DNA from: Prasinococcaceae sp. CCMP 1430
Taxonomy: Eukaryota > Plantae > Prasinodermophyta
Assembly: GCA_013416795.1 (NCBI GenBank)
Contig: RQSC01000008.1
Span: forward strand, 279,582 to 343,581
Reading direction: 5' to 3'
Length of the DNA stretch: 64,000 nucleotides
Shown: positions 1-64,000 of the stretch, in pieces
How positions within the stretch are numbered: position 1 is the stretch's first letter
Layout of the letters: each line of letters starts with the position of its first letter
Translations under genes and position numbers: made by a program
The notes under the pieces: model-generated
What the model was told of the DNA's origin: nothing
Databases searched by the model: none
The model's input: only the letters and a program-made list of their open reading frames with translations

Positions 1-3000
1 CAACCATGAACCCTGGAGGCGACTTCGGCAAGAAAGAGCTTTCGCCCGCTCTACGCAACCGCTTCAGCGAGGTGTGGGCGCCGCCCATCAGCTCCGCGGA
101 CGACCTTGGCCTGATTTTGCGAGATCGACTTCTTGGTGGTGGCGACGGCGCCGATGCCGGCACGGATGCGGATGGTGTGCCGCTCGCGAGCCTCACGCAG
201 CCTCTCCTCGACTTCTGGGAGTGGTATGACGCATTCGAGGGACGCCCAGCGAGTGCCGTGCTCAGCGTGCGCGATCTACTCGCGTGGGCGGGTTACATCG
301 TTGCCGCCGCTTCAACGCTCGGTGCATGGGGTTCGCTGGTGCACGGAGCCTACCTCGTGCTGCTCGACGGCGTGGGTCTGGGAAGCGGCGCGGGCGACGC
401 AGCGATAGCTCGCCTGCGTACCGAAGCTCGGCGCAAGCTCTTCAGCCTGCTACCCGCTGATGTCGCCGAGGAGCTCGCGCGCGATCCAGCACTCATGGAG
501 GCCAGCGAGCACAGCGCGGCGGAGGATCGTCAGACAAGCGGGGGTGATGGTGATTGCATGGAAGTAGACGCGGACGGCGTTGGGGTGGGTCGCTCCCAGG
601 CGGCGGCAGTCACGCCTGCTGGTATGTTTGGCTCTGCGCCCTTCTTCATTCCGCTCGGTCCGCTCGCGCAGGCGGTGCAAGGCAACACCACGCGGACCGG
701 CGCAGATGCGGCCATGGAATCGGTGGCAGCGGATGCTGAGACGAGGGCGCGGCGGCGCGCGGCCGCGGCGGCGTTTGATATGGCGGCGCCCACGGCGGCG
801 CGTTGCGTGCGCCGGCTGCTGCGCGCGCTGCAGCTGCCGCGTGCGGTGCTCCTGGAGGGTTCGCCCGGCGTGGGCAAGAGCTCGCTCGTGGCGGCTGTTG
901 CAGCTGCAAGCGGCCACGAGCTTGTGCGCATCAACCTGAGTGAGCAGAGCGACATCATGGATCTTCTGGGCACCGATCTCCCAGTCGAGGGTGGAAAGCC
1001 CGGAGATTTCCGCTGGTGTGACGGCGTGCTCCTTCGCGCTGTGAAGCGCGGCAGTTGGGTGCTGCTCGATGAGCTCAACCTCGCACCGCAGGCGGTGCTG
1101 GAGGGCCTCAATGCGCTCCTCGATCACCGCGCCGAAGTGTACATTCCCGAATTGGGGCGCTCGTTTGCATGCGCTCCTGGATTTCGTATCTTCGCCGCAC
1201 AGAACCCGCTCCAGGAGGGCGGCGGTAGGCGCGGTCTGCCAAAGTCCTTCCTCAATCGCTACTCGAAGGTCGCTGTGGAGGCTTATAGCGCCGCCGACTT
1301 CCGCTTCATCGTTCGTTCACTGTTTCCGCAGCTGAGCCACGCGCTCGTGGCCCGCATGGTCGACTTCAACTCAGAACTGCTGCGCGCCACCATGGTGGAG
1401 CGGAGATTTGGCCTGGAGGGCGCGCCGTGGGAGTTCAATCTGCGCGACCTGCTGCGGTGGGGGGAACTCGCCACAGGGTGCCGAGCGGGGCAGGGAGCGC
1501 CTGGCGCTGACGCCGAGTGCGCCGACGAAACAGGTCACGCCACGGGTGTCGACGTCGAGACGAGTGGCACAAAACTCGAGGCTGCGCTTCGATTGAGCTT
1601 GCTGCACGCAGCGCCGCTGATCTACCTCGAACGCTTCAGGAACGCGCGCGACAGACATGCCGCGCGCATGCTGCTGGACGCGGCCTTTGACGCGAGCAGC
1701 TCGGGTGGTGCGCTGGCGCAGAGTGCCTGCATCACCGTGGGTCCAAACGCGGTGTGCACAGGGCCTGTGTCGCTTCCACGCCGCGCGGCCTCGGAACGCC
1801 TCTCGCCGCCAACGGCTGCCTCGCAGGCCGCTGCACGGGCACTGCTGCCGCTGTCGTGCCAGGCAGGTGCGCTGCGCGCCAGCATGTGCGCGCTGCGGGA
1901 GGGCTGGATGGTGCTGTTGGTGGGAGGCTCGGCGGTCGGAAAGACCGCGCTCGCGCGCTCGTGCGCGGCGCTCGCTGGCCGTCGGCTGCACGAGCTGAGC
2001 CTCACGGCATCGACGGATACCACTGAGCTGCTGGGATGTTTCGAGCAGGCCGACGTATCTGTCAACCGTGCAAGGCTCGCCGAGCGCGTGCGGCGACTGG
2101 CGCACGGGCTCGCCGACGCTTCTGCAGCAGCTCTTGCTGATGCTGGCACTCAAGACGCACGTCTCGATGTCGATGCGTGCCTGCGAGCGCTCGCTGAGGC
2201 AGAGAGTGCGCTGCTTGCAATTGCTCGCGCGGATTCGAATGCGGACAGCGTCAGCACGGTGCATGCAAAGCCCGCGAGGACTGCCACCCAGCAGGCAGCC
2301 CAGCACGCGGCCGCGCTTTGCACGCTCGAGAGCGCCATTGCATCTATGCGTGCTGGTGTATCGCCGGCACTTTGGGGGGATGAAGCCACCGCCGAGGCGG
2401 TCGCAGTAGCTGGTGATGCTGCGAAACTGCGCGCAACCCTTGAGGCCTCGAAGGGTGCCGCCGCTTCGGGAGCCGGGCGATTCGAGTGGGTTGACGGCGC
2501 AGTGGTGCGTGCGGCTGTCGACGGCGACTGGCTGCTCCTCGACAATGCCAACCTGTGCAACGCCGCCGTTCTCGACCGCCTCAACCCATTGTTCGAGCCC
2601 AACGGTGAGCTCCTCCTACCCGAGCGTGGCCTCGTCAACGGTGAGGTCGTGCGCGTGCGACCGCACAGTGCCTTCCGCGTGCTGCTTACGGCCGACCCCT
2701 ATGTGGGTGAGCCAAGCCGCGCGATGCGCAATCGAGGGCTTGAGGTGTGTGTGCTGCCCGCTGTAGGCACCATTGGGGACGACAGGACGGGCGCGAGAGA
2801 TGCCGGAGCCGAACACGCCAACGTGTCCGCTCCAGGCGACGCGCAGCTGGACGCGGTGGCGCTGCTCATGGCTGCCGGCGTCCCGTCGCGTGTGCTTGCT
2901 GAGGCAATGCTGGACGCGCACGCCGCTGCACGACGGGCTTGCGTTCGCACGGCGGGCCTTTCGCGTGCGCCGGGACAGCGCTCGCTCCTTGCGTGGGCGG

Positions 3001-6000
3001 AGCTTCTTGGGGAGCTCGTGGCCCGAGGAGCGCGCGTGGCACAGGGCGTGCGATCAAGTTGGGAGCAGGTCTACGTACGCCCAGCGCCCAGCGTCACGCG
3101 CGCGGCGCTCCTTGAGGTGCTCAATGAATCGCGCCTCGCACGTGCGCTCGAGGCCCTCTCTGGCGACGAACAAAGCGGTGCCAACGGGATGCTTTCGTCA
3201 CCTGCTGCGTCGAGCGTGCTCGGCTGCCCTGTCACCGGCGGTTGCGCCTCCCTGTTTGCGCTGCTGCTTGGCAGTGGGCCAGGTGCAAGGATGGCGCACT
3301 GTGAGCGAATGCTGCCGCTGATGGACCCCGGTCGCTGGCCCTTCGCTTGGTCTATCGATGTTGCCTCCGAGGACGCACGCATGGCTGCGGTCGTGCGCGA
3401 CAGCTCATCGCTGCTCCGATTCGTCGCCCTCGCATGCAATGCCGACGGCCACGACCGTGGCTCCTGCGACAGCGGCGCGTTGACGCAACTATCACTGCCG
3501 ATGTGCGCTCGTGGAGATGATGCGTCGAGCTCCGTGCGTACGTGGGATCCACGCGCGTGCGCACACGCGGTGTCGGTGGCCGCGAAGCACTTCATGGAGC
3601 GTGCGTGCCGTGCAGACTTGCCGCTACGCCTCGCGTGGCTTGGTGTTCTTGCGAGCATTTTGGACACCGGCACCACTGGCGAAGCGCGGAACAGCTTGCC
3701 CGTCACAAGCGCCGACGCAGATGCGGCAACGGCGTGTGCCGAGTCGCTGTTGTGCCCGCACTCGGCGACTGCTGCCGCTGTGCGTGCTCTTCGCGACAGC
3801 GCTTTGGTTGAGGAGCGTCTCGGCGGCGTGCCCGATGCCGCCGCGAAGGTCGTCGAAAGTGTCACCGATGCGTTGAAGGTGATGGGCTTTTGGATGTCCG
3901 CGGAGGACGTACGGCTTGAGGTGCGCTCTGCTATCCAAGTCGATACAGAGCACGGAGGTGCTGGGGCGTCTGCGAGTGCAGTGTCTGGCGCCGCGCTCGC
4001 CGTACCCGTGCTCGCCCGCTTGGGTGTATACGAGCAGGCCGACTCGCTGTACGCTGCGGCGGAGGAGGCAGGCGCTGCCATGAGGATCGCCCGCGAAGCA
4101 GCGCGCATTGGGCTTGCCGAGGAGCGCGCGCTCGCAGAGTGTGGCGTGGCAAGCGAGGGTGCGCTCGCAGAGTGTGGACTCGCGCGTTCCGTGCGTGACA
4201 GTGCGACGAATCGTGGCAGCGCCAAGCGCAAGCGTGGCTTACCGAGCGCTACCGCCCTTGAGAAGCCGCTTGCGCCGCTCCTTCGCAGCGTGGCCGCCGT
4301 CGTCATTGAGGCCGCCGAGCACCTTGCACGCGACGAGACCCATGTATCCGCACGTGAGGGCATACATTCGCTCGCAAAGCTCAACGAATGGCGCGCTCTC
4401 CTTCTGGCATGCGCAGTGCGTGGACCGCTTGACGCGGAAAGCTTCGCGCCGCTGTGGGACCGCTACAGCTCAGCGCTCGTTGGCACGCTGGATGTCGCCT
4501 TCGGAGGAGGCACCCACGTGCGGGCGCAAACACGCGCGTCGCTTGAGGCGCGGGCGGCGGCCGCCGAAATTTCCACCGCATTGCGTGCTCTAGCACCCCC
4601 ATGGGACCCGCTGCTCCTGTTGCATGGTGGCAGACCCACGCCGCCGCGTAGTTTGGTTCTCGGAGAGAGCATCGCCGCTGCACGAGCGCACTGCGACGCT
4701 CTCGCGTTGTCGCTGGGTGACGCGGGCTATGCGTCCGCGGCTGGATCGGAGAGCGTTGGCGACGATGCGTCATTTGATATCAACGATGTCGCCGCGCGCG
4801 CGGCGGCACTGCAGCCGCGCGCAGCGCCGTGCTTTGCGGCCGACGCTGCACTGCGTGGCGCACTCGCGCGCGGGCTGTGCTTGGTGCGCCAGACGGCCAC
4901 GGCCAGCTCGTTGGACGATTTTGACGCCGCGGGTGAGAGCGCTGCCGCTACCGCCGACGCCGAAGTGCAAGTGTCGGAGCTTGTGCGCCTTCTCGGCGAG
5001 CAGGTCGCCGCCGCCTCCTCGCGCTTGTCGTCTGTCCCGAGCATCAGCACGTTGCCTCTCCAGGAGGAAGGTTGGGTGACGCGGGTGAGCGGACAGGCCG
5101 GCGGTGGTGGCCTGCCTCTCGCCGCGCGCGCCTTCCCCCCCGAGCTGCTGAGGTGGGGGGTATGCCGCGCGATGCAGCGCGATCTTCAGCCCCTCGCCGA
5201 CGGACTGGTGAGCGGCGAGGCGTTGCGCGTGCTCGCGCGTGCTAGCGACTGGCTCGCTACTGGCACGGACGTATGGTCGGAGGAGGGGCTGGCACGTGTT
5301 CGCGTGCTTGGCACTGCTGCCGAGCGTTTGGTGCGTGTGGCGCAGGAAGCGGCGACGCTGCCTCCGAGCGCGCTCGCGCCTGCTCAGCAACTTGCCTGGC
5401 TGTGCGCCATCTGCGTGGATACGCCCGCCCCAAGCGCAGGGAGTGACATCGCGCGCGAGCGTACCGAGCAGGCGGCCGAGGTTGTACACGATCTGTGGGT
5501 TGGCCTTTATCAGGCAGTATGGGGCAGCGCTTTGGCGGTGTTGCCAGCGAGTTCAGTGCGGCCGCCCTACGCGGGCGATGCGTGCACGCCTGAGGGAGCC
5601 TCGTGGGACCCCGCTGACTGGTCTGCCCGCCGATGTGCGGGTCCGCCGCGCGTGTACCTGTCCTGGGCGACGCTGTGTTTACGTCGCATACTTGGCGGAG
5701 GCAGTGACTCGGGGGCAGGTACCGCTGTGAGCAGCGCACGTGCCAAGGCTATGCAGCTGCGCCTTGCGGCGCGTTACCTCTGCGACGCACTCCAGAGCTG
5801 CGACGGCCTACAGGATGGCAGCGGAGCCCCCGACAGCTCGCCTGGCCCCCTTGATGTACCAGATCACGTGCGCCCAGGTGACTTTCGCGACCTGGGTGCA
5901 GATCTTTCGGCGTTGGGTGCACAACTCGCAGCAGTGTGTCGCGCCCACGCGACCGCCGTCGTCGAGGGGACAGGGAGTCGCGGGGTGCTCTTGCACGCTA

Positions 6001-9000
6001 TCAATGAGCTCGCGCACTTTGCGGCCATCGGCGTACGCGAGTGGGCGTCCGCTTCGTCTTCACAGGCGGCCGCGGCTGCGACAGGCCGCCTGCTAGGGGT
6101 GCTTGCCGACGACAGCGCGTGTACGCACCCTGGCATCGCTGAGGCAGCTCGCGAGGGCGGCGCACTGAAGCTCGCACTCGAGGCGTGGCACGCTGCCGCA
6201 GCAGCGTGCACACGCGGTGGAGACAGCGTGGCGGGAGCGATCCCCGAGGTTGATGCTTTCCAACCGCTGCTGCTTGCGGGCCGCTCGTGGGCCCTGCTCG
6301 GTGCTCTACGCCTCTCGCTGGTGGTGCCGCCCACGCCAGTGGACCCCGCCGCGAAGTACACACACGAGTGCTCAAGTCAATCTGCGCTCGAAGCGGACGC
6401 TGCTCGCGAGCTCGGTCTGCGTGACGCCATTGCCCGCGAGGGCGAGGGCGAGGCGGACGTCGCAACTATTGCGGAGCTGACCCTGCGACGATCGCAAGCG
6501 GAGGCGTGCGCAGTTGCGGCCGCGCGCGATCGCGCGCCGCGTCCGGCGAGCCCAAAGTATTCTGGCCTGCACGCGGATCTACGCCGCTTCTCGCAGAGCG
6601 TCGCGTCGCCAGCGGCTGTGGCTGCGGCAGTCGATGCTGGTGGCGTTGGTGCCGATGACGCTTCCGTGGCGTCCGCCTGCGCTCGCGCGGACGTGCTCGT
6701 GTCGAGCGCAACACAGCTCGTGGAGCGTGTCAGCCGCACGTACGCGACGCACTACGCAGACGTAGCAGCTCCCGCTGTTCGCGCGGCGCTGGAGCTGAGG
6801 CATGGCGTGGCGCTGTGGAGCTGTGCTGCGGCCGCGCAGCGCTCGGCTGAGCCTGCCTCGCGTGGCACGCTGGAACGGGCCGTTGTTTCGCTCATGAGCT
6901 ACCCTGCTGGCAGCACCAGCGCGTGCGCGCGCGCGCAGGGTTCCCTGCACCCGCTGGTGGAGCCGCTGGTGAGTGGGGAGCTGCACAAAGCCATCGCGCA
7001 GCTTCAGTCGCGCCGTGCGGAGACTGACGATGCGGATGCCGACATGGGGCTCGAGCTGGGTGCAAGTCGCGCCGCCGAGCGTCAAAGGCTCGATGAGGGT
7101 GTGCGGACCGCGCGTACCTCCCTCTCTTCGCGTGCTGGACTGCTTCAAGTAGCCCTCGAGCGCTGCTCGCACGCGCTGGGTTCAGCGCCCGCCGGCGGCG
7201 CGGATGCGTGTCTGGTCGGCGCGCATGTAGCGACGTCCAGACAACTCGTGTCCCTTTGGGAGGAGGCCAAGGACGCCGAGGCCCGTTTTGAAGCAGAGCG
7301 TGATTCGATCTACAAGAACAAGCCGGCGACGCATGCTGCTCCAGATGATGACGCCATGGCCGAAGCTCGCTTCCAGCGAATGTTCCCCGACCACACCGGC
7401 GATTTTGCTGACTTGCTGGATGCTCCCGACTCGCTCGAGGCCTCTGGTGCGCCGCAGCAGCTGAGCGGGCGGGCGGCCGCAGAGGCGGCAGCGCGCAAGG
7501 CGGCGGTGGCAGCCGCGGCCGCCGAGATGGATGAGCGCGCCGGCCGTCTCCGGGCCTCGATTGAGGACGGCGAGGCGCTGCGCGCGGTCGTACGCATGCA
7601 TGCCACTGTCTTTGGCGGCCTCGCAGACGGAGATGAGCACGATGCTGGCGCTAGTAGCGGGGAGCCTGATGTCAAGCACAAGGCGGGCGCTGCGCCTCGT
7701 ACCAGCGGCGCTGGGCGGGATGGGGGCAGTGGCGATTCTGATGGTGGTGTCGACGGCGGCGGTGCGCGCTCAGAGGACGAGTCTTTCGTTGCGGCGTACG
7801 ATGCGGCTGCATCGCTGCTGCCGCTCCTGGGAGACGCGCTGCCACCCGCCCTCGATGTGCGAGTGGCCGACGGCCACGTCGTTCGCGCGTGTCTCGAGCA
7901 CCGCCGCGTGCTGCGCGGATATTACACGCAAGCTGCGGAGGACGCAGCGCGCTTGGACACGAGCGCGGGCGCGGCGGCCAAGACGCGCGTGCACAAGGGC
8001 AAGCGTGGCATGCTCAGCGTCGGGTTGCCCACCATGAACATCAACACCGACAGCAACCCGTCAGAGGCGGCCATGCTCGGTCCGATGGTGGTCTCAGTAC
8101 AAGAGCGCGCCGTCGAGCTGCTTGAGGAATTCGAGGAGCACGCTGTACTGCAGCAACTCGTGGCCATTTGTGTTCGCGTGGCGGACCTGCCGTTGTCTGC
8201 TCCGCTCGCCAAGCTGCTCACCGGCGCCGAGCTGTTGCTTGCGCGCGCACAGCTATGGGAGGAGCTCGCCGCGCGTCACGTTTCAATTGCGGAGCGGCTC
8301 AAGCCAATCGAATTGCTAGTGAAGAGGTGGCGATCCATCGAGCTCAAATCGTGGCCGGGACTGCTGGACACTCGTGAAGCTGCGGCATCCCATGGGACTG
8401 CGAAGTGGTGGCTCCATATGTGGAGCCTGTTTCACACGTACGTGTCTGGCACGGAGAGCAGCGACTCGGTCAGCCTCGAGGAGGTATCACACTCAGTCGA
8501 GGAGTTTGCACAGCGCGCGACGTTGGGAGATTTCGGCTCGCGCGTGGAATTGCTGCGCGCTTTCGAGGCGGAGATGCGCGTGCTTGCGCGCATGCCGGGG
8601 GCGGCTAGCGCGGAAGCCACGGGGGAGCACAAGCACAGCTCGGGGCGCGCGGCCACGCTCGCTGCCGTGCTTGGCAATGCAGCAAGGTACTACGAGCGCA
8701 TGGCCGACGGCGTTGCGGCCGCGATCAGCGAGGCACGTGCGCCCATTGAGGACGAGCTGAAGGGCTTTTGCAAGCTGGCACGCTGGGAGGATCGGAACTT
8801 CTACGCGCTGAAGGCAAGTGCCGATCGCGCGCACTACACGCTGCACAAGTTTACGCGCAAGTACGACGAGGCACTAGCGGAGCCTGCTGCCGCGGCTCTA
8901 AACAAGACGCTGGAAGCAGTGGGTGCGCAGGGGCTTGCGGCTGTCGCAGATGAGGCCCGCGCGGGCCTTAGCGGTGCAGCCGTTCGCGTGGTCTCAGAGG

Positions 9001-12000
9001 AGGAGCTCGCCACGCGCGCGCGCGAGGCCACGGACGGCGCATGGCGCTCATTTGCAGCGGACAATGCCAGCGTGCTTTCGCGCCTGGCGGGCGCCGGAAC
9101 CACACGGAGCACGGATTCGAGCGAGGCCCTTTACCAGCACCGCCTGCCGCACGTGCTCAAAACCGCGCAGCGGCTCATGCTCACAAGTGCAGGTGGCAGC
9201 GCGACAGGGTCGTCGGCATCAACGGATAACGCATCGGCCGCGCGCGCGGGCGCGCCCATCGCAGTAGGCGCAGTGGCCATGGATGGCCTTGCTACCGCCG
9301 TCATCGAGCGCGCTGCCTCCTTGCGTGCAATGGGTGAGGCAGAATCGGACGGGCAGAAGCGCATCGCGCGCTCGGCCAAGCGCAAGGCGCTCGCGGATCT
9401 GCTGCGTCGCCTGGGCGAGGTCGGTCTCGGCCGCCGCAAGGGCGGCGCGCGTGACCCACTCGCGCATTGGACGGCGCGCCCCGTGCCCGACACGGAACGC
9501 GCCCTCGGATGGTGTGGTGAGGCGCTTGTGGCCACTGGCGCGCTCTCACGCGAGGAGGCTGTGCGCGCCAAGGGGGCCGCCACCAAGGGCACGAGGTACT
9601 ACTACGCGGCCATCGCCAACATGCAGGCGTTGCGAGCTGCGTACGACGGTGGGCACCACCCCGAGCTCAGCGGGCGTGAGGCCGCAGCGGGCATCTCTGC
9701 CGCTGAGGGGCTGCTCGAGCGTATGCAGGAGCAGCGCAGCGCCATGGTTGAGGAGCTCGGCGAGTTCGCACAACTCGACGAGGCGCTCGCGCTCGCGCAT
9801 CGCGTCGGCGAGCACGATTGCGTCGTTGGTGGGGCGGGCGCGGCTAGGGCGTGTGTTGTTTCGGCCACGAGCACGGCGCAGGCGTGCGCGCGGGCACGGG
9901 CGTGCGCGCGCGCATGTGTGCGCGCATGTGGCGCGCTGATCGCCACGGACGGCGAGGCCGCTTCCGGTGGCGTCGCAGCCAGAGCGTCCGAGGACGCACG
10001 CGCCATCGGCGGTGCCCTCGAGGATGCTGGTGACGCGCTGCGCTACGCCCTTCGTGCTGATGGTGTGCGCTACATCGGCGACAACTTCAGCAACACCCCC
10101 GACGTTGTCAGCCGCGCTCTCCATTCCGCCGCAGAAGGAGCGCGCGCCGCGCTGTCGAAAGCACGCGATCGCGCCCGCGCGGTACCGCAGAGCTATGCCG
10201 CAGCGCCGTGTTGGTCGGCGCTGGCATGTGCGCTCAATGATGCCTTTGCCGACAGCACGTGCGACGTGGGCGCTGTGAAAGCCGAGGTGCACGACCCCGC
10301 AGACGGCGGCGATGGCGCGGTCGAGTGCGTGGAGGAGTGCGTCAAGCAGGTGATGCTCGCGACACAGGCAGTTGCAGCGCATCGCGCGCGCGGGGCGGCG
10401 GCGCACTCGCGCCGCCAGCGGGCGGCAGACGCGCGCGCGCGGGCTGCCCAGGCGCGCGAGAGAGCACGCGCCGCGGCTGAGGCCAAGGCCAAGGGCGCCG
10501 AGGCTGACGTGGCGGGCAGCGACGAGCCCGCCAACGCGAGCGACGAGGATGAGCAGGCAGAGAGTGTGGGCACTGTGCAGGAGTGGGACGCCGACGCGCT
10601 GGCACTCTGGTCTGCGCTACGCCCCGCGCGCGTGGCGACATCCGCGCGCCGCGCGCTGCGTGCGATCGCCTCGGACGTCTCACTGTCTCCGAACGCGCGA
10701 TCGGAGCGCGCGGCGCAGCTCGCATGCTTGCTCGCGCCGGTGCGTGCGTGCGCGTTCGGCGCACTCGCGGACTTCATGGCCGCGCACAAGGCTGCTGGCA
10801 AGCTGAGCTATGTGTTGTGCAACCTTTTTGTGTCGCTCTGCAAGGAGGGCTTCTGCACGCCGCAGGAGCAGGCGGAGGGTGACGGCGCGGACGGTAAGAT
10901 GGTCGAGGGCGATGGGACGGGCATGGCCGACGGCACCGGCACCAAGGATGTGGGCGATGAGATCGACAACGAGGATCAGCTCATGGGTACCAAAGATCAG
11001 GAGAAGCAAGACCAACCCGAGCAGCAGGAGCGCGATAAGGACGAGGAGGACAAGGGCGTTGAAATGCAGCAGGACTTCGAGGGCGCCATGGAAGACATTT
11101 CTGAGGATGAGCAAGAGGATGCCGACGATGACCAGGAGGACGGCGACGATGAGGACCGGCTTGACGACATCGTGGGCGAGGCGGGGGAGGACGCCGAGGT
11201 CGTCGATGAGAAGCTTTGGGACGAGAAAGAGGACGAGCGCACCAATCCGCAAGATGAGAAGTATGAGGAGGGCAAGACTGCGCAGGCAGGCGAGCAGGAG
11301 CTTGAGTACCGCGGCAAGGACGACCCGGACGCCGATGACGACGCCGACGAGAAAGGCGAGGATAAGGGTGAGGACAAGGAGAAAGACGAGCCGGAGGACA
11401 TTGACGTGGACGAACAGCAGGCTGGCGAAGAGGAGGGCGACGCGCCCGACCCAGATGGCCCTGGCGTTGAGCAGTCCCACGGCTTCAACCTCGAGCAGGA
11501 GGAAGAAATGGATTTGCCTGAAAACATGCAGCTCGATGGCGACGAAGCCGGGGAAGACGATGGTGACGATGCCGCGGATGGTGATGACGAGGCAGGTGAC
11601 GGCGGCGAGGAGGATGGGAAAGCCGGCGAGGACGACGGCGGCGCGGCGAGTGACGGTGGCGACGATATCAAGGAGGACGCAGCAGCGCTTGACGGCGAGG
11701 AGAAGGAGGAGGAGGCTGACGGAGAGGACCAAGAGAACGTCCAGACCGAGCCTGCCGCTGATGAGGCCGACCAGGAGGATGGGGAGGACGAGCAGCCAGA
11801 AGGTGATGAAGGCGGCCACGACGCGCGTGAAGCTGGCGGTGAGGACGAGGACGAGCCTGAGCCTGAAGGCGAAGACAATGGCGACGGAGTGACCGCAGCG
11901 GGGCGCGAGCGCGGAGAAGACGACCAGGAAAACGCGGCGGGAGCGGGCACCGTGGACGAGCTTCCCCAGGGTGTCGACCTGCCGAGCGCCCCGCAGCGCG

Positions 12001-14268
12001 CAGATGCCGCGAGCGCTGCGGTGGCCACGGCGAGCGGCGCACAGGCTGGCGACGGCCAGCGCGCGAGCGGCGACCAGGCCAAGGAGGCCGCGGGTGCGAA
12101 CGCAGAGATGCCTGAGGGGGACGCGGCAGGCGATGACGCAACTGGCGAGGATGACGCCAACGAGGGCCGCCGCGCACGTCTGCAGGACGATGCCGGCGCG
12201 CGTGAGGATGCTGGCGGCGAGCAATCGCAGCAGCGGCGGGATGCCGCGATGGCCTCCGAGGCCAATCCTTACCGCAGCCTGGGCGACGCTACTAAGCAGT
12301 GGCGCGACGCACTGCCTATGGTCGCGGACGCCGTCGAGGCCGGGGAGGACGAGCCGGAGGGCGCCGACGGCGATCCTGAGGCTGAGGGCGACGAATTTGA
12401 GTTCGCGGGTGCCGATGACAAGCGCGGGGGCAGGCAGGTGATGGCTGCTGCCACCGAGGAGCAAGCGGCTGCCCAGCTGAAGGACGCCGAGGACGGCGAG
12501 CAGGAGGATCGCATGGCCGTCGATGGCGAGGAGGATGGAGGCGCCGAGGACGCCGACGCCGCGATGGTCGATGCTGATGCTGAGCGCACGGACACTGACC
12601 CCGATGCTGACGGCGAGGCTGAGCGCGGCGAGGCGGTCAAACGCCGTGCGCAGCCAGCCACCGCCGCCGATGCTAACGCGCGTGACGCACCCGCGGGTGC
12701 CACCGATGCAGCGGGCGGCGTGGCCGAGGGCGAGGCTGAGGAGGGCGCCAAGTCTCTGCACGATCTCCTGCGCGAGGACGCCGAGCGCGAGGAGGATCAT
12801 GCGGCCGATGCGGCCGCCGCCGGGGACTTGGCGCTCGCGAAGGCCGTGTGCGAGCGCCTCGACCTGGACGCCGACGTGCCGGACGCCCTGGACCCCGACG
12901 CAGGCGCCGCTGCGCTCGCTGAGTACCGCCGCTCGCAGGCAGAGGGCGCGCTTCAGCGTGCTCAGGCTGGGGGCGAGCAATCTGAGGCCGACATGGAGCT
13001 TTGGCGTTCGGCTTGGCGAAAGGTGCGCTCGTTGCGCGGCCGTGCCCCGCGGCGCGCGCGCAAGTCTGGTCGCTCGCGTTTGCGCCTGGCCTGGAATCCA
13101 AAGTCCCGAGTTGAAACACATCGTGTACCCACAGCTCGCGTATGGTGCTGAACACACCGACTCTTGAACCTTGCCTAGAGGAAGCCCGCACTGCGGGCGC
13201 GGCCCCTCAGCTGTTTGACACGAGTGGCGGGTGTAATGCCCGCCGCGATGACCGCCAGACCGTTCAGGGGCCCTACATCGCGACGCACTGCGCTCGCGGA
13301 AACGAGCGCGCATGCGCTCGGATGTGCAGGTGCTGCCGCGCACTGCCTCCCGTGCCCCGTGCGTGACGCTGACCTGCGCGTGCGCTTCGCTCCCAATGCC
13401 ATTCTGCTGTCATCAGTACGAGAGTCTCACCGCGGGTGCGGCACAGGAGCTCACGGAGCAGTTGCGCCTCATCCTGGAGCCGACGCTCGCTGCTCGTCTG
13501 CAGGGCGACTTCCGCACGGGCAAGCGCATCTCAATGAAGAAGGTCATCCCTTACATTGCCTCGCAATTTCGCCGTGACAAGATTTGGCTGCGGCGCACGC
13601 GGCCATCCAAGCGCACATACCAGGTGGTGCTTGCGGTGGACGACTCGCGTTCCATGCGCGAGAACGCGTGCGCGCCGCGCGCAGTCGAAGCGCTCGTGAC
13701 GCTCGCGAAGGCAATGGCGGCGCTTGAGGTGGGCGAGGTGGGCCTGGTGGCTTATGGCGGGCCCGAGCGTGAGCAGGGCGTGCGCGAGCTGCACTCACTC
13801 GGCGCGCCGTGGAGCGATGAAGCAGGCGCGAGGGCGCTCAGCCAGCTCACCTTCGCCCAGGACAACACCATCGCCGACGAGCCTCTCGTGGCGCTCATGC
13901 GCCACCTGGGCACCATGTTGGACGACGCAGCGGCGCGGGCGCCGCGCAAGGGCGACAGCGCGCTGCACCAGCTCACGCTGGTGGTATCGGACGGGCAGGT
14001 TCACGAGCGCGGCGCACTTGCCGCGCTCATCCGCGAGGCGCAGGCCAAGGGACAGCTCATCATCCTCGTCATTCTAGACGCCAATCCAGAGCAGTCGCTG
14101 CTCGAGCAGAAGAGTGTGAGCTTCGAGCGCGGCGTGCCCGTCTTCAAGTCCTACCTGGACAGCTTCCCCTTTCCTTTTTACACGGTATGCAGGGACGCCA
14201 AGATGCTGCCAACGGTGCTCGCCAGCATCCTGCGCCAGGCGGTCGAGATGTCGACGTCCTCGATGTAG
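1..14268 (+). CDS. MDN1: Midasin / Rea1 AAA ATPase (5'-partial); exons <1..13022 and 13417..14268
   Basis: Tandem AAA modules (LLEGSPGVGKSSL, WVLLDELNLA, FAAQNP, WEFNLRDLLRW, WLLLDNANLC), long linker, D/E-rich tract (~10900-12900). The C-terminal MIDAS/VWA domain (GKRISMKKVIPYIAS, DDSRS, VSDG) is joined by a phase-0 intron giving AWRK|YESLT. Confidence 0.97.
13023..13416 (+). other. Spliceosomal intron in midasin (394 nt)
   Basis: AAG|GTGCGC donor, GCTGAC branch ~45 nt upstream of CATCAG|TAC acceptor; splicing restores the frame to the VWA exon. Confidence 0.9.
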
Positions 14269-14425
14269 GATATACAGTACATATATGTAAGCTAGTGTCG
14301 TGTTGTACCATCATTGCTAAGTATGTGCGGTATCTTGCGCTTTCGCGTGCGTGCGAGGGCGTGCCCGCGTCATGGGGCGCCCATTGGCTGGGTCGCAACG
14401 GCCGTCACGGCGGCGCAATCGGAGG

Positions 14426-16428
14426 CTATGGCAGCTCGCGCCCACGCACGTCGATCAGTGCCATCATGATGGCATGCGGCGCGGCCAGTCCTGTCAGCGA
14501 TGCGCACGCAATCGCGAGCGCGACGGTCGCGTCGATGCCGGGCTCCAGCCAGGCCGAGTGAACGCGTGCGGAGGCAGCGGAGGCAAAACATCGAGCTCAG
14601 GTGGTGGGCGCGCTCTCGACATTTGAGGGCGCTGACACGACGTACGAACGATCGGGTAGCCGCGCCTCTCGCGCGGAAAGTCGATGCCGTAGCACGAGAG
14701 TTGCCCGCCCGGCGCCACCCCGAGGGGGTTGTTGATCTCATCGTAGAGCAGCAAAGGAAGGATGAAGAAGAGCACGAGCAGAGAGACCAGGCCACCGACC
14801 AAGAGTGCCCACGTCTTCCAGCGCGGCATGGAGTGCACGCGCGTCAAGAAGAGGCTCGCTGGCACGAGCCCGCTCAGTAGTCCGCCCAGATGTGAGTACG
14901 ACGAGACCGCATCGTCCGTGATGAGCTCAACCGTCATGATGGCCACGGCTCCCAGGAATATGAGGATGCGTGGGATGGGCCTCAAGATCGAGTCGAAGTT
15001 AACGACGAGGTCGGCGATGAGCAAGGCCACCATGCCGTACACGCCGCCGCTGAGGCCCGAGTAGATGCTGCAATTGCTTTCGAAGAGCGTGGACAGGAGA
15101 TTGCCGCCGACTATCGTCAAGAGTACGGTGGGCGCCAGTCGCACGGCGCCGTAGCGCCGCTCAAGGAAGCCGCCAATGGCCGCGAAAGCGAAGCTGTTTG
15201 TTGCCAGATGCCAGAAGTCCACATGGACGAAGGCGCTGCTGGCGAGCGTCCACCAGCGGTTGCCTTCGGCGTACAGGAGCGGATCGAACCTGGCGCCCCA
15301 CATGCCAAGGTAGTCGGGATCGAGCTTGGTGAAGCACTTGCGCATGAGCACCCAGTTGAAGATGCCCGCCCCAACGCCAAACTCGCGCTCGTACTGCTCC
15401 TTGCACTGATCGTCCGCGTAGGACGCGCCTGGATCTAAGACGGTGCAAACGTCGAGGCGCCACGCCGGAAATTGCGCGACTGCCGCAATCCACAGGCCCA
15501 CACAGGCAAGAACGATGAGCGGGGTGAGCATCACGGCGTGCCCCCCAACGCGGTTGGGCGCGATCGCGCGCCAGGCCTTCTTGCACGCCAACATGGCGCC
15601 GCGGCAGTCAAGGCGGACGCTCACGCCACAGCCACCATGGACACCCCCCCTGGGTGATTTGTCTCCCACGGCGTCATCGCCCCTTGTCGTCCTGCTGGTG
15701 CCATCACTCGCGAACGTGGTCACGGCTGGAGGGTACTCTGTTGAGTGCCGCCGCGCGGGCTGGGGCGATTGCGCCCAGGCCTGGCTCGTCGTCGCTTGAG
15801 AGGCACCGGTGCTGCCTCCTCCTCCTTCCACGTCGAGGTCCGCGGGCGCAAGAACGCCGCGAGGTGTCGCATCCTGGCGCTGGCGCGCAGAGACGATCTC
15901 CCGCACCTCGGCTCCGTCTTGGGCCATGACGAGCTTCCTAGCGATCTGCAGCAGGGTGCGGGCGCCGTGCACGAGCGGGGAGAGGGGAGAACGAGGGGTC
16001 TTCTCGATTTCGAGGCCGTCGCCTCGAGCGGCTCGCCCGCCGCCGCGCCCGATCAATTCGGAGGGCGTCGAAGTCTGTTCGCGGGCATCGCGCAGGCCGT
16101 GTGTCCAGGCAGAGGCGAGGCGGTTGGCAAAGATTCCGCTGCCTTCGGCACCGCGGTGTGTGCTCCTGTCGTAGTCGCCCGAGCCCGTCACGCTGGCTGG
16201 CGTCCTGACCGATGTCACCTCGAGCAGCTCCGGACGGGCTAAGCCCGCTGTCCTAATTGGTGGCACCGGGCCGCGGCGGCGGCCGGCCTGGCTCGCGTCC
16301 CGCGCCGAGGGCAGCAGCGGCGGCGGCGCGCGCGCCGGCTCCGAAGGGGAGGGCGACGGCGGCGGCACGAACGCGAACACCTCCTCTCCGTCCGAGTCGG
16401 CGCGAACTGGCCCGGCGGCGTGCGCCAT
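14426..16428 (-). CDS. Rhomboid-family intramembrane serine protease; probable 3' intron (~14493-14645) before a short last exon
   Basis: WWTLASSAFVHVDFWHLATN, catalytic GLSGG (GxSG) and SHLGG His, several TM helices. Start taken at MAHAAG (16428). Last exon inferred from GTACGT...GCTGACAG. Confidence 0.88.
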
Positions 16429-17019
16429 CGCGGCCGCGCGGCGCGAGGCCGGCAGGGGCAACACCGACCGGCGATGCCAGTGGCCTGTCGGCTCTCGCCG
16501 CCGGGAGGGGCAGAGGAGGGCGCGACGCTGAGTACGTGCGAGTGGAGGGAGGACGCGCACACCACTCCGCGCACGCTATGGCAGCAGGTCGCCTTCGCCC
16601 CCAACACCTGCCGCCCGTGAGTGCGCGCCCGCGCGCGCGCCCGCGCGCGGTGCTTCGTCCCGCGCGCGCGACGGCCGGCAGCGCTGCCCCGCCGCCGATC
16701 CGGATCCGGCAGGGCCGAAGCGGCGGAGCGCGCGCGAGTCCGAGTCGGCCGCGTTCGCGCGCCGCGTTCAACACCCCGCCTCGCCGCACAAATGCAATGC
16801 GTTTTGACGTATTTTCACTCGCCCGTGGGCGAGTTTTGGCGCGCGCGCGTGCCACGCAGGGGCAGACCTTCCGGAGAATCTCCCATCTGATCGCATCGGA
16901 CCGCGGCGTGATACGAAAAGGCGTTCAAAAAATGTGATGGACCTCGCCTCGCAACTTGCACTATGGTCGGTGGGGAACGCGTGCCGTGTGTGATTCGGTT
17001 CGGGGCAAAGTGTGTGTGC

Positions 17020-17068
17020 GTTGTTTGTTTGTTTGTTTGTTTTGTTTGTTTGTTTGTTTGTTTGTTTG
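17020..17068. repeat. (GTTT)n microsatellite
   Basis: Directly visible run of about 12 units. Confidence 0.95.
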
Positions 17069-17172
17069 CGGGGCGCTGAGGCCGCTGTGTGGGGCCGTGG
17101 CGCCGCGCGTGGCGCGCGCGGGCCGCAGGAGGGCGGGAGGGCGCGGGGGCAGGGTGCGGGCGGCACTTGCAG

Positions 17173-18850
17173 TCGAAGCGCGCGCGCGACGGCGGCGAGG
17201 GCGGTGGCGCTGGGAGCGCGGACGCCCCCGCGACCGAGGATGTGTCCGCCAATAAAGCGACCGCAGAGGCCGCAATCGCAGCGGGCGTGTGGCTGAGGCA
17301 GCGATACGGCGTCAAGGTGAGTGCTGAGAGTCTCACACCCAGACCGACGCGTCGCCGCCGTGATTGCCAGTCGAGGTTGTTCGCAGAAGGCATTGTGCGC
17401 TATTTTTTGTCTCGTGCGAGGCCACGCATCATTTGTGCAGCGGAGCCGAAGATTGTCCCGCTGACGCGCGCATTCCCACACAGGGCACCGCGGCGCTGTA
17501 CGGGGATCAAGATGACGTTGAAGAGGGCGTGTGCAAGGCGCCGGATCCCGAGGATGGCGCGGCCGGAGCGACGATAGGCTCGATATTGCACTGCGCTGCG
17601 TGGCAGAGCCGTCTCTACGGCGCCATGGCGTTGCCGGAGGGCGTCGAGCACGTGTGCGAGGGGCCGCTGTGTGGGACGTTCATCACTCGCGTCGTCGAAG
17701 AGGGCGAAGAGGAGGCGGGTGTAATCGTCGAGTGGGAGCGCCGCAGGCAGCGAAAGCGTCGACTCATGAAGCACGAGGCTGCCCTGCTCGCGGAGCGAGG
17801 CGAAACGCCGCCGCTTGACCTGTGGGCGTGGTTTCGCTTCTGGGAGTATCTGGGCCCGCTCTTCGGCGGCACGCAGAGCGCCCAGACGTGTGTCGCGTAC
17901 TGGATAGGCTACACGTTCTTCTGGGGCTCCATACTCTTCATCGTTGGCGCCGCCGGCAGCGTGAGCTCGTACGTGCTCGCCGACGCCACGCGCACCCAAC
18001 TTGCGTCAAACCTGCCGTATTTGGTGGGTTCACTCTTCTTCGACGTCGGCTGCCTCGGGCTATTGATCGAAGCCGAGAATGAGGACCAACACCACGAGGC
18101 GCATCAGTGGCACCATCGCCGCTTCGAATTGTGCCAAAAGTTGGTGCTCACGCGCGCCGCCACGGCGGCCCGCGAGCGCCTCCGCGATGAGTCTGTCAAG
18201 GTCGATGCCCAGGAGCAGGTGAGCGACGACAGCTCCGCGGACGACTCCACGGCGCGCCTTCTGAAGGAGCACGATGCATCCCCGCCGCATTACCGTTGGG
18301 TGCCGCGTCCGTGGCCGAACGTCCTACTCACGCGGCCGGCGATGCTCGGTGCGGTGATTTTCATGCTTGGCGCCCTCGGGTTCACGGCAGGCGTCATCGG
18401 CAGCATCTGTGAGACGGCGGGCGTCGTGCTGACCGAAACGCAGTCAGAGTGGTGGATCAACTTCTCGTGAGTAGTTTGCGCAGCGAATGCACCTTCAAGG
18501 CAATGCTCTTGGCGCTGACGTCTGTTCGCTCGATTCGCAGGTACACCTTCGGCGGAGCCGGCTTCGTCGCGGGAGGTTTCGTGTACGCAGCCGAGGCGAG
18601 CCACAGCGTCATCAAGGGCATCGTTCCTCTCAGCTGCAAGAGCTTCAGCTCCATCTCGTGGTGGATAAACATTCTGAACTTCTACGGTGGCGTCGGCTTT
18701 CTCATTGCAGGCGGCCTTTTCTACGCAGACCTGAGCTTTCGTGCATACCAGATCCAGACTGTGTTCAACTATCTCTTCGCCAGCGTGCTTTATCTCGTGG
18801 CATCCTACCTGACGGTCATCGAGGCGACCAACCCCGGGCGCCAGTTCTGA
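17173..18850 (+). CDS. Multi-pass membrane protein, YrhK-like; introns 17317..17483 and 18467..18540; true start not resolved
   Basis: Repeated TM hairpins (YWIGYTFFWGSILFIVGA, LGAVIFMLGALGF, WWINFS|YTFGGAGF, WWINILNFYGGVGFLIAG); canonical GTGAGT donors and CAG acceptors keep the frame. Confidence 0.7.
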
Positions 18851-19078
18851 ATGTGGCTGGCTGGGCCTTTGATGACGCTTTTCCTCGCCTACAGCCGCGT
18901 GCTTCCCAGCTCCCTGCAGCGCTGTTGCAGCGCACGTTTCGCAGCTTTGCTGCCGTAGCCACCGTGGGAAGCGACGACTCTGTCGACCTCTTTTTGCAAA
19001 TCGCGACGAAGGAGTCTGTCAGAGCACTGTCCGCACGCGACCGTTGAAGCTCAATCTAGCCGTGGCATTTGCACGAAG

Positions 19079-19693
19079 CTATGCAATGGGGGCGCCGAAT
19101 TGCGTGGCAGACGCTCGCGCGGACAGCCAGGCAGACGGCTGGCGTGGCGCACCGTTGGTGGCAAAATTCTGCCGCTCGTGTGCGGTGGTCCCTTGCCATT
19201 CGTCGTGCCTCGACAACAGCATGCACACGTACTTGATGCACGAGCTGCGCTTAAGCACAGGATGCTCCACCTGGAGCGCAACTCCGGACGCAACGAGTTC
19301 ATCCCGCGCGGCAGTCTCCCATTTGAACTTATGGGACTTCTTGCTCGCGATGTCCAGAGCGACCTTGTCTATGAATTCCCTGTGGGCGTCTAGGTCGACC
19401 CCAAAGGCCTTGCTCAGGTCCTTGCGCAGGCGCTTGACGCTGACGGTTTCGATGTCGGCATCTTTCAAGTACGCACGCACGGCGGTGAGCAGCTCGCCCA
19501 GCGAGGGCATGTGTGCGTCGCGGTTGCGAAGGGCGTACTGCGGGCTCGCCGTGTCCTCATTACCGGCCGCCGCCTCATGCCCCGTCGCCCCTCTCGCCTT
19601 CTTCCTTTTGCGACCATCCACGGTGGCAAGCTGCACGCGCGCGGGGCGCTTTCGCGAGGTCTCCTGCTCCACCGCTGCTGCCGCCGGTGCCAT
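19079..19693 (-). CDS. Small protein with DEK C-terminal domain
   Basis: ELLTAVRAYLKDADIETVSVKRLRKDLSKAFGVDLDAHREFIDKV matches the DEK_C pattern; basic NLS-like RKRKKAR. Confidence 0.7.
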   Translation of the reverse strand: MAPAAAAVEQETSRKRPARVQLATVDGRKRKKARGATGHEAAAGNEDTASPQYALRNRDAHMPSLGELLTAVRAYLKDADIETVSVKRLRKDLSKAFGVDLDAHREFIDKVALDIASKKSHKFKWETAARDELVASGVALQVEHPVLKRSSCIKYVCMLLSRHDEWQGTTAHERQNFATNGAPRQPSAWLSARASATQFGAPIA

Positions 19694-20325
19694 TTAAAGC
19701 CTCCCGCCAGCGATCTCATCTCCCTCGGCCTCCTCGCCCAGCTCGACACGGACGGCGGCAACATCCCGCTCGGCGAGGGCATAGCCGTGCGCAACACCAG
19801 CCTCAGTCATCACGCCATCACCAACATCCGCGCCCGCACCCTCGACGACCCCCTGCGATCCCTCGCGCATGGCGACGGCGGCGGTGGCGTCGCGCTCGGT
19901 GGCGGGGACGCCGTCCCCGCCCGTCATCTTTCAGCCGCCCCCAGCAGGGGTGGGCAGGGCGGGGGGCGGGAGGGGGGGGTACAGCGCGGGGGCGGCGCTC
20001 CGGACCGCGCGCGCAGACTGCCCGCATCGCAGCGCGCTGCTGCGGCGCGCGTTCAGTGGGACTTAATTTGGGCGCCCGTTTCTTTTTCGTTTCGGGGTTC
20101 GCGCGGGCGGGGGCCATCACATTGTGTCTTGGCATTTCAACATTCTGAACATTCTGAGTGGGGTGTCCTTCCCAGTGCGTTTTGATGGCGAAGGCTGTTG
20201 GCGTGTGTGTTTGCCCACGCGGGCGCGCGCGCCATCGGCCGGCGGGCACAGCGCGGCGCGGCAGGGGCCAGACGGTGTGCGTGCGGCGGGGGCTTCCCGC
20301 CGGCCAGAGTCGACAGCTCGCGCAG

Positions 20326-21372
20326 ATGGCACGCGCCCGGATTGTGAGGCGGCTCGTCGCGGCGGCCGGTGTGGCCGTCGCAGCGAGCCCCACGGCGTGG
20401 CTCTCGTTGCTTGGGGGGGCGCTCGCCCACGGCGACGAAGATGCCTCGCAGGCTGCCCTGCGCTGCCTCTCTCTCGCGCGTGCAGACACTTCGGGTGGGC
20501 GGGCCGCGGTGGCGTGCATCGTGCCCGTGCCGTCCGACACTGATGCTGATGTGGTGGATCTGTACGCCGCGTTCGATGCTGAGGCGCTCGGTGCGACGAT
20601 ATCAGTGAACAAATTGGAGCTGACCGCAGTCTCGGAGAGTGGCGAGCTCTGCGGTGGCGGCGCTGCCGCGGGATTCTTCAGCGACCGCACGAAGAGTGGC
20701 GAGAGCAGCCAAAACGGGGACGGGCCGGACTCCCAATGCGATCCGGTCGCGGGGGCGGGCGTCTTGGGCGGGCTTGTTCCCAAGCAGTTGCTGCAGCGCC
20801 CCGTTTCAGATGCTGACATCGTCACGTGGTTTGTTTGGGAGGACAAGGCGGTCGCCGTAAACGCAACCCAGCTGGCCACCAGCAGCAGCTCAACCGCGCG
20901 CGCGGGCGACTCGGACGCTGGCGGGGCGGGCGCAGTGCATCTCGCTTCGTTCCGCGCAGCCGCTTCGACCGTGTGCTCCTTTTACGACCTCTTCTTTGTT
21001 TCGTTCGATCTCGTATCGCCAGACACGGACGCCTCTGCCAACGGAACCCAGCAGGAGACAGAGACGACCCTCGGTGGCGATGGCGGTCCGCCCGTAGTGG
21101 TCGACATGGACGAGTTCTTCGCTCGGCGCTATCGGGAGGGCGGCGCGTGCGAGAGCTACGATGCGGCAAGGGAGGCGGCAGGGGTGGGAAGCGCTGATGT
21201 TCTTGACGGGCCGGGTTTCGCTGGCTACGCCGTCCCTCTTGGAGGCTTCTTTTTCGTGGTGGCCCTCGCTGCCGCGCTGCGCACGATGCTCTCAGGCGGC
21301 TCGCAGCTCGCGAATCGTGGCGGCTTCCGCCGACTCGGGGCACAAGCCGCTGCGCCCCAAGGGGCGGTGTGA
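20326..21372 (+). CDS. Predicted type I membrane protein of unknown function
   Basis: Hydrophobic N-terminal signal-like segment (RLVAAAGVAVAASPTAWLSLLGGALA), acidic Cys-containing ectodomain, C-terminal TM (YAVPLGGFFFVVALAAAL) and short basic tail. Confidence 0.65.
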   Translation: MARARIVRRLVAAAGVAVAASPTAWLSLLGGALAHGDEDASQAALRCLSLARADTSGGRAAVACIVPVPSDTDADVVDLYAAFDAEALGATISVNKLELTAVSESGELCGGGAAAGFFSDRTKSGESSQNGDGPDSQCDPVAGAGVLGGLVPKQLLQRPVSDADIVTWFVWEDKAVAVNATQLATSSSSTARAGDSDAGGAGAVHLASFRAAASTVCSFYDLFFVSFDLVSPDTDASANGTQQETETTLGGDGGPPVVVDMDEFFARRYREGGACESYDAAREAAGVGSADVLDGPGFAGYAVPLGGFFFVVALAAALRTMLSGGSQLANRGGFRRLGAQAAAPQGAV

Positions 21373-22016
21373 TGAAGGCGATGGCAGGTAGACTCAGCCC
21401 AGCGCCACAGGTTGCTGTACTCCAGTGTGCATGGCGATGGCGACCAGGGCAAGCGCGCCGGGGATGCATCTCGACTAGCTTTAGTCCTGCCGCGCTGTCT
21501 TGGCCACTTTCATGTACTGTACGTAAGCACAGGTAGCACACCCCGCGAAGCGCGCGAGCCCTCGGCTCGGTCGACCCAAACGCTCGAGCTCAGCAACGCC
21601 GACCACATCTGTGCAACTCGCGATGCGCTTATTAGTCTAGTGGCGCGTCAGATGGATGACTACGCACGTCACGTGACAGTATAATGCACGACGCTCATCG
21701 CAAACGAACGATTGCATCAGACCGCCATTGAAATGAACGAACACAATCCTAAACCCCATATTGGCAATGCATGGATGGGACAGGAAGTCATCAAAGCGCA
21801 TTGAGGGGCCGCGCGGGAAGCGTACTGCTGAGCGCCGCAGCGGCGCAGTCTTGCGGCTGTCTGGCCGCGGCACTCGTCGCGCGCACGGCGTCGCGCCGCC
21901 GGTCGAAGCGCGCCAGAGGCACCTCCTCGAGTGGCGCTTTCCCACGCGAGCGCACGACGAGCCGCGGTCTGACTTGGTCCCATCTGCCGCGGTCGCGCAC
22001 CGCCGCGGCCGCAGGC

Positions 22017-23860
22017 ATGCAGCCGCAGGGCGTGCTCCGCGTCGCTGCCGCCGCCGCCGCCGTGTGGGTGCTGCGCGGGCGGATGCTCGACGTGCTCGAG
22101 GGAGTCCTGCAGGCGCTCACGGGGCAGCGCGCCAAGGGCAAACTCAACTCATTCCTTCGCGGCAACTTTGCTCCCGTGAGAGAGGAGAGGGGGCCGCTGG
22201 AGTGCGAGGTTGTCGAAGGCGAGCTGCCCGAGGAGCTCGATGGCGTGTTCGTGCGCACCGGGCCCAATCCAGCCGTGGAGCCCACCGGGGACGCGCATTG
22301 GTTCGACGGCGACGGCATGCTTCATTGCATGCGTCTGAAGGCGCGGCGCGCGCCGCTCTACACCAACCGCTACGTGCAGACCCCGCGGTATTCGCTCGAG
22401 TCGAAGGCAGGCCATCCGCTCTTCACCAAGGTTGGTGACATGGTGGGGGGGTTTGGCATAGCGCGCATCCTGCTCGGGCTGGTGCGCGCCCTTGTACGCG
22501 ACAGAGGCCTCACGCCGGGGACGTCCGGCTCGACGGCAAACACCGCGCTGGAGTTCCATCCCGGCAGCGGCTTGCTCGCGTTAAATGAAGGCGCGGCACC
22601 GTTCGCGCTGCGCCTCGACGAGCGCACGGGTGAACCGGCCACCGCTGGCGAGGCCACGTGGCGAGGCGCCCTCACGGGCCCATTCACCGCGCACCCGAAG
22701 GCGTGCCCGTCCACCGGGGAGATGTGGACCTTCGGCTACGCGGGCAGGGAGAGCAAGGCACTGGGCGGCGCCCTCGTGCAAGTCGCCTGCGTGGATGCGA
22801 AGGGTCACGTCACTCGCCAGATACCCATCCATGACGTGACGCAGGCTGTGATGATGCACGATTGTGCGCTCACCGAGAAGCACTTCATCCTGATGGACCA
22901 CCCGCTGGTCTTTGACCCGAAGCGCATGATGGAAAGTGTTGACGGACTGCCCATCGCGTTCGACGAGACGCGCCCGAGCCGTTACGGGCTCCTGAGCCGC
23001 GAGGCGGTGGACGACAGCGACATTGTATGGTTCGCCCTGCCCGCGCACATGGTCTTCCACACGCTGTGCGCCTGGGAGGAAGGGGATGAAACCACTCTCT
23101 TTGCCTGCGTCGCAGACCGCGCCGAGCTTGCCGATGCCATGGCCAAGGTCCAGAAAGGGCAGCGCTATGCTGAATTCTACTCGAACCCCGCGACGCGCCC
23201 GAGACTCAGCTGCATCCGCATGAACAGGTGCACGGGGGAAGCGACCGTCGAGGACGTCCTGTCGCGCGACTACATCGTTGACTTCCCTCGCACACATCCC
23301 GCGCGCACGGGGCGCAAGATGCAGCACGGGTACCTGACTCGATTCAGGCAGCGCGGCGGGCTTCTCGTCCAGGGCTGCGTCAAGGTCTGCCTGAGCTCTG
23401 GCACAGTTTCCGGCGAAGTAGCTTTCGATAAGGACGAGCATGGCGGCGAGGTCCTCTTTGTCCCCCGCAGCCTCGACCCGGATGCGGCCGATGACGACGG
23501 CTGGCTCATGGTGCGTAGCCTGTCAACTAGAAGTGCCCGACAGCAGTCGCTCTGCCCCTCTCTCCCCCCCCTTCCCCGCCCCGCGCGCGCGCACAGCGCG
23601 TCTGCTTTCGCCCGCAGGTGCGCGTACGCGCGTGCGCGCTGACGAGCGCCGGGCCCTCTCCCCCGCGAATGGGAACTGCGTCGCAGTGCTTCACGCACGA
23701 CGAAAACCGGGGTGTCGACTTCCTGCGAGTGTACGACGCGACCAAGATGGAGCCGACGGCACGCATTCTGGTCCCATGCCGTGTCCCGTACGGTTTCCAC
23801 TCGCATTTTGTTCGCAGTGATCAGCTCGAGCACGTGAACGCCGCGCCCGCGACGCCGTGA
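22017..23860 (+). CDS. Carotenoid cleavage dioxygenase (RPE65/CCD family); intron 23511..23686
   Basis: GELPEELDGVFVRTGPNP, four Fe-ligand His (DGDGMLH, FTAHPK, MMHD, PYGFH), GEVLFVPR...DDGWLM|CFTHDE. Confidence 0.93.
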
Positions 23861-24464
23861 TGTGATGGCACAACAACCTCACACGTTCGCCGTGCGGCGC
23901 GCCATGCCCGCGGTCTGAGAGAGAGCGGCGACAGTGGGGACTCAGGACATCGCATCTATAAGCGGATGCGCGCGCCAAGGCAAATGTGCGGCGCGCGCGC
24001 GGAGGAGAGCGAAGGCCCACCTGCGAGTGGCAAGCGTGCGCGGCGCAGAACAAGACACGAGGCGGCGAGCGTATAGTGTACCATCGTTGCATGCCAAGGA
24101 GCTGCACTTAAATGTATGTACATGTGTTTGTAGCGGGTTCCCAGGCCGTGCCGTGGCGCCGCGAGGCGGACGCAGACAGGGGCGCGTATGCGGCGAGGAG
24201 CTCAGCGGCTGCTTTCCTCCGTCCTCCAGCTCCGAGTCGCGGGTGCGCGCCCCCCCCGCGCCTCTGGACGGCCCGCGCCGCCTTCGCGCCCGTCGCCGTT
24301 TCCACGGAGGTCACACAATTCGGATGCGCAAATCCGCGAATTCGTGGCAGTTCGGCTGGCACTGCGCGCAATTCAGCCCATTCTGCAATTCAACCTAATT
24401 TTAGATCCGTCGTTTCGATCTCGCTCGCTGCGGCACGCGATCGCCCATCAGGCGTGAGGATAAA

Positions 24465-26233
24465 ATGCGGATGCGCGCTCGAGCCGCGCCGGCCACGTGC
24501 GGCTCTCACACCGTCACGCGCGGCGGCAGCGGCAGGGCAGCGACGGCGCCACACGCACCACGAGAGAGGGGGGCGGAGGCGGCGGTGGAGCGGGCCGCAG
24601 TTGGGACCCATCGGCGGGCAGGTGGGTGGGAGAAGGCCCTCTGGCGGCTGCCGGCAGTCGCGCGTGCGCCATACAGTGAGAGAGGGAGGGAGGGCGAGGG
24701 AGGGAAGGTGCCGCGCAGACCGCCGGTTGGGCCCGCGGCCGCGCTGGCGGAAACAGCCGGGGCGCGGCCGGCGGGCCGCCGCCTCGAGCTCGCGCGCGGC
24801 GCGGACCTGCTCGTGGCGCTGGCGCGCGCACTCGTGGAGATGATACGATGGGCGGCATCGTGCTGCGGCGCCGGTGGTGGGGACGGCGGTTTGGGAGGCG
24901 GCGGCGGCCGCTTGCGCAGAGCGGCGGCGTTGCCGGCGCTGGCTAGTGCTGGCGCACACCATGCCGGCAACGGCAGCAGGCGCGGCCGCGACGGCTCGAA
25001 GGCGCGCGGAGGCCTCCCGGAGGTACGCACGCGCGCGCACGCGCATGCGTGCGCAGGTTCGAGCACGCGTGCGCGCGTATGCGCTTGCGTGCATTGCTCA
25101 TGGCACCTTTGCGATGGGAAGTGTGCTGACAGCAAAACACTCTCGGCAGGTGTGCTACTTCCCCGGCGCGGGCGCTTTCTTCTTCTGGCAGCTTGGGTTT
25201 GCCCAGGAGCTCGAGGCTCGGTGCGCGCGAAAACACCTGCGCACCACGCGCCTCATCGGGTGCTCCGCCGGTGCGCTTGTCGCGGCGCTCGCGACAGCTG
25301 AGGTGTCGCCACAGCGCGCGCTCGACCTGGCTGCAAAGCTGTCCATTGACAACGGCATCAAGCTGGGCAGCGCCTATGGAATCACTAACCTGGGTGGCAT
25401 CCTCCACGAATGGCTCGAGGTGCGAGATTTCAGAGCACTCTTGCCCCTAGCGAGCTTGTCAACCGACAAGCTCTCTCAGACTACCTCTCGCCGGTGCACG
25501 TGCTGACACGAAGGTTCCGCGACGCACCCTCGTCCGATGCGCTCAATCACAGGAACTCCTACCGGAAGATGCGGGCGAGCGGCTGAGCGGCCGTTGCGGC
25601 ATCGTCGTGCGCGACGTGCGCTCGCGCAAATCGTACATCGTGACTCACTACAGCTCAAAACAGGACGTCATCGACGCGCTTGCTGCAAGCGTGCACATAC
25701 CGCTGCTCTCGAGGGGCAAGCCCGCATATGACTTCCGAGGGCGGCCCTGCGCTGACGCATGCTTCTTCGACCCGCGCGAGGGGCTCACGGACGCAATCGC
25801 TTCTTCGCTGGGCGTGCGGGACGCCGCTGCCGCGCGCGATTCGATGTGGGAGTGCACTTTTTCTTTGGATGTGCGCAACAAGGCCTACAAAGCCCTCAGT
25901 CTTCCGACGAAGGAGGAGGCCACTACATGGATGGGGTGGGGGAGGGAGAGCGCGGCCGCGCACTTGAATAAACAGGGAGGTGCCGTGCGCAACTCAAGAG
26001 ATGAGGCGGATTGGCTGAGCAAGGCCGTGTTCAGGGTGTCGATCGCAGGGGCAGGCGCGCTCGGATCGCTCGCACGCGCGCTGGTCACAGTTGACGAGTG
26101 GTGCGGCAATGGACGCAGGCGAAGGACGGAGAGGGAACGGCAGCGCAGTCTCAAACGGGAAACCTCCTCCACCCACGTCGCCAAGGCAGGCGATGTCGAC
26201 GGCGCCGGCGATGCCCCAGCGGCATCGGCCTGA
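24465..26233 (+). CDS. Patatin-like phospholipase; introns 25023..25149 and 25420..25552
   Basis: Gly-rich YFPGAGAFFFWQLG, nucleophile elbow GCSAG, DVIDALAASVHIP and a downstream Asp (CADAC); splice sites are in frame. Confidence 0.82.
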
Positions 26234-26494
26234 ACGTGGACACGCACGCACGCACACATCGCCACCCAGTGGTTGCGCGCGCCGCAGCGGCCATGCGGCG
26301 ATAAATGCATGCATGGATCATGGCTCGTGCCAACTCAATGCACGGCCGCATTGTCACCCGCCAGTCGCACGCCCGGCCACTTCGCAAGGATGCACCGCGC
26401 GCGGTGCGATTAGCGCGCTCGCGAATGGGGTAATCGCAATCGTCGTCACGGCTTGCGAAGGGTGGGCCTACGCGCGACGCGCGACTTGCTCTTC

Positions 26495-27245
26495 TTACTT
26501 GAGCTTCTTCATGGTCTTGTCCAGAGCCGCCTTCACCTGCTTCATATCAGCGCCCTCGACGGTCTCGGGAGCGTCCTTGGTACCCTTTGCGTAAACCTTG
26601 AATGTGGGCATGCACTGGACCTCAGCATACTGCATGGCGTCGCGCGCCTTGTCCACGTTGACCTTGAGGAAGATCGCGCGTTTGTACGCTCCCTCCTCAC
26701 TGAGGCGCGCGTAGTCAGGCGCAATTTGCTTGCACGGGCCGCACCAGTCGGCGTAGAAGTCAACGACCGCTGCCTTCTTCTCCTTCGCTGCGCTCTCGAG
26801 CGCCGCGACGAGCTCTTCCTTGGAGTTAATGGCCTGGACGTTTCCGCCGTGGTCAGGAATCGGCCGTGTTGAGGTGTAGAGGCGGTACATCATCATGCCC
26901 AGGGACAAGAGCAGCGCTGCGCGTGCGCGCGCGAGGAAAGTGGCGACGAGCCGGCGCGCGTCAGCGATAACGCGCAGGCGGGCGAGACTGAGCGCCCTGG
27001 CCGGATGCGGGCGCTCGGCGCGATTCAGGGCTCGCGCGTGGCGTCCGGCGGGCGGACACGACACATGCTCCGCGCCACGCCCGTTCTCGCCGTCCGCCCG
27101 CGCGGCCACCGCGCGCGCGGCGGCGCGCGCGCCACGCACTCGGCCGCTTCCTGAAGAAGTCGACCCAGGACTGGAGGTACTCCTGCAAGTCTTCGAAGTC
27201 CGCCGACATGATCGCCTCGAGCCTGTAGCCGATCTCCTCGAACAT
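26495..27245 (-). CDS. Thioredoxin with N-terminal extension and hydrophobic segment; one intron
   Basis: VVDFYADWCGPCKQIAP active site, FLKVNVD, MPTF; upstream exon MFEEIGYRLEA... from ATG 27245. Confidence 0.9.
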
Positions 27246-27725
27246 GGTGGCTGCCCCCCCACAGCCCGCCCGCCCCGCCCGCAGCGGCGCGCCCGTGTGG
27301 CGCCCGCCCACCGCCCGCCGCCCCGCACCGATCGCCGGCGGACGGAACCGAACTCACTTTGACCTTCCTTTCGAGACAGACAGAGTCTCCCCTTTCGTTT
27401 TTGATATTGGACGAGCTACGTCAAAACGCACGTGATCGCGCGGGGCGCCGACGGCGACGGCCTGCCCGCCCGCCGCCCGCGGGGGCACACAACCCGAACC
27501 GGTAAAAGGGTGGGGAAGAGGGTTTGATTCAAGCATCGAGCACAGCGCAGCGCGGCAGGCGGAGCACGCGGGCAGCGACGCTGGCGGAGCGGGACGGGGG
27601 CGGAACGAGCGCGCGACTGCGAAGCGGAGCGGGGCCACGCGAGGGTCGCGTTGGGCGAGCGACGCCACGGCCCGCGCCGGCGCACGCGAATCGGGCGGGG
27701 GAATGAGGGTCGGCGCGCTGGTGCT

Positions 27726-28463
27726 TTACTCGGCCTTTGCCCTCTGCCCGCGCATCCCAGTGTAGCGGTCCATGGCCCGAAGGTGAAAGACCCGCCACTT
27801 GTGCACGCCCGCCTGGCGCATGTCCTCCCAGAGTCGAATGAGGTCAGCCACTAGGCTGATGCGATGCGCGACCGCGAGCTGCACTACGAGCGCGGCGCTC
27901 CTCTTGATCGCGAGAAACCCTCTCCACACTTGCTTGTAGACCATGGGAAAGGTGCTCAGCTCGCGCAGCCCTTGCCGGAGGCTCGGCACCCACAACACAC
28001 ACGACCAGAACAACCCAGTCGCGGAGAATTCCGACAAGTCGGACTTGAGATCCGCGACCGTGCCGCGCACCCACTCGCGCGCGCTGGGCAGGTGCGCGTG
28101 CAGATCGGCAAGCCCGAGCAGCAGGCTGAGGAGCGAAAGCAGCATGACGGCTCGACGTAGGAATGTCCTCAGCCAGGGCCTGTACGGCAGCCCGTATGAA
28201 CCGGCGAGGATGGCCCAGATGGGGACGCCTGTCTCATACAAGCGCAGGAGTCTGCGATCGCCGCGCACCATGGGCTCCAGGACGTCGACGATATTGGCCT
28301 GCTCGTTGGTGAAGAATGCAACGACTGTGGCGCTCCTGATGACGGCAGGGTCGGAGGTGGCATTAGGAGTCGATGACGTACCGCTGTGGCGACGCGCGGG
28401 AGACACTCGCCGAGCGAGCAGCTCGCTCTAGGGGGTGCAAGGGGGGGGGGGGGGGGGGGGCGC

Positions 28464-28518
<55 letters not shown>

Positions 28519-29773
28519 CTAGCGCCGTCAGCACCGCACGGCAGCGGCCATGCCACTAGAGACAAGAAGTTGGCGGGCGGCCGCGAGAGCGCCTCAGAGC
28601 ACGCGCGCAACGGACCCACGACGCCGTCTTCGAGGACTTTTGGGCGAACGAATCGTTTGCGCGCCGCCTGTAGTCCTCGAGCATGTCGGCTGCACTCGCG
28701 TACCGGCGCTGCTCGATTCGTCTGGCCTCCACCGTCAAGCGGCCATCAAGACACAAGGGGTTGGTGTAGTCAAGCCCAACGATTGAGTCGAGAGGGATTT
28801 CGAACACGACCACGAGCTCGCTCTCGCGATTGTCTGGCAGGCGTAAGCGCTCCGTGAGGTCGGCGACCATCTTTCGTGGCGACCAAGGCTGGTGGTCCGA
28901 GCATCTGCCCCCGCGTCTGTTCCGACCCTGCGACGGAACCTCACTGCACGTGCTGCGGTCGCCTTGCTCCTCGCCGCCGCTGTCGAGCTCAGGCCCTCCT
29001 TTGCATGCACCATCCCGGACCACCTGCGCCTCAGTGCTGCACGCGCTCTTCGCCTTTCGTCGCAGGGATGCCTCGCTCCCAGGGCACGCCACGCTCTTCA
29101 CTCGCTGGATTGGCGTCGGCCCCGCCGAGCCCGAAGGCACCAGTGGCAGCGGCGTCCTGCGCCGCGAGCGAGGGGAAAACGGCGAGCCGAGGACTACGCC
29201 GCCCGCGTGGCTCGCCGCTCTGAGGAACGAGCGCGGGCCGGTCGTGACCCTGCCGCTGCTCGCACCGGCGGCTGCGGCCGCCTGCATCGAGTAGTCCGCG
29301 ATGAACAAGACAGCATCCAAATTCGGGGCGGCGCCGACGTATGCAGCTGCTTCGCTCGGACTGCGATGGATACCGACGGAGAAGGACTTGACGCGCCGCA
29401 GCCAAGGCTGTGCCACGAGGGCTTCCCGCCGCGGCGACGACGGGGAGCTCGGCGAGCTCGGCGACGGCGTGCGCGGCGAGCTGTCGTCCGTTGGGGCCTT
29501 CGAGCGATAGCCCGCGTCGCGGCCTCCTTCGCCCAATCCTACAGCGCCGGCCGCCTCGCCCCCGGTTCGCTCCACGCGTGGGCCGCCTTGCTGCTCGCCC
29601 ACGAGCCTCAACTTGGGCACTCTGGCGCGCGCCCCAACCGGCGCGCCTCCCGCTTCGCCCGCGCCGCGCTCATCGCCCGCACCACGGTCGCCGCGCTCGC
29701 CCTCGCGCCGCCCCTCTTCCCCTCCGTCGGCCCCATCCTGGGAGGCGGCAGCGACCTCGGGCGCGCGCGGCAT
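27726..29773 (-). CDS. Hypothetical membrane-associated protein, two coding blocks separated by a poly-C-containing intron
   Basis: ORFs 28556..29773 and 27726..28406 are collinear on the minus strand. The YGLPYRPWLR motif plus TM helix resembles an uncharacterised family seen in plants and algae (recalled, unverified). Confidence 0.6.
28440..28518. repeat. Near-pure poly-G tract (~78 nt)
   Basis: G-run interrupted only by CGCGA. Confidence 0.95.
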
Positions 29774-30130
29774 GGCACGCTCCGGTCGGCGCCGTTCCGG
29801 TCGGCTCCGGACCGACCCCCTCGGCCCTGCGAGAGCAGCAGCACCTTGTCAAGCGACGCGTAGATGCTGCTCCGTGAGCCGCGCTGCGCTCGCGACGCTC
29901 CCTCGCGGCTGGCTCGACGGCGGCGGGCCGCGGCACAGCGCGCGTGCCGGTGCAAGGAGGAAGGGTTGGGATGCGGTGGAGAGGAGGTGTGTGTGTGTGG
30001 GGGGGGGAGGACAGACTCACTCGGTACACAATATGCAACATTTAACGATAAATGGCGCGCCGCGGGCCAGCTTTGCTGCTGGGGCCAGCGGGATCTTCGC
30101 GCTTGTTTGTACTGTACATGTGGTGGTCAA

Positions 30131-32581
30131 TCAGACGCCACCCTTCTCGTGCTTGAGTGCCTTCGCGCTCCCGTACTCCTCGTCCACTTGCGAGGCCGCG
30201 CGCGAGGACCACGCACCTGGCGCGCTCACGAGAGCTGCAAGTCGAGGCGCCAGCCAAACGATGGCCGGGCTCGAGAGCAAGCTCAGACCGCAGATGCCCA
30301 GCCCGAGAAGAAACATCTCGCGCGGAAGAGCACCGGCGTCGGAGAGCTTCCCAAGCAGGACGAACGAAAACTCGCCAGCGTGCGCCAGTGCGCCCGCGGC
30401 GCACACCGCGACGGGCAGCGGCTCTCTCCAGGCGAGCGTCGTGAGGGCCACGATGATCGCCTTGACAATCGTCACCACCAGCGTCGCAATCGTGAGCAGC
30501 AACGCATGGCTTGCCAAGAACCGCGGGGGCATGCACATGCCCACGGCCGTCAGGAAAAGCGCTTGGAAGCAGTCCATGATGGGGCGCATCGCGTCCTCCG
30601 CGAGAGCTGCGACGGCGGGTGTTGATGCTGACGCTGCTGCGCCCGCCATGTACGCGCCGAGCTCGAGCGAGAGGCCCAGCCACTCAGCAGTGCAGGCGAT
30701 TCCCATAGCGAGCCCGAACACAACAACACGATTTCGCGTCGTCTCCGCTGGGGATGTGGCCGGCGCCACGAGGCGCGGGAACACGAATCTGCCGAGGGCA
30801 AGCGTCACCGCTGCAAAGGCGAGCAGCAGGCACACGAGCACTCCCGCAGCTAGCGAAGCCCCGCCAGCGCCCGCGTGCCGTTGTCCAAGCAGCGGCGCGG
30901 CGGCCGCGCAGATTCCCACCAGCATGTCCTGGCCCACCAGAATCCCCACGACGACGGTCCCCGCGCGGCGCGGGAGGGCTCCCGACGGCAGCTCGAGCCC
31001 GACGGAAACCACGGACGTGCTTGACATCGACATCAGCAGCCCGAACGATGCTCCCTGGGCCGGTGGCAGGCCGATGGCGTAGGCGGACGCTCCTCCCAGG
31101 ACGGTGATCCCCACGACCTGCAGAACCGCACCGCCAAGCGCCACACCCTTGACTGCTCCCAGGCGCGCGGGCGAGAAGTCGGCTCCCAGGCAGAACAGTA
31201 GACCCACGACACCGAGCTGAACGACAGTCTCGACCTGGACTAGTTGCTCGACAATTGCAACGCCCCCGGGGCCTACACACGCGCCGGCCACGAGGTAGAG
31301 CGCCGCGGGGGATGACAGCCGCAGGGCAGACGACAGGAGGGCGGCAATCATGGCGGCGAATGCCACCGCCGTAAGCCCACGCAGCAGGACAGAGTCGGAG
31401 TGGAGCTCCAGCGCCCCGCCCGCCGGTCTGCTCAGGGTGTACACATTGCCTTTGCCGTCCACCACCACGCCCGTCGCACCCTTGCCGCCAGCCGGAGCGC
31501 CGTCCTTTGCAGAGCCGCCGAGGCTCTGCACAGCCTCCTTCTCGTCGCGCTCGCTGACTTTCGCCCCAGTGACAGCATTCACAGCGTCCACCGCGGCGTG
31601 CACCAGCCCCGACGCGTCGATCTTGTCGCTCTCTGCCACGCGCACCATCGTTTCGGTCTGCATGTTCTCCTGGTCGGGCCCACAGTCGGTCGAGTTAGAG
31701 CCTGCAGGATCGCAGGCCGCGGCCGGCATCGATGCCCGCGCCTTCGAGCCTGCTTCGCCTGCGTCCTCTTTTGTGGTCTTGGGGCTCGCGGCCGTTTTGG
31801 ACGAGGGCATGAGCGCCTCGATGTCGCCGATGATGCCCGCGTACTTGGGTGTCCGCTCCTCCTCGTCGACGCTCGCCTCTGCGGCAGCCTCGCCTTCGGC
31901 TTCGGCCGCGGCCTTCTGGGAGGCGACATTGCTGGCGTTCGCGGCCGACGCCGCGGCCTCGAAGACGGTCTCCGCCCCCGATGGGTCCAGCTCCCCGCCG
32001 ACGCCCTTGAATTCGGTGCGAAGACCAGAGATCGCCTTCTGGCCGATCGAGCCACTCCTGGCGGCCTCTTCGTCCACCGTCCGTGCCTCGGCCGGCGGGG
32101 GTGGTGGCGGTCCCGTCGCCTCGCCTGCACCGGTCTCCACTTGCCCGGAGGTGTCGGATGGCTTGCTCGTCCGTCCGTGCGGAACAATGCCGTCCTTCAG
32201 GCGATGCAGCATGGCGGAGAAGCCGCCTTTGGAGCTCTTCGTGGGCGCGCCGTCCTCGGCCGCCGGTGGGGGCGTAGGCGGCGGCGGCGGTGGCGGCGAC
32301 GGCGGTGGCAGCGACGGCGCGTCTACATGGCGTTCGCCGAACACTGCTCCAACTACGCGGTCGAATAGCTTCGACGGGCCGCTCTTGTCCCGGCGAGCCT
32401 GCACGTCGAGCACATTCCTGCGCGCGTGCGCGGCGCCTGCAGCCGCCGCCGGCGCTGCGGCCCGCAGCAGCAGCGCGAACACAGCGGCGAGGAGCAGAGC
32501 AGGCCGCGCTCGCGCCCGTAGCGCCCGCGCCCGTAGCGCCCGCCGATGCCGCTCATGGGGCTGCCCCTCGCCTCCCTCCAT
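30131..32581 (-). CDS. K+ efflux antiporter, KEA4/5/6 type (CPA2), with signal peptide and long N-terminal luminal region
   Basis: NVYTLSRP...YLVAGACVGPGG...VQVETVVQLGVVGLLFCLGADFS, MSMSSTSVV, GILVGQD, GEFSFVLL; signal-like ALLLAAVFALLL after ATG 32581. Confidence 0.9.
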   Translation of the reverse strand: MEGGEGQPHERHRRALRARALRARARPALLLAAVFALLLRAAAPAAAAGAAHARRNVLDVQARRDKSGPSKLFDRVVGAVFGERHVDAPSLPPPSPPPPPPPTPPPAAEDGAPTKSSKGGFSAMLHRLKDGIVPHGRTSKPSDTSGQVETGAGEATGPPPPPPAEARTVDEEAARSGSIGQKAISGLRTEFKGVGGELDPSGAETVFEAAASAANASNVASQKAAAEAEGEAAAEASVDEEERTPKYAGIIGDIEALMPSSKTAASPKTTKEDAGEAGSKARASMPAAACDPAGSNSTDCGPDQENMQTETMVRVAESDKIDASGLVHAAVDAVNAVTGAKVSERDEKEAVQSLGGSAKDGAPAGGKGATGVVVDGKGNVYTLSRPAGGALELHSDSVLLRGLTAVAFAAMIAALLSSALRLSSPAALYLVAGACVGPGGVAIVEQLVQVETVVQLGVVGLLFCLGADFSPARLGAVKGVALGGAVLQVVGITVLGGASAYAIGLPPAQGASFGLLMSMSSTSVVSVGLELPSGALPRRAGTVVVGILVGQDMLVGICAAAAPLLGQRHAGAGGASLAAGVLVCLLLAFAAVTLALGRFVFPRLVAPATSPAETTRNRVVVFGLAMGIACTAEWLGLSLELGAYMAGAAASASTPAVAALAEDAMRPIMDCFQALFLTAVGMCMPPRFLASHALLLTIATLVVTIVKAIIVALTTLAWREPLPVAVCAAGALAHAGEFSFVLLGKLSDAGALPREMFLLGLGICGLSLLSSPAIVWLAPRLAALVSAPGAWSSRAASQVDEEYGSAKALKHEKGGV

Positions 32582-32620
32582 CCCGCGCGCCTTCCAGCGG
32601 TCCGTGCGAGGGGCGGCGGG

Positions 32621-34977
32621 ATGGAGCCGCGCCCGCGCCCGCGCCCGCACGCCGCCCGCGCGCGCGCCGCCCGGCAGCGCACCGCCCCGCCCCGCCCGCG
32701 GTGGAACTCGGAACTTCAACTCAAACTCAAACTCAAACTCAAACTCAAACTCAAACTCGAGAGCCAGGCCAAACAGAGCCCCAGCCGGTGGTCGAGCACA
32801 AGTACTGTTGAAATTTATAAATCGAATATACAAACGGGAGAGTCATCGCCTGTGGCAGGCGGCAGCGCGCGCCGCGAGCGCGTGTGTGCGGGCCGAGGGC
32901 TTCGGGAGGCCACAGCGCGCACCAGCGCGGCAGAGAAGGGGGACCGGCCGCCGCGGGCGCCGAGGTGGGCGCGGGCCGGCCGCTGGTGACGCTGCGCGGC
33001 GTGTCCAAGTCGCACGATGGGGAGCGCCAGCTGTGGGACGCCTTCGACTTCACGCTGTGCGAGGGCATGCGCGTGGCGCTCGTGGGCGAGAACGGCAGCG
33101 GAAAGAGCACCATGCTGCGCATCATCGGCGGGCGCGATGCGGCCGACGCGGGCGCTGTTGACGTGGCCGCGGCCGCGCAGGTGTGCTACCTCCCGCAGAC
33201 GCCGGAGTTCGACCCCGGGGAGAGCGTCATGGGCGCGGTAATGGGCTCGAGCACGCCCGCCACTGATGCATGGTCGGCCTACCAGGCGGCGGCGGCCGCG
33301 GGTGACGCGGACGCGCTCGCCGTGGCGGCGGGACGCATGGACGAGCTGGGCGCCTGGGATGCCGAGGCGCGCGCGGCAGCTGCGCTCGAGGACCTTGGTG
33401 TGCTGCATCTCGCCGAGGAGCCGGTGGGCGCGCTCAGCGGGGGGCAGCAGAAGCGCGTCGCGCTGGCGGCAGCGCTCCAGGCCGCAGAGGATGCCGCGGC
33501 GCCGGTGCTCGTTCTCGACGAGCCCACCAACCACCTCGACGTGGAGGGCATCGAGTGGCTCGAGGCGCGACTCCGGCGCACGCCGTCACTCGCGCTGTTG
33601 CTTGTCACGCACGACAAGCAGATGCTGGAGCGGACTTGCGATCACATTTTGGAGCTAGACCAGGGGGGCGCCGCGTACATGCACGCAGGGTGCGACTATG
33701 CCGCTTTCCTGCGACGCCGAGAGGAGCGCATCAGCGCCGAGGCTGCCGCGGCGGGGCGCGCCAAGACACTCCTCCGCACCGAGACCGAGTGGATGCGGCG
33801 CCAGCCGAAAGCGCGCGAATCCAAGAGCCGCGCTCGCGAGGCACGCTTCTACGACCTCGTCGAGGCGGCGAACAAGCGCCGCGTCGAGCGCGAGGTGGAC
33901 CTCGGCAAGGGCCGCGCCGGGCGCCTGGGGAGCACGCTGGTCGCGCTGGAGGACGTCAGCGCCGAATGGAAGGGCGAGGTGCTTTTCGAGCGCGTCAGCT
34001 ACGAGTTCGGGAGGCGCGAGAGGCTCGGCATAGTTGGCCCCAATGGTGCGGGCAAGAGCACCCTGCTGCGTGCCATCGCCGGCGAGGAGGCCCACGGCGG
34101 TGAGATCACGCGCGGCGAGACGGTTGCGGTGGGGCACTACGCGCAGATGACTCCCGATATCCCCGCGGAGACGCAGCTCATCGAGTGGGTACTCGATCAG
34201 CTCGACCTCGAGGGCGCCAGCTCGCTCTCCCAGGACCAGGCCCGTGTGCGCGATACGGAGCTGATGCTGCGCCGCTTCGGCTTTCGGCGGCAGCAGTGCT
34301 ACGCACCCGCCAAGGGGCTGTCGGGCGGCGAGCGCCGTCGGGCGTACTTGGTGTCCGTGCTGCTGAAGAAGCCCAATCTGCTGTTGCTGGATGAGCCCAC
34401 CAATGACCTCGATTTGGCGACGATCGCCTGCCTGGAGGACTACGTGGAAAATTTCGAGGGCATGGTGGTCATGACGAGCCACGACCGCGCCTTCATGCAG
34501 CAGTGCGCCGACACGCTGCTGGTGCTCGGCGGTAGCGGCCGGGGCAAGCGCGCACGGGTGTGGGAGGGCTCCTTCAATGAGTACGCAGTCGCGGCGAGGG
34601 AAGAGGCGGCGGCAGCGGCGGCAGAGCGAGCGGCGGGTGAGGGCTCAATCTCCGCGGCCGGGTCGAAGGCGGCTGGCGGGCGGACGGCGGGGGGTGATGG
34701 CAGCGACGGGCACGAGGCGCCCGTGGAGCTCACCAAGGCCGAGAAGCAGGCGGCGTACGAGGCGCAAAAGCGCGTTGCGCAGGCCGGAAAGAGGATAAAG
34801 ACCATTGCCGCCAAGCTCGAGTCGCTCGAGGAGGCGCAGCTGGAGGTGGCCGCCGAGATGGAAGCCTGCGGTGCAGACGCGGGAGCGCTGGCCGAGATCA
34901 CGCCGCGCGCCGAGGAGCTCCAGGCCAAGGTGGACGCTCTCTACCTTGAGTGGGAGGAGCTTGAGGAGCTCGCGTAA
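32621..34977 (+). CDS. ABC-F family ATPase (Uup-like) with probable transit peptide; inferred intron 32701..32858
   Basis: Two ABC cassettes (GENGSGKST/LSGGQQKR/LDEPTNHLD; GPNGAGKST/LSGGERRR/LDEPTNDLD), linker WMRRQPKARESK and C-terminal coiled coil. A GT..CAG intron puts ATG 32621 in frame. Confidence 0.9.
32713..32758. repeat. (AAACTC)n hexamer repeat, about 7 units
   Basis: Directly visible; lies in the inferred first intron of the ABC-F gene. Confidence 0.93.
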
Positions 34978-35567
34978 CGAAGTACCGCGTTCGTGTCCAG
35001 TGCCGGCACTGCAGGGCCCGACAGAGCGGCGCGCGGTGCCTCGCGCGGGCGCAGACAGGCGGGGCGGCATTGTATTACGGTTTATCTCAATTATTAGGGT
35101 TTCGAGTGAAACGCGCGCCGCAGCGGCGAAACGGCGCGTTCCTCTCAGATTTCTGATCATACCATCGATGGGACTGTACTGTGTCTCCCTCTCAGATGCT
35201 GCCGCGCAGGCGGGGCGAAGAGACTTTGCGCATCCCCCCCAGCGCCACGCGCGCGCCACAAGGCGTGCGGGCGCCCCCACGAGGCACCCAGCGAGGGAAC
35301 GGGGCGGGGGTGGTTGGGTTGGCCTGGGGGCGGAAGGGGGGCGCGCACCGTGCTCCGCAGCCCCGCGCGCCTCGACAGGCGTGGGGAGGTCGCGCGCGCA
35401 CAGGAGTGTACGCGCGCTCCGGCTCGAACACCCGCGCGTGGAGCGCTCGAGACGCCGTGCCCGTGCGCGTGCGCCTACTCGCGCACGGCGCTCGCGCACG
35501 ATAACGGGGCACGGGAGGAGAGGAAACGCTGCTCTATGTTCGACAGCGGCGCGTTGAGTGGGTGAGG

Positions 35568-35838
35568 ATGCCCGCCATCACCATTTCGCTGGAATCATCC
35601 TCGAGCGACGAGGGTGAACAGCAGCTGCGCGACGACGAGGCGTTCGCGCGGCGACTGCAGGCTGAGGAGGATGCCGCGTACGCGGCGGAGCTTCAAGGCG
35701 CTGATGCCCCCGCGGGGATTCTTCCCTTTGGACTCTTCCCATCTGCCAGCGCGTTACAGCCAAAGAGCGCGGACGAGGCACGTGGCGGAACTGGCCCGTC
35801 TGAATCGACGGCGGCCGAGGACGATGCGCGCAGTGCAC

Positions 35839-35869
<31 letters not shown>

Positions 35870-36519
35870 TGGGCCTGCACCTGAGCCCCAGCCGCAGCCG
35901 CAAGAGGGGGAACAGGAGGTAGCAGGCGCAGACTCGGACTGCCTGGTACTGGAGTGGGCGACAGGCGGATGCGAAGACGACGTCGTTGAGATTGCAAAGC
36001 CCGAGACATCGGAGACTTGCGAGGACAGCCACGGTGACTCCGACCTCCAAATCACAGGCAGGGCGGGACTCGCCGTGATCCGCGACTGCCCTCACCAACG
36101 CTTTTGTTGCGAGGTCGAGCCGTTCACGAAGGGTGCGTCGCATCAGCCTGCGCGCGCTGGGACACTTTTGTCCGAGCGGATCGTGCGACTCCTCTGACAC
36201 CGAAGCCGAGCGCTGCGCTTGCCTCTGCTGCCTCGAAGGAAACGAGCACGCCTTTTGCCCCAATTGCTATTGCGTCAAGTGTCAAGTCCCTGCAAGCGAG
36301 TGCAAGGAGTGGGCAGAACACGCAACGATCGCGAAGAAGAAGAAGCCGTTGAAGACGTACAGAACAGATCGACAACTGCTCCGCGAGTCGCGAGCCTATG
36401 GCATCGGCGCGGACACGGCCGAGCGCTCGAAACGAGCTCGAAAGGCCCCTGGTCGGTACGACCCCAACGTCGACGGGCTGAGCGACCGCCAGCGCAATGC
36501 GCGCGCGCGCAATTTGTAG
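35568..36519 (+). CDS. Protein with acidic DxxxAxxLQxEE motifs and a Cys/His-rich putative Zn-binding domain; intron 36133..36238
   Basis: DDEAFARRLQAEEDAAYAAELQ; the spliced product reads DCPHQRFCC..PF..GNEHAFCPNCYCVKC..PASECKEWAEH; GTGCGT donor with in-frame AAG acceptor. Confidence 0.72.
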
Positions 36520-37256
36520 AGTGTGTACACGAACTCACGAGCCATTGACTGCTCTTGCAAGGCAGAGCCACACGCCGGTCGTATAAATTTTGTGCTGGCG
36601 TTTTGTAACCTCTCTCCGTGTGCTCGCCCTCGAGCGCTGCGTGCCGGCGCCGCGCTCCGGTCTGGAGGCGCTCGAGGCGCTTGACCTTCCCCCGGGCGCG
36701 CGCGTCTGTTTGAGCGTTGGCAGCTGCGACAGCATGTGTGTGCAGCGTGCTCGTCGCCGGGGCGTGCGTGGCCGGCCGCATGGTGCTGCCGGTCGGTACG
36801 GGCGGCATGCCAAATGCGTCACATCACTGTTTCTTCGCAATTTTTGACTTCTCTGAGGCGCAGAAAGGAGGGAAGAAAAATCAGAAGGCGGACAAAACAT
36901 AGATCAAAATTCATGTGATTTGGTCTAGGTCAAGTTGAATGATACTCCCTCCCGTCGCATCAACGCGCGCAGGCGAGCGAGCGAGCCCGCACTCGTCGCC
37001 TGCCTGCTACCACTGCGCGCGTCCGGGACGCGCGGCAGGCGCACGCGCGCGTGCGCGCCATAAGCGCGCGCCCTCGAGCGCCATCCCGCCGGCACCTCCT
37101 GTCGGCCTGCTGCCAGCGTGCTCGCCTGCCTGGCGCCACCGCCGGCGTCGCATCGGCCGTTTACGGACGCGCGGGCACGACGCAGCGCGCCGCGCGCCGC
37201 GCGCGCGCACGCTGTCAGTCGACTGCGCGCGCTCTGGGGCGGCGCAGCGCGGCGCG

Positions 37257-39035
37257 ATGTCTGCAGACGCCGGCGATCTCGGTCGCAGCGGAGGTGGCAA
37301 CGAGCGTGCTCGCGAACAGCTGTTCTTCCCACCGTTGGCGCAGCAGCGCACCGAGCTGCTCGCGCGAGTCCTCCGCCGCAGCGGCGCAACTGCGGTGGTG
37401 GACCTCGGCTGCGGCGAGCGCGCGTCGACGCTGCGCCGCCTCGCAACGGGCAGCGTGCGAGGGGAGCGCCGCACTGACGAGCAAATGAGAGCAGCGCGCG
37501 CGGCGCGCGATGGCGCCGAGCCATTCAAATTCGCGCCGCCACCGTTTCGCTCCCTGCGGCTCGCTGAGCTGTTGGGTGTCGAGCTGCGTGAACAGGCGGC
37601 CGAGCAGGCAGTGGAGGCAATCAAGACCCGCTCGGCCGCGCTGGCAGAAAAGGCGCCACGCACACGCATCTACCTAGGAGACATGCTTGACGCCCCACCG
37701 CCCGAGCTGCGCGACATCATCCGCGGGGAGAACGACGATGGTGGCGCCAACGGCCTGGTGTGGGCGAGTGAGGTCGTGGAACACCTCGACCCAGAGCCAC
37801 TCGACCGGTTTCCTGCCGCACTTCTCGGCGGTCACCCGCAAGTCGCCGTTGTGACCACGCCAAACGCGGACTACAACGTGCACCTGCCCGGAGTTCGACG
37901 TCCGTGCGATGGCGCCGAGCGTCCTTTTCGTGACCCCGACCACAGGTTCGAGTGGACGCGCGCACAATTCCAGGAATGGGCGAAGGCTGCGGCATTCACT
38001 CATGGCTACGAGGTTGAGTTCGCCGGCGTAGGATCGCTCCCCAACAGCGACCTGCTCAAGGCCCTGAAGAAGCGCCTGCACCAGTCGCTCGCGCTCTTCT
38101 ACTCCGCTAGCACTTTAGACATCGAGCGCCCGAAACCGGAGGGTCTGCCGCCCGGCGCGGGTGCCCTGCGTCACCTCTTACACGAGGGTAGCGACGCGTC
38201 GATGCCGCCATTGGAGGAAGGACTCACGCTCGACGAGCTCGAAGCAGATGTCGATGCTGCACTCGGGGCATTGTCGACATCTGTCATTTTCGACTCGCTG
38301 AGCACCTTGCTGCTTGCGCAGACTGGCCCGAAATTCGAGCAGCTGAGAGCAGCGGTCGAGTCCGATGGGTTCGGCTTGCGGCACGTGCGCTTCGTCGTAA
38401 GCTGGAGGCAGCTCGAAAAGGCGACTGGGTTGCAGGGGCCCAAGGACAGATGCAGCTTGCATGCAAAGAACGCGTCTGCGTGCATCCAAGTGTGTCGAAA
38501 CGATTCAACTTGGTGCACCGTGAGCATGGGCAAGCTCAAGCTGGGCGGAACCTCATCAGCCACTCGGGCAGCGTCCAAACATGCAACCGAGTCGGGATGC
38601 GCAGGAGAAGGGGGCGAAGGACAAGACCGCGCGCTGGTCACTTGCGGTGACGATGCCAGCGACGGTGAGCGGGGTTGCACGCGTTGTCGGTGCCTGTGGT
38701 CTCAGGGCAAGCGCCTTGACTGCTGGAACTGCTCAAAAGATAGCGCAGCACGTCTTGGGTGGAAGGCCGGATGGATTACGGAGATTTGCCGCCCGGCACA
38801 GCAAGTGGAAGGATTCTGCACACAAGTGGCCGTTTTCTATCGACGCAGCGATGGCGATAACTTCGACGATGTTCGCGGTAACACGCACGCGGAACTCGAC
38901 AGCAGGAAAGGATGGACGCTTGTATGGGATGCAGGCTCTTCACATGAGCGAATGGAGGCGGCCGCTAAGCGAAGGGCTGAGAGAGAGTTGTTCGGGCCCG
39001 CAAAACGGTATCGAAGGAGCGAAGGAGATCCGTAA
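37257..39035 (+). CDS. HEN1: HEN1-family small RNA 3'-terminal 2'-O-methyltransferase (compact form, no dsRBDs)
   Basis: FFPPLAQQR (FxPP), VVDLGCGE (SAM binding), EVVEH (metal ligands), TTPNADYN, FRDPDHRFEWTRAQFQEW, GYEVEFAGVG and GFCTQVAVF. Confidence 0.93.
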   Translation: MSADAGDLGRSGGGNERAREQLFFPPLAQQRTELLARVLRRSGATAVVDLGCGERASTLRRLATGSVRGERRTDEQMRAARAARDGAEPFKFAPPPFRSLRLAELLGVELREQAAEQAVEAIKTRSAALAEKAPRTRIYLGDMLDAPPPELRDIIRGENDDGGANGLVWASEVVEHLDPEPLDRFPAALLGGHPQVAVVTTPNADYNVHLPGVRRPCDGAERPFRDPDHRFEWTRAQFQEWAKAAAFTHGYEVEFAGVGSLPNSDLLKALKKRLHQSLALFYSASTLDIERPKPEGLPPGAGALRHLLHEGSDASMPPLEEGLTLDELEADVDAALGALSTSVIFDSLSTLLLAQTGPKFEQLRAAVESDGFGLRHVRFVVSWRQLEKATGLQGPKDRCSLHAKNASACIQVCRNDSTWCTVSMGKLKLGGTSSATRAASKHATESGCAGEGGEGQDRALVTCGDDASDGERGCTRCRCLWSQGKRLDCWNCSKDSAARLGWKAGWITEICRPAQQVEGFCTQVAVFYRRSDGDNFDDVRGNTHAELDSRKGWTLVWDAGSSHERMEAAAKRRAERELFGPAKRYRRSEGDP

Positions 39036-39328
39036 GGAGTTCTCCTTGCGCGCCCTGCCACGCGTACCGACCCCGCGCCTGCGAACAAGTCGTGGTAGGG
39101 AGCACGCGCCTCGCTTCCAATCCTCGACAAGCTCACCGCGGTTAACTGCGTCCTCGATGGGGCTCTGCTCACCGTGGGCGACTGCAAGGCGGTGGTCGCC
39201 TAGCGCGACCACTTCGGCGGCACGTCCACTCGCCCCGTGGACAGACGCGATGGCCGCGCGAAGGCCCCTCGGAGCGATGTGTAAGCAACGAAGAGCCGAC
39301 GGCACGTCCTTGCAGCGCCACATGCCAC

Positions 39329-39615
39329 ATCCGCCACCTCTTCACTAACCGGGTCAAGCAGGCGGACCCAAGCCGCTGGCCGACGGGCAAGGTCTTTCGG
39401 GTCCTTGCCGACGGCCTGCACAGTTCATCGTCGGCATGCGTTCTCCGCGCGTGCGGCGTGCACACACACGACCGCCCCAGGCGCCGCTCTCGCGGCAGCG
39501 CTGCGGGCGGATAGCTAGCTTTCACTCATGCCCTTACTTCTTAGACACACGCGCGCTACGCAACTTCGCGCTTGCGTCTTCTCGTACTGTAATCGCACCC
39601 TTTGCAGCGCTGCTG
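39329..39615 (+). mobile_element. 3' fragment of a putative RLE-type non-LTR retroelement (copy 1)
   Basis: About 280 bp diverged direct repeat of 40310..40590; reads IRHLFTNRVKQADPSRWPTGKVFRVLADGLHSSSSACVLRACG and ends in TACTGTAATCGCACCCTTTGCAGC. Confidence 0.55.
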
Positions 39616-39818
39616 CTCGAAGCGTTGCTGACTGCCTTGCGAGCCAGCCGTTGCCGCCGCCCGCCGCTCCAACTTGGGCTCCTCAGCCGCCAGTAGCGAG
39701 TTGAACGCCCAAAGTTCGTCGACGGAATAGAGCGCTCTAGGGGCGTCTCACTCCCTCACACTCCCCTCATTGGTGGAGATCAGCCGGGTGTGCGCAGCGC
39801 GCGCTGCACACGCACCCC

Positions 39819-40607
39819 ATGGCGGGCAGCTCGTCGCGCTGCGCGAGGAGCTGCAGCAGCAGCGGCAGGACCTGCAGGAGCTCCAGCCGCTCATGCAGCA
39901 GCTGCAGCAGGCGCTCACGCGCCTGCCCCCTGCGCCGCCCACCGACGCAGCCCCTGCGCCGCCCGGCGACGCAATGGCTTCTGGGGCTGTCCCGTCCGCC
40001 CCTCCGATCGCCCCCTGCCAACAGTTTCGCCTCGGTCGCAGCGGTGGCGAGCTCGACGTGTGCTTCGTTGTGGAGCAGTTCCCAGTTGGCGGAGTCGTCG
40101 AGGACAGTGTGAGACCCACGCAGTCCCCGAAGAGGGCCGCGGAAGGCTTGCTGGGGAAGTCGTCCAGAGCCATGCGGCCCCCCGGCGCCTGGAGGTGATC
40201 GCTTGGGTCGACGTCCAGCGCTACGCGCACATCTGCGCGCACCACACCATCCAGTTCCACACGCTGGCGTTCGACACCCTGGGCCGTGCGCACAGGTCCA
40301 CCATGGGGGACATCCTTCACCTCTTCACCCAGCGGGACACGCAGGCGGACTCAAGCTGCTGGCCGACGCACAAGGTCCTTCGAGTCCTTGCAGACGGCCT
40401 GCACAGTTCATCGTCGGCATGCGTGCTCCGCGCGTGCGGCGTGCACACACGCGACCACCCAAGGCGCCGCTCTCGCAGCCGCGCTGCGGGAGGATGGCTC
40501 GCTCTCACACACGAACCTAGATCTTACACACGCGCGCTACGCAACCTTGCGCTTGCGTCTTCTTGCACTGTAATCGCACCCTTTGCAGCAGCAGCAGCAG
40601 CAGCAGC
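39819..40607 (+). mobile_element. Degenerate, probably internally deleted non-LTR retroelement (copy 2) with (GCA)n tail
   Basis: Frameshifted coiled-coil ORF start (QLVALREELQQQRQDLQELQ), then RYAHICAHHTIQFHTLAFDTLGRAHRST resembling the C-terminus of an RLE endonuclease. Ends in a 3' UTR, ACTGTAATCGCACCCTTT and (GCA)7. Confidence 0.55.
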
Positions 40608-40641
40608 GTCAGCGCGTTTCCGGAGTCCTGGCTGCTCAGTT

Positions 40642-40671
40642 GCTGCTAAGGGTGCGATTACAGTACGAGAA
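40642..40671 (-). repeat. Inverted third copy of the element 3'-terminal motif
   Basis: 40648..40671 is the exact reverse complement of 39579..39602 (TTCTCGTACTGTAATCGCACCCTT), followed on the minus strand by AGCAGC. Confidence 0.9.
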
Positions 40672-40675
40672 CAGC

Positions 40676-43600
40676 TCAGTTGTATGGCATCATCTCGTCC
40701 TGAACTTCCTTGAGCCTAGCGACGAAGCTTCCAAACGTTACGACCAGATGTGAGTCGCTCCCGCTGAATCTTGTACCTGAACGCCCAGTCACCGTGTCAC
40801 TGGAACCCCTGTTTTGCCGACTGAGCTGCTTGCATGGTGGCCTAGGCGATTCGTGAACACATGCTCCAGTGCGGTCAGCTCCAGCCAAAGCGAGTAGCAG
40901 TCATCGCTGCGACAGCAAGCAGCGCACGCGCTGTCGCAACATCTACTCACCCGCCGACCGTCGCATGAGGAAATCCGTGCCTCTTGCACAGCTTGATCAT
41001 TTCGTTGCGGTTGTGATACGCCTCACAGGTTGTGAGGGATCCCTCGTTAACGAAGTTTCTGACGGGCTTCTTGAGAACGTCAGTCCACCAGTGCTTTACA
41101 CACTCGGTCCTATCCTCGTCGATTTCCCACACCACCAGCTTGCGGATCCCCTCGTAGCTTTCATCTGCACGAGTAAGGACATTCTGGATCGCGAGAGGAA
41201 TTCCACCGATGCCATCGCACACGGAGAAGACGGTGATGCCGACGCCTCGGGCCATCGCCTGCTGAACACGAGGATACGTCGGCAATGGGCTCAGGAGGTA
41301 TTCGATGGTTCTCACGTCGACCGAGTTCCCGAGCGCTTCGCGTCTGGCCTTTGGACGCCCGCAGTACAGCGTGTGGCCGTCGGGAAAGCCCATCACACGC
41401 TCCGCAAGCTTTGCCGGCATGACCTCCACCTGGTTCACTCTCGCTCCAACGGGGACAAGATTGAAGCCCTTGATTTGGGCAATAGCTTTCGAGCCCTTCT
41501 TGACTTCGTCATTGATACTCTTCGCGCGCAGCACCGCCTCGTACACCTTGGGTGACTCGTACTCTTTCGTCGAAATCATGGAGAAGCGATGAACGACAGA
41601 AGCGTACCACATCGGCATGGCTTCAAGTCTCAAGACGTCCTTCATCATCTCGTGCATCTGGTCCCGCCGCTGAATCGCCGCTTGCTCGTGCGTGGCGGTC
41701 GGTTTCACGTGTCCGCGCAAGTTCGTGATGTAAACACGATCGCGAAGGGCTGTGCTCCACTGCGGCCAGCTGTTGAGCCTGACCCAAGGCAACGTCAGCA
41801 TCGCGGCGCTGAAATTGTTGAGCTCTCTCTTCTCCGTTGGGTACACGTTCTCAAATAGCAGTGCAAACTTTATCCCCGAGACTTCGTCTTCTGGGAGCTC
41901 CCACAGCATCTTGTCTCCCTGGCCGCCAGACGGCCGGGGCGGTGGCAGCATTGAGGGAAGTCTGATCGACTGCCGCCTCTCGGAAGCACGCTCGCGCACG
42001 CCTGCGCTTGTCTGCCGCCCCAGTCCAGGCAGTGCGTCGTGTTGGTGGTCACCGGACGCCCCGCCGATTCCCCCAATGCAACTCTCGCTATGGCTGATGA
42101 CCATACCTTCGCCGTTCGTGTCTTCGCTGGGCGGGGGGTCCGGGTATGCCACGTGCCGCGAACCTTGGATGAGCCTTCCGCGAGCCCGCCCCGGGAAGCG
42201 CGCCGCAACTTGGCGATTCTCAGGCAGCCAGAAGTCTCGGCAGACGTCATCAGCAGGGGCGTTGAAGTTCGAAAGTGGCTGCCAATCGTCGTGGGAACGA
42301 CCGTAGTGCATCCAACTTACCTTCAGGTATCTGATGCCCCTAATCAGGGTGTCGTCGATGATTGCCTCGATATGGTACTCCCTGCCCGGCTCGTTGGCCT
42401 CTTGCTCCTCGTCGCCATCGCCCTCGTCGCTGCTGCTGACTTGGAGTGCAGTCGATGGGGTCCCGCTCGCTTGCCGCACACAAGGACTCGCGCTTCTTTT
42501 CTCCATGGACCTCGTGCACATGCGCCGTGGCCTCGGGGGCAGTGCTCCGCTTTCTTGGTCCTCTTTCTCCAGTCGCCTAGCCAGCTCCTCCGAGCTTTTC
42601 ATCTGCCGCTCGTGGCGTTCGAGCCAACGCTGGTTGGCCTCGACTTCGCCTGGCTTCAGCATCGCCATCGTCAGGCGCTCCTCTTCTCTGCGCCGCTTGT
42701 TCGCTTCCAGGGTTTCCATCGCCAACAATTTGAGCGATGCCCGCTCCTCTTCCTCCCGGGCTCGCTTCCGACGCACCTCTTGTTTCCGTTCCTCCTCCTG
42801 CATCGACTCGGCCAATTGCGCGTCCTTCTCCGCTTGCTCGTCCCACTGAAGGCGTGCGCGTGCGCGTGCCGCCTCCTCTTCAATGAGCGCCGCAGCGAAC
42901 TCTGCGTCGCGCCTAGCTTGCTCCGCACGAGACGTGTCCTGCTCGGCGGCCATTCGCAGCATGTCTTGGGCAAGCGATGCGTCGGCATCTACCTGCGCAT
43001 CCGTGCGGAGTGCGCGTTGTTCGGCGATCACAGGGGCGTCGGCCACGCCTTGTACCTCTGTGGCTTGCGTGGGCGCGGGCGCCTCGATCGTCGCGGCCGC
43101 ACTTGCGAAACCGCCAGCGAGGGCGGGCGCGTCTGCGACTGCGAGCCCGACGGTGTGGTCGTCGTCTGTCGTATGTTCAGCGATCACAGGGGCGTCGGCC
43201 ACGCCTTGTACCTCTGTGGCTTGCGTGGGCGCGGGCGCCTCGATCGTCGCGGCCGCACTTGCGAAACCGCCAGCGAGGGCGGGCGCGTCTGCGGCTGCGA
43301 GCCCGACGGTGTGGTCGGGCGCGTCTGCGACTGCGAGCCCGACGGTGTGGTCGTCGGAGCGTACCAGCGCTGGCCCCTCAGCAAGTGTAGCAGATGGCTC
43401 GGGGTGCGCAAGAGCTACAGCACGCGCCGGTGGCTCGTGTCCTAGCTCAGCTTCATCGAGCTCTCCTGGCTCGCACTCGCTGGCTGTTCTCACCGCCGCC
43501 GTGCCATCGCCCGGCTGCGGTGCCGGCTCGGGGTCATCGTCGGAGCCAAGTAGCGCTGGCGCGTCGGCAAGTGCGGATGTCTCGGGGTGCGCAGGAGCTA

Positions 43601-43769
43601 GAGCGCGCGTCGGTGGCTCGCGTCCCGGCTCAGCTGCGTCGAGGAGCTCGCCGGGCTCGGCATCATCGATGCTGAGCCCTAGCTCCCTCGCGATGTCGTC
43701 CACGCGGCGTGCCGCAGCGGAGCGCGCCGCCTCGATGGAGCGACGAGCGGCTGCGGCCGGCTCGTCCAT
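40676..43769 (-). CDS. Chromodomain-containing, circularly permuted (DRM-type) C5 cytosine DNA methyltransferase; exons 43769..40951 and 40841..40676
   Basis: Chromodomain (EYHIEAIIDD..RYLKVSWMHY..DDWQPLSNF). MTase motifs in the order VI FENV, VIII RDRVYITNL, IX ERVMGFPDGHT, X LGNSV, I FSVCDGIGG, II WEID. A GTGAGT..CTAG intron then gives motif IV VGG|PPCKQLS. Confidence 0.9.
43021..43350 (-). repeat. Intragenic tandem duplications in the methyltransferase N-terminus
   Basis: ~159-bp unit duplicated (APALAGGFASAAATIEAPAPTQATEVQGVADAPVIAE x2) and DHTVGLA(V/A)ADAP x3. Confidence 0.9.
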
Positions 43770-43813
43770 GCGGGCGTCACACGCTGATTTTCCTGCCCGC
43801 GCTGCGCGGGCAG

Positions 43814-43846
<33 letters not shown>

Positions 43847-44433
43847 TTGGTGCCCGCGCTGAGGCCGGTCTGCCCCGCGCGTGAGGGCGTGCGAGGCGCA
43901 GTGGCGGCGGCCTGAGGGGATTCTCCTCTTCACCGGCGCCCCGCGTTGACGGGGGAGGGTGCGCGCGCTCTGGCATTTGGTCGCGCGCGCAAAAAGCGCC
44001 GCGCGCGACGCGCGGCAGGCTGTCGCTGACAGCGACAGCGCAACGAAAGCGAGATCAGCCCGGACGCGCGCTCTCGCTTTGATCTGACCTGATCGCATGC
44101 ACTTTCAGGACGTCATTTGACCTTGCACGTTTAGCATTAAGGTTGATGTGCACTTGACCGATTTGCGATCGCCGTCAACTTCAACGTGACACGCGCGCGG
44201 ACGCACTCGAAGAAGGCAATGCAAACGCAAGCGGCGGTGGTGGGCTGATGGCCGTGATGGTGTTTCGCACGCATATTTCCTGCATGCATTTTCAGAGGAC
44301 CGAACCATTCGCATGCTCCTATACGCAGCTTAGATGAAACGCAACCGTAACCGCTGCGGTCTCGTTTTGATACGCGCGCGCGCGCGGCGGCGGCGGCGCC
44401 ACTGCGCGCGCAGCAGCGTGAGCTGCGGCGGGG

Positions 44434-46155
44434 ATGGCGCCCCCGGCGCAAGAGGACCCCTCGCTGCTGACCGACCTCTCGGCCCACGCCCTCCAGACGG
44501 CGTGCGCCTTCCTGCCCGCGCGCGACGCCGCGCGCGCGGCGTGCGTGTGCCGCGCGCTGCGAGTGGCGAGCGCTGGCGAGGCCGCGTGGGAGGCGCGCTG
44601 CCGCGCGGACCTCGCCCTCGACGACCCGACCGACACGGGATGCGAGGCCGCTGTGGGTGCGGGGGAATGGCGGCGCGCGTATGCCGCCGTCGCGAACGAG
44701 GCTCACCTGCGGAGCGGCGGCCTTGACGCTGCGGCCCGCGCTCGGCGCGCCGTCGCCGGGCTGCGCGCGTGGTGTGCGGAGCACGCGCCCGCCATCGGCG
44801 CGAGCCTCCGCCGCGGCGCGACGCAGGTCCAGGTGGAAGCGTTCGAGCGGGAGCACTACGTGCTGCCACCGGGCGTTGCACACCTCTACCGCGCGTGCGA
44901 CGGGCAGGAACTCACCTTCGACACCGACTTTCTCGACCGGCAGCTCGCCGAGGACGAGCGGGAGAGAGGGGAAGAGGAGGCCGACGCCGGCCCGCCCGGC
45001 GGCACCCCGGCGGCCCCTGACGGCTCGCTCTTCCACGGTCTTTTTGGCTCCTACGTCGTGTACGACCACGTTGTGAGCGTCCGCTGGCTGCCCCTGCGCC
45101 GCGCACGCCGCATCACACGCATGCTGCGCATGCACGCGGCCCTGCCGGAGGCGCGCGCCCCCGGCCCCACGTGGCGGGACGAGCACGTCATGTTCGCGTC
45201 GTTCCGCCTCGACAAGCGCTTCGTGGTCGGCCACGACGGCGCGCTGCGCGTGAACAATCGCCTCGGCGAGTACATGCACGCCGCGCCACCGCCGGCCGGT
45301 GGTGCAGCGGGCCGCTCCTCCCTGCCCGTGCTCGGCTGGCTGGAGGACTACGCGGTGCGTGCCGCATGCGCGGACGGCCCGCAATGCGCTCGCAGGCTCG
45401 CGGAGTGCTGACCAGCGGCGCGCCCTGCCACCCCCGAATCCCCCAACACATCTCGACTCGACGCTGCTTGCGAGACGCGCAGCGCGCTGTCGCCGATCTG
45501 GGCAATTTCGCGGCGCGCACTTTGGGCGAGGAGGCGGTCGGCCCGCTGCGCGGTGGCGAGCCGACGTGCATTTCGCTCTTCCCGACGGGCGGGCAGGCGA
45601 CCTCTGACGCGACCACGGACGGCGTGCGCGTGCGCTGCGCTGCGCTCTTTCTGCCGGAGCACTCCGACCCTCAGGGAGGCGCATACGTGTTTGCGTACAA
45701 CATCAGATTCAGCAGGGTACCCACGGCACCTGACACCGCGCAGCTGCGATCGCGGAGGTGGCTCTTTTGGGACGCCAACGGAGACAAGCAGGAGGCGCAG
45801 GTGAGACGCCGTGCGGTCGCGAAGAGAGGGGGAAAGGGAAGAGGCAGAAAGGGGGCTTTGTAGAGCACGCGCGCCCTTTACGCTCTGCGAGCGCGTGGCC
45901 GTTGACCAGCAGGTGCTGACAGCCGCCCTCCCGCTGCCCCCGCATCAGGGCCCGGGCGTGATCGGCATGTATCCCCTGCTGCGCCCGGGCGACGAGCCCG
46001 TCGACTACTGCTCGCAGTGCCGGCTTCGCACGCCGTCCGGCACGATGGAGGGCGGCTTCGAGTTCGTTCGCGGGAGCAACGACGCTCCGTTGGGGGCGCC
46101 CTTCGAAGCCACGTGCGCGAGGGCCCAACTCGCCGTGCCTGCGTACATCTTCTAG
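44434..46155 (+). CDS. SKIP16: F-box / SMI1-KNR4 / ApaG protein (SKIP16-like); introns from ~45355 and ~45799
   Basis: F-box-like N-terminus (LQTACAFLPARDAARAACVCR), SMI1 region (LPPGVAHLYRACDGQ), ApaG (YVFAYNIRF, QLRSRRW, GPGVIGMYPLL, SGTMEGGFEF). Confidence 0.85.
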
Positions 46156-46337
46156 CTACAATGCGTGTGCGGTGGATTCGGCATTAGCAACGCTCGATGT
46201 GATTGCGTCGGTGCCACGTTTGAGGTCCTCACGAAAAGGTGGATCTTGGACGAGCATAAGCTACTGTAGTCTACGTATAGTTATGTGCGTGGCGGGCGCG
46301 GCGGCGCTGACCAGCTCGCAGAGGGGCACTAGGGCCA

Positions 46338-47120
46338 CTAGCCGGAGTGCTCAATTGTCGAGCTCGGCGACTCGGCCTCGGGCACAGCCAGATCCCACGT
46401 CTTCACGTGCTCGAGACTCAGTACCTTTTCCTTCCCTGTCGGAGACTCATTAGGGGTTGCCTTCTGCTTCTTATTGCCTTGCCGCTCCCGGCGCTTGGCC
46501 TCGGCACGCTCCGCAGACGCGAGCGCCACCTCGAGCGCCTTTGCCGCCTGCCGACGCTTATTGCTGGTGGCATCCGCAGCGGACTGCATCGGTCCGCGCG
46601 TGCGGTCGATCGCCTCGCGAATCGTTGCCATTCCCCGACCATCCTCACCCTTGCCACCGAGGCTCCGGAAGGCCGTCTGCACATCTTTGAGATCCGCGTC
46701 GGTGGCATCCTCGGCGAGCGCACCCTCGATCAGCTCTGCCAGACCGTCGGGGTCACCCACGTACAACTCACGCCACTCGCTGCGCTCGCGGATGGTGTCT
46801 TTGCGCTTCATTCCTGCGGCGTACTTTTCGAATTGTTTCAGGTCATCGCTGTTTGGCGCCACTACTACGGTGGGCTTATCCTCATCGCTGTCTGTCGCCA
46901 CTGCGGTGGGCTTATCCTCATCGCTGTCTGTCGCCACTGCGGTGGGCTTATCCTCATCGCTGTCTGTCGCCACTGCGGTGGGCTTGTTGTGCGCCATCAC
47001 CACCTGGCAGACGCCGTTCACGACAACGAGTTCAACCGGCGCTTCCTCCTGGAAAGGGAGCTCTGTCGATGTACCACCGGGCGGCGCTTGCGCCGCGCCC
47101 CCCTTCATGCCAGTTGCCAT
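46338..47120 (-). CDS. Orphan protein with 11-aa tandem repeats
   Basis: 260-codon ORF with KPTAVATDSDED x3 (33-bp repeats at ~46870-46985) and a basic/coiled-coil C-terminus; no recognisable domain. Confidence 0.55.
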   Translation of the reverse strand: MATGMKGGAAQAPPGGTSTELPFQEEAPVELVVVNGVCQVVMAHNKPTAVATDSDEDKPTAVATDSDEDKPTAVATDSDEDKPTVVVAPNSDDLKQFEKYAAGMKRKDTIRERSEWRELYVGDPDGLAELIEGALAEDATDADLKDVQTAFRSLGGKGEDGRGMATIREAIDRTRGPMQSAADATSNKRRQAAKALEVALASAERAEAKRRERQGNKKQKATPNESPTGKEKVLSLEHVKTWDLAVPEAESPSSTIEHSG

Positions 47121-47205
47121 GGCGCCCTGAAGGGCTGCTGTGCGCGCGCGGGAGAAGGTGCGTCGCGGCGTCAGGCGCAGAAGCAGCGCCAGAGGGAGGA
47201 CTCTC

Positions 47206-47258
<53 letters not shown>

Positions 47259-47812
47259 AGCGCGCGCGCCGCGCGCGCGGCCACCGTGGCGGCCGCGGCG
47301 ACGCCCGAGGAGATCCGCGCGTTCGTCGAGGCGGCCACGCAGAAGCACAAGGTCTGCGTGTTCTCCAAGTCCTGGTGCCCGTTCTGCGTGCAGGTCAAGC
47401 AGGTCTTTGGCGCGTACGAGCTCGCCGACGAGGAGCTCGCCATCTTCGAGCTCGACGAAATCAGTGCGTGTGCGCGGCGGATGCGCTCGCGCGCGAGACA
47501 GGGAGTGAGAGAGAGCCCGGGCACGCGCCTCGCTGCGGCACCCACGCGCATGCCAGAGCGTGCAGGCATCGACCCCACAGGATAAAAAGCAATGATCCGC
47601 ACAGCGCTGCGATCTGCGTCGCTGACCCGCTCTGCCGCCCCCCCGCTGCGCGCTCTGTAGCCGAGGGCGCCGCGCTGCAGGCGGTGCTGGAGGACATGAC
47701 AGGGCAGCGCACGGTGCCCAACGTCTTCGTTCGTGGCGAGCACGTGGGCGGCTGCGATGACACCATGCGCCTGCAGCAGCAGGGTGCACTTGCGGGCATG
47801 CTCGAGGGCTGA
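47069..47812 (+). CDS. Glutaredoxin (CPFC, class I) with probable transit peptide; introns 47158..47260 and 47464..47660
   Basis: VFSKSWCPFC, QRTVPNVFVRGEHVGGCDD; in-frame GTGCGT donors and TAG acceptors; first exon MYHRAALAPRPP... is inferred. Confidence 0.88.
47207..47258. repeat. (GTCT)n/(CT)n microsatellite serving as polypyrimidine tract
   Basis: Directly visible, immediately upstream of the AG acceptor at 47260. Confidence 0.92.
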
Positions 47813-48170
47813 GTCAACGTCGCGGCGGACGTGCGGCTGCTGCAGCGGCTGGCGAGACGCTCGGTGCGAGCTTCAGCGAGCACTGTGGAGAACTCGCGCC
47901 GGAGGAGCGCGCTCTAACACAGGCGCAAACGCCATCGATCGCTCACCTGCTCGCTGTCGCGTAGCGTGGGCAGTCCTGTGTGTACGCATGCTCGTCGTGC
48001 GCGCTTGCGCGGGCGCGCGGGCGGCACGAGCTGATGCACAGCGCGCGGCGGCAGTGGCACGCGCGGAGGGTCTCGTAAGGACACGCCTACAAGTTATTAC
48101 AGCGGCACCGCGCGCATGAGAATGGACGCACGCGGGCGCACACGGGTGCGCGAGCGAGCGCGCCGGCGGC

Positions 48171-48311
48171 TTACTCGGCAGCCGCGGGCACCGCGACGTC
48201 GGTGATCTCGGTCACCTTGGTGGTGGGAGCATCGAAGACAATCTGCGTCGGCGCATCGGCGTACACGTCCGGGAAGACAGGCGGCGTGCGGTTGCGGTCC
48301 GAGGGCGTGAG
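48171..48311 (-). CDS. Probable terminal exon of an unresolved small gene
   Basis: CCCTTGCAG acceptor followed by 46 coding-like codons (LTPSDRNRTPPVFPDVYADAPTQIVFDAP...) and TAA; upstream exons not identified. Confidence 0.35.
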   Translation of the reverse strand, partial: LTPSDRNRTPPVFPDVYADAPTQIVFDAPTTKVTEITDVAVPAAAE

Positions 48312-48929
48312 CTGCAAGGGGCAAATGCCGGGAGCGGGCGAGGAGTTGGGTGCGCACAGGCGATGACACGCACGTACGTGGCGAGCGCGCAGCGAGGGGT
48401 ATGGCCATGTGCACGAGGGCAGCGGTGCCGAAGGGAGCCAATCGCGGTGCCGTCAGCACATGTCTCGCAACACGTCACAGGATGCGCCGCGTCGTGGAGC
48501 GCCCCCGCCGCTGCCAGCATCGCGCGCTCGTAGCGCAAGCAAGTGCGCTGCGCAATGCCCTGCCGTGCTGCGCAATGCCTCGCGGCGGGGCGGACGCCCG
48601 CAGGCGCACGCGCGCAGCCCGAGGGGCGGCGCCGTGCTGGCGCGACGCCGCGCCCCTCCGAGCGCACGGCCGTTCGCGGAATGGCGCAGGCGAGGCCTAC
48701 CGCATGTGCGCATGCGCATGCCTGGGCGCGCGCGCTCTCCAAGCACTCGTGCACGCCCCCCGAACACCACGGCCCCGACAGGCGCCGAAGGAGGGAGCGG
48801 AGGGGCGTCGGGACGGGCGGGAGAGGGGCACGGGCCGGCCCGCGCGCGCCGCGCAGCACATTGTATCGGCGCCCACAGGCAGCTCCCGGCGGCGGGAGTG
48901 GGCGGGGGCGCGAGGGCCCGCCGGTCACC

Positions 48930-49838
48930 ATGGGCGCCGTCGTCGCGCCCGCGCTGATCATCGCCGCCTCGGCGTGCGCGATGGTGTTTGCGATCATGCT
49001 GTGGAAGAAGGTCGCCGCCGTGTCGCTCGACTACCGCGGGTCGCATTCCACCATGGACATGGACAACGAGCTCGCCGATGTCGACGCGGAGCGCGGCAAC
49101 GCCCTCAGCCCGCTGGCCGAGTCCTTCCAGAAGCTCCGCACGATCTACTCCGACATCCGGACGGGCGCGCGCGCCTTCCTGTACGCCGAGTACCTCATGT
49201 GCGCGGCCTTCCTGCTGGCGTTCGGCCTGCTGCTGTTCGTGCTCGTGTCGCGGCTCGAGAGCGGCTGGGACTTCCAGGTGGGGCTCCTCACTGCGCTGGC
49301 CTTCTGCGTCGGCGGCGTCACCTCCATGGTCGCGGGATATGTGGGCATGATGGTTGCCGTCTTCGCCAACGCGCGCACCACGGTGAGCGCCATGGAGAGG
49401 CCCGACAGCCGCGCATGGACGGCGAGCTTCAACTGCGCCTTCCGCGCCGGCGGCGTGATGGGGTACGCCCTCGCCGGCGTGGGTCTGCTCACACTCTACG
49501 TTCTCATCTCCGTGTACGCCGCGATTTTCGACGTGAGCCTCGGGACGGAGGAGGCGCTGCGCCTCTTCGAGTGCGTCGCAGGATTCGGGCTCGGAGGCAG
49601 CGCCATCGCGCTCTTCGGACGCGTCGGGTGAGCCGCGCGAGCGCAAACAGCCGCCGATCACGCAGTGGCTCTGCGCGACGTGACCGCTGCCGCTCCCCCC
49701 TTCGCGGCGTACGTGCCGCTGTGACCGCTGACACCAGGCTGCTACTGCTGCGCGCCACCTTGGGCGTAACGAACGCGCGCGCGATGCACGCGCGCCGCGC
49801 TCGCGCCACGCGCGCGCACGCGCGCATGCTGCAGCGGT

Positions 49839-49873
<35 letters not shown>

Positions 49874-51586
49874 CCTCGCGGGCAAGGTGTGCGCGGGCAT
49901 TCCCGAGGACGACCCGCGAAACCCCGCCACCATCGCCGACAACGTCGGCGACAACGTCGGCGATGTCGCCGGCATGGGATCGGACCTCTTCGGCTCGCTG
50001 GGCGAGGCCACATGCGCGGCGCTCGTGATCGGCGCCCAGAGTGCCGACCTGGTGGGAGCCGGGTGGGACGCCATGCTCGTTCCCTTGTGCGTCACGGCCG
50101 CGGGCATCTTCTGCTCTCTGGTGGTGTCGTTCGTCGCTACGGACATCTCCCCCGTCAGGCGCGAGGCGGACGTTGAGCGCGTGCTCAAGGTGCAGCTTTT
50201 CCTATCCACTGCGTTGATGACCGCGGTCATGTACCCGGTTCTCCTCGTGCTGCCCGACAATTTGTACCTGGGCCCCGAAGGATCCTTCGAGGTGATGTGC
50301 CCCACGCCCGAGGCAGTGGCGGCGAACTCGCGCTGTGTGAGTGGCGCGCCGCTCGCGGCATTCGCGTGCGTTGCCGCCGGCCTGTGGGGCGGGTGCGTGA
50401 TCGGGTTCGTGACGGAGTACTACACCTCCCACTCGTACAGGCCGGTGAGGGAGGTGGCCGCCTCGACGGAGACTGGGGCTGCCACGAACATCATCTACGG
50501 GTTGGCGCTAGGGTACAAGAGCACGATAGTCCCCGTGGGTGTGCTCGCGGCGGTCGTGTACGTCGCGTCGCGCTACATGTCCATGTACGGCGTCGCGCTC
50601 TCCGCGCTGGGCATGCTCGGCACGCTCGCCACCTGCCTAAGCATCGATGTGTACGGCCCGGTGTGCGACAATGCGGGCGGCATCGCCGAGATGTCCGAGC
50701 TGCCTGAGAGCGTCCGCGATAAAACCGACGCGCTGGACGCGGCGGGAAACACCACCGCCGCCATCGGCAAGGGCTTTGCCATCGGGTCGGCGGCGCTGGT
50801 GTCGCTCGCGCTCACCTCCGCTTTCGTCACGCGCACGGGCGTGCTGCAGAGCGGCGTGGACATGCTCGCCCCGACCGTCTTCGCCGCGCTGCTTGTTGGA
50901 GCGATGCTGCCGTACTGGTTCTCCGCTCTCACCATGAAGAGCGTCGGCCTCGCCGCCATGGAGATGGTGAAGGAAGTGAAGCGTCAGTTCGACACCATCC
51001 CTGGGCTCCTGGAGGGCACGCCCGGCCACGGCCCGCCCGATCACGCCAAGTGCATCAAGATCAGCACCGACGCGAGCCTTCGCGAGATGGTCGCGCCCGG
51101 TTTGCTCGTCATTCTCACCCCGATCATTACTGGCACGCTCTTCGGTGTCGAGGCAGTTGCAGGTCTCCTCGCGGGAGGGCTGCTGTCCGGCGTCCAGCTG
51201 GCGATCTCCGCATCCAACACTGGCGGAGCGTGGGACAACGCCAAGAAATACGTGCGTGCGCGCGCGGATCGGCATGATGATATTAGAATGAATATTACAA
51301 TGACGCGCACGCGCACGCGCGCTGACACGTCCGCTCTCTTGCCACGCATCGACAGGTCGAGAAGGGCAGCCTCGTGGTCGGCGGGGCCATCCAGCGGAAG
51401 GGGAGCGAGTGCCACAAAGCGGCCGTGGTGGGCGACACCGTCGGCGATCCGCTCAAGGACACCTCGGGGCCAGCTCTCAACATTCTCATGAAGCTGATGG
51501 CCATCGTTAGCTTGGTGTTCTGCGACTTCTTCCTCGGCATCAATGAGGGCAGAGGCCTCTTCAACATGGGTTCCACCGGGAACTGA
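48930..51586 (+). CDS. H+-translocating inorganic pyrophosphatase, K+-dependent type; introns 49628..49834 and 51252..51355
   Basis: [59 protein letters not shown] (Ala at the K+-dependence site), [14 protein letters not shown]. Confidence 0.96.
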
Positions 51587-51722
51587 TTTAGCGTGCGAGA
51601 TTGAGAGAGGTGAGCCAAGCCGGCGACGAAATGCAGCACCTTCCTGCATGCCCGTGCGCTGTGCGCGTAAGATGATAAGGGTCACATACACGCGCGCGAT
51701 CGACCACTGCGACCGCAGCGAA

Positions 51723-53852
51723 TCACCTTTGAGCCTCCCCGAGCACGTCCCACATTTCCGCGAGCTCAAGGCAGCGCTCGGCTCGCGTGCAGGCCGGCAC
51801 GTCCGCCCCGTCCACCGCCATCTGCACGCGGTGTATCAGCAGCTGCCCCACGAAGATGTGCGTGGGTCGCCCGCCGACGTGGTAGCCATTAGTGAGCAGC
51901 GGAAACGAGCTGCGGAACATGACGAGCAGCTCATCCGCGGACGCCAACAGCAGGTAGTCCAGCAGCGTGCGTGTGGAGGCCGACGAGTGATCGAACTCGC
52001 ACGTGGAAGATGACGCGCCGCTGCACGCCTGGCCCACGCTCGCGGGAAAGGAGACGTGGCCGAAAGGCATGTCGGCAGTACTCACCACCAGCGCGTGCTC
52101 TCGCTCGGGAGCGAAGCGCCGCACGGCTGCGGTCATCGCCGACAGCACCACTGGAGAGTCAGACGAGAGCACGTAGCCAATCGGCCCCTTGGCCTCACCC
52201 CCGCTGGCCTGTGCGACTGCCTGTCGTGCCAGGCGACCAGCCGCGCGCTCCACGCACGCCATGAACTCAGTCAGCGTCGGGGCACTGCTGCCGTCGCAGT
52301 GCCCCTTGTCAGCGCCCTCATCTCCGTCCTGTTTGGTGTGCTTGACCCAGAACTCGACGTGCTTCTGCAGAAACGCGTCCAAGACTGCCGCGTCGTCGCT
52401 CGTGACCCCGACCGCGCCCGCCGCGCGCGGAAATCGCTCCAGCGATGGGCGCGGCTTGCGCTGCACGTCGGCGAAACCAGTGCGCACCTGCACGGCCACG
52501 ACGCGCGCAGCGCCTCGCAATCGCTCCGCGAGTTCGGCCAGCGCCTCCGAGAGCGACGGAGCGGGAGAGAGCACGGAGCGTAGGAAGCACCCGTTCGCTT
52601 CACATGCTCGGCCGCAGCGGCGCTCGAGCTCCGGTGCTCTCCGCTCGGCCACCTCGGACCCATGCTCGCTGGCGCCCACCGCAAGATTGTAGCTGATGCA
52701 CAGGCTCTGCTCCGGCTGATTGGGATGGCACCAGTGTCCCCAGTCGAAACCACCCTGGGCTGGCACACCCAGCGAGAGGCGGATCCAGGGGTGCGCCCGC
52801 CACTCGGGCGTTGCTCGCAGGGCGCCAATGACGTCCCCCTCCGCCTGGACGAGCACCTTGCCCTCCGGCGTGACAATGCCCCCGGGCGTCCAGCGCAAGA
52901 CGTACTCATCAGCGTCGCCCCAGCCAGTCGCTTCGAGGACGCGCGCGCGCTCTGACGGCGTCCAGCCCCAGCGCGCCAGCGCGCCGCTCTCCCCGCTGCG
53001 TATGCCAAAGTGGTCGGCCAGGTCGAAGATGCACTCGTGGGCGTCGCGCTGCGCGAACGCGCTCTGGCCCACCTGGTGGGCCCGCCCGCCCGCCACCGCG
53101 CCAGTCTCGCTACCACGCGCGCACGCGTCCGTCTGCGTGCGCACGAATGCCGCTCGGCCCGTGTCGAGGCCGAGCGTCAGCAGCTGGACATAGTGGAGCA
53201 GTTCGTCGCCCAGCCCGTTGAAAAACGGTCGGTCGCTCCAGTCCAGCACGAACACGCCCGCCGAGCGCAGCGCAGCGCCGCCGTACCGCGCGGCGGCTGC
53301 ACCCGCATACGCCGACGCTGCGCCGCATTGCGCCTTGTACGCGGCCTCTTGTCGCTCAATGGGAGTGATGCCTGCTCGTGCCAGCGCTGCGCTCGTGCTC
53401 TCCGGGGGCTCCAGCGGCTCTCCGCCGCGCTCCGCCGGCGCGGCGGCATCCCCGAGCTCAGCCCCACCCGCCGCTGAGGGCGACTGCACGCGAACCCGTT
53501 GTTCTGTCTGCACTGCGATGGACCCTGCGGCAGCCGCACTCGCTCGCTCGCCGCCGGCTTGTTGGGCATCAACGCCGGCCGTGCTCGCCCCGCCCGCGGC
53601 CCGTCGCCCGGCTGCGCCCATCCGGACGCCGCGCGCGTGCGCCCCGGCCGACGCCCCGCCCGCCACCGCAGCTGCTGCGCGCACGAGCCCCGCATCCAGA
53701 TACACCTCAGCGAAGGTCACCAGCGCCAGCGCCGTGACCAGCGCGAGCAGCCACGCCCGACCGCGATGCGGACTTACCCCCGTGCTGCCGGATGACGCCA
53801 CCGGCGCCATCGCCGAGGCGGCCTCCGAAAGGAAGGATGCCAGCCCCCCCAT
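51723..53852 (-). CDS. Type II membrane glycosyltransferase, fucosyltransferase-like (GT-B)
   Basis: N-terminal TM anchor, Ala/Pro stem, FNGLGDEL, VAVQVRTG, YVLSSDS, DYLLLASADELLVMFRSSF, which resemble alpha-1,2/1,6-fucosyltransferase motifs I-III. Confidence 0.68.
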   Translation of the reverse strand: MGGLASFLSEAASAMAPVASSGSTGVSPHRGRAWLLALVTALALVTFAEVYLDAGLVRAAAAVAGGASAGAHARGVRMGAAGRRAAGGASTAGVDAQQAGGERASAAAAGSIAVQTEQRVRVQSPSAAGGAELGDAAAPAERGGEPLEPPESTSAALARAGITPIERQEAAYKAQCGAASAYAGAAAARYGGAALRSAGVFVLDWSDRPFFNGLGDELLHYVQLLTLGLDTGRAAFVRTQTDACARGSETGAVAGGRAHQVGQSAFAQRDAHECIFDLADHFGIRSGESGALARWGWTPSERARVLEATGWGDADEYVLRWTPGGIVTPEGKVLVQAEGDVIGALRATPEWRAHPWIRLSLGVPAQGGFDWGHWCHPNQPEQSLCISYNLAVGASEHGSEVAERRAPELERRCGRACEANGCFLRSVLSPAPSLSEALAELAERLRGAARVVAVQVRTGFADVQRKPRPSLERFPRAAGAVGVTSDDAAVLDAFLQKHVEFWVKHTKQDGDEGADKGHCDGSSAPTLTEFMACVERAAGRLARQAVAQASGGEAKGPIGYVLSSDSPVVLSAMTAAVRRFAPEREHALVVSTADMPFGHVSFPASVGQACSGASSSTCEFDHSSASTRTLLDYLLLASADELLVMFRSSFPLLTNGYHVGGRPTHIFVGQLLIHRVQMAVDGADVPACTRAERCLELAEMWDVLGEAQR

Positions 53853-54214
53853 CCTTCTCCTCCCCCGCCCTCCCCTCTCCACGCGCCCGCGCGGACGCGC
53901 GGACGGCGCAGCAGGCGGCCCCCGGCGGGGCGGGGTGGTGTTCCGGGGGAACACGTCCCCATCAGGCTCCATTTGGTTTGACAGAGCACCCACCATTCCG
54001 TGCTTCGAATCCACCCAAAGCTCCCGGTGCGCGCGCGCGCGGCGAAGCGGGCGCTCGCAGCAGCGGCTCGTGCCCGCGCGCCGCATCTGCCGATTGGCGG
54101 GCGTTTGCATCCGCATCCGGGCGTGAGGCGTCGGCGCGGGCGCCCGGTGCGGTGCGGTGCGGTGCGGTTCGTTGGCGGCGCCGTCCGTTCGATTTCGGCT
54201 ACCGCCCACCCGCC

Positions 54215-54399
54215 ATGGCGGAAGGCACCTACGACCTCGACTCGTACACCTGGATCGTCGTCCTCGGCGGCATCCTCTCGGTGTGCGCCGCGTTCGGCAT
54301 CGGCGCCAACGATGTGGCCAACGCGTACGCCACCTCGGTGGGCTCGGGCGCGCTGAGCATCAAGTCGGCCGTCATCCTGGCGGGCATCTTCGAGTTCCT
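54215..54399 (+). CDS. N-terminal fragment of a PiT/PHO4-family phosphate transporter, truncated at the N
   Basis: AFGIGANDVANAYATSVGSGALSIKSAVILAGIFEF signature; homology ends exactly at N54400. Confidence 0.85.
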
Positions 54400-54400
54400 N
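54400..54400. other. Single N, probable contig join
   Basis: Unrelated coding sequences on either side. Confidence 0.75.
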
Positions 54401-56806
54401 CGGATCGCCGCCGCCGCCAGCGCCGGCGACAGCGATGGCGCGGGCGCGTTCGGCAGGCTCACAGCGGCGATGGCAGGCGGGGGGCCCAGCAGCGACAGCG
54501 ACAGCGACAGCGACGACAGCGCGGGCGCGCTTGCGCGCGGCGAGAGCGTGCCCGACGCCATGCTCGCGGCGGAGCGCGCGCTCGGCGAGACGTACCTCGC
54601 CGCGCAGCGTGGCATCGCCGCCAGCCGCGCCGCCAAGGAGACCGCCTTGCTCGCGCGCGCGGGCGCCGCGCCGACAGCGGAGTACCGCACCCCGACCAAG
54701 GCGCCGCGGCCCCCGAGCGCTTTGCACACGCCATTGCCAACGTCGAGGGGCTTCTACGCATTCGATGCGGCCGGGATGGCGCGCTCCGCAGACATCGCCA
54801 TGGCGTCTGCAAACGCGGCCGCGGCGCAGGCAGCGAGCGACGCCAGCGCCGCCGCGGGCGAGGCGCGCGCCGCCGCGGGTGCCGCGTCGCGCGTGGCGGA
54901 TGGAGTCGAGGCTCTGCGCGACGAGAACTCGCGGCGCATGGAGCGCATCGAGACGAGCGTCAAGCGCGTCGCTGAGGCCGTCGCCAAGGCCGTCACGCCA
55001 GAGAGAGCGCCGCGCACCCACGCGGGGACGCGCTCGGACGCCGAAGGCACCGCAGCCGCCCTCGCGGCCGCTGAGGGCGTCGAGGCGCTTCGCCGCACGC
55101 TTGACGAGCGCCTCGACGAGAGCGCGCGCCGCGCCGAGGAGGCGCAGGCGCGCATGGAGCGCCTGGAGAGCTGCGTGCAGACGGTGGCCGACACGGTCGC
55201 CAAGTCGCCCTCGCTCGCGCCCGCAGGTGCCGCAGATGTGCGCGTGGCCCCTGCGTCGCCCGCGGCCGCCCGCCCCACTCAAGGGGAGCTCGATGCTCTT
55301 GAGATTCAGGAGCGACTCTCGCAGCAGCTGGCTGACCAGGCGCGAGCGGGTGAGGAGGCGCGCACGCGCCTCGCGAGCCTCGAGCAGAAGATCGACGGCA
55401 TGACCGCGGTGGTCAGCGAGACCGCCACAGTCGTGGCGCTCTCCCCGGCTTCCTCTACGCCGCCCCCCGCTCCCGCCAGCGCCGGCGCGCGCGAACCCCC
55501 CGCGGGCCCGAGCGAAGAAAGACGCGCGGAGTGGCACGCAGAAGAGACGTGGTCGCGCCTGCAGCGCTTGGAAGACGGCCTCTCGGCGGTGGCCGCCAGC
55601 GTCGAGCAGGCGCTGACGCCGCAGCGCGAGAGCGCGCAGGCAGCGCTCGAGGTGACCCGCGACGCCGAAAACAGAGACGATGCGGAGACCACAGAGGATC
55701 GAGCGCGCTGGCGCGCCGAGGAGACGTGGAGCCGACTGGACAAGCTCGAGGAGAGCGTGGCGCGCGTCGAGGGCGCTCTCTCCGTCGAGGCTCGTGCGGA
55801 GGAGCGCGCGCGGGATGCGGAACTCGCGCAGGCGAGATTCGACAAACTCGAGGCAGCGGTGGGTGCGGTGGCTTCGGGAGCGTCGCCGCCGCCTGCCCAG
55901 GGTGCGCTCGTGCCGGAACCAGCTGAAGGCCAGGGCCGTCTCGACACTTTGGAGAGGACGGTCCTCGAGATGGCCGAAGCGGTGGCCAACACTCCTTTCA
56001 AGGCCGCCGAAGAAGGCGCAGCTGTGGCAGCCGAGGTCGGCGCCGCTGTGCGTGGGATGGAGGCCCTGCAGGAGCAGATGGTCAATCACATCGACGAGCA
56101 AATGCACCAATCGGCGGAGGAGCGCGAGCGCCTCACGCGCATCGAGTACGCGCTCGGTGCCCTGCAGGAGCAAACGGGCGTGCCGGCGCAGGCGGCCGAC
56201 GCGGTTGTCCTCGAGGACGATTCCGCAGGCGCGCGACTGGAGCTGGCCAAGCTCCAGGACGCACTCGTCAGCAACGTGTCCGCAGAGGTCGCTGCCGCTG
56301 TGGCTCCCGTTGCCGGCAGCGCCCTCGAGTCGGCAGCGCTCACGCGCCTCGAGACTAAATTGGAACAGGTCTCCTCGGCTGTCCTCAGCCCGCGCCTGTC
56401 GGCTGCGAAGGCCGCCGCCGCGCGCATCGAGAGGGCAGCGTCGTCTGCTCGTGGTGCAGGCGCTGCGGGCGATGGCGATGAGCCGACTCTGTCGCCACAG
56501 GTCCTCAGAGCCACCCTGGCCAACTTTCAGGAGCGCGTCGTCGAGGATTGCGCGGCGGAGCTGCGCGGGGCGCTCGATGGCGCCGCGGGCGAGCTGCGCG
56601 CGGCCGCAGCAGAGGGCGCTGTGCGCGCCGCCCACCCTGCCGCGCCGCCAGCAACAGGCAGCGCTGCTTGGTGGCTCGCTGGCCTCGCCTCCTGCCTGCT
56701 CGCCGCTTTGACGGCGCGCGCCTTCGCAGCCTTGCAAGCAGAGGGCGGATGGGCCGAGGCGCAGGGCGCGGGAGGGATGTTCAGGGGGGCGATGCCCCCA
56801 TCGTAG
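54401..56806 (+). CDS. 5'-truncated repetitive coiled-coil protein with C-terminal TM anchor
   Basis: 800-codon open frame, Ala/Glu-rich, repeated R-h-x-x-h-E segments, TM-like AAWWLAGLASCLLAALTARAFAAL near the end. Confidence 0.7.
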   Translation, partial: RIAAAASAGDSDGAGAFGRLTAAMAGGGPSSDSDSDSDDSAGALARGESVPDAMLAAERALGETYLAAQRGIAASRAAKETALLARAGAAPTAEYRTPTKAPRPPSALHTPLPTSRGFYAFDAAGMARSADIAMASANAAAAQAASDASAAAGEARAAAGAASRVADGVEALRDENSRRMERIETSVKRVAEAVAKAVTPERAPRTHAGTRSDAEGTAAALAAAEGVEALRRTLDERLDESARRAEEAQARMERLESCVQTVADTVAKSPSLAPAGAADVRVAPASPAAARPTQGELDALEIQERLSQQLADQARAGEEARTRLASLEQKIDGMTAVVSETATVVALSPASSTPPPAPASAGAREPPAGPSEERRAEWHAEETWSRLQRLEDGLSAVAASVEQALTPQRESAQAALEVTRDAENRDDAETTEDRARWRAEETWSRLDKLEESVARVEGALSVEARAEERARDAELAQARFDKLEAAVGAVASGASPPPAQGALVPEPAEGQGRLDTLERTVLEMAEAVANTPFKAAEEGAAVAAEVGAAVRGMEALQEQMVNHIDEQMHQSAEERERLTRIEYALGALQEQTGVPAQAADAVVLEDDSAGARLELAKLQDALVSNVSAEVAAAVAPVAGSALESAALTRLETKLEQVSSAVLSPRLSAAKAAAARIERAASSARGAGAAGDGDEPTLSPQVLRATLANFQERVVEDCAAELRGALDGAAGELRAAAAEGAVRAAHPAAPPATGSAAWWLAGLASCLLAALTARAFAALQAEGGWAEAQGAGGMFRGAMPPS

Positions 56807-57128
56807 CTCTTCCATCTACGGCTGGCCTGTGACCGCGCCACGACAGCAGACCCCGGCAGCACGGGCGAATGCACCTCGCGCCGCCAATGCACGATGCGCG
56901 CGCGCGTATTGTTTGTGAGGCCGCAATCGCTCATCAGCAAATAGATCAGCAAATTGGACACTCCTTCGTCATTACTTCGTCATTACTGTGGGCGTGTGCA
57001 GGCATGTATTCAGAATATAATCCGAAACGCCTTCTCCCCGTTGTGGGTGGGCGCGGCCTTGCGCCGCCGACTTGCGGCGCGCGCGTGCGCACCTACAGAC
57101 CTCGCGCGCTCCATCTGCCCGCCACCCG

Positions 57129-58986
57129 TCAATCGACGACGCGCACGAAGTCGGCGATCAGCGTGAACTACCGAAACAGATGGGGCGGCGGCGGGTCAGC
57201 ATTGTGCAGGCAATGGATGCGTGATATGGGATCTCCACGCACGGTACATGCGCTCGTGAGACCGCATCGCCGCTGGTGCAAGCGCAATACAAAAACGTCA
57301 AGCTCAGGGAGGCGTGCTATCAGCGTCCCAAGACCGCCGTCAGTCTCACGTACCGCCCGTGTCTCCGTCACCCTTGCAACGATCGTCTTGCGCTTGAGCT
57401 CCTCGTAGCGCCCCGGGAAAAATATGAGGCGATTCGTGCGCGTCTTGCCAACGCAGCCACCCTCGGGGTCCTCTGGGTTGGGGCCCTCCACGAGGACCTC
57501 GAGCTCACGGCCCATGAAGCGCTCGGATCGCTTGCCCGCGTAGTAACGCACCATCTCGTTCAGGCGATTCAACCGATCGGCCTTGATCAAATCAGCGACC
57601 TGGTCCTCGCGCTCGGCCGCGGGCGTGTTGGGGCGCGGCGAGTACGCAGCCGTGAAGGCGTTGTCAAACTCAACCTCCTCATACAGACGCAGTGTGTTTT
57701 GAAACTGCTCCTCCGTCTCGCCTGGAAAGCCCACGATGATGTCCGTAGTGAGGGAAACGTCCGGAATCATCTCCTTGATGTCGTTGATGATACCGAGGTA
57801 CCGCTCGGCGGTGTAGCCGCGCTTCATCTCCTTGAGCACGTCGTCGTCGCCACTTTGGAACGGAAGGTGAACGTACTCGCACATCTTTGGCAGCTCAGCG
57901 ATGGCCTTAATGAGGCGCTTGGAGAAGTAGCGAGGGTGCGAGGTCGCAAACCTTTCAGTAGGAGAAGGGATGAGCGTGTCAGCACTCTGCTACCGGCGCG
58001 ACCATGTCGCGCGACCATGTCGCGCGACCACGTCGCGCGACCGTCGCCTCCGCGCCGCGCGGGCGCCGCGCGGACGAACCTGATCCTTTCGATGCCGGGC
58101 ACGTCGTGCACCTCGTACAGCAGGTCCGTCAGCGTGTTGGCGCGGCGTCCCGAGCCGTCGGCGGCCATGCCCGGCAGATCGCGGCCATAGGCGTCTATGT
58201 TCTGCCCGAGCAGCGTCACCTCCTTGTAGCCCGCCTCGCCCAGCGCGAGCATCTCGCGCTTGATGTCCTTGGGCAGGCGCGACTGCTCGCGGCCGCGCGT
58301 GCTCGGCACCACACAATACGAGCAGTGCTCGTTGCAGCCGTAGATGATGTTGACCCACGCGCTGAGGTCCGAGTCCCTGCGCGGCTGCGCGATGTCCTCC
58401 ATGATCTTGATGGGCTCGGTGGCGACGACCTGGTGCGCGTGGCGCTCCACCTGGCCCAGCAGCTCGTCGATGCGGTTAGCGTGCTGCGGACCCATCACCA
58501 GGTCCACTTCCGGCACCCGTCGCAACAGCGTTTCGCCCTCCTGCTGGGCCACGCATCCCGCCACCACGATGCGCAGGTCCGGGTTCTCGCGCTTGCGCTT
58601 CGCCTGCGTGCCCAGGATGCTGTACACCTTCTGCTCGCTCTTGTCGCGGATGGAGCACGTGTTGTAGACGAGGACGTCGGCATCGTCGGCGTTTGTCGTG
58701 CTGCTGTAGCCCATGGTCTCTAGCGAGCCCGCCATGCGCTCGCTGTCGCTGCTGTTCATCTGGCAGCCGAACACGTGCATGTAGTAGCGCTTGCCTTTGC
58801 CCATGTCTGCGAGCTCGCCCTTGGCCGCCGTCGCGCCGGTCGGCGGCGCGCGGTCAACGACGGTGCCGTCGGGGCCGTTGTAGTTGCTCGCATCTTCGAG
58901 GCCACCCTCAGGCGGCGACTCGGAGGCGGGGTAGGTCTGTGGGAGCGCCGCCGCGGCCGCCCCGCGCCGCGAGCGCCGGCCCGCGG
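57129..58986 (-). CDS. miaB: tRNA-2-methylthio-N6-isopentenyladenosine synthase MiaB (radical SAM), 5'-truncated at N58987; introns 58079..57952 and ~57349..57168
   Basis: [34 protein letters not shown] (CxxxCxxC), [12 protein letters not shown]|[31 protein letters not shown] and a TRAM domain. Confidence 0.96.
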
Positions 58987-58987
58987 N
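58987..58987. other. Single N, probable contig join
   Basis: MiaB 5' end stops here; sequence beyond has the character of a 3' UTR. Confidence 0.7.
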
Positions 58988-59268
58988 CATGCAGCGTGAA
59001 TTGCGTTTTAGAAGAGGTGTATCGCCACGGCCTGGGGCATGGAGAAGGAAAAGAAACTTTATGTGAGACGCCCTCGCATTTATGCGTCTCTAGTGTGCAT
59101 TGCTCTCGCAATGATTCAGCACCGGTCGGCGCGCGCCCCCTCTCTTGTGCCTCGCGTAGCCTCAGAAGGTACGAGGCGCGCGACACCACGGCAGCCTGGC
59201 TCGCGACGCGAGCACACTGTCGTGGCCTCGCCAAACACGAGCGAACGTTGCAGCGGCTGCTCGAGCTG

Positions 59269-59574
59269 CTAGATGTTCTCTTGGTTGTACCCGTACACGT
59301 TGGCCGCGTGCCTCTTGGCCGCCTGGCGCTTCTTGAAGTACGTGAAGCCGAAGTAGCCGCCCGCGAGCACAACCACGATAATGAGAAGGATGATGAAGAG
59401 CCTGCCGGCGGTGAACCAGCTCGAGCTCTCCTCGTCCTCCTCCTCCTGGCAGAGCGAGCTCGCGTTGATCTTGACTTCCATCTCACCACCAGTCGAGTTG
59501 AAAAAGTCGGCATGGTGAATGCACAGGTGCTTCACCAGAGTGGCGTTGGCGCCGGTGGGCTGCGTTACCTTGAT
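59269..59574 (-). CDS. Orphan terminal exon of a type I membrane protein
   Basis: GGCGCAG acceptor; three N-glycosylation sequons (NAT, NST, NAS), TM LFIILLIIVVVLAGGYFGF, basic KKR stop-transfer and a Tyr-containing tail. Confidence 0.55.
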   Translation of the reverse strand: MKVTQPTGANATLVKHLCIHHADFFNSTGGEMEVKINASSLCQEEEDEESSSWFTAGRLFIILLIIVVVLAGGYFGFTYFKKRQAAKRHAANVYGYNQENI

Positions 59575-59646
59575 CTGCGCCAAGACGCCAAGCGCGACCG
59601 CGTCGCAATGGCCGGCACCGCTGACGACTGGCGCGTCTCCCACTCC

Positions 59647-61102
59647 TCAGTCCAGCTCGTCCACGCCCGTGTCGCTCGCTTTGGGCTGCACGGGCTCCGG
59701 GTCGACGAGGTCGGGCAAGTCGTCGTCGTCGCTGACCTCCTCGACGGTGGCCGTGCTCTTGGGCGCTGCGGCAGGCGCACCCCCGAAGCCGCCAGGCATA
59801 CCGCCCATACCGCCCATGCCGCCCATGCCGCCCATGCCACCCATCACTGGAGTGGTCGCAAACCATGCGGTGCGTGTCAGCGACACATCGGGGCGCGCAC
59901 ACACGCATGCATGCGCACGCGCGCGCACGCGCATGCGCACGGGTGGGCTCGCGGCGCAATCGCGCTCGCGCCTGCGCGCGCGCTGACGCACTCGGGGCGA
60001 TTTTGGCCGCCAGCTTGGCGAACTTCGGATCGCCCATCATCGACATCGCCGCCGCTGGGTTGCTCTGCAGCTGCATGAGCTTCTGCATCATCTCGGGGTC
60101 CTGCATCATCGCCATGACCTCGGGGTCCTGCGAGCGGCCGCAAGGAGTCAGAGATGCACGCGCGCGCGTGCCAGCGAGCGCGCTCGCTCGCTCGCTCCCT
60201 CGCTCGCTCGCTCGCTCGCGCGCACACGGGCACTCTCGCGCACGCACCTGCATGATCTTGTCGAGTCCAGGCGGCATGCCACCCGGCGGCATGCCCGGCA
60301 TGCCGCCTGGGAAACCACCGGGGAAGCCGCCGCCGCCACCTGCGGCCTGCTGCGCCTCCTTTTCCTCCTGCTGTCTCTTGAGCCTCTCCTGCTGCTCCTT
60401 GAGCGCCGCCGCGCGCTTGGCGTCGCGCTCCTCCGCTTCCTTCTTGGCGCGCGCCTCGCGGATGGCGTGCCACTTCGCCTCGACGAGCTTCTGCACCTCC
60501 GCCGAATCCTCGTCGAAGTCGATGGACTGGCCCTGGCCAAGGTCGCGCGCGGCGGCCTCCCACGCGCCCAGGAGGCGGTGGGCCTTGCCGCGCACCTTGA
60601 GCGCCTTGGCGCTGTCAGGGTTGAGCTTGAGCGCGGCGTCGCAGTCGCGGATGGCCATGTTGGGCATTTCCATCCTCAGATACGCCTCGGCGCGCTTGGC
60701 GAGCGTCAGCGCGCTCGTCATGACGCAGATCGCCTCGGTGTACTTGGCGACGGCCCCCGCGTGGTCGCCGGCGGCAGCGAGCTCTGACGCGGCGCCCTTG
60801 GCGGCGATCATCGCGTCCTGCTGCGCCTCGGAGAGCTCGCCGCCGGCCGACGCGGGCCCCAGCGGCACCGAGTCGTCCACGGCGTCCGGAGCCACGCAGC
60901 CCTCCTCGAGCTCCACGGGCTCGGCCGCGGGCGCGTCTGCGTCGGCTTTGGGCTTGGGCGCGGGCAGCGTGGCGCCGCACTCGTCGAGGAAGTCCCTGAA
61001 GAAGGCGAGCTCGGGTGCGGCGAGCGCATCGGCGCCCCCAGCGCGCACGGCGTCGACGACGGCGCGCGCCGCGGCCAGCTGCTCCGCTGAGAACGCCGCC
61101 AT
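59647..61102 (-). CDS. ST13: Hsp70-interacting protein HIP/ST13; two introns (~60247..60131 and ~59988..59847)
   Basis: N-terminal dimerisation domain (APELAFFRDFLDECGATLP), TPRs (AIRDCDAALKLNPDSAKALKVRGKAHRLLG), GGMP repeats, STI1/DP domain (DPEVMAMMQDP), GGM repeats and acidic tail. Confidence 0.92.
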
Positions 61103-61542
61103 CGCGGGCGGCGGAGCACAGCGCGCTCCGTACGACTCCTGACGCGCACGCCGACCTTGCCCGCTCGCCCACTCGCCGGGCCGGCGCCGCGCCCGGCTGC
61201 GCTCCTGCCGATCGCGATCGGCGCGCTCTTTGCCGGGCACGACCTGGTGCGGCCGGCCCTCCCCCAGCGGCCCCGCGCCCGCCCGCCCCGCGCCCCGGCG
61301 GAACCGGCGCGCGGCTCCCCGACCTCCACCAACAGGGGCGGCTCGCCGCCAGAGTCCGCGCACACTCTCATCGAACCGTGCGGGACGCGATGTGATCTCC
61401 CGTGGGTACATTATATGTGCTTATTATACAGTATTTTAAATCTTGAGGCGCTTGGCGTGTGGCATGTTGCTGAGTCAGCGGGGGTGCCTGCCCGCGGCGG
61501 AGCAGGGGCCTTCCCGCCGCCGCCGGGCGCCATCCGCATTGG

Positions 61543-62286
61543 TCAGAGCCTGCTAGCCGAGGAGGACGCGCGCCGCTCCACGCGGCGCAGCATGTCCGTC
61601 GCGCGCGAGTAGTGCGGTTCGAGGCGCCGGCGGGTGCGCTCGGCCCACGCGGCGACAACGGGGTGCGGCCCGGCGACCAGCGCCTCGTACGCGCCGCCCA
61701 GCGTGCGGAGCTGGTCGAGCTCGCACAGCGCGCTCACGTCGGCGAAGCTCGCGTCCGCAAGGCCGCCGAGCCACTCGCGCCTCCCCCCCGCCAGGTGCGT
61801 CTCGCCCATTGCGCGCAGGGCCGCGTTGAGCGTCGACCGCGCCTGCTCGACGATAGCCGGCGGGACGGCCAACCCACGCCGCGGGCCGATCACCTCGGCG
61901 AAGACCAGCTTCGCCGCCCCTTGTCGCAGGTTCGTGTGCTGCCAGTCGAGCAGCGCGTCAACGCGCGCGCACGCGAGCGCGTCGCCCGTCGGGTACAGGT
62001 GGCGCGGGACGCGGCCACCGGACGCCGCTGCGAGGTAGCGCGCGATCGCATGGCTTTCGGTGAGCACGCGCTCGCCCGCGGGGTCCGAGAGCTCCAGGTA
62101 CGGCAACTTGCCAATCGGATTGCGCGCGCGCTCCTCCTCGCTCAGGTGCTGCGCCTTGTGGATGAGGACCGTCTTGCGCTCGACGAGGCCGCCGCCGCTG
62201 AGCGCATCGAGCAACACGAGCGCGCGGCAAGGCTGGCTCATCATGTCGACCGCGAGCACACCCAAGGTGCGGGCGGGCGCCTCCAT
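61543..62286 (-). CDS. Glutathione S-transferase, theta class
   Basis: DMMSQPCRAL, RNPIGKLPYL, LTESHAIARYLA, VDALLDWQHTNLRQG, SFADVSALCEL. Confidence 0.92.
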   Translation of the reverse strand: MEAPARTLGVLAVDMMSQPCRALVLLDALSGGGLVERKTVLIHKAQHLSEEERARNPIGKLPYLELSDPAGERVLTESHAIARYLAAASGGRVPRHLYPTGDALACARVDALLDWQHTNLRQGAAKLVFAEVIGPRRGLAVPPAIVEQARSTLNAALRAMGETHLAGGRREWLGGLADASFADVSALCELDQLRTLGGAYEALVAGPHPVVAAWAERTRRRLEPHYSRATDMLRRVERRASSSASRL

Positions 62287-63000
62287 TGGCGCCGCGCCGC
62301 GGGCGCAGCGCGCGCGCAGTGGCGCCGCGCTCCAACAAAGCGCCGCGTGCCACGCCGGGGGGGGGGGGGGGGGGCAACGGAAACAACGGCGCAAACGAAA
62401 TTTCGCCCCTTCCGTGAAATCGCCGGCCGGGGGGTACTTTCGGATCCTTTTCGGGGCACCTGCCTGCCCCCGGACGGCGTTTCCTTCGTCGTTCGTGCGC
62501 GGGAATCTTCCGTGGATCTGCGCAAGGGCGCATGTCTACATTCACGCCGGGGGCGCGGCGCGCCGATGCGCGGAGATGCGGATCGGCGGCCCCCTTCCGG
62601 CCGGCGGCGCCCGCGCGCGTCGAATTGCATTTGTTTGAGGCAATCACCCACCCAACTACATCCATCCGCGCGTCCGTCCGTCCTTCCGCGCCCATCATCA
62701 TCATCATCGCAGGAGTCTCTCTCTCTCTCGGTCGTCCGCGGCGCTTCCGCCGGCCAGCCGGCCAGCCGCCGGCCCATCCGGCGGCCCCTTCCGCCCTGCC
62801 CGCAGCACCACATCCAGCAGCCAGCAGCCAGCAGCCGGCGCCTCGGCCGCGGCTGCGGGCGGCGGCGGCAGCCGCCGCTTTGCGAAAAGGGGCGAAAAGG
62901 GCGCAGAGCAGAGCAGATACAGAGCAGAGCAGAGCACTGCGGACGGAAGAGGGCCGACGGGAAGGGGGGGCTGGCTGGCGAAGGTGAGGGCCTGCTCGCG

Positions 63001-64000
63001 AAGGAGTTCCCCGCGCTCGTGGGTGTTGGCGGCGGCGCGCCGGGCGGAGGGGGTGGCGTGCGGCACGGTGCGCGGCTGGCGACGGGCGATGCGCGCGGCA
63101 CAGTCGTGGTGTGGGACGTGGCGCGAGCGCTGCCACTGCTCGCCGTGCGACGGCCGGGCGCCGTCGTGGCGCTGGAGTGGTGCGCCGGAGCGGGCGAGAC
63201 GCGCGGCGAGTGGCTCCTCGTGTCGTGCCACGCGGCACCGGGCGACCGCGAGGTGCTGCACGCGTGGGACACGGGTGCGCTCGCCGCGCGCGCGGCAGGC
63301 GGTGCGGACAACAGCGTGGGCGATGCCGCTCCCGTCGCGAGCGAGGCGCTCGAGGCAGGCGTGCGAGTAGCGCAGCTCGAGCGTGACCCGTGGGACGCCT
63401 CGCGACTCGCCGCGGCGGGCCCCGGCGGCGCGGGGGTTGTCACCCGCCTCGACGCGCGCGCGGGGCGCTTCGCGGGCACGCAGACGCTGCGCGTGCGCGC
63501 TGCAGGCGACGGCCAGCAGCACCGCGCCTCCGAGCAGCAGCAGGCTGGCGGTGGCGGCGGCGGTCTGGGTGGCGCCGTTGCTGCCGCGCTTGGCGGAGGC
63601 GCACGGCGCGACGGTGGTGCCGGAGGCAGCGCCGGCGCCTACCACGTCCATACGCCGCGCGGCGGAGCTCTGCGGGGCTTGGCCCCCGCAGACGTGGCGT
63701 GTGCGTGGTCACGCGCGCGGCGCGGCGTGCTGCACCTGCTGCGCCCGCGCGAGCTGCTCTCATTCGACCTCGCGCGCGGCGAGCTCGCCGCGCCGCCCAC
63801 AGTGCTGCCGGCGGGCGCGCCGCCGCTCGCCGGATGCCTCGCCGCGCAGCCGCGCGCGATGCTGCTGCTGCACGCCGATGGCAGCGCCAGCGAGTGGACG
63901 TACCGAGGGGGGCGCGGCGCGGCGGCGCCGCAGCCGCCGGTAGGCGTCGCAGATTCACCGGGCGCTCGAGTGGCGCTGGTGCCGCGCGCCGCCGGCGCGG
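63001..64000 (+). CDS. WD40-repeat protein, WDR11-like (runs off the window; 5' exons unresolved)
   Basis: The frame starting at 63001 is open to the window end and absent from the ORF track: LATGDARGTVVVWDV, VVALEW, VLHAWDTG, VLHLLRPRELLSFDL, LLLHADGSASEW. Confidence 0.6.

Follow-up and report, generated by a model that had tools for sequence, protein, structure and literature searches.

The window, a 64,000-nucleotide stretch of contig RQSC01000008.1 from Prasinococcaceae sp. CCMP 1430, contains a host gene, present in one copy and expressed, that codes for a C5 DNA methyltransferase whose catalytic domain has the circular permutation of plant DRM enzymes and is preceded by a predicted HP1/Clr4-type chromodomain. 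The gene is composed of two coding exons on the minus strand (43769-40951 and 40841-40676) and encodes a protein of 994 residues. We consider it likely that the enzyme is directed by its chromodomain to histone-marked chromatin and methylates DNA de novo. The earlier note treated this architecture as not known to be described, and our literature search found no description of a chromodomain fused to a DRM-type permuted methyltransferase. Published surveys lead one to expect the opposite, as DRM is reported only in streptophytes (PMC12344493), and algal DNMT3s are reported without chromatin-reading domains, with none found in MMETSP green algae (PMC9998398).

Table 1. Features of the gene, with positions in the window
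Feature	Position	Strand	Content and basis
Coding exon 1	40951..43769	-	Residues 1-939 and two bases of the Gly940 codon; low-complexity N-terminus, charged and probably helical region, predicted chromodomain, linker, motifs VI-X then I-III; open reading frame, collinear transcript contigs
N-terminal tandem repeat	43018..43320	-	Two 144-nt copies, 156-nt repeat; repeat search
Charged region, probably helical	42450..42917	-	Residues 285-440
HP1/Clr4-like chromodomain (predicted)	42225..42386	-	Residues 462-515; PDB phmmer
Putative cage residues Y465, W486, Y489	42377-42375, 42314-42312, 42305-42303	-	Aligned with HP1
Catalytic domain, first half	41295..41912	-	VI, VIII, target-recognition region, IX/X MGFPDGHT...LGNSV
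Motif VI FENV	41855-41844	-	Located in translation
Motif VIII RDRVYITNL	41744-41718	-	Located in translation
Motif X LGNSV	41333-41319	-	Located in translation
Catalytic domain, second half on exon 1	40951..41252	-	I, II/III WEIDED, to ATVGG; rest on exon 2
Motif I FSVCDGIGG	41228-41202	-	Located in translation
Motif II WEID	41129-41118	-	Located in translation
Intron	40842..40950	-	109 nt, phase 2, GTGAGT...GCTGAC...TAG; spliced transcript contigs
Coding exon 2	40676..40841	-	Residues 940-994 and stop codon (40676-40678); motif IV (PPC, catalytic Cys943, codon 40834-40832) and motif V; alignment with relatives
3' UTR	40619..40675, at least	-	Transcript contigs end at 40619, at a masked repeat

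In the open reading frame the enzyme appears truncated, and the earlier note had proposed that an intron hides the catalytic cysteine on a further exon. The proposed donor, branch sequence and acceptor are all present, with GCTGAC lying ~32 nt upstream of the acceptor, and the junction is seen in transcript data. Specifically, the joint at 40840/40950 (cut +1) is carried, with 222 nt on its short side, by a 2380-nt transcript contig (X1) and a 2504-nt contig (X2), which possibly derive from one culture or even one set of raw reads, so that their support for the splice is perhaps not independent. The joint skips 109 nt, and CT..AC on the plus strand corresponds to GT..AG on the gene strand. In the DNA-type run X10, the contig is unbroken from 40619 to 43084 and lacks the joint. 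The spliced frame joins ...ATVGG to PPCKQLS (GG/PPCKQLS); splicing of 40950-40842 therefore places motif IV, with Cys943, and motif V back in frame, and the seemingly truncated enzyme is complete. The intron sequence is identical in TARA scaffold L001.

Transcript contigs are collinear with exon 1 from 43222/43053 to 40950, and a further contig covers 43327-43793. Position 43769, the first ATG within the transcribed stretch, is probably the start codon; the reading frame is open as far as 43976, and the transcript contigs stop at 43782-43793, beside a GC-rich repeat. The tandem repeat in exon 1 codes for the low-complexity N-terminal region, and the transcript assemblies are interrupted there. 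In the 3' UTR, a motif search locates a repeat-family motif, CTGTAATCGCACCCTT, at 40663-40648, after which the UTR runs into a (GCT)n tract.

In the spliced protein the motifs follow one another as VI, VIII, X, I, II, IV, V. The catalytic domain is a DRM-type circular permutation, VI-X followed by I-V, with the motifs at the places where the earlier note had read them. The catalytic and SAM-binding motifs of C5 methyltransferases are all intact (PPC943, FENV, RDR, CDGIGG, WEID and LGNSV). Pfam returned nothing relevant for the whole open reading frame; only domain-sized pieces gave matches, to DNA_methylase and Chromo, both sub-threshold. In particular, positions 153-319 of PF00145 match the front of the catalytic domain with an E-value of 8e-4. 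The best sequence match in the PDB is DRM2 (phmmer, E 5.5e-5), in an alignment that crosses the junction from motif X to motif I. Exon 2 aligns with the GGSPC/GGPPC and later GRxG...S.LF block in 12 relatives.

The predicted fold agrees with the sequence and with the alignment of relatives. An AF2 model of the catalytic domain has a pLDDT of 80 and a pTM of 0.84. The database and structure queries used the unspliced product, exon 2 being compared by alignment with relatives only, and in a Foldseek search of the PDB the top eight matches are all DRM (E 1e-18 to 1e-16, TM ~0.70, 319-336 columns). The predicted fold is collinear over its full length with tobacco and Arabidopsis DRM, which answers the comparison with DRM2 that the earlier note had suggested, and plant DRM clusters of the ESM Atlas match the catalytic model with a TM of 0.76-0.77. 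DNMT3A/B/C are the next-nearest structures (E 4e-5 to 1e-3, TM 0.32-0.38), and the linear motif order of DNMT3 leaves only ~210 columns alignable. The motif order is not due to chance, because the PF00145 match, the DRM2 alignment across the X-I junction and the DRM fold match all bear it out.

Upstream of the catalytic domain, beyond a linker of ~100 residues, lies the predicted chromodomain. In a phmmer search of the PDB, chromodomains make up 36 of the 37 matches, including Clr4 (9.1e-5), CBX5 (1.1e-4) and HP1 (1.3e-3), and in a language-model search Chromo accounts for 58 of the 60 nearest named clusters (score 0.92). The Pfam Chromo match has an E-value of 0.021 and 15.2 bits, against a cut-off of 25.1. 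Furthermore, residues Y465, W486 and Y489 fall on the cage positions of CBX5 and Drosophila HP1 in the alignment, and this Y-W-Y cage is invariant across 17 environmental variants. The AF2 model of the chromodomain, made from a three-row alignment (pLDDT 47), has three predicted strands and is not trustworthy. By its sequence matches, the protein is a predicted member of the HP1/Clr4-type chromodomain family with a complete aromatic cage, in line with the earlier note's reading of an intact Y, W, Y cage N-terminal to the catalytic domain.

Pfam detected no PWWP, ADD or BAH domain in the open reading frame, and no UBA domain in the whole frame up to E 1 or in residues 290-420 of the charged region up to E 10; this region has no Pfam match at all up to E 10. 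No Argonaute-binding feature is recognisable in the protein.

An exhaustive search of 1.84 billion representatives returned only 18 related proteins, among which there is no viral or prokaryotic protein and no unpermuted enzyme. The named relatives are all from the green lineage: Pycnococcus, which is the closest, Picocystis, Tetraselmis, trebouxiophytes, charophytes and plant DRM2. Word-indexed searches of 5.8 billion proteins gave a single match, P0001, a near-identical TARA protein, and no annotated full-length model, and scanning metagenome DNA with an alignment specific to the lineage gave no additional relatives. Such genes are missed because a small last exon encodes the catalytic cysteine and because both domains fall under the Pfam cut-offs. 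Prasinococcaceae sp. CCMP 1430 is not alone in having the permuted enzyme type, which has relatives in several chlorophyte classes. The permuted order is confirmed in an alignment with 14 relatives, and across all three groups the X-to-I junction has one layout, in which motif X is followed by a conserved LSPL-type tail and then by a short linker that leads into motif I.

In an IQ-TREE phylogeny, which has 15 rows, is unrooted and contains no DNMT3, CMT or ChloroDNMT sequences, the gene and the Pycnococcus-like protein pair at 100/100. Their branch is long (1.88) and falls outside the clade of streptophyte DRMs (100/98). The enzyme is thus DRM-type but not a DRM orthologue, and the tree, having no DNMT3 outgroup, does not prove that the permutation arose only once.

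Plant DRM2 and NtDRM (PDB 7L4C, 4ONJ) have the same VI-X then I-V permutation and X-I junction as the alga protein, at an identity of only ~21%. DRM2 carries UBA domains at its N-terminus and works in small-RNA-directed methylation, whereas the alga protein has the predicted chromodomain and lacks a detectable UBA. DRM enzymes are recruited by way of Argonaute and small RNAs and methylate cytosines whatever the sequence context. DRM2 is a DNMT3-related enzyme, and DNMT3A/B/C have the motif signatures LFENV, RxRxY.xNL, GxS...V and FDGI in common with the alga protein. Each is coupled to a Royal-superfamily histone-methyl reader, predicted in the alga protein; however, DNMT3 has the linear order I-X and reads through PWWP and ADD, while the alga protein is permuted with a chromodomain instead. 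CMT3 and ZMET2 likewise join a chromodomain to a C5 DNA methyltransferase, and the alga enzyme may have in common with them a logic in which H3K9 methylation directs DNA methylation. CMTs, in contrast, are DNMT1-type, unpermuted enzymes with BAH and with the chromodomain inside the catalytic domain, between motifs II and IV, whereas in the alga protein the chromodomain is N-terminal, the catalytic fold is of the DRM/DNMT3 type and no BAH is detected. The CMT matches in the PDB (E 0.1-0.3) cover the chromo part only.

The closest homologue is the Pycnococcus-type protein P0024 (marine metagenome; GHP04336.1, Pycnococcus provasolii), with 44-49% identity and with the same motif order, FENV and GGPPC. 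Its N-terminus has a beta-rich segment and no detectable chromodomain, so that the fusion is perhaps young or lineage-specific. The reference-genome copy in Pycnococcus provasolii appears to hold just the C-terminal 298 residues. The chlorophyte relatives (Picocystis A0A6U9QIX2, Tetraselmis striata TSEL_027153, Apatococcus, Symbiochloris and Neomeris) are permuted too, with PF00145 positions 1-100 at the C-terminus; they are 25-29% identical and have YEQV/FEQV as motif VI, compared with FENV here. Some chlorophyte relatives may carry weak chromo-like modules. Specifically, Tetraselmis and two other relatives have a weak chromo-like segment upstream, with a single-sequence signal under significance, but a profile of the three chlorophyte segments found no chromodomain, and the segments of relatives P0012 and P0024 have no chromodomain match in the PDB. 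The Klebsormidium relative carries a UBA.

The ChloroDNMT clade of green-algal DNMTs carries a reader of the Royal family, frequently PWWP (PMC12344493), and its taxon range, as published, overlaps in part that of the chlorophyte relatives. In contrast, none of the relatives found here shows a PWWP by Pfam. Prasinoderma coloniale is tabulated with 0 ChloroDNMT, 0 DRM and 0 DNMT3 (PMC12344493).

DNA depth is 42 over the coding sequence, compared with 700-2700 over the flanking repeats, and the neighbouring genes are the same on TARA scaffold L001. For an H+-PPase, the nearest named match is that of the prasinophyte Cymbomonas (79% identity), which fits the earlier note's view of the host as an alga outside the streptophytes. 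The gene is under purifying selection, and the catalytic domain is its most constrained part: pN/pS against L001 is 0.23, the differences in the catalytic domain are 8 synonymous and 1 non-synonymous, and among environmental variants 4% of sites vary in the catalytic domain versus 14% in the linker. A pseudogene was rejected on the transcripts, the relatives and purifying selection. A homologue of the small-RNA 2'-O-methyltransferase HEN1 (PDB HEN1, E 9e-20) adjoins the gene in convergent orientation; the Pycnococcus locus has different neighbours. The GC content at the gene is 0.60, somewhat below the flanks, and two tandem remnants of a repeat family lie directly downstream, the terminal motif of this family being that in the 3' UTR.

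In the mechanism that we favour, the chromodomain would bind a methylated histone lysine, most likely H3K9me2/3 by analogy with its nearest relatives, and binding to the mark would hold the enzyme on the chromatin that bears it, or activate it there, and the enzyme would methylate cytosines de novo, like DNMT3 and DRM. It would thereby pair the logic of CMTs, in which a histone mark leads to DNA methylation, with catalytic machinery of the DNMT3/DRM kind, and a small-RNA guide would not be needed.

Small RNAs could instead guide the enzyme, as they guide DRM2 in RNA-directed DNA methylation (RdDM), the chromodomain merely stabilising binding. DRM2 is the best structural match and the HEN1 homologue lies next door, but adjacency of eukaryotic genes rarely signals common function, the neighbours are not kept in Pycnococcus, the protein has neither a UBA nor a recognisable Argonaute-binding feature, and RdDM based on Pol IV/V is described for streptophytes (PMC12344493); we regard such guidance as unlikely. 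Slightly less probable still is a catalytically weak or regulatory role, either as a paralogue like DRM3 or DNMT3L or through a regulatory isoform that lacks the cysteine. Intron retention would give the frame GGG TGA, with a stop at 40947-40949 directly after ...ATVGG and loss of motifs IV-V, and an unspliced contig is indeed present in the seawater metatranscriptome X3, though it could reflect carried-over DNA or pre-mRNA. Motif IV has PPCK in place of the customary SPCN, but PCK occurs also in Tetraselmis, the spliced product has every catalytic motif, both culture transcript assemblies hold the spliced version, and selection is strictest on the catalytic domain.

The resemblance to plant DRM could also be one of topology only, the permutation having arisen independently. 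The long branch with the Pycnococcus-like protein outside the streptophyte DRM clade, in an unrooted tree without DNMT3, would allow for convergence, which is nevertheless improbable given the identical X-to-I junction in all three groups, the DRM2 alignment that runs across it and the lack of unpermuted enzymes (0 of the 18 relatives). Least probable by far is that a retroelement or virus carries the gene or left it behind, in which case it would not be a host chromatin enzyme. The repeat-family motif in the 3' UTR, the tandem remnants directly downstream and the slightly low GC content are outweighed by the single-copy depth of the coding sequence, the spliceosomal intron, the host neighbours in common with L001 and the lack of reverse transcriptase, integrase or gag among the neighbours. 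A transposon-borne or viral origin was rejected on DNA depth, relatives, none of them viral or prokaryotic, and purifying selection.

An expressed permuted enzyme with a predicted chromodomain outside the streptophytes implies that enzymes of this type have a longer history and more variety than the surveys state. We infer that permuted DNMT3-like enzymes predate streptophytes and that the reader differs by lineage, a chromodomain here and UBA in streptophytes. A tentative extension, which we hold to be possible though not the likelier case, is that the permutation arose in the common ancestor of green plants, before Pol IV/V RdDM, with chromatin marks read directly by a chromodomain, perhaps together with short ubiquitin-binding motifs, and that streptophytes later swapped to UBA and small-RNA guidance. 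If so, the gene would preserve the pre-RdDM state to this day, and the view in print that DRM is confined to streptophytes would have to be revised.

In current accounts the rearranged DRM goes together with streptophytes and with the rise of RNA-directed DNA methylation. The gene described here, expressed and constrained, is a counter-example from a marine green alga that branched off early; it puts the origin of the permutation at an earlier time and separates the permutation from RdDM. Furthermore, it may serve as a simple and testable example of an enzyme of the de novo type that is wired directly to a histone mark.

The methyltransferase gene lies in a single long minus-strand ORF (40947-43976) whose C-terminal end reads ...ATVGG, followed by TGA. 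GTGAGT stands directly 3′ of the GG and, 109 nt on, TAG followed by G CCA CCA TGC resumes the frame to give PPCKQLS. Contigs from four public runs placed on 40300-44200 contain one joint in total. It links 40840 to 40950 ('cut +1'), leaving out 109 nt, and, being CT..AC on the plus strand, is GT..AG on the gene strand. It is carried by a 2380-nt and a 2504-nt contig from the transcript data sets X1 and X2, which are of the same organism and possibly not mutually independent, whereas a contig of the DNA-type run X10 is unbroken from 40619 to 43084, intron included. The intron is therefore spliced out at the RNA level, as the earlier note had proposed, and the enzyme that looks truncated is indeed complete, since the spliced frame adds motif IV with Cys943 and motif V. 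From 43793 to 40619 these contigs are otherwise free of joints, and no transcript contig bridges 43223-43326, within a tandem repeat. Because transcript contigs end at 43782-43793, adjoining a GC-rich repeat, ATG 43769 is the likely translation start. An unspliced contig from a seawater metatranscriptome (X3; 40692-40940, across the 5′ splice site) could be pre-mRNA or DNA carry-over. The stop codon overlaps the 5′ splice site at 40947-40952, where GG/GTGAGT reads GGG TGA, so that intron retention would end the protein at ATVGG, without the catalytic Cys.

Features of the methyltransferase gene, its relatives and its 3′ flank
Feature	Location	Strand	Remark
Spliced CDS	43769-40951 + 40841-40676	minus	2985 nt, 994 aa
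Chromodomain (putative)	aa 462-515, 42386-42225	minus	PDB sequence matches
Motif VI FENV	41855-41844	minus	
Motif VIII RDRVYITNL	41744-41718	minus	
Motifs IX/X MGFPDGHT...LGNSV	LGNSV 41333-41319	minus	
Motif I FSVCDGIGG	41228-41202	minus	
Motifs II/III WEIDED	WEID 41129-41118	minus	
Motif IV GG/PPC, Cys943	40834-40832	minus	split by intron
Motif V	exon 2, after motif IV	minus	
N-terminal segments with short motifs	42840-42900; P0014 aa 110-175; P0016 aa 1-70		by eye
Further N-terminal segments with short motifs (by eye)	P0013 aa 80-95; P0024 aa 45-60; P0017 aa 80-260		
Tandem repeat, N-terminus	43018-43320		156-nt unit
HEN1-type ORF	36939-39035	plus	PDB 3HTX, E 9e-20
Tandem repeat copies, 3′ flank	39327-39608; 40310-40589		
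CTGTAATCGCACCCTT	39587-39602 (+); 40568-40583 (+); 40648-40663 (-)		

The motifs occur in the permuted order read in the earlier note (VI, VIII, target-recognition region, IX, X, I, II). The top PDB sequence matches are Arabidopsis DRM2 (E 5.5e-5) and tobacco DRM (3e-4), the DRM alignment crossing the junction from motif X to motif I, and DNMT3B/C rank behind (E 0.3-0.6). Pfam PF00145 matches through positions 153-319 only, at the domain front and below cut-off (E 8e-4, 19.4 vs 22 bits). In an AF2 model of aa 620-940 (18-row alignment, pLDDT 80, pTM 0.84), the eight best Foldseek matches of the predicted fold in the PDB are all DRM structures (E 1e-18 to 9e-17, TM ~0.70), aligned over 319-336 columns. 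DNMT3A/B/C come next, with E values from 4e-5 upwards and an alignment limited to ~206-221 columns (TM 0.32-0.38). ESM Atlas agrees (plant DRM clusters, TM 0.76-0.77; DNMT3, 0.45-0.47). A match to DRM at full length and to DNMT3 only in part is what a DNMT3-like fold with the DRM permutation would be expected to give.

Across 1.84 billion representatives, an exhaustive HMMER search yielded no more than 18 proteins with E of 1e-3 or lower, one of which (P0008) was rejected as a repetitive false positive. The named matches belong without exception to the green lineage: Pycnococcus provasolii (49% identity), Picocystis salinarum, Tetraselmis striata, Apatococcus, Symbiochloris, Neomeris, Klebsormidium (with UBA), Chlorokybus, Daucus (DRM2-like) and Oldenlandia. 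Most are permuted, since PF00145 positions 1-100 match their C-terminus. With the spliced sequence, phmmer alignments reach through exon 2 in eight relatives, and a MAFFT alignment matches GGPPCK to GGSPCN/GGPPCN and also shows a GRxG...S.LF block downstream. An IQ-TREE tree of 15 domains, whose direction is not readable as it has no DNMT3 outgroup, separates streptophyte DRMs (100/98), a weakly supported chlorophyte group, and the subject gene with the Pycnococcus-like metagenomic protein P0024 (100/100, long branch). In the P. provasolii reference genome (L002 8000-10780), the closest relative appears to be present only as a 298-aa ORF (annotated length 259 aa) with the target-recognition region, motif X and motifs I-V; the motif VI-VIII part of P0024 is absent upstream, where an opposite-strand gene lies.

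Upstream of the catalytic domain, 36 of the 37 PDB matches of the putative chromodomain are chromodomains, including Clr4 (E 9.1e-5), human CBX5 (1.1e-4 to 2.3e-4) and Drosophila HP1 (1.3e-3), and in a language-model search the nearest 60 named clusters include 58 assigned to Pfam Chromo (score 0.92). As Pfam itself gives E 0.021 only and a structure model from a 3-row alignment is poor, we infer the fold from sequence only. Y465, W486 and Y489 align at HP1 cage positions, bearing out the intact Y, W, Y cage, and WQP stands opposite the conserved WEP. H3K9me is the favoured candidate ligand only because the nearest relatives of the module are H3K9me readers. The Tetraselmis protein P0014 (aa 312-375), P0012 (aa 362-432) and P0018 (aa 50-125) have in common a chromo-like segment (VKW.GYE...W) upstream of the permuted domain, so that the fusion may extend beyond this genome. 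The Tetraselmis segment has seven PDB matches, every one a chromodomain, yet with E values of 0.19-1; matches from the language model are Chromo (0.86-0.88), and a 3-row profile found nothing.

The N-terminus contains a 52-aa low-complexity unit encoded by the tandem repeat, where transcript and DNA assemblies break and environmental variants diverge. By eye, N-terminal regions of non-streptophyte DRM-type proteins contain short acidic helices resembling ubiquitin-binding motifs: three UIM-like motifs in Tetraselmis, and MIU-like motifs in the subject gene (DAQLAESMQEEE), Symbiochloris, Neomeris and the Pycnococcus-like protein; Chlorokybus appears to have four C2HC fingers. Pfam supports none of the UIM-like or MIU-like motifs. 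With UBA present in streptophyte DRMs, ubiquitin binding is a possible theme of the whole family.

In the 3′ flank, CTGTAATCGCACCCTT terminates two tandem repeat copies, followed by (GCA)n, and recurs in sense orientation in the methyltransferase 3′ UTR, forming an inverted pair. Several unrelated X1/X2 transcript contigs terminate in this motif, where the DNA depth is 700-2700. It may represent either the 3′ end of a retroelement or an element common at transcript ends. Beyond, a HEN1-type small-RNA 2′-O-methyltransferase homologue is convergent with the methyltransferase gene, with repeat remnants between.

The methyltransferase is a host gene under constraint, and a mobile-element origin is the less likely account: DNA depth is 42 over the CDS versus 700-2700 over adjoining repeats, and the gene also occurs on TARA scaffold L001 (98.8% DNA identity), with matching upstream neighbours and identical intron and exon 2. 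Against L001, pN/pS is 0.23, with 8 synonymous and 1 non-synonymous differences in the catalytic domain; in a set of 17 environmental variants, variable sites make up 4% of the catalytic domain versus 14% of the linker, and the cage residues are invariant. A regulatory or inactive role is accordingly less favoured than an active enzyme. Convergent permutation is likewise less probable than common descent with DRM; in every junction-spanning sequence, motif X leads into a conserved LSPL-type tail and then, through a short linker, into motif I. Guidance by small RNAs, which the adjoining HEN1 homologue would favour, ranks below chromodomain-based targeting. The adjoining H+-PPase, closest to prasinophyte Cymbomonas (79%), and a GC content of 60-75% accompany a well-supported assignment of the source organism to non-streptophyte green algae.

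Published surveys confine DRM to streptophytes, describe protist and algal DNMT3s without companion domains and list no DRM, DNMT3 or ChloroDNMT for Prasinoderma coloniale (PMC12344493, 2025, Table S1); detected DNMT3 in none of the MMETSP green algae, and chromatin domains on none of the microalgal DNMT3s (PMC9998398, 2023); and report Cyanidioschyzon and Klebsormidium as the only holders of DNMT3/DRM homologues (PMC9861306). The 'ChloroDNMT' clade, often with PWWP (PMC12344493), might overlap the chlorophyte permuted group. A full-text literature search turned up no account of a chromodomain-DRM fusion, as the earlier note had suspected; its observation is confirmed and its interpretation supported. 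The protein is a DRM/DNMT3-type enzyme that published surveys report neither in this lineage nor with this reader module. Its chromodomain would dock on methylated H3, probably at K9, and thereby recruit a de novo enzyme of the DNMT3/DRM type to chromatin bearing the mark, a targeting logic like that of CMT on a different catalytic chassis.
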